35,206 nt of DNA from Vicugna vicugna (taxonomy: Eukaryota). A program made the translations under genes and the position numbers. Location of the stretch: NCBI GenBank assembly GCA_013265495.1, contig PNXW01002911.1, positions 1-35,206 of the forward strand, read 5' to 3'. Of this stretch, positions 1 through 35,206 are shown in pieces. The notes below the pieces were generated by a model. It had not been told where the DNA came from, did no database searches, and saw only the letters and a list, made by a program, of their open reading frames with translations. Each line of letters opens with the position of its first letter. The stretch's first letter is position 1.

Positions 1-54
1 TGAGACCCTCGATTGTAATTTGGTTTAGAATAACGCCAAAGGTGTTTGTGACAT

Positions 55-564
55 TGTTTCGGAAATGACAGGCCAGCCTAGAAACAAGCACCACACGGAT
101 TGTTGGAATACTCAGATGTATTATGCCGACGGACTCTTAGGGGCTTCTGTTCCGAAGCTCTGAGCACCTCCAAGACGTGCACATGAAGTTTTATAGGGTT
201 AATTAGAAGTATGCGCTATTAGCCAATAATGCTCAAACAATAAAAGCAAGGTATCAGTACACTGAAGCTTATCAATTTGGAACAGATCACGTTACTGATA
301 CTTGTTGAGCTTGGATTTACAATTTAGCTTGTTAGCCCAGTAAACTGACACTAAACTTAGGTTTACAAGTTAGCCCAGCAGAACTTATATCAGTAAACCG
401 ACACTTATCACACTTAGAGTTGTGACTTAGCTCGTTAGCCCAATATACTGACACTAAACTTCAGAGTTATGAGTTAGCCCAGCAGAACTCAGATCAGTAA
501 TCCGACACTTGTTACACTTAGATTCGTGAGTTAGCTTGTTAGCCCAGCTGGGCTTTTCCTCACA
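55..564 (-). repeat. 3' LTR (510 bp)
   Basis: Minus strand starts TGTGAGGAAAAGCCC directly after the PPT and ends ...TTTCCGAAACA. TATA (TATAAAA) at 189-195; poly(A) hexamer position reads AATACA (117-122); U3 tandem repeats. Confidence 0.95.
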
Positions 565-1048
565 TTCCCCCCTCTGATGCTTTCACAACCCTTGTTTGAG
601 TAAGCGTCATTATTTACCTGTTGCAGGTGTTTATAATTTGAGGCTAACATATGAAGTTTTATAGCCTCTATCCGCTCACTGACAAAGCGGGTCAGAAAGT
701 TTAGGACACAGGGCCCAAACAGCAGAACTGCAAAAATCAGTAGTAAGGGACCTATGAATGGTGTTACCCAGGAGGTCCAGCCCCAGAGTCCTGTCCATGG
801 GCTCATACCTAAAATATGTTTTCTCTTTTTCACTCGGTTTTGTAACTCTTGAACCATTTCTCTGACAATTTCTGATTGATTGGCATGAAACCAACACTCT
901 TTATTTAGGAAGAGGCATAGTCCCCCCTCTTTGGCCGTGAGTAAGTCCAGGCCCCTCCTGTTTTTTAAGCCACCTCGGCCAGAGAGTCAGTCTGATTTTG
1001 CAGAGTTCCCAGGGTTTTTGCTATTCATTGGAGATCGTGGCTGAATTT
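531..1048 (-). pseudogene. env: env remnant: TM subunit only (heptad, ISD, CX6CC, membrane anchor); SU deleted
   Basis: Translation KFSHDLQ*IAKTLGTLQNQTDSLAEVA/(frameshift ~969)/LKNRRGLDLLTAKEGGLCLFLNKECWFHANQSEIVREMVQELQ...PLLLIFAVLLFGPCVLNFLTRFVSERIEAIKL. Contains a CKS-17-type ISD; CX6CC is degenerate (C>W). Confidence 0.93.
565..575 (-). promoter_or_regulatory. Polypurine tract (AGAGGGGGGAA)
   Basis: Purine run directly 5' of the 3' LTR TG on the minus strand, gammaretrovirus-like GGGGGGAA end. Confidence 0.92.
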
Positions 1049-1081
1049 ACATTTAACAGCTGCATTGAGCTTTTCTCAAGT

Positions 1082-1205
1082 TTCGGCCGTGCGTTGACTA
1101 GCCAGCTTCCGGTTGTGGCTAGAGCTGGGCACGTTGATCCTCAGGCTTCGGCCGTGTGTTGACTAGCCAGCTTCCGGTTGTGGCTAGAGCAGGGCTCGTC
1201 GATCC
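1082..1205 (-). repeat. Tandem 65-bp duplication at the pol-end/env junction, each copy with a 7-bp hairpin
   Basis: Copies at 1082-1140 and 1147-1205; each has CTAGCCA-(11 nt incl. CCGGAAG)-TGGCTAG. Confidence 0.9.
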
Positions 1206-3620
1206 TTTTCTGGTCCCTCTTGATCTTGATCTTGAGCGGGTCTCCTGGGACACTCTCAATTTTCTAGGGACCGTCTGCCTGAGGTGCAGTTGCTCTCTTG
1301 ACCCTGGAGTGGTGGATCCAAGGGACGATTCCTGCAACTTTAACAGCTGTAGGAGTAGTTAATATCACTAAATATGGTCCCTTCCATGTTGGTTTGAGAG
1401 TTTTTTTTTTAATCCTTCACCCATACCTGGTCACCTGGTTTATGGGGTTGCACTTGAACCCCTAATGAAATGGGGGTTTTCTCTATCACCCAACCTCAAA
1501 CTTCTCGTAGTACTTTTTCTAGTCCCAACAGTTGTTGGTGGAACCCTAAATTTCCTATTTCTGGGGTGGGATTTCTCATCCTGACTAAAGTTCGCGGTCG
1601 CCCATAGAGGATTTCAAAGGGAGAGTACCCAATATTAAATCTTGGGGTGCATCTAATTTGTAACAGTGCCTGGGGTAGAATGCCCACCCAGGGGAGCTGG
1701 GTTTCTTGGCTGATTTTAGCTATAATTTGTTTTAGAGTCCAGTTTATTCGTTCTAACTTCCCTGAGCTTTGAGGCCGGTATGCTGTGTGCAGGTTCCAGA
1801 GGATGCTCAGTGACTTTGCCACTTGCTGTACAATTTCTGACACAAAGGTGGGTCCATTGTCAGACCCAATGGAGGTAGGCATTCCAAATCGAGGGATAAC
1901 ATCCCTGAGAAGAGCCTTTGTCATTTCCCTTGCTTTCTCTGTCCTGGTGGGTTAGGCCTCTACCCACCCTGTGAAGGTGCAGACGAAAACCAGCAGGTAC
2001 TTATATCCCTTACTGGGCTCAAGTTCAGTAAAGTCCACTTCTAAATCTTCAAAGGGAGCCAATCCACATCGTTGTATTCCCATTAGCCCAGTGAGCCCTT
2101 GTTTTGGATTGTTTTGTGCACAGAGCAAGCAGCGTTGGGAAACTGATGCACATAGAGTAGGGAGACGAGAAATTAGGAAATATCGCTTTAAGAGGGCCTC
2201 TAAAGCCGTTTTTCCCATATGTGTGGCTTTGTGCTGTTGTTGGACTAAACGATAAGCTAGTCATTCTGGGATGAAAACCCTTCCATCAGTCATGACCCAC
2301 CATCCGTCCTTTCCTTTCTCTCCTCGTTCAGCCTGTGCCCACTTGTTTTCATCGTGACTATATTCTGGGGCAGTGGGTAGCTCTGGCGCTGCCATAACTT
2401 TAATTACTGAGTGTTCCCAGGCGGCTGCTCCTCTTGCCTTTTGATCAGCTAGCCTTTTCCCTTGGCTCACAGGGTCATTTCCTCTTTGGTGTCCCTTACA
2501 GTGAATAACGGCCACTTCCTTTGGATCCCATACTGCCTCCAGTAACTGTAAAATTTCTTTTTTGTTTTTGATTTCTTTTTCCCCAGCAGTTAAAAGTCCT
2601 CTCTTCTTATAGATGGCTCCATGTACATGCAAGGTTGCAAATGCATATTTGGAATCAGTATATATATTGACTCATTTTCCTTTCCCTTTTCTTAGTGCCT
2701 GGACCAGTGCCCAGATCTCTGCTCGCTGAGCAGACCATCCTGGGGGAAGGGACTCTGCCTTTATTACCTCTCGGGTTGTTGTTACAGCGTAACCTGCACG
2801 CCGTTGTCTATCTTGTATGTAACTGCTGCCATCTGTGAAAAGTTCCAGGTCTGGGTTTTGCAGGGGCTTGTCGGTTAGATCAGGCCTGCTTGCGTACACC
2901 TCTTTAATGATTTCTTCGCAGTTGTGGTCAGGCTGTCCTTCCCCCTCAGGCAAATATGTGGCTGGGTTTAAGGTTCGCACAGTCTCTAGACGGACTCTTG
3001 GATTTTCACATAGAAGCCCCTGGTAGTGGGTCATCCTTGTGTTAGTTATCCATTTGTAACCTGGGCCGTTTATCAGGGCCACCACAGAATGGGGCACTTT
3101 TACATTTAAAGTCTGTCCCAGTGTGAGCTTGTTTGCCTCATTGACCAGGAAGGCTGTGGCAGCGAGGGCCCGTAAACAGGGTGGCCATCCTGATGCTACA
3201 GGGTCCAGTCTTTTAGATAAATAGGCCACAGGGTGCTGTCACGGCCCCACGTTCTGAGTTAGGACTCCAAGAGTAGTTTGGTCTCTTTTATGTACAAACA
3301 GATTTAACTGTCGTATTACATCTGGTAAGCCTAGTGCTGGGGCTTGGGTTAGTAGTTTCTTTAGTTGTCTAAAGGCATTTTTTTGTTTAGTTTCCCATTT
3401 GAGGGTTTCTTTTTCTGATCCAGCAGTTGTTTCATAGAGGGACTTGGCTATTCTTGAAAAGCCGGGGATCCATATCCAGCAAAGCCCAGCTGCACCCAGG
3501 AACTCTCGCAGTTTTCTTTTTGTTTCCGGTCTGGGTATGGCACAAATAACTTGTTTTCATTCTGGTCCTAGGGCTTGGTGTCCCTCTAAGATAATAAATC
3601 CCAAGTATTTGACTGTCTTT
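1141..3620 (-). pseudogene. pol: pol remnant: RT C-terminal part (thumb/connection), RNase H, integrase
   Basis: VKYLG...LREFLGAAG...PVAYLSKRLDPVASGWPPCLRA. RNase H motifs FTDGSS, SAQRAE, IYTDSKY, IHCKGHQ. IN motifs HKATH..CLLC, VDFTE, SDNGP, SSGKLER, WKGPY. One frame with nonsense codons at 3557, 3239, 2672, 2261, 1952, 1496 and 1409, then a frameshift in the A10 run at 1401-1410, a further stop at 1264, and the terminal stop at 1141-1143. Confidence 0.95.
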
Positions 3621-3967
3621 TTGGCCTGGACCGGCTGAGCTGCTAATATCTTGTATTGTCCAGGTCCATTTGAGCAAAACCAAATCCATGGGGGTAGAGT
3701 CTGGGCAATATTTAGCCAGGAGTCAATGTAAGGGAATTGATTTGGGTGGCCTGGGGTTTCAGTGATTATTTGATAGACTGTTTGCACCTTTGCTAGGTCC
3801 AGAGTTTCTCCTGAGGGCCACCCAACTCCAAAGGCCGGCCATTCAAGCTCACACAAAGTGCGGAGCCTGCCAGGGGTCATTCGAATTCCATAGTCTCCTG
3901 GGAACCCCTTTTTGAAATTCTTAATCATGCAGTCTAGAGTGGTGGGTTTTGACTTAGAGCCTCCCAT
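3621..3967 (-). pseudogene. gag: gag remnant: myristoylated matrix (MA) domain, fused in frame to pol (junction approximate)
   Basis: MGGSKSKPTTLDCMIKNFKKGFPGDYGIRMTPGRLRTLCELEWPAFGVGWP...PGHPNQFPYIDSW: MGxxxS myristoylation motif, gamma-type MA motifs, good Kozak (ACAATGG). Confidence 0.92.
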
Positions 3968-4040
3968 TGTTTTTAGATGTTTAAGGATAATAGTCCTGTT
4001 GCTTTAGATGTTTGGGAAGGTAGACTTTATATCTTTTTTT

Positions 4041-4561
4041 TTACTCTTTAAGACACCGGAGTTTCCAGAGAGACTGCTCTCTTGCTTGGTCTATGAGTTG
4101 TTTTAAGGCTAACTTGGTCAGGGACTCTGGGTTCCAGTCACAGCTGATGTCTCTGGAGCTCAAGGCCTCAAGTAGTTTTAGGGACTTGTTTCATTAAATC
4201 CTCTCTATATTCTGAACTAATGTATCAGGGGCATGGGACTGACAGCAGATGGCAAAACAAATGGACTAGGAAAGGGACCTCCAGGGCCAGGCAAGCCCGG
4301 TCCTGAAGGAATTCGTCTTCTAAACTTGAGTCCTGCGGGTCTGAGGCTAGGGAAAAGGGGCACTACTTTGGTCACTTCAGTAGGGGAACAATAAGTCTTG
4401 GGTGTTCTGTGCCAGAGTCAGGTAGGAGACTTTTTCAGAGAAATAGTATCCTAGCCTCCAAGGGTACAGGGGCGTTGACACATTGGCTGTCTATGTTCTT
4501 TTCCCTCCCAGTGTAGCCACCCTGTGCCGGTGTCGCAGACAAGACAAGGGAGGGTTTTCAT
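4041..4561 (-). pseudogene. Possible decayed pre-gag ORF in the leader
   Basis: ATG at 4561 opens MKTLPCLVCDTGTGWLHWEGK. Protein-like segments in shifting frames (SLEDEFLQDRACLALEVPFLVHLFCHLL; LKLLEALSSRDISCDWNPESLTKLALKQLIDQAREQSLWKLRCLKE*) end 74 nt before the gag ATG; several stops and frameshifts. Confidence 0.35.
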
Positions 4562-4847
4562 TGCGTCCGCCTGTCCACTCCCCTCATGGGGACGTAGGTG
4601 CCTCTTAGCTTTGGCGGGTCAGTATAAGCCGCTGACTCCGATCGGGACCCTGAGGGACCGATACCACCCTGAGCCGTATGAGGTCACCACGGAACCACAG
4701 GTTGGGACTCATTCGAATTCCGTAGCACAATGCTGTGGAGCTACAAACTCGAGCCTGATCGCATGCTTTATAGGCCGCTCATTTACTCATATACACACAC
4801 ACACAGAGGTTAACAACAGTCCTTCCACCAATTCCAATATCCTGTTT

Positions 4848-5003
4848 CCTGTAGGAGGGGATCAGCCTCCTCTTCTGTCCACTGGGACAGGACCTGATTC
4901 CTGACCTGATTCCTGATTTCCCCATCTGAAATACCATCAGACGGAAAGCCTGTAGGATGGGATCAGCCTCCTCTTCTGTCCAGTGGGACAGGACCTGATT
5001 CCT
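4848..5003 (-). repeat. 55-bp direct repeat (x2) with hairpins in the leader, probable packaging/dimerisation region
   Basis: 4848-4902 and 4949-5003, 2 mismatches; each has a CTGTCC-N4-GGACAG stem plus an outer ATCAG/CTGAT stem. Confidence 0.8.
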
Positions 5004-5223
5004 TCCTGGGGATCCTACCTTGTCCGGACGGCCACCTGGTGAGTCTGTCCGTCCTCCACGGAGTCTGGCTCTGGTTGTAGCCCAGCCACCCGGGGGCCGA
5101 GTTGCTGTCACGAAAGAGAACCCGGAATACCGTCAGGCGGCGCCACCTCATTCGCTGCCAGAGTCCCATCCCCCGGTCGGCCGGAGCCACCAGTCCAGCG
5201 GCTCAAGGGGCCGGCGTGGTTGT

Positions 5224-5241
5224 ATCTCACTGGGGCCTCCA
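5224..5241 (-). promoter_or_regulatory. Primer binding site, tRNA-Thr
   Basis: TGGAGGCCCCAGTGAGAT 4 nt after the 5' LTR; 17/18 match to the recalled complement of the tRNA-Thr(TGT) 3' end (TGGAGGCCCCAGCGAGAT), mismatch at a CpG. Confidence 0.85.
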
Positions 5242-5245
5242 GAAA

Positions 5246-5693
5246 TGTTACGGAAATGACAGGCCAGCCAAGAAACAAGCACCACACGGAGGGTTGGAGT
5301 ACTCAGATTTATTACACCGGCGGGCTCAGAGGGACTTCTGCTCCGAAGCTCTGAGCACCTCCAAGACGTGTACATGAGGTTTTATAGGGTTAATTACAAG
5401 TATGGGCTATTAGCCAGTAAGGTTCAAATAACAGAAAGGAAGGAATCAGTACACTGGAGCTTATCAATTTGGAACAGATCACATTACTGACACTTGTTGA
5501 GCTTGGATTTACGAGTTAGCTTGTTAGCCCAGTAAACTGACACTAAACTTTAGATTTACAAGTTAGCCCGGCAGAACTTATATCAGTAAACCGACACTTA
5601 TTACACTTAGATTTGTGACTGAGCTCGTTAGCCCAATAGACTAACACTAAACTTTAGATTTATGAGTTAGCCCAGCTGGGCTTTTCCTTTACA
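5246..5693 (-). repeat. 5' LTR (448 bp)
   Basis: Homologous to 55-564; TATAAAA at 5380-5386, AATAAA at 5308-5313; one 65-bp U3 unit fewer than the 3' LTR. Confidence 0.95.
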
Positions 5694-5739
5694 TACTCAG
5701 TGGGCTCCAGGTTTTTATCCTTGCCCTCCTACAAAGTAG

Positions 5740-5959
5740 CTATCCCTTTAAGACATAAGACATCACATTCCTCTGATTAAAAATTCACAATGGCTTCCCA
5801 CCTCAGAGTAAAAACCAATTCTATTACACAAGCCGCCAAGGCCATTCATAATCTTCTACCTCCACCCTTTCACTCTGACCTCATCTTCTAATACTGCACT
5901 TCTCCAGACTCACAGACCTCCCCACTGCTCCTTGTTTAATAAGCAAGACACTCCCTCAC
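5740..5959 (+). mobile_element. L2 LINE fragment (5' piece)
   Basis: L2-like ...caatggcttcccacctcagagtaaaa...caaggccattcataatc; continues after the MLT insertion. Confidence 0.6.
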
Positions 5960-7126
5960 TGTATTAATTTTCTACTGCAGCTGTAAAATATTATCACAAA
6001 ATTAGTGATTTAAAGCAACACAAATTTATTATCTTACAGTTTTGTAGGTCACAAATCTGACACAGGTCTCACTGGGCTAAAATTAAGATCTTGGGATGTC
6101 TGTATTCTCTTCATCTCTTCTGGGTAGAGGCAAATCCATTTCCTTTCTTTTTCCAGCTTATAGAGGTCACCCACATTCATTGGCTTTTGGTGCTTTTTCT
6201 CCAACCTCAAAGCAAAAATGATTGCTTCTCTCTGATCCATCTTCCATAGTCGCATAACCCTATGACCATAGCTGGGAAAGGTGCTTTGATTTTAAGGACC
6301 CAATGTGGTTAGACTGGGTCTGTTAGAGCAGGCAGATAGCTAGATATGAGCAGAGAAAGGGGGACACAGACCAAAATGCAGGAATTAGGCAGAAAGGAGG
6401 GGCAGAGGCCAAATGCAGGAAACCACACATCATGTGAGCAGCAGGGATCCTTGGGCAGAGAAAGAAAAGCTGGAATCTTTGGGTTGATAAGGGACCAAAA
6501 CTTTTGGCTTGGAGACCAACAAAGAAAGGTCAGAAAAGGCAGGAATTTCCAGTGTCTGAATGTAACCATTTTGCCCATTATGCCCTCATTTCAATAAAAT
6601 TAGCCTTACAGATCAAAAGTACCCATCATGCACTGATGCCATGACACTTCCAATCCAGACTAAATAAGGACAAAAATCCCTCCTCCCTTTGGGAAGGTGG
6701 AGTTGGGATGATAATCAGGGAATACGACCCCCAACCCTCCCTCCCCAGTGAATATTCTGCCCATTCATTTTTACACCCTATGTAACAAACTTGCCAAAGA
6801 AACTCAAGGCAGCTGCTCACCTGAGCCTGCCCGCTCTCCCCTGAGAGTGTACTATCCACCCCTTAATAAATCCTCACTTTACCTTTTTAACCTCTAAGTC
6901 TTGTCTCTGAATTCTTTCTGGGATGGGACAAGAACCTGGAACACCAGTTGCACCTATCGGCGACAGGCACTTGGATAATCTCTTCATCTCAAGGTTGGTA
7001 CTTCATCTCAGGTAACCTTATTAATATCTGCAAATTCCCTTTTGCTATGTAAGTTAAACACATTTAAGTTTCCAGGAATTAGGATGTGGATATCTTTGGG
7101 AGGAGGGCCATTATTTTGCTTAGCAC
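5960..7126 (-). mobile_element. MLT1 (ERVL-MaLR) LTR, split by a younger solo LTR
   Basis: tgtattaattttctactgcagctgt...aacacaaatttattatcttacagtt start; ...ttccaggaattaggatgtggatatctttggg...gccattattttgc end. Confidence 0.8.
6321..6965 (+). mobile_element. Solo ERV1 LTR (MER50/MER83-like start)
   Basis: TGTTAGAGCAGGCAGATAGCTAGATATGAGCAG...CA; AATAAA at ~6864; interrupts the MLT1 sequence. Confidence 0.8.
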
Positions 7127-7129
7127 GCT

Positions 7130-7415
7130 CGTCTCTTTTAATATTTGCTCATTGATCACTTTTCCTATTTATATCCACCACTACCACAGTATTCCTTCTC
7201 TTACATTCCTATTTTTTTTGTTTTAATAACACTGATCACCATATAATATACAGTGTGGTATATATTAATAATTGTTTTTTTCTGTCCCCCCTCATCAGAA
7301 TGTAAGCTGTGTGGTGTCGTGAAAGTTTATGTTTGTTTCATGCTCTACCTGCAACACCTTGAGCAGTGCTTCAGGATAGCCTCAATAGATACTTGCTGAA
7401 CGAATGGATGAAAGA
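7130..7415 (+). mobile_element. L2 3' end
   Basis: cccctcatcagaatgtaagct...ctcaatagatacttgctgaacgaatggatgaa. Confidence 0.7.
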
Positions 7416-9872
7416 AAGAGTGGGGATTAAAACCCAAGGATCCTACTTTTGTTTCTAAGGTAGACTTTCCAAATCAAGAGATGAAATACATTTTGAGCCA
7501 GTATCCCCATGGATTGATTGTAGAATTTATAAATTTACTTTTATTGATGGACTTATAATAAGTAATGGAATTTACTGGACTTCCACACGTGTATAGTGAC
7601 ATAGTGGATCCTTAGCCCTTATAATAGGGCCTTATTCATAACACAGAATATGACCTAATTTGATCTCAGTTGATCTCATTTGATCTATAGTTTATTGATT
7701 TCATAAATATCAAGTTGAGTTGATTCCTTCTATTCCTAGTTTTCCGAGTTTTCTGTTTGTACCATGAATGGGTGTCACACTTGGTCAGATACTTTTTAAG
7801 CATCAGTTGATGTGATCAGATGATTTCTCTTCTTTAGCCTGTTGATGTGGTGGATTATACTGATTGACTTTTAAATATTGAACCAGACTCGTATCCTTGA
7901 AATAAACTCCACATGTTCTTTATATGTTCCTGGATTTTATTTTCTAATATTTTGTTAAGAATTTTTGCTTGTATATTCATGAGGGATATTTGTCTGAAGT
8001 TATAATTTTTGTACTACCTTTGTCTTACTTCAGTTTCAGGGTAATAGCAGCTTCATGGAATGAGTTGAGAAGGGTGCCTCCTCCTCTGTTTTCTAGAAAA
8101 GATTGTGGAGAAGTTCTAGCTGGGGAAAGAAGGCAAGAAAGGGAAATAGAAGACATAAATTAGGAAGGAAGAAATATACTGTCCCTATTTGCAAGTGACA
8201 TGATAGTCTATGTACAAAATTCAAGGAAATCTACAAAAAACTTCAAGAACTAAAAAGTGAGTTCAGGAATTTAGACTATAAAATAAACGTTCAAAAATCA
8301 ATTATGCTTCTGAATGTTAGCAATGAAAATGTATAAACCAAAGTTATATAAAAATACCATTTATATCCATTCAAAATTAGTTGTAAATTTAATAAAACAT
8401 GCAGGACTTGTATACTGAAAACTACAAAACACTGATGAAATAAATCAAATGAAGAAACAAACCATGTCCATTGATTGAAAGACTCAACATAGTAGAGCAT
8501 TGCAAAGATGTCATTTCTCCCCAAATTAACATACAGATCCTATAAATATCTCAGGGAGATTTTTATAGATGTAGACAACATTATATTGAAAAGTGAAGGA
8601 ACTAGAATAGCTTAAACAATTTTCAAAAAGAAGAATAAAGTAGGAGAACTCACTCTACCCTGAGTTCAAGAATGATGATATACCACAGAAACCAAGGCTG
8701 TGGTGGTCCTGGTGAAAAGAGAGGCACAGAGATCATTTGGATAGAATAAAGAACTTAGAAATAAACCCATACAAATACAGTCAACTGATTTTTTTCTAAA
8801 GGTGTAAAAGCAATTCAATGAAAAATGAATAATCTTCATAATAAACAGTGCTGGAGCAATTGGATGTCCACAAGCAAAAAAAAGAAAACAAAACAAAACA
8901 AAAGTTTCAACGTAAGCCTCACATGTTATACAAATACTAACTTAAACTGATTAATACGTTTAAATGTGAAATGTAAAACTATAAACATTTTGAAGATGAC
9001 ATAGGAGAAAATTTTCAGTACCTAAAGTGAAGATTTATTAAGGACAACACAAAAAGCATTATTCACACAAAAAATGATAAATTAAACTTTATGAAAATTA
9101 TAGACTTTTGCTCTAGAAAACCTTATTAAGGAAATTGAAAAGACAAAAGACACAGACTGAGAGAAAATATTTGCAAGTGATATATCTGACAGCAGACTCA
9201 CATGTAAAACATATAACGAACTTTCAAAAATCAATATAAAAATAGCAAATAATCTAATTAGAATATAAGCATAGAGAAGAGAAATTTCACTGACAGGAGT
9301 ACATTATGGCAAATTAGTACATGAAAAAATGTTTAATGTCATGTTTAATGTGCCATTAGCAAAATACAAACTTAGATAACAATGATGTATTAAGCCACAC
9401 CTCTTAGAACAGCTGAAATAAGAAATAGTGACAATACCAAATCAGCATTTGGGAAGGACGTGGGGCAAGTGGATCTCTCATATATGGCTGGTGGGGATAT
9501 AAAATGGTATAGACACTTGAAAACAGTTTGGCAGTTTCTTAAAAGAACTAAATATATACTTATTATAAAATCCAGCAATAGTATTTCTGGGCATATATTG
9601 CACATTTATTGGAAATTTATGTCTACACAAAAACCTGTACACAGTTATTTGTAGAAGCTTTATTTGTAATAGCCCCAAACTAGAAGCAACCAAACTGTCC
9701 CTTGGGAGGTGATGGTTAAACAAATAGTGGTACATCCATACCATGGAATATTACTCAGTAGTGATCAGGAATGCCTGCACACCTTGGATGGATTTCAAGG
9801 ACATTACAATGAATGAAAAAAGCCAATCTCAAGAGATCACATGCAACATAATTTCCTTTATATAACATTCTT

Positions 9873-9923
9873 TTTTTCAACATTTTTTATTGATTTATAA
9901 TCATTTTACAATGTTGTGTCAAA
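9873..9923 (-). mobile_element. Extremely 5'-truncated young L1 3' end
   Basis: 16-bp TSD tttatataacattctt (9857-9872 / 9924-9939); insert matches the 3' end of the L1 at 34929-35125. Confidence 0.85.
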
Positions 9924-10154
9924 TTTATATAACATTCTTGAAATGACAGACAGAGTTATAGAAATGGGAAAACAGATTAGTGGCTGCCAAGGGTTAAGGA
10001 TGGTGTTGAGCAGAGAATGTGAGCACGACTGTGAGGAAATAGCATAAGGGAGATGTTTGTGCTGGTGGAATATTTCTGTTTCTTGGTTGCAGTCATGCTG
10101 GGTAATGATGTAAATCAAATCACAGATTTTGTCCCACCTGGAGGAAAGAAATAT

Positions 10155-10222
10155 GAGCATGCCTTGAAGACATTGTGGGTTTGATTCCAGACTACCACAA
10201 TAAAGTGAATATCACAATAAAA
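10155..10222 (+). mobile_element. Tigger1 5' terminal fragment
   Basis: gcatgccttgaagacattgtgggtttgattccagactaccacaataaagtgaatatcacaataaa. Confidence 0.7.
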
Positions 10223-10494
10223 ATGACACAGAACTATCCATGCACATAGTACTAATGTCCAATTCCTGATTATAATATTATGCTATAATTATGTAAGATG
10301 CAGCCAGTGGGGAAACAGAGTGAAGGGTACATGGGTCTTCCTGATTACTACTTTTGCAGTTTCCTGTTTAATCTATATTTTAAAATAAAAGTAAAAAAAA
10401 ATACATGTTTTATTTCAGTGCATCATGGTTATCTAAAGAATATACAGATGCCAAATATGCTTTTTAGAGATGTAGTGCCACTTATTTTGAAAAC

Positions 10495-10980
10495 TTTTTT
10501 ATTGAGGAGAAATCACATAACATTAAAAAAATAACTATTTTAAAGCATACAGCTCAAGGGCTTTTAAGTACACAAAGCTGTGCAATCATCATCACTATCT
10601 AGGTCCAAATCACTTCATCAGCCTGAAAGGAGACCCTGTACTCATTTAGCACTCACTACCGCTATCTACTCCCCGCTACCTGCAGCCCCTGGAAAGCCAG
10701 TCATCTACTTGCGATCTCTACTAAGGATTTACCTGCTCTGGATATTTCATATAAGTGAAATCATACAATATATGACCTTTGTCACATGCTGCTTTCACTT
10801 GGCATAATGTTTTCAACTTTCATCCATGTTGTTGAATATATCAGTACTTTATTCCTTTTGTGACTGAATAATATTCTATTATAAGGTTGCACCATGGCTC
10901 GTCTATCCTTTCATCTGTTGATGGACAATTGGGTTGTTTCCACCTTTTGTCTATTGTGAATAGTCTTGCTATAGACATGT
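10495..10980 (-). mobile_element. L1 (L1MB-like) 3' UTR fragment
   Basis: tttttattgagg...ctctggatatttcatataagtgaaatcatacaatat...gatggacaattgggttgtttccacc. Confidence 0.8.
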
Positions 10981-11639
10981 GTTGGCAATTTAATACAAGA
11001 AAATAGTTCATGCTTTCCTTGCAGAAGGTGTAGAATCCATGTAGGTTATGTATGGTGGGTTACAACCAGTAACTCTAAGCTTTTGTCATTTATTTGGGAA
11101 AGATGACTTGTCACTGTGCTTTTCTTAGTCATTCATTCATCCCAGGTGAATCAAATATTGGAGCACTTAGAGATAACACAGGCACTGACTGCTTATTTTG
11201 GGAGGAAAATATAAGGACACTTTATGAAATCAGAGACAAAATGTCATCATAAAAGCAATTGTAAATTATTAGATGAGAGTCAACATTGTTCTCATAAGTG
11301 ATCAAGACATAAATATTTTATTCTTTAAAGGCTTCAAAAACATAAAATAGGAGATAAAGTTCTTCAACAATAAAACAATGTGAACCATGGAGATGCTTAA
11401 TCTCTTGGGTTCAGTTTATTTAATATGTAGTCATCTTTTTGTCCTTAAATGCTTTAGAAATTAAATATATAACACTTTAAAGTCACTAAAGTCATTGTTT
11501 TCTAATCCTAGAACTAAATAACTCTCCAGAAATGTTTTTAGGGCATATCCAAGTAAGTTTACTCTTTCTTTGTACAGAACCAGTCCAGCTCTTTTCACAG
11601 CCTCTTTTCCTGGTTAGCTCTTTCAATTTGAAGCCATTT

Positions 11640-11999
11640 CTTTCCCAACCGTGCTGCATGTTAGAACCACCTAGTTCATTTCCTAAAATACCTTTGTCTA
11701 TGCTGCCACCCAGATCAACTAAATCAGAATCTTTAGGAACTAGCCCAAGCATCTTATTTAAGTAAAATTCTCAAGTGATCCTAAGATGCTACCAGGGTGA
11801 GGGAATAATGATTCAAGCCAGTGGTTCTCAAACTTGGATGAGCATCAGAGTTCCCTACAAGACTTGTTAAAAAGAAGCTGGGTCCCACACTTTGGATTCT
11901 GATTCAGTGGTTCTGGGTGGGACCTGACATTTTACGTGATGAACAAGATCCCCAATGATGCTGATGTTGCTAGCCCAGGATCCAATTTTGAGGACAATG
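11640..11999. mobile_element. Two adjacent MER5-type hAT MITEs (~11640-11812 and 11819-11999)
   Basis: cagtggttctcaaactt...gattctgattcagtgg...ttttgaggacaatg; upstream copy has cccagatcaactaaatcagaatct. Confidence 0.7.
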
Positions 12000-12104
12000 A
12001 ATTAGTGTCCTTTTCTCTCAGTGACGATGAGTACTGGCTGAAGACCTCCATATAAATACCTTGAAAATTATTTTTTTAACCTATTTTGAAGAATTTCCTT
12101 TAGC

Positions 12105-12365
12105 ATATTAATTAAGATGATGGGCCTTGCAGTCAGAAGGCCTGATTAAAAATGCCCCTTCTTCTATGTAACTTTGGTCAAATTTCTAATTTTTTTCTTT
12201 TTCTTTTTTCTTTTTTTAATGGATGCACTGGGGATTGAACCCAGTACCTTACAGTTCCTTATTTTTTAGAGCTCTGCTTTCTTCATCTGTGAAATGGGTA
12301 TGATATGCTTGTTTTAAGTGTTAAATTTGATAATATATGTAAAGTGATTGACATACAATAAATAG
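12105..12365 (+). mobile_element. MIR with an inserted tRNA-SINE 3' fragment (~12190-12250, minus)
   Basis: MIR core ttcttcatctgtgaaatgggt; insert ttttttttaatggatgcactggggattgaacccagtacct. Confidence 0.65.
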
Positions 12366-12554
12366 AATCTTTAACTTTTCTTGATAGCTTTCATTTCCAA
12401 CTATCACAACTTTCCTTTATTCTAACTGGCTGTCAAATTCTGTTCTTCTTGTTGGTTAACAAATAAGGAAATGTATGTTAAAAATCAAGAAGATAATTAA
12501 TTTGGGAGTTCAGCTGAAGCTCTCAAAGAACTGACTGAGGGTATTTACTGGTTG

Positions 12555-12770
12555 TATGTAGTGGGTAAAAGCTTCAGCTCTGGAGTCAGAAAACCCAGGG
12601 TTTGTGTTCTGTCTGAAACTTCTCTAAGTTTGTTTTCCTCTGTAAAGTGATGGTAATAAGAGTTCCTACACACTGAGTTACTGTGATTGTAACAGAACAG
12701 ATAATGCAATGCAGGGATTAGACAGTCCTGGGCATGTCTTAGGTACTCAATAAATGTTAACTATTATTAA
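12555..12770 (+). mobile_element. MIR SINE
   Basis: gctctggagtcaga...ctctgtaaagtg...taggtactcaataaatgttaactattatt. Confidence 0.75.
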
Positions 12771-13399
12771 TCTGAGGGGTAGTTGATTCCTAACTGCTCC
12801 TTTAAATATTAACTCTCATTTTCCTCTTTGAGCTGATGTGTTTTTATAGTTCTTTGTGGTATGTCAGGAAGGAATGCAAATTCCCCACGGAGAATGCAAC
12901 TCTGGAGAAGAAATTTGTTTACTGTTTCTGCAACACTCTTCTAAATGCAAGACTGAGAAGGAGTGAAGAGTTACTCTTCAGACAGTAAATAACTTCACTA
13001 TTATTTCCATTGTGAGAATCAAGAGAAGAGATGTTGAAACTCTTGGTCAATCATTAGTTTCCTTTTCAGACCCTCACTTGGGCACTTCTGTCAGTGGACA
13101 GCATTACAAACAGGGCTGCCAGTCCCCCTCTGTGGCTTCCTGATTGGGATGTAGGGAAGGCCTTCACATGCTCTCTGGCAGTGTAAGTGCAGGCACCTCT
13201 ATTCAAAAGCTTTTTTGTTTTTTGTAATTTTAATTTGACTACAGAATGGAAACCATGCCCAAATGCTCTGGATGTGATGCCAACTGATCTCGTGGCACAG
13301 CGGCATCTACAATAGTCTTTTCCACAAATATATTAACAGGAGGTGGTTTCTTCATTCAGTTCGCAGGAAAGGATAACTCTGCTGCTGATAGCACTCAGT

Positions 13400-13685
13400 C
13401 ATGTTTCCTAAAGTTTGGTACACATCCCACGGGGGCTATGAAATATTTGATGGGTGCTGAATGGACAGGCACTTATTTTAATATTCAGTGTTTAATATAC
13501 ATTAGGAAAAAGCACACATGCTTGTTTTCCCAGATACTCTTGTTTAAAGCAAATCTAAGATACATAGAAAGCTTAAAATTTGAGGTAAGGAAATATTAGG
13601 TGAACAATAGTATAAGGGGCATGTATGCAGTTTTGATAAATACAGTGAAGGTGAATGTGAATGTGATATAAATTTGGGAAACGTG
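13400..13685. mobile_element. hAT-Charlie-type MITE
   Basis: Imperfect terminal inverted repeats catgtttcctaaagttt / aaatttgggaaacgtg. Confidence 0.5.
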
Positions 13686-14547
13686 TTGTAAAATATGCAG
13701 GCTGTTTGGTGCCCCAGGAGCTAAAAAATGATCCATCTGTATATATCACAAGTAGGGGAACATTTAGCTGTAGAGAATGAAATGGGTATGACAGTCTTTT
13801 CTAATTTTTCGTTCATGTATGGTTATCTTCTATGCCAGCTTTCCTTTATTTGTCGCAATTCTCCCCTTTAAAGATTTTACTAAATATAAAAGAAAGATAA
13901 AGAGGAAAGAACCAACACACATATTCAGTGAAAAAGAAAGTGTAAATTTTCAGATTAATGGGTACTTCATTTAAGATGGCCATTAATATGATCAGACTTT
14001 CTTGTCAATTTATGAAGAGCCTGGCTCAAGCCATTATATTTTCACATGTTTTATATAGCACTGGAATTTATTTTGTAACTTAATGGCCAGATTCTTAATC
14101 TTATTGGATCCTGAAGGGAAGCAAAATCAGTACTGGAAAAAAAATAAATAAAATAAGTTTTCTTTGCTTATGTGCAAGTCATGCCAAGCTGTATGTTTCA
14201 TGTAAGATTAATAGTAGAGTGTTTCAGTTCTTTTTTATCAGAAGCAAAAACTGGCTACTTTATCTCCCCAATCCAGGAAACAGAATGGAGTGATATATGC
14301 CACAAGTCCAGGCATAAAATAAGCTCTTGAAATTAAGGTCTTCTAAGTTGAATTGGCCAGAAATGAGTCAGAGAACAAGTCATGGTGATGAAGCCATAAA
14401 TGGCATCCACATTGCTACCATGGTTTCCAAGGAATAATATTCTCATCGTACTACCAAATGTGACTGGTTTATATTTCTGCCTTACTATTGTCACTGTGAA
14501 GTAGTATATATATATATATTTTTTTTACTAAATTGTTTTCAACTTGT

Positions 14548-15030
14548 TTCATTTGTTCAACAAATATTTATTGAGCACCTTTGATGTGTCAAGCACTCAC
14601 TGTTTGTAGCAGTGAGGAAAACCACTGAAGTCCCTGCCCTCAAGGAAATCAGACAAGGAAATCTGTTTATGTAAACTACCATTGTGAACATGATTACCTT
14701 CCTACATTAAAATGTACTTCTTAAATATTCTTATTTTCAAGAGGCTCAGAAATGATTTTAAACAATTAAGAATTAATTGGGAATAGAGTTAAGTCATAAA
14801 ATTCAGTTAAACAAGTTTAGAGGTAGCGCACAAGAAAGTGAACTCACATTTAAAGACAACAAGAATGAACATTTAGAGCACTTGATATGCTCTGGACACT
14901 TTGCTCAGCACTCTGTATTTATTATCTCATTTAATCTTCACATCTCCCTTATATAAGTGGCACTATATTATCACCCTCATTTTATGGATGAGGACACTGA
15001 ACTTAGAACAATTGAATGTCTTGTCCAATG
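14548..15030 (-). mobile_element. L2 3' end (~14548-14650) and MIR (~14860-15030) fragments
   Basis: tcatttgttcaacaaatatttattgagcacc; ttatctcatttaatcttcac...cattttatggatgaggacactga. Confidence 0.7.
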
Positions 15031-17515
15031 TAATCCAAGCTTGTTTAATGGCACAAATAAAAAATAAAAACAAAAGGAAAGCAATCTGCCCCCCACCTTA
15101 ACCACCATAGCACAGTTCATCCATCCTGGCAGGGGGAAAGAGAAAAAATTAGATTAACACAGAGTATGAATACAAGAGTAAAAATCAAAAAATGGTAGAT
15201 TTTAGAAAAATTCAGGGATCCTATTTCCATATTTTTATCTGAGTTTGCAATATTTGTGATTGATCCGCCCCCGCCTCCCCATCTCTGACAACAGGTTGTC
15301 ACATATTTCTAATCACAAAGGCAAAATCACAGAAAGTCCTGTATTTTCAAGCCACTGCTCAATGGAGGGCACTTATCAGCTTTGGCTACTAGGATTAGCC
15401 ACCACTCAAGTGCTACTGGATTCAAGAGTCTTCAAATGGGGATTCCAGCCATTCCTTTCAAATACATAATAGTTCTGAGTTTTGGAGAACATGTAACATA
15501 CGTATTTTTCTTGAATTTGGAAAATTTAGGGCAGAGAAGCCGTTGTGTTTTTCTCTCCTCTAGGGATTAAGACTTAATATAGGGGAAAAAGCAAAGGAGA
15601 CAATAGATGCAAAGTGGTCTATATGTGTTTTTGTGTAATAAAATCTCATTGCACTGAGTCTCCAGTGGAAATCCTCTTCCATCCTGGTGGGAAGGGAGCG
15701 CTGGCATCTGCACGTGTGCTGGGTACCTTCTCCAGCTGCTTGTTTACTTTTCTCAATTGGGTACTTGTAGAAGTTACCTCCACTGTGGAATTAACAAGTA
15801 ACCTTACCCTGAAAAGTATTTCTGCAGTGTTTCTTGAATGGTTCTTCAACCACAACAATGCTTGTGAGTGGCTGGGAGTGTTAGGTTCTGTTCTGCTGCC
15901 ACTTCTGGGATTTTCTTTGAAATCTGTGGACTCTGAGTCTCTTACGTGTCTCTTCAGAAAGTGAGGTTTTGGGACCTAGGCAAGATCAGCACATGAAAAC
16001 CTCCAAGAGAGAATAATACTTTCCTGTCTTTAGATCTCTTCATCAAGGATAAAGGTGAGTGAGTCAGCCAGACAGCTGAATCACAAATACTCATCAGTTG
16101 CCTCCTATGTGCCAGGAAGAGGGGACAGAGTGACCAATGGCTGGCACAGCCCCAGTCCGAGGGAGGCTGTCACCTAGTGTGGAAGAGCGACATGGAATAA
16201 GTGACTTTGTGTTCACATCAACAGTCGAAGGAGCCCAGAAGTTAGTTATTCCCATACATGGAGTAGGGGCAAACGATTTTTCTCACTCACTCTAAAGAAG
16301 CCACTTGCCCCCAAGCGTATATTTTACTGAAAACAATAAGAGGGATTTTTATCTCACAGGACGGGAAACACCATTTCTCACCAAACCTGTGGACTTGATC
16401 TATATTCCCAAGTTCCTCACAGCCATAGAGCCACAGGTTTTCTCTCTCTTTTGACTCTTCTCCAAACCTCTCTAGTTCCAGTCCTCCATTCCAGATCTTT
16501 CCTTGAATCCTTTCTCTCCTTCCTTAAATAGAACAAATTAATTCTGTTTCAGCTCTTTCTAACTTTCATAGCTGCCTCTAAAAACTGATTTAGCAAGCAG
16601 CATACCTGCCAATTATCAGGAATTTCTCTCATTAAAAGGCAAGGGGATAATATGTAATACTTTTGATTTCCTCACCTATGTCTCCACCCACTGCAGTGTT
16701 TCCACCTCTTTGCAAAGTCTTCCCAATTGGTTTGAGAGTTCCCAGCTGATATTTCACATGTACTTACAAAGTGCTGTCAGTCACCAGATGACATCCTCCA
16801 CCTGTTTACTTTTCTGTTTTAGCCCCCTGTGGTTTTCCTATCTGTGGCGGATAACTTCGATGCCTACATAGTCACATAGTCCAGTGAAGGGGCCTTGGCT
16901 CTGCCTCCAGGATTTTCAGCCAAGCTCCCTCCTTTTAGACAGAGCTGCCAGTCCACAGCCTGCTGATATTCGAGTGCCAGAGCAGAGCCATAGAATCTGA
17001 TGCCCCTAGGATATAGAATATATTCTAAGAATATGTGCTGAGTGACATTGTGTTCATCGTGCAAGGAGGGAGAATGCTTTCCCACTCCTTTTGTCATCAG
17101 AGAGGTCATATGAACACTAGAGGGTTTTTCCATTGACAGCATTTTTGGACTAACAGCATCCTCTTGCTGTGTAGTCTCATTATATTCTTTGCTTCAGAGA
17201 ATTAGGATTTAACATGCCATTACCTGAAACATGTTACTGATGATGATAGTCTTTTTAAAGATTATATTTGTATTACACATATTTTACTCACATTACTATC
17301 CACTAGAATGGGGCTTCCATTCTAGGCTGTCATTTTCCCAGGGCCTAGAATAGTATATGATCCATAGCAGATAGATAATAATTATTTGTTGATTGAATAA
17401 ATGGATGCATTGTCTCTGTGTTGCAATCTACACTTTACTATATGTCATTAACATTTTGGATTATATACCTTACCTCCCTAAGTAGATTTTAAGTTGTCTT
17501 TTAAGCAAGGACTAC

Positions 17516-18004
17516 GTGGGGGAGGAAAAATTATTTTCTCTCTACACTTCCAGGTTCATGGCTAAGACCCTTCTGTAATAAAAAACATATTAACAGGAGA
17601 AAAACAAATAGAAATTTAATAACTGGTATACCAGTATACCTTCACATGGGAGATACCCAGGAAAACTGAGTAACTCCCCAGAATGACCCAACCTCCCACC
17701 TTAAATACTGTTTCCAGCTAAAGACAAAAAAAGGCATTCAGTGAGGAGAGCCTGGTTTTCAGGCAAAGCACAGTAAACAAAGTTATGGTTGTTATGAAGA
17801 TTTAAGTCCATGTCTTTTCATTGATAGAGTTGCTAGAGGTTTAGTCACCCTCCTTTTCATGGTACAGAAAGCTAGACACCCTTACAAATGGAAATTTCCC
17901 TAATAAGTGAAAATTTCTCTTATGAAATGGTAATTTCTACTCGGTTTTCAGTGTCTGCTGTTTCTTAAAAATTTTTTTAGGGTGACTTATTCTGCTCCCC
18001 TTCA
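17516..18004 (-). mobile_element. Solo ERV1 LTR (MER34/MER39-like)
   Basis: Ends ttattctgctccccttca; flanked by direct repeat actac (17511-17515 / 18005-18009). Confidence 0.75.
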
Positions 18005-18484
18005 ACTACATCCTACAATTATTTACAATTATGATCATATTGATTATTCCCTCTGGAATACGGGGAGAGCTGATTAGGAATTAAAATGATTAACCTGTGC
18101 ACTCCTTCAGCAAATGAATCACTTTAAATGCTGTCAATGGAAAACCCCAGGAGATCATTTTAGGTAAGGTTTTTGTTTGAAGTTTTAAATGCATAAAAAG
18201 CTAAAAACTAGCAATTTACTAACCTAAAATATTGCCCTAGTTTGAGTACAACAGCATTCATAATAGTCACAGGTTCCCTTCATTTTACACAAGAGGTATT
18301 AACAACTTAAAACTTGCTACTAGAAGTAAAATGTCTTTATCTATTGTGTAAAGGTATATGGGAACATATGTCTCTTTGGAGACTCTTTGGAGACCTAAAC
18401 ATAGGTAATATCGGCACAAGTTACTTTTCATGTGTCAGATATATGTGATTTCAGCTGAGAAATTAATGGACACATGTTGTAAGC

Positions 18485-18670
18485 CAGCGGTTCTTAGAGT
18501 TTTGCCCTTGTGCTAATTGCATAACAGCACCTGAAACTTGTTACACATGCAAATTGTACAAGCCCGCCCCAGATCTACTGGATTACAAAGTCACAGGATC
18601 TGGGTGAGCACTATGGGCTTTAACCAGCCCTCCAACTGATTCAGATCGATGCTTGCGATAGAGAAACAAG
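18485..18670. mobile_element. MER5A-like MITE
   Basis: cagcggttcttagagt...acttgttacacatgcaaatt...ttaaccagccctccaactgattc. Confidence 0.65.
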
Positions 18671-19699
18671 ATCCTAGTAAACCACCACAAGATCCTACCA
18701 CCATTGCTGAGAGCAATGCACTATTAAGGGGGGCATCCTCATACTTCTCAAATCTTAGATGTTGAGGAATTTATCAATAAAACTTACATCCTAAAGACTT
18801 CCAAAGCAAAGACTTAAACAGCTTTTTTTTTTTTTGGCTTAGTGAATTAAACCCAAATCTTAAATTTTGTAACTCAAGCGTAAAAAGCCAGTTGCAGGGG
18901 GACACTTTGGGGAACTGGAAAAAACAGGAATTATATGATTTGCTCTCAATAAGTTCTGATAATTAGTTCTTTGAGTTGTTCATATGTAGATGTAGACATG
19001 ACCCATTAGCTTCCAATTCTAAAGCAAAATGAAGTATTGGCTATTTTAGAATTTCCCACCCAACTATGAAATATATATCAGTAACACCACTATAAAGAGC
19101 TTCCCTTGCTTGAATCCTGTGAACCGCAGTTATAAGGTAAGGAGCTCCTAATGTGTAAATGCAACCTGAAGTTCTGTTCATTTTGAGGACTCTAACTCCT
19201 ACTGAGAATAGAAAAGAATGATGCATAGAACTTTTATGTCCCAGCCATAACCTCCAATTTCTCCCTTATGGTTTAAAATGGATTACTCACCTTGGATCTG
19301 TCTTTACTTTTTCTTGATATAGTGTGTGTGTGTGTGTTATGTGGGCAGAGAAGGAGTTTAAACTTATCCCTCTCTTTGCCCTTTATGAGGCAGACTCAAG
19401 CTATTATCAACTTATTATCCCACAAATACCTGATTCCATCAATATTTGTGTAACGATACTATATATTTAATAATAATTCATTTATATATAAGCTTATTTT
19501 TAGAACTTTTTAAAATAAAGATTTTTCAACTGTTTCTTGTTTTAATTTTAATTTGATAAGTGTCAAAGTAAGTTTCATTATTTGTATATTTTTCACATTA
19601 TGTCACTATATTTATAGATTTAGTATTTTGTTTATTGGTAAATTGATTATTGAGAAAGTATTTGATTCTCACATGAAATAGTTGCAGATATAGATAGAT

Positions 19700-20148
19700 A
19701 GAGACACCTTATAGATACTGAAGGTTCTGTTCCAGATCATTGCAATAAAGCAGATATGGCAATAGAGGAAGTCAAACAAATTTTTTAGTTCCCTGGTGCA
19801 TATAAATGTTATGTTTATACTACACTGTAGTCTATTAAGTGTGCAATAGCATTATGTCTAAAAAATGTATATGCTTTAATTAAAAAATACTTTCTTGCTA
19901 AAAAATGCTAACCAGAACCTGAGCCTTTAGCTAGTCATAGTCACTGGTTTGGATCACCATAACAAATACAATAATAAAAGGAACTTTGAAATAATCTGAG
20001 AATTACCAAAATGTGATGCAGAGACATGAAATGAGAAAATGCTGTTGGAAAAATAGTGCCAATTGATTGATTTGCCACAAAACTTGAATTTGGCAAAAAG
20101 GCAATATCTGTGAAGCACAATTTAAAAAAAAGAAAGCACCATAAAGCT
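19700..20148 (+). mobile_element. Internally deleted Tigger1 derivative
   Basis: Tigger1 5' end (…ctacactgtagtctattaagtgtgcaatagcattatgtctaaaaaa) joined to its 3' end (…gagaattaccaaaatgtgatgcagagacatgaa…gcaatatctgtgaagcacaat). Confidence 0.85.
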
Positions 20149-20261
20149 CTATATCACCAAACTGTTCTCCAGAGCATCTGGCATAGTGACCTCTAACTAC
20201 AGTATTTCTATCTATCTTTATATTTATATATAAATATACATTTATATAGTGCACATTATAT

Positions 20262-20637
20262 AACTAACTACATTATATTATAGACATTATATCTAATTAG
20301 AGTGTATATTTATATATTGTGTAATATTACATATTTATAAAATTTACATATACAATTTTATGTATATGTAATGAAGTTAGAATGAAAATTGGAATGCTTG
20401 TAGCTAACCCTACAAAACTGTAATGTGTTTTCTTGTAAAAATCTTTAAAAACTAACTACATTATATTGTAGACATTATATCTAATTAGAGTGTATATTTA
20501 TATATTGTGTAATATTACATATTTATAAAATTTACATATACAATTTTATGTATATGTAATGAAGTTAGAATGAAAATTGGAATGCTTGTAGCTAACCCTA
20601 CAAAACTGTAATGTGTTTTCTTGTAAAAATCTTTAAA
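20262..20637. repeat. 188-bp tandem duplication
   Basis: 20262-20449 and 20450-20637, one A/G mismatch seen. Confidence 0.95.
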
Positions 20638-22741
20638 TACAAACTATTTTGCACTACATAATTAATTTTTTTTAGAACTATAAACAACATAAAGCAACTT
20701 GTCAAATAAAAATATTTAGCCCGTGACCTAAACTCACACATTACTCAGCAAAACATTAATTGGTTTAATTCAAGGGGCCCAGGGGTCAGCACCTGCAGCC
20801 ACTCAGGAAGGCAGTGGCTTGAAACCAGGAATGTCCTTCAAAATTGCCTGCAGGATTTAAATATACACAGACCTGGAGTCTGTGCTAGAACTCCCAGAGA
20901 AGGCATTTCAAGGTACAAAGTGTAGGACATTTTGTTTCAATTCATGTTAAAGAATTTTCACTTTATAGTAAATAATCAGGGCAATATATGATCCATTTGA
21001 AACCTGAGAAATAAAGAATCTCCAAGGTGCTGCTGACTTAGATGTTTTGCTTCTCTGAGGCTGCCCTGGGATGACTCTTAGAACTCATGTTTTGATTTCT
21101 CCAGCTCATTTCCAACTATTCTGCCCATTCTGCCTCGTGTTCCAGGTCCTTGGAATGTCTGATGGTTGCTCTTTCCCAGCTTCCAGCCCTTGGGCAGGTT
21201 TGTCCCCTCTTTGCTGTTTCTCTTTCTTGAGTCTATTATTTCAGTGGCTCTTTAGGGGCAGAAATATGTGCTTAGTCTATCATATTCAACAAGAGTTAGA
21301 GTTCATGTGACTGATCTAATGTCAGCCATTTTGACCTAGAAGATCACACCTTCTTTTATTTGGGAGAGGAAGGTTTTCATCTAGTGTAAATCTGTGTGGA
21401 GCTTTTGTCCTAACTGACCAGGTCACGTCTAGTTTATTTCCAGTTTGGATTTATTTTCTTTGTCCTTTATACACATATTCTACATCTGGTTTCTTTTAAT
21501 CTTTAGTTTTCTGTTTCAAAGAGTAGTTTTTAGGTTGTTCTCAAGTTTCCTTCCACCCCTCTTTTCAGATGGTCTGTCTCTTGCTACCTGCTGTCATCTT
21601 ACTTCAGCCGTTCCTGGTCTCCTGTATTCTGCCTCCTCTCTCAACCAGCACTCCTTCCATTCCAGACTATTTTTAAGATGTTCTGACCACAAGTGCTAGA
21701 AATTCCATGGTCTTTTGACATAAACTGGTAGGCCAGTCTAATATTCTTCTGATTCCTGTGGCAAATAGTTTCCAGAAATATGCCCATATTGAGTAATATT
21801 TCTTAGCTTTATTTTTCATTTCTTCAGGTCAGGATGGTTCTAAAATGTGTATCAGACCAATCTAGAAGTGGGAATTATGGCCTTCCAAGTGGTCATATTT
21901 ACATGCACAGGTGAAAATTACTGAGACTGGAATGTCACTTGAAGAAATAGCAGTGACTGCAGCTTTAAACCAGCATATATTAAGTACGCAGAGTTGTGTG
22001 AATGAAAGCCATGCAATTTTCAGTCCTTTTGTGTGAATAGCTCATGATATCTTGTTACTCCAGACACTGCTGTTCTTTGATTCCAAGTCTCCTCAGCCCA
22101 TGACTCTGGTTTTGGGCTCCTACTTTCATTCTTGCAAGTTTTTTTTGCCTCCTTGATTGATCTTGTGTCCTCAGCTTGAGGCTCCATGCTCTTAGGAACT
22201 TGGTGTTAAGTGGCCCTTTAGTTTTTCTGTTGCCTGAGGTATGCCCCTGCTCTGATTCCTCCCAACCCAAACCCTGACAATGTGGGCTGGCCCAGGAACA
22301 CTTTCATCCTGTGTGGCTGGAATTGGAGCCCCCAGAAGTATAGTCAGTCAGTGCAGTCAAACCATTTGAAGCACTCTGCATGTTTGGTTGGAAATTTTTA
22401 AAAATAATTACGATGTCAGTATTCATTTATTTCAATTCTTCCCTGATTCTGTGTTGATTACTTCCTGTATAAAGTATTTTCAGCTCCAAAAGACAATACT
22501 CTCCCTTGATCCTATTTTGTGATTGAGGGGGAATATTGTGTCCTATTAAACCAACGACTAAGGGAATTCCTCCTTTAACCAACTCACTCCATCTGGGCCA
22601 GGGGCAGAGTTTACTAGTGTTTCAGATATGTCAAGAAAGGATTTGGTTATGGTGATTAAAGAAAATACTATCCATATACCCTGTCCATCACTTGAGAAAT
22701 TACTAACTTACTAAACTGATGTCGTATTCTTTGCATTTCTC

Positions 22742-23230
22742 ATCAGTTACTTACTATCAGCATAATACTTGGTAACAAACAACTACTGAAGCTAGAGACA
22801 TATACAGCAATAAACATCCATTGCTCACATCTCTGAACTGGTTAGGTTAGGAGACTGCTGATTTTGGCTGAGCTTTTTCACAGATGGCATCATTTGGCTA
22901 TTGACCAATCTAGGCTGACTGTGGCTGGACAGCTGGGTCTCTCAGCTGAGCTGGTTCCCACTGATCCACGTGTCTCATCTTCTCCTAGGAACAACAGGTT
23001 ATCCTTGGCTTACTTAAAAAATAATTACAGCAATGGCAGATGGCAAGAGAAAATTTCCCAAAAGTTCAAGCTCACTTCATGCCTCTGCTTGTATTGTATC
23101 AGCTAAAAGTCATGTTGGCCAGAGCAAATAATGTGACATTCAAGAGCTGAGAGGGAGGGCACTACAAAGTTACATGGCAAAGTCCCTGGGTAGAGGAAGG
23201 GTGAAGGTCATTGATGCACCCAGTTATCAT
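22742..23230 (-). mobile_element. Old MLT1 (MaLR) LTR
   Basis: gtaacaaacaac...gcaataaaca...ctgctgattttggctgagc...aagttacatggcaaag. Confidence 0.65.
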
Positions 23231-23531
23231 ATTCTTTGTGCACACAGGAGGAAGACATTTAAGAAAATAGAAACTACAAGTCCAAATTGACTAAAAATTT
23301 TCAGAAAATATTATTATTATAATATTATCCCTTGGAAGTCTTCTCCCAAGCATGAAGTCAAAGCTGCCAAGAGAAGTTTGTGTAGCAGCACACCTAAGGG
23401 GAAACCACCACTTTCACTAATAATTGCTTTCTATTAGGAGATGAAAATAGTCTTAGTTTTTGTGTTAGTATTGTGTTCAGGAAAAAGTATGTGTAGTTTG
23501 TTTTATTCTTTGAAAATAATTATAACCTTAA

Positions 23532-23690
23532 ACTGCTAATGGGTGCAGGGGATGATGAAAATGTTCTGAAATTTGACAGTAGGAATGGCCACAGAACTCT
23601 GTGAATACACTAAAAACCACTGATTTGCAAACATTAAAAGGATGAATTTTAAGGCAGGTGAACTAATCTTAATTAAGTTATTATTTAAAC
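23532..23690 (+). mobile_element. L1MB-type 3' end
   Basis: ggggatgatgaaaatgttctgaaatt...ctctgtgaatacactaaaaaccactga. Confidence 0.75.
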
Positions 23691-25899
23691 TATTTAAAAT
23701 TTGAAGCATCTTTAATGTTGCATGTATAAATAAGAATATTTTATACCTAATATATATAATTTTCAACTTTACTCCTTAAATTTAAGAACAGTAAAGGAAA
23801 ATTTTTTAGTAGTTACTTTTTCTAAGCAGAATTTTGGAATGCTTTCTTAAAACTGATTTTGGTATAGTTCTGAATTAAGTGCGAGTAAAACCTTAAAATA
23901 AAACTAAATCAAATAATGTAAATCAAAGTCCTAGGAAAACATAAGCATTATCAAAAAGGATCTCATTGCTATAGTAAGTAAACAGGTATAAGTTTACGAT
24001 TTGTAAAATGTCAAATATACTGTTAAAATATTTGTCTATTATCTAGGCTTTTTCCCACTCTAAGTTCCATTTATCATGAATCACTGAGCATAATCACATT
24101 TTTATACAAAACATAATACAAGAACTCCATGAAGTGCATATTAAACACAAAGTACACATGCTAGGAGAAGGCTAGGAACAGGCTGATGACTAGCACAAAG
24201 TCTCTGCCTTCAAAATCAAAGAAAATTTTAATACCTGGATTTTAATTGGAATATTTTTTTCCTGAATTAATTTTTGTTATTTTCTTGGGTTCTTTTCACA
24301 ATGAGCCATTGAATTAGAAATGATGCTATTTATGGATTTTCTGACAATATAGCATAAAGTAAATATCTGTATTCTTAAATTTAGATGCTAATATTATACC
24401 CTAAAGTTCAAAAAACATTGTTGATTTGACATTCTCATACGGACCTTGTCATCTACACAGATGAAAATGCTTGAGCAAGCATTTGTTACTTAAAGTTATG
24501 ATTCTATGTTATGAATATTTTAGTCACAAAAAAGTGTATAAACTAAATATGCCAAATTAAGTAAAGCTTTATATATACAAGAATTATTTTTTAAAGTGTT
24601 GTCAGTACAATTTAAACTGATAATCTACTCTATTCTCTTTCATCTTCTCAGATATTTTTTAGCAAAAACAAAGGCCCAAGTGTGCTAAGTTGAACCTGAT
24701 GGAATTGCCATTTTGTAGGTACTGAGTGGTCAGATACTGACAGTTTTGTGTAGTTCAAGCAAACAGAAGTACTACTGCACTGACAGACTGTATATTGAGA
24801 TACACAAAGGCATGCTCCAGGCCATTTCCTCACAAAACTGTTCTGCCCTCCAGAATAAGAAGATATTAAGTAAAATCCCAAATTGGTTGGCATTAAAGTT
24901 CATCATGGTTTAATCCCTCAGAATGACCTGTTCCTGAATATAGACTCAACCTTTCTAGTCTTCTATATATTTGTGATTTTGTTGCTAACAATAACGTAGA
25001 TTTTTAAAGAAAATTTATTTACTGCAATCAAAGCTAGTGCCCTTCTAAATGTTTTTCACTGGATTATTTCCACCTTCAGATTCACTGGATTACTTCCACC
25101 TTCAGCTTCCCTCTCAAAATTAATCTAAACCTGAAAGGGGATGGGGAAGCAAACAGAGGGCATACTGTTGTGTATAAGGAATGTTTCAGTGAGAATCATT
25201 AAAAAGTGCTGAGCTTATCATTGAATTTTATCAAGCTTTAGAGTAGATCATTACCAGATAAGCTGGCTTGAGACATGGGAGGTCCACCTGTTAGTACAAG
25301 TATCTTAATTTCCATCTGCATTCATTTTTTAAATCTATATAATATCATTTACAATATTATTTCCTAAGCTTCACTGCAGCGCTGTTGTTCAGATTAAATA
25401 TGTAATATCCATAAGCACTATTTTCAAAATAAACAATACATTTTAATAACTATTATTTTTGTATTAACTTCAAATTACAACAATGCAATCACATAAACAT
25501 TTGACAAAAGTAATCCATGTCTCAGTGGTATTCTAAAGGGTATTTGTGACATAGCAAATGCCACAGAAAATGGCTCTATTTTTAAAACATTAGTATAATG
25601 TAGTACATCTATAATAATCCTGCCAGCAAGAAATCCTCCCTCCCAGATTTTACATACAGGATTGCACTTTCAAATCCTCCTGAAAGAAAGCTCATTCAGT
25701 TGTCCATTTTCAAATTTACATATAATCTGAAATACTACCATAGCCTGAAATCTCTCTTCCTTTCAATTAGCTAAACTAATTTTATGGTACCACAAAGTGT
25801 GAGCAGATTATTTTACATTTACTTTGAAAGTAAGTATGCTGATACAGTACATCATCCTATAAGAACTATAACCTGTGTATTAAATATAAAGCAATTTAT

Positions 25900-26330
25900 T
25901 GTATCAGTTGAGATGTTTGTAACTGAATACATGACTCAACCTGACTGAATAAGAATATTTATTATCTAATATAACAACGGTATAGAGTTAGTCTAGGACT
26001 GTTAGACACATTGGTCCAATGCTGCTCTCAAAGACAGGAGGTTCTTTTTACCTTTCTTTTCCACCATGTTCAGTTTGACTTTATGTTCATGGATGCAAGA
26101 CTGTAGTTGATTCAGATGAAATATTAAGATATAAAAATATGCAGGTGAAGAAAAGGACTATCTCTTTCCATGTTCTCTAAGGAGAACTGAAAGTCATTGT
26201 AAAACTTTTGCTCACAAATCATTTGCCAGGATAGGCTTGTATGTAAATCACTGCCGAGGGGCATAGGATTGCCATATTGACCAAGGTAAGTCATGTAGAG
26301 TGGAAAGGATGTTGGAAAGTCAACCACAAA
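25900..26330 (-). mobile_element. Highly degraded MLT1-like LTR
   Basis: tgtatcagttgagatg...gtaactgaa...atttattatctaatataacaa...gatgcaagactg; weak match. Confidence 0.45.
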
Positions 26331-26749
26331 AATCACCTTAATCATACACTCTTCCATTATTCACATATAAAGAGTCATCATATGCATGCATAAATCTTAA
26401 CATGAAAATACAGGCTTCTGAGGTGGTTTCTTAAAAAATATTCAGAAGCCAGAAAAAATCCTGCACTCCAGATTAACACCTAAGTAGCTTTCAACTGATA
26501 AGTAAAAAAAAAACAAAAACAAAATAAGAATTTTATTTATTTCATCTGACCTCATGTAGTTGTTAATTACACATGCTTCTGTTTTCTCCATAAGGGTTCT
26601 CTCTTCATGCCAGAAAAAAAAAAACACTGAGTTACCTACTTTCCACAGTTTCAGAAGGCAAGATGTTCACCAGGTGGTCAAAATATGTTCATTTCACTTA
26701 ATTTCAGAATTTACATGTAAGAGTAGTTGAAAATCTCAGCTTACATACT

Positions 26750-28385
26750 CAGAATTTTAGCATTTCACGATCACATATAAACAAATGAATAAAATTATCA
26801 GATGTTTGAAGAAAGCCTCTAACATAAAAAAGTCTTAACAAAGAAAGGGGAAAATGGGAATTTGGAGGAAATAGAGAGCATTTTGTAAACAGAAATCTCA
26901 GAGAGAAAATTTAAAATGATTATATGTATGAAAAAAATAGAATCCTATAATAAAAAATATTTAAAGAACAGAGTTAACTCCGTGTGTATAAAGTGTGTAT
27001 GTGTAACTATATATATAAAGATACAGTTGATAAAAATATCCAGTTTTAAAAACAAAACACATGGGAATATATAAGAAAAATATATCAGTTAGGGAACCAG
27101 TCCAGAAGTATCAGTAGCTAATAATAAGAGTTCCAAAAAACATAACAGAATATATGGAAGTGAACATTTATATTTAACAGCAAATGTCCCATAACTGAAT
27201 AATAGTTTCCAGAAGAATCAGAAAAGCCCCCATAGCAATGACCAGAAAAACACCTATACCAAAACCAGTCACCCTAAAATTTCACAACAGTGGTTATGAA
27301 GTGAAGAGTCTAAACTCTTACAGAGGGAGAGAATAGAAAACAGGCCACTCCACAGGATCATGATACAGAACGTCCTTAGCCTTCTCATTGGAAACTAGGA
27401 GAAGGTGGAATGATGTTTTCAAATTTCTGAGACAAGATGGTGTGGATCCAGCCAGACCACCAATCATGTATGAAGGTTGTCTAAAGGATTTTCAGATATT
27501 CAAAGTCTTGATGCACATATTCATCCTCAAGAAGCTGACTGGAGTTTGTGCTCTGTGCAGAGAAAGTGGAAGAACGGATACACTGGAAAGAGCTTTCCCG
27601 CAGAAGAAGAGTGAAAGCTGATAGGCAAAAGAAGGAAGTCCCAAGATGACCACCCAGCAGGAAGTCTAGACAGCCAATGATTCAGACTGGAGCTGGAGGA
27701 CAAAGGTCTTCAGGAGGAAGACCTCCAAGAAAGAGTAAAACTGAATAGGAACATGTTTAGGTCCTCTGAGGAGACATTTAAAGATTGTTTGAGGATGAAC
27801 TTGTGATGGTCAAACTGAGAGGTGACCAAATGAAAAAAGTAACCCTAGGGCAACAGTGAATTGGGCAGAATATGAAATATAATGTTAATATACTACATGG
27901 CATATTCTACGTGGCTTTGCTATGAATACTATTTACATAATTACATAATGCAAATACTGACTATTGAGTTAACTGTTAAACACTAAGAATCTGATTTATG
28001 TAATTTTTTTGGAAGAAATGTTGTGTGTTTGTATGTGTACATAGGTATATGCTTATACATATGGCTGTAAATACATGCTCTTGCAGAGAGAGGGCAGCAT
28101 AAGAAAGCTCAATTTTTCTCCTGTGTTTTCCATTTTGGCAGGTCCATAGATACTGCTTATGACTGAATAATTAGGAAAGAATAGGATACCCATGTGATTC
28201 AGAAAATGGAGTAAATAACAGAAGGAACAGCTGAAATGTTAAATGGAGTACGGTATCTGGGGTTTACAATCTGAAGTATGGGAGAGCAGAACAAAATACC
28301 TGTTTTGGTGCAAGATTCATAGAGCTATCAAACTCTTTCAACAATAAGTGGTCTAATTTTGCTAAAAATAAGAATCAAAGAAACA
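26750..28385 (+). mobile_element. HAL1 / old L1 ORF1-like element
   Basis: ORF1-like remnant (LETRRRWNDVFKFLR) followed by HAL1-type gaagtcccaagatgac...cagactggagctggagg. Confidence 0.6.
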
Positions 28386-31340
28386 ATGGGTAGAATACTC
28401 CTGAAAACGAAGTAGCTCCTAGTTAATAAAGGAAATGAATGAATGGCCATGAAACAGTTGTTGTTGTTTTTTTAATTTGTCAATTATTTTATACCTATAA
28501 AATAAGTATGCCATGTGTATATATAATCTATTCAAAAATTAATCATATGATATATAAAGGGAAAAAAAACACAGAGACTATGATGTTATATAATCATGCC
28601 CCTCCAGAATATATACACAGTTTTAATGAAATGTTGCCTGAAATACAGGCACAAAATAGACCATAAGTATGTGTTGGATACCTTGAAGAAAATGTCATAT
28701 AATGAACTTATCACATTCCATCTTACAGTATTCCATTATGAAATATATAGCTTAAAATTTGAGACTATATCTTGAAATTAGTATGTCTTCAAAAACTTTT
28801 GCCAGACATTTACCTACTTTTTAAATTTTCTATTCAATAGAAACAAATGATGCTCAATCTTAGTGATTTCATAATTGATTATTCTGAAAATTAACATTTT
28901 CAAGTTTTGATATTTTATGCAGTAAAGGCATTCCATTTTTTACAATATTAGTATTCCACCATGGGAATTTATAAATATAAGATGGCTCTATCCCAGAATA
29001 GCAACTACCTAGTAAATAGGTCCAGATGTTTAGGATAACAACTTTCCACCTGCATGTCTTTAGGACTCCTTTGCCTTCTCCCTCTCCACCTCCCACCAAG
29101 TTCCCTTCTGTCATATCTTGTTTAATGTAGCAGATGTGATTAACTAGAGACATACAACAGCTTTTTAAAAATTGAACAATTACAGATTTTATCAGCATGG
29201 TAATAAAAAGTTATCATATCTTTCAAACTCAGAAAACCATTGGGTGCTAGAAAACATTTAAATAAGTTTACATTTCTCACATTAAGATTCCCTGATTTTT
29301 CAAAGAATAATTCATACTGACAGCTACAAAGAGCTTTACGGAGGGGAGTGTTTTTTTCTTGTAATATACATAGTCCAATCTAAATGTAATGGCTGCATTT
29401 GAACCCACTTAGAGTTAGAGACATGGGGAAGTTTAGTTTCCTGAGTCCTATGTAATGTAAGCAGTATGTCTTTAGAGAAATCTGTCCTGTTGGGAGAAAG
29501 GGAACTCTAGTAATATCTTGAATGTACCCAAGGGTGGATCTAATCTTATGCAAATACAATTACCTCGGTTCTGTATAGGAAGCTCCCTTCTGTGCATGAT
29601 GCTGCTCCTAAGCCAAGCTACTGGGAGAGAGAAAAATGACTGTACGGTATGTCAAATTGATTCTGCCTCTTTTGTGGAGCATGTCAAATACATTGCATTT
29701 TTCCTGAGCCCATTTAAATGGAGTATCATCCTGCTGTGTTCCTTTGGATCCTGTACAGACTTCTGATTGCTGAATTGTAACACTAATCATAATAATTATC
29801 TATGTAACAAGTTCACAATATGAATTGCTACAGACGGTCACATTTTCTTTCACAGAGCAATCAAGCTTATTTATACAATCTACTTGCTCCCAGATAAAAC
29901 AAAAGGCAACATGTAGGTTTTTGTATTTCATCACATAATATAAGTGGCAATTTAGGCCTAGTACATCAGAGGAAATGAGAGATGATAAGAGAGAGTGCTA
30001 AAGAACTTTTCAATAAAGCATATTTGGATTTTGCTATTGTTTTACAGATATTATCATTATACATCCAATTAAATACTAAGGATTTGTTTTCTTCACAGCA
30101 AGCAATTTTGTTTTTCCTATCTAGAATCTGATATTCATTTTGACCAAAGAGGACATGCAAATGAATTATAATTCAAATATAATACTGTAAATATAAGTTA
30201 TTGAAATAGAATGTAGGGCAAAATTATGACCTTCAAAAAATGGTCTTCTAGGATTGACTGCAGCTGGAAACAGTTTACCCTCCCTGTCACTTCAAAAGTT
30301 TTTTTACAATTGCCATGTGGGCCTTTAGTTCCAATCTGGTCACCACTTACAGGCGGCAGGACTGGAGAGAGATTTTGCTGATATTGACACTGACGCTCTG
30401 CTGAAGAGATATTTTACTTTTTTCTTGTTTCTGATTCTGAAACATGGCCCATTTTGCTGACCAATATTTCCTACAATTTGTATGCCAACATATTCATTAT
30501 AGCAAAGGGGAAATTCCTTCTCCTCTGACTTTTATTTAATATTTTATCAAAATCAAAGGAGCCTCTGGCATTATGAGGATAAATGCACAGAACATGAAAA
30601 GACTAGGAACCTTAGTTGACTGTCTTTACGGTGTCTAACTTGTATCTACTTATGACCAAATAGAAGCAAATGTTCAATATACATCTATAAAGATGACCAC
30701 ATCCCATTTCTCTGCTCTGAGTTCATTTTTGGTTTAGTAGTGGTTTAATTTTTAGCCACTAGGATTTTATACTGGTCCATCCTAAAATAAGAACCAGACG
30801 TGATTTTTGCATAGTAAATTCATACCCTAGTCACTGGTCTATACTGAGCCTTCTGCACTATGTCCTCAGTATTGAAGTAGTTGTTGAAGTATCAGGAGTG
30901 AAATTATGTAACAGCTTTTTAATTAATCATGTGACTCATAAATTTTAAACTGAACATCATACAGTTGTAATAGAAGTGAAGGGTTCAGATATTTTTTAGA
31001 AAATAAAAACATATAGAGTACATTTTTCTTGAGGTCCATCTGATAGTTTATCCTCTTCACATTAAAATGTACATGATAAAGTGAATGCTATATTTTAACT
31101 CTTTTTTTCACTAAAACTGCCATTTTTATTTCCTGAAAACTTGATTCCTCTATATTGTAAAGAATAAAATTTAAACTTCCCGTCTTTCTAATTTGAAAAT
31201 TAGAAGGAATGAAAACTCTGTTCTGGGACAGCTAGAAGATGTCTATTAATTCATTTAAACTACAGTAGGAAATAACAGAGTAACAGACATCAGGTTCCTT
31301 TGGATGGATGGCAGATAATTAACCAAATGATTTCAAAATG

Positions 31341-31441
31341 GGGGGTGAGGGTATAGCTCAGTTGGTAGAGAGCATGCTGAGCATGCATGAGGTATTTGGT
31401 TCAATTCACAGTACCTCCATTTGAAAAAGGAAAAAAAGAGA
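31341..31441 (+). mobile_element. tRNA-derived SINE (camelid Vic-1 type)
   Basis: gggtatagctcagttggtagag (A box)...ggttcaattc (B box), A-rich tail, 20-bp TSD aaccaaatgatwtcaaaatg (31321-31340 / 31442-31461). Confidence 0.88.
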
Positions 31442-32526
31442 AACCAAATGATATCAAAATGTTCAAATATAGATAAATAATTCAAAGTCAATTTTATTTT
31501 TACTAGATATTAAAGGATGCATGATGCAATACAAGCCATATTAATATGCCACAGAGATTTCCATACCTATGCTCTTTCTCTCTGACTCCCAAGGATGTGC
31601 CTTCTTATAAGACCATGATGACATATAAATGATTTTTAAGCTAATATATATATATCTTTTGATATTTTTCAAGAGTGAAAGTTACAATAGCTAACATTTA
31701 TTTTTATAAGATAAGAAAGACATCTTTCTCATTACAGAGTCATAAAATACATTTCAAGGAAACTAGGGGCATAGAGGGTATAGAAATTAAAAACTTATCT
31801 GTAAATAAATTTTCTTACAAAATATTGCTTCCAGTTTCTAGATATCAAATCATAATTTTCTCGTTAAAATATTTGCTACATCCAAATACCAAGTGCATGC
31901 TTTTCAAAGATTTATTAGCTCATTAATGATTGAAATAGTTAAAGGGTAAAGCTGTTCTGAAGAGCATTTTGAGGAACCAAGCAAGCATAGGCATTTAAAA
32001 TTCAGGACTCAGTGTGCATGAAGACCCCGAACAGGTGAAACTATCTGACTGTGACAGAAGCCAGGAGCATCTTATGGTTCAGAAAGAGAAAAGAGAAAAC
32101 TTATGAAACGCTGAAGGTGCTCAATGTCTTGAACCATGTCTTGGTTGCAGAGTTTAACCCTATGTCAGCATCCATCCAGCTGTAGACGGGATTGGTGCGC
32201 CGACCCCGCACGTTACCTGGGTATGGATTTTATAGCCCGAGTGAAAAAGAAGAAAGAAAAGTCCATTCTACCGACCTCATGATACCGGTTAGCACAGTGT
32301 TTCAGCACAGGCTCTGAAGGCAGGTCAAATCAGTCCGCCCCTAATAAGATATCTGACCTTTGATGATAGACTTAACCTCTCTAAGCCTTGGATTTCTTCT
32401 CTCTGGAAGGGAGATGCATGGTAACACCTACCTTGTAGAGTCCAGGGAAGAATTCAATAAGACGGTGTTCACGAGGCACATGGCACTCACCCTGGACCCC
32501 CCCGCCTAGCCACGGCCCCCACGTAC

Positions 32527-33020
32527 TAGCAGAGCCTCCGGGAGGTTGTGCCCCTCCATGAAGGTGATGATGGCAGAGGTGATGCCCAGGGCGCTGAGCT
32601 CCAGCGTGGCGGTGCTGATGGTGTCTACATCCTGGGCCCAGCCCACCTGGAAGAACAGGGCCACCTTCCTGAGCAGAAGGCCCGAGCGCACGCGCTTGAA
32701 CAGGTGTCTTGCCACAAACCTCATGGCGCCCCCGAGGCTCCTGCTGCCGGAGGGCGCTGCCAGGGCCGCCTCCCCGAGCACCCACAGGAGCGCGGGCCTG
32801 CCCCGGTAGTCGGAGAAGCGAACCAGGTGGTCTGTTCTGCTGTTGTACGAGACCACAGCCACCCGGGGCCCCGTGGGGCAGTTACCCCCACTTATGTCTA
32901 TCTTCATCAACAGAGAGACAACAATGTCTCTCCTCCTCTCAAACTCCAGCTGGGAGACGTCATTTGATGTGTCCAAGGTGAAGACCAGGTCAGCCGGGAA
33001 CACTGGGCATCTGGAGACAC
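32527..33020 (-). CDS. COL6A4: Collagen VI alpha-4-like exon encoding most of the first C-terminal VWA (C1) domain (gene possibly pseudogenised)
   Basis: tgtctag|GT acceptor (phase 1) and CTA|gtacgt donor (phase 0), 494 nt open. CPVFPADLVFTLDTS...CPTGPRVAVVSYN...AMRFVARHLFKRVRSGLLLRKVALFFQ..TATLELSAL..EGHNLPEA fits recalled alpha-4 better than alpha-5 or alpha-6. Confidence 0.85.
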
Positions 33021-33108
33021 CTAGACACATGGACACGCAGATTTGGGATTGTCTGTAAGGCCTCTCAACAGGGGAAGGCGGGCGTGAATAAGAAGGAATG
33101 TTATTTAC

Positions 33109-33120
33109 CTATTGAACAAG
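33109..33120 (-). CDS. COL6A4: 12-nt micro-exon of the same gene (xCSIG linker before C1)
   Basis: Pyrimidine tract ...cccccttccag|CTTGTTCAATAG|gtaaat; phase 1-1, joins in frame to give C-S-I-G-V-S-R-C-P. Confidence 0.75.
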   Translation of the reverse strand, partial: LVQ

Positions 33121-33829
33121 CTGGAAGGGGGACGATTTGGGAGAGAAGAGAAGACACCGTTAGTTACCATGGGCAACAGCGTGTTTGACACGTGAGGGCT
33201 TCGGCTGAGAACCATCTCCTCTGAGACACTAGAGCCTCCCTGCCTCCTGCCTGAGTGTGGCAGAGACCTCGACTTGCTCCCCAATGCCCACTCTCCCTTT
33301 TTTCCAGAACAGAACCCCAGTCTCTGGCCAGGGGTCTGGCTGCCTGGAACAAAGACGGTATTTCCCGGGGTGGGTAGCCAACTTACTTAGTTCTGGATAA
33401 TAGAATCAGAAACCTGGTGGGCACAACGTTCTTCTCCTTTTCTTTCCTTTCCCTGCTGGCTGAAGCTTGATAGACATCTTGGACCACGAGGTGACTGGGA
33501 AATAGCATCCTCGCCCCAATGACAGAGCAAGAGAATACAAAGAGACTGCCTCTCTGAGCACCGTGGAGTTCCAGCAGCCCTGACTGGCCCCGTCCAGGCT
33601 CCGACTTGGGAACTACGTTTGTGTCTGTGCTTCTGGGCACTGAGCTCACACTGTGCTCACCTTCAACCTAATACCATGAGCTACTCTGCAACTGTAGTCA
33701 CACATACCCACGTACATACACACACACACCTTAAAGTACATACATACAATACAAAATACATTATATTATATTATGTGTGAGTGTGTGTACACAAGTTATT
33801 TTCATGGAAATAGCAGAAAGCAAAAAAAT

Positions 33830-34430
33830 TAAAATCACCTTTAATTTATCATATGTATGTGCACATATGCACAGATATACTTTACTGTTTTATTTTATAA
33901 AACTTGGAGCTCAGGGTATGTTCTATTCTGAATCTTTTTTTCCCCCTTATTGTGTGATAAACATCTATTCTTTCCAACAATAAATTGAGAGTAAAGTCAT
34001 CTGGTCTAACATGGACATCTCATAACTTCTTCCGCCAGCATCCCTTACTGGAACGTGCGTCTATGCATATCTGTCCAGTTACAGCCCCATAAAAGTTCTG
34101 ATAATGCTGATGTGCATTGCCTAATGGCTCTTCAGAAAATTTGTGCCAATGGACGTGCCTACATTTCTCAGCTTTGGATAGGGATTTTTTTCCCTTCATT
34201 TTAAAAATCTTTTCAATTTGAGCCACAAAAGAGTATCTCGTTTTAATTTGTATTTTTTGACTTCTCGCGAGGTCAAACAATGGCAGGTTTATTGTATTTT
34301 TTCTTTTCTGAATCCTCATTCATGTCTTTGGCCTGTTTTCAGTCTAAAAGACCTTTTTAAATTTAGGTTTAGCAAATATGAAATCTCCATGTTTGTAGAT
34401 GAAAATGGTTGAGTAGCAGCAAGTTTACAT
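33830..34430 (-). mobile_element. Degraded old L1 fragment
   Basis: gtatctcgttttaatttgtattttttgac...tcttttctgaatcctcattcatgtctttggcctgttttc. Confidence 0.55.
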
Positions 34431-34928
34431 ATTTCAACATGATAGGGTAAAGAAGTTAGGACCTTTGCCTAGGTTCATGGCTTATAGTGCATATTTTTTC
34501 CCCTTTTTTCTGTTTGTTTTTGACTACACAGTGCTCTTGAATGCAAAAGGGGTTTAACTTTTTTAAAAGCCAACTCTGAGACTCTTTCACTTGGTGGTCA
34601 AGATGATGGAATTATTCTTTATGATTTCAAGGAAAAAAGATTCCAGATATCCTTGAACAGCAACCGGATGGGAATGTACAGAACGTGGAAGAGTTAGCAT
34701 CTTACAGGGCAGGATGATAGTGGAGAAAATCCAGCTAAGCAATTTGCCAGATCAGCGTTCTCTCCCTGTTGCCAGTGAGCAGAGAAATGTGCATATTATA
34801 GGATGCAAATATCCCAGAGAACATTAAGGACAGTAAAGGAATTCCAATCTGGGAACATGACAAGGCATTACTTAGAATTCAATGATTCATATTTCCATTT
34901 TTAAAACAAATGTTAATTCAAAAGGTCA

Positions 34929-35125
34929 CATTTTGCAGAATAGATAAACAAGATTATACGGTGTAGCACAGGGAAAAATATATAAGATCTTGTGGTAGCT
35001 CATAGTGAAAAAAAAGTGACAATGAATATATACATGTTCATGTATGACTGAAAAATTGTGCTCTACACTAGAATTTAACACAACATTGTAAAATAACTAT
35101 TACTCAATTAAAAAATGTAAAAAAA
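34929..35125 (+). mobile_element. 5'-truncated young L1 3' end (camelid-type)
   Basis: gtgtagcacaggg...acacaacattgtaaa...caattaaaaaa poly(A); TSD aat(t/g)caaaaggtca (34915-34928 / 35126-35139). Confidence 0.85.
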
Positions 35126-35206
35126 AATGCAAAAGGTCATGTTCATTACTAAAGGCTCTCCATTAATCCCTCTTCTTTAAACGGAGGAAATAAAAGAACA
35201 GAGCTC

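Follow-up and report, generated by a model that had tools for sequence, protein, structure and literature searches.

An in-frame gag-pol fusion at a short in-register repeat in a decayed class I endogenous retrovirus of a camelid

The closest known case to the provirus described here is the mouse IAP 1-delta-1 element, from which the in-frame gag-pol fusion is already known as a type. In the accessible parts of two accounts (PMC6466679, PMC7411935), IAP 1-delta-1 elements are class II, non-autonomous and active, with many known insertions; they combine an internal deletion of parts of gag and pol, one fused frame and retained cis elements, and a role of the fusion in cis has been tested. Among class I proviruses, HERV-H and ERV-9 are described as having multiplied via the proteins of intact relatives (PMC8775094, citing Belshaw), and the available portion of that source states no fused gag-pol frame for them. 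Short direct repeats have been reported at large retroviral deletions and attributed to reverse transcriptase errors (bioRxiv 10.64898/2026.03.31.715508, in part); the same preprint states that many deletions carry no repeats and that other mechanisms exist, and its defective HIV-1 proviruses, which are somatic, show a junction at a short repeat and deletion together with hypermutation.

The element analyzed here lies in a window of 35,206 nucleotides of Vicugna vicugna DNA and is built like IAP 1-delta-1, with an in-frame gag-pol fusion and retained LTRs, primer binding site (PBS) and polypurine tract (PPT). It differs in being class I, outside the class II IAP lineage, in being dead and known from one copy, and in lacking ∼2.3 kb that includes all of CA and NC. 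HERV-H and ERV-9 share its class and, possibly, its dependence on intact relatives, but it carries a fused frame and may or may not have spread in its deleted form; it resembles the HIV-1 cases in its repeat-bounded junction and in an accompanying G-to-A load, but is a germline sequence. The probable account, in our view, is that of a class I endogenous retrovirus (ERV), now decayed and once dependent on a helper, in which a jump of reverse transcriptase at a repeat made the deletion and the fused frame was a passenger that decayed neutrally after insertion.

Anatomy of the provirus and its fused frame

The provirus comprises 5639 bp (5.64 kb; positions 5693-55) on the minus strand, with all elements of the order LTR-PBS-gag-pol-env-PPT-LTR present (Table 1) and no N letters anywhere in the window. 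Its class I (gamma-like) domains are an MLV-type MA (PF01140), the MLVIN_C integrase tail (PF18697) and the TLV_coat TM (PF00429). A 65-bp U3 repeat unit of the 3′ LTR is missing from the 5′ LTR, and for the flanks to match as a 4-bp target-site duplication one must assume damage to the outermost bases at the start of the 5′ LTR. The leader is presumed from its position to be the packaging region. The window was compared with contigs of four public sequencing runs, three DNA (2-Gb assemblies) and one RNA. Contigs exit the window at 1051 or 1048 into signal-peptide-like sequence. At 1138, 8-13 contigs per run exit into an env start unlike that of the window, a sign of a second subfamily whose envelope region differs.

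Table 1. Features of the provirus, by window position
Feature	Position	Strand	Description
5′ LTR	5246..5693	-	∼448 bp, start uncertain by a few bases; from alignment to the 3′ LTR
Primer binding site	5224..5241	-	TGG-led, 4 nt past the LTR; presumably tRNA-Thr type
Leader	3968..5223	-	∼1.28 kb (1278 bp); 55-bp direct repeat at 4848-4902 and 4949-5003
gag start, MA codons 1-118	3614..3967	-	PF01140; ends before the MA/p12 region
gag-pol deletion junction	3613..3623	-	11-nt repeat common to gag and pol, in one codon register
pol remnant	1412..3613	-	RT primer grip, thumb, connection, RNase H, integrase zinc finger and core; six stops
Integrase C-terminal tail, seventh stop, A-run frameshift	1264..1411	-	MLVIN_C, E 1.5e-16
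65-bp tandem duplication	1075..1204	-	between pol end and env start, 91% identical
env start codon (1065) and env deletion junction (near 1051-1048)	1048..1065	-	out of frame with TM
env TM remnant	531..1048	-	TLV_coat, E 1.7e-32; own stop and frameshift
Polypurine tract	565..575	-	read directly
3′ LTR	55..564	-	510 bp

A sequence-only reading of the window had placed the ORF pieces starting at 3967, 3229, 2632, 2218 and 1924 in one frame of about 850 codons, with six nonsense codons and no frameshift. Translation of the window bears this out: the pieces form one common frame on the minus strand, running from 3967 to 1415 over 851 codons without a frameshift and interrupted by six internal stops (codons 137, 243, 432, 569, 672, and 824; five TGA and one TAA). 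With X at the stops, Pfam identified Gag_MA (residues 34-95), RT_RNaseH_2 (191-288), RNase_H (373-515), zf-H2C2 (579-617), and rve (638-732), so that the frame leads from Gag MA through the RT primer grip, thumb, and RNase H to integrase. CA, NC, PR, and RVT_1 gave no Pfam match in the fused frame, in agreement with the proposed loss of CA, NC, PR, and the RT catalytic core, and the catalytic motifs held to be intact are indeed kept (RNase H D/E/D/D; integrase HHCC and D,D,E). The span 1412-3967 thus stands as a frame, but 1412 is not its natural end: a seventh stop at 1411-1409 and an A-run frameshift have cut off the integrase tail, which continues to 1264 (MLVIN_C at 1410-1264) out of frame with the rest. 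Contigs of relatives differ from the window at both lesions. The N terminus of the frame carries G2 and S6, which we take to fit the N-myristoylation consensus, in a good start context. The analysis supports the earlier proposal of a non-autonomous ERV with an internal deletion, in whose ancestor translation from the gag ATG would have given MA-thumb-RNase H-IN with no readthrough needed; the product of the present copy would be at most a 136-residue MA stub.

The provirus lies downstream of, and on the same strand as, a host exon (32506-33108, minus strand) that matches the von Willebrand A domain (PF00092, E 1.3e-15) and presumably belongs to a collagen VI chain; the minus-strand frames 16864-17193 and 15646-15975 may be further exons and have no Pfam match. 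Some 630 bp from the 5′ LTR, an unrelated element at ∼6320-6965 on the plus strand (TG start, AATAAA, CA end), which we take to be a second LTR-like element, is apparently inserted in an older repeat. Two 55-bp copies of a short repeat end, at 9871-9925 and 35072-35126, lie in opposite orientation; the former splits an old L1-like stretch and has a flanking direct repeat of ∼15 bp. A 188-bp tandem duplication at 20262-20637 (99% identity) is either recent or an assembly artefact.

The gag-pol junction and the intact relatives

Gag-type contigs exit the window at 3613 and pol-type contigs enter it at 3623, each in at least three of the four public runs among the 24 rows listed. Consequently, bases 3623-3613 belong to both genes in the same register. 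Around this point the sequence is AQPVQAKKT-DRKK in intact Gag and KAQICKKTVKYLG in intact RT; KKT is common to the two, and gene model P0019 holds both intact sides. MA had been thought to run into RT directly after KK. The fusion itself is confirmed, but the join follows KKT, within the 11-nt repeat. Since the repeat stands in the same register in gag and pol, any jump between its copies gives an in-frame product. The in-frame join had also been counted as a one-in-three event, an estimate that does not hold for such a repeat: among chance repeats within this coding DNA, 86 of 212 pairs of at least 7 nt and 12 of 26 pairs of at least 9 nt are in register (overall 41-50%), which puts the prior for an in-frame join closer to 40-50% than to one third. 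At the env deletion of this provirus, the two sides are in different frames.

From comparison with P0131, P0013, and P0030, the DNA missing at the gag-pol junction would amount to ∼2.3 kb, made up of the 410 Gag codons that follow KKT in P0131 and roughly 345-360 Pol codons, and would have held p12, CA, NC, PR, and the RT fingers and palm. In the mechanism that we favor, reverse transcriptase would have jumped from one 11-nt copy to the other, at the MA end and the RT primer grip, dropping this stretch and, with K-K-T encoded by both copies in one register, leaving an in-frame product. A second deletion would have taken most of env, out of frame. Because LTRs, primer site, leader, and polypurine tract are kept, the deleted RNA could have relied on an intact relative for its packaging and copying. 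Once inserted, the copy would have gathered stops neutrally, in addition to a modest G-to-A load of APOBEC3-like type.

Among named proteins, a Vicugna pacos Gag comes nearest to the element (88% identity, BLASTP), and the MA part is identical at 80 of 89 residues to P0002 (XP_072794698.1) and at 107 of 118 to P0131 (XP_072804976.1), both V. pacos Gag. The pol part matches P0019 at 373 of 422 residues. Identity to these intact camelid relatives is thus ∼90% in MA and 88% in pol, and they retain what the window element lacks: P0131, a 528-residue Gag with MA, CA, and a zinc knuckle, keeps p12, CA, and NC, whereas P0019 keeps the RT core. P0002 and P0131 are annotated gag frames of 499 and 528 residues on different large contigs, and better-preserved relatives therefore exist in alpaca. 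In a quick, midpoint-rooted pol tree of 31 rows chosen from protein-search matches, the window element is sister to P0019 (support 99), the pair groups with bat ERVs (support 98), and both fall outside the MLV-PERV-REV clade (support 100), placing the element apart from the gammaretroviruses in the narrow MLV/REV sense.

Copy number and decay

Copy number, as the sequence-only reading rightly held, is the deciding point. The family is repetitive in the public runs, with 881, 795, 776, and 257 contigs on 3151 bp. None of the 32 pieces listed, of 2751, crosses the junction. In each listed run, 1-2 contigs of pol type and 2-3 of gag type run off at the junction, as against 8-13 at 1138, and the single pol-type run-off contig in two of the runs continues for at least 255 letters, as low-copy contigs do. 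The scarcity of junction run-offs is a weak hint that many copies pass through the fused join, read with the proviso that short contigs may be missing. That the deleted form has further copies appears to us slightly better than an even chance. Summed contig depth was not accepted as a measure of copy number, and in RNA run X16 a greater depth over MA than over the thumb was rejected as evidence of expression.

No exact copy was found in the 24 sequencing runs listed, in which the best word share is 0.36 and none reaches half. Among viral contigs, none of three candidate related loci proved real and the exact 24-nt junction motif had no match; of 67 metagenome contigs, four passed the filter with E about 1e-4 over 21-39 residues and were set aside as chance. 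Protein searches returned no fused protein among nine longer matches (all Gag or chimeric gene models), the best 120 of 498 near-length matches, three short junction-region matches (53-64% identity), or the best 150 of 7562 representatives. MA directly adjoined the thumb in none of 279 fetched proteins (66 matching MA, 212 the thumb, and two both); the two with both have ∼700-850 residues in between and are therefore ordinary Gag-Pol. These protein searches are weak, as ERVs are seldom annotated. In the literature, large clusters of short, possibly non-autonomous ERV1 elements are reported from V. pacos in the accessible text of PMC8605555, two of eight places in the PMC6675863 supplements held HERV16-int rows, and titles and abstract starts of open-access papers yielded no description of a camelid class I gag-pol fusion element without capsid.

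Differences from relatives in the fused frame look neutral. Of 32 in-frame rows among 40 shown of 537, with rows at broken codons excluded, 9 are silent and 23 change the residue, where neutrality matched by mutation type predicts 9.7 silent; the partners in this low-power comparison are relatives in other genomes rather than sister copies. The sequence-only reading had held that a dN/dS near 1 among copies, with ancestral stops in common, would speak against its proposal, and the differences classed here fit such a dN/dS. The test is blind to selection merely for an open frame, as in escape from nonsense-mediated decay (NMD), because such selection leaves dN/dS unlowered. Seven stops, one frameshift, and this silent fraction set the frame apart from a host-domesticated ERV gene, which keeps an open frame under purifying selection. 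Word shares of 0.30-0.36 with the sequencing runs correspond to ∼3.2-3.8% divergence from relatives, and at 3.4% divergence 5.9 stops are expected (3.5-7.8 across assumptions) where six are seen.

The one result against a passenger frame is the lack of frameshifts, which is only mildly unusual. For a stretch of 2553 bp that was picked after the fact, the probability of zero frameshifts is 0.0001-0.13 over nine assumption sets, 0.001-0.03 at 3.4% divergence, and 0.02-0.13 at 2%. Part of the divergence may have arrived in one burst without indels. In the three DNA runs, sense-strand A against family G exceeds T against C (75:44, 76:39, and 68:34, counts that include variation among relatives), and 10 of 15 G-to-A rows have a GA context compared with a background of 31% (p 0.005). 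Part of this bias is family-wide, as the reverse purine change is also in excess, and the modest excess may be APOBEC3-like; a GA-context G-to-A pattern is reported for APOBEC3D, F, and H in the available part of PMC6955324.

The LTR pair differs at 39 of 429 columns (9.1%; K2P 0.097), with 17 transversions, in addition to the 65-bp unit. Transversions also cluster at 1448-1800 (8 of 13 rows, compared with 2 of 19 further 5′; p 0.005). Across 55-1800, which takes in the 3′ LTR and the adjoining 3′ part of the provirus, transversions are numerous, most of them toward A on the sense strand; the provirus may be recombinant here, or the sequence close to the start of the window may be of lower quality. 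LTR dating was rejected on account of this odd load and no age is given.

Origin of the fused frame and its meaning

The main competing explanation is a lineage like IAP 1-delta-1, in which the deleted form reached many loci because its RNA gained in cis from translation of the long fused frame: either the 3′ UTR shrank from ∼4 kb to ∼1.2 kb, sparing the RNA from NMD, or an MA-led protein carried that RNA to helper particles. The mouse element, in which 1.9 kb of gag-pol is deleted and the fusion protein acts in cis, is a precedent in the parts of PMC6466679 and PMC7411935 available, and in RSV premature gag stops set off UPF1-dependent decay and leave less packaged RNA in the accessible text of PMC9143442. 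The absence of frameshifts, the low number of junction run-offs relative to 1138, and the V. pacos clusters of short ERV1 elements agree with such a lineage, and two large deletions in a provirus with all cis elements kept would suggest more than one round of replication. However, the repeat alone accounts for the frame, stops are no fewer than expected under neutrality, neither a junction-spanning contig nor a fused protein emerged from the pieces listed or the protein searches, and intact gag and pol forms occur in the same runs. We therefore regard this lineage as unlikely, and its fullest form, a multi-copy camelid class I parasite whose sole gene was a myristoylated MA-thumb-RNase H-integrase fusion lacking capsid and nucleocapsid, with the open frame selected in cis, as a little less likely still. 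The 11-nt repeat also suits end joining, and the fusion might instead be a one-off scar, left by microhomology-mediated host repair after integration or by a recombinant or misassembled join of two proviruses. The divergent, transversion-rich LTR pair with its 65-bp unit, the unclear target-site duplication, the transversion cluster, and the failure of any of the 24 runs to share half of the words are compatible with a scar, but the odd 3′ segment lies 1.8 kb away from the gag-pol junction, the window is free of N, and two separate deletions of more than 1 kb at one locus would arise less readily after insertion than during viral copying. Such an origin seems rather improbable. A role in trans, with the fusion co-packaged to deliver extra integrase and RNase H, acting as a dominant negative on the helper, or kept by the host, would draw on the myristoylation-type N terminus, good start context, and intact catalytic motifs. 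It is opposed by the first stop at codon 137, the lack of a purifying signal, and the failure of protein searches to return a fused homologue. Moreover, CA, NC, and the late domain, which drive retroviral co-assembly, are gone, the latter a PPPY motif, and for this reason established retrovirology makes a role in trans the least likely of all; the co-packaging and dominant-negative ideas of the earlier reading are accordingly very improbable.

A single decayed provirus of the helper-dependent, passenger-frame kind that we favor matters little in itself, internally deleted ERVs being common. Its use is methodological: given an 11-nt repeat in register, a fusion comes out in frame without any need for selection, and for that reason an open frame counts for little as evidence by itself. 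Should the junction turn out to be multi-copy and to lack shared lesions, the family could be used to ask whether non-autonomous ERVs retain long frames because of NMD escape or because of a cis-acting protein, as the fusion lacks CA and NC. A cis-selected lineage, if real, would stand beside IAP 1-delta-1 as a class I counterpart of independent origin, and the benefit in cis would need only MA, or only translation itself.
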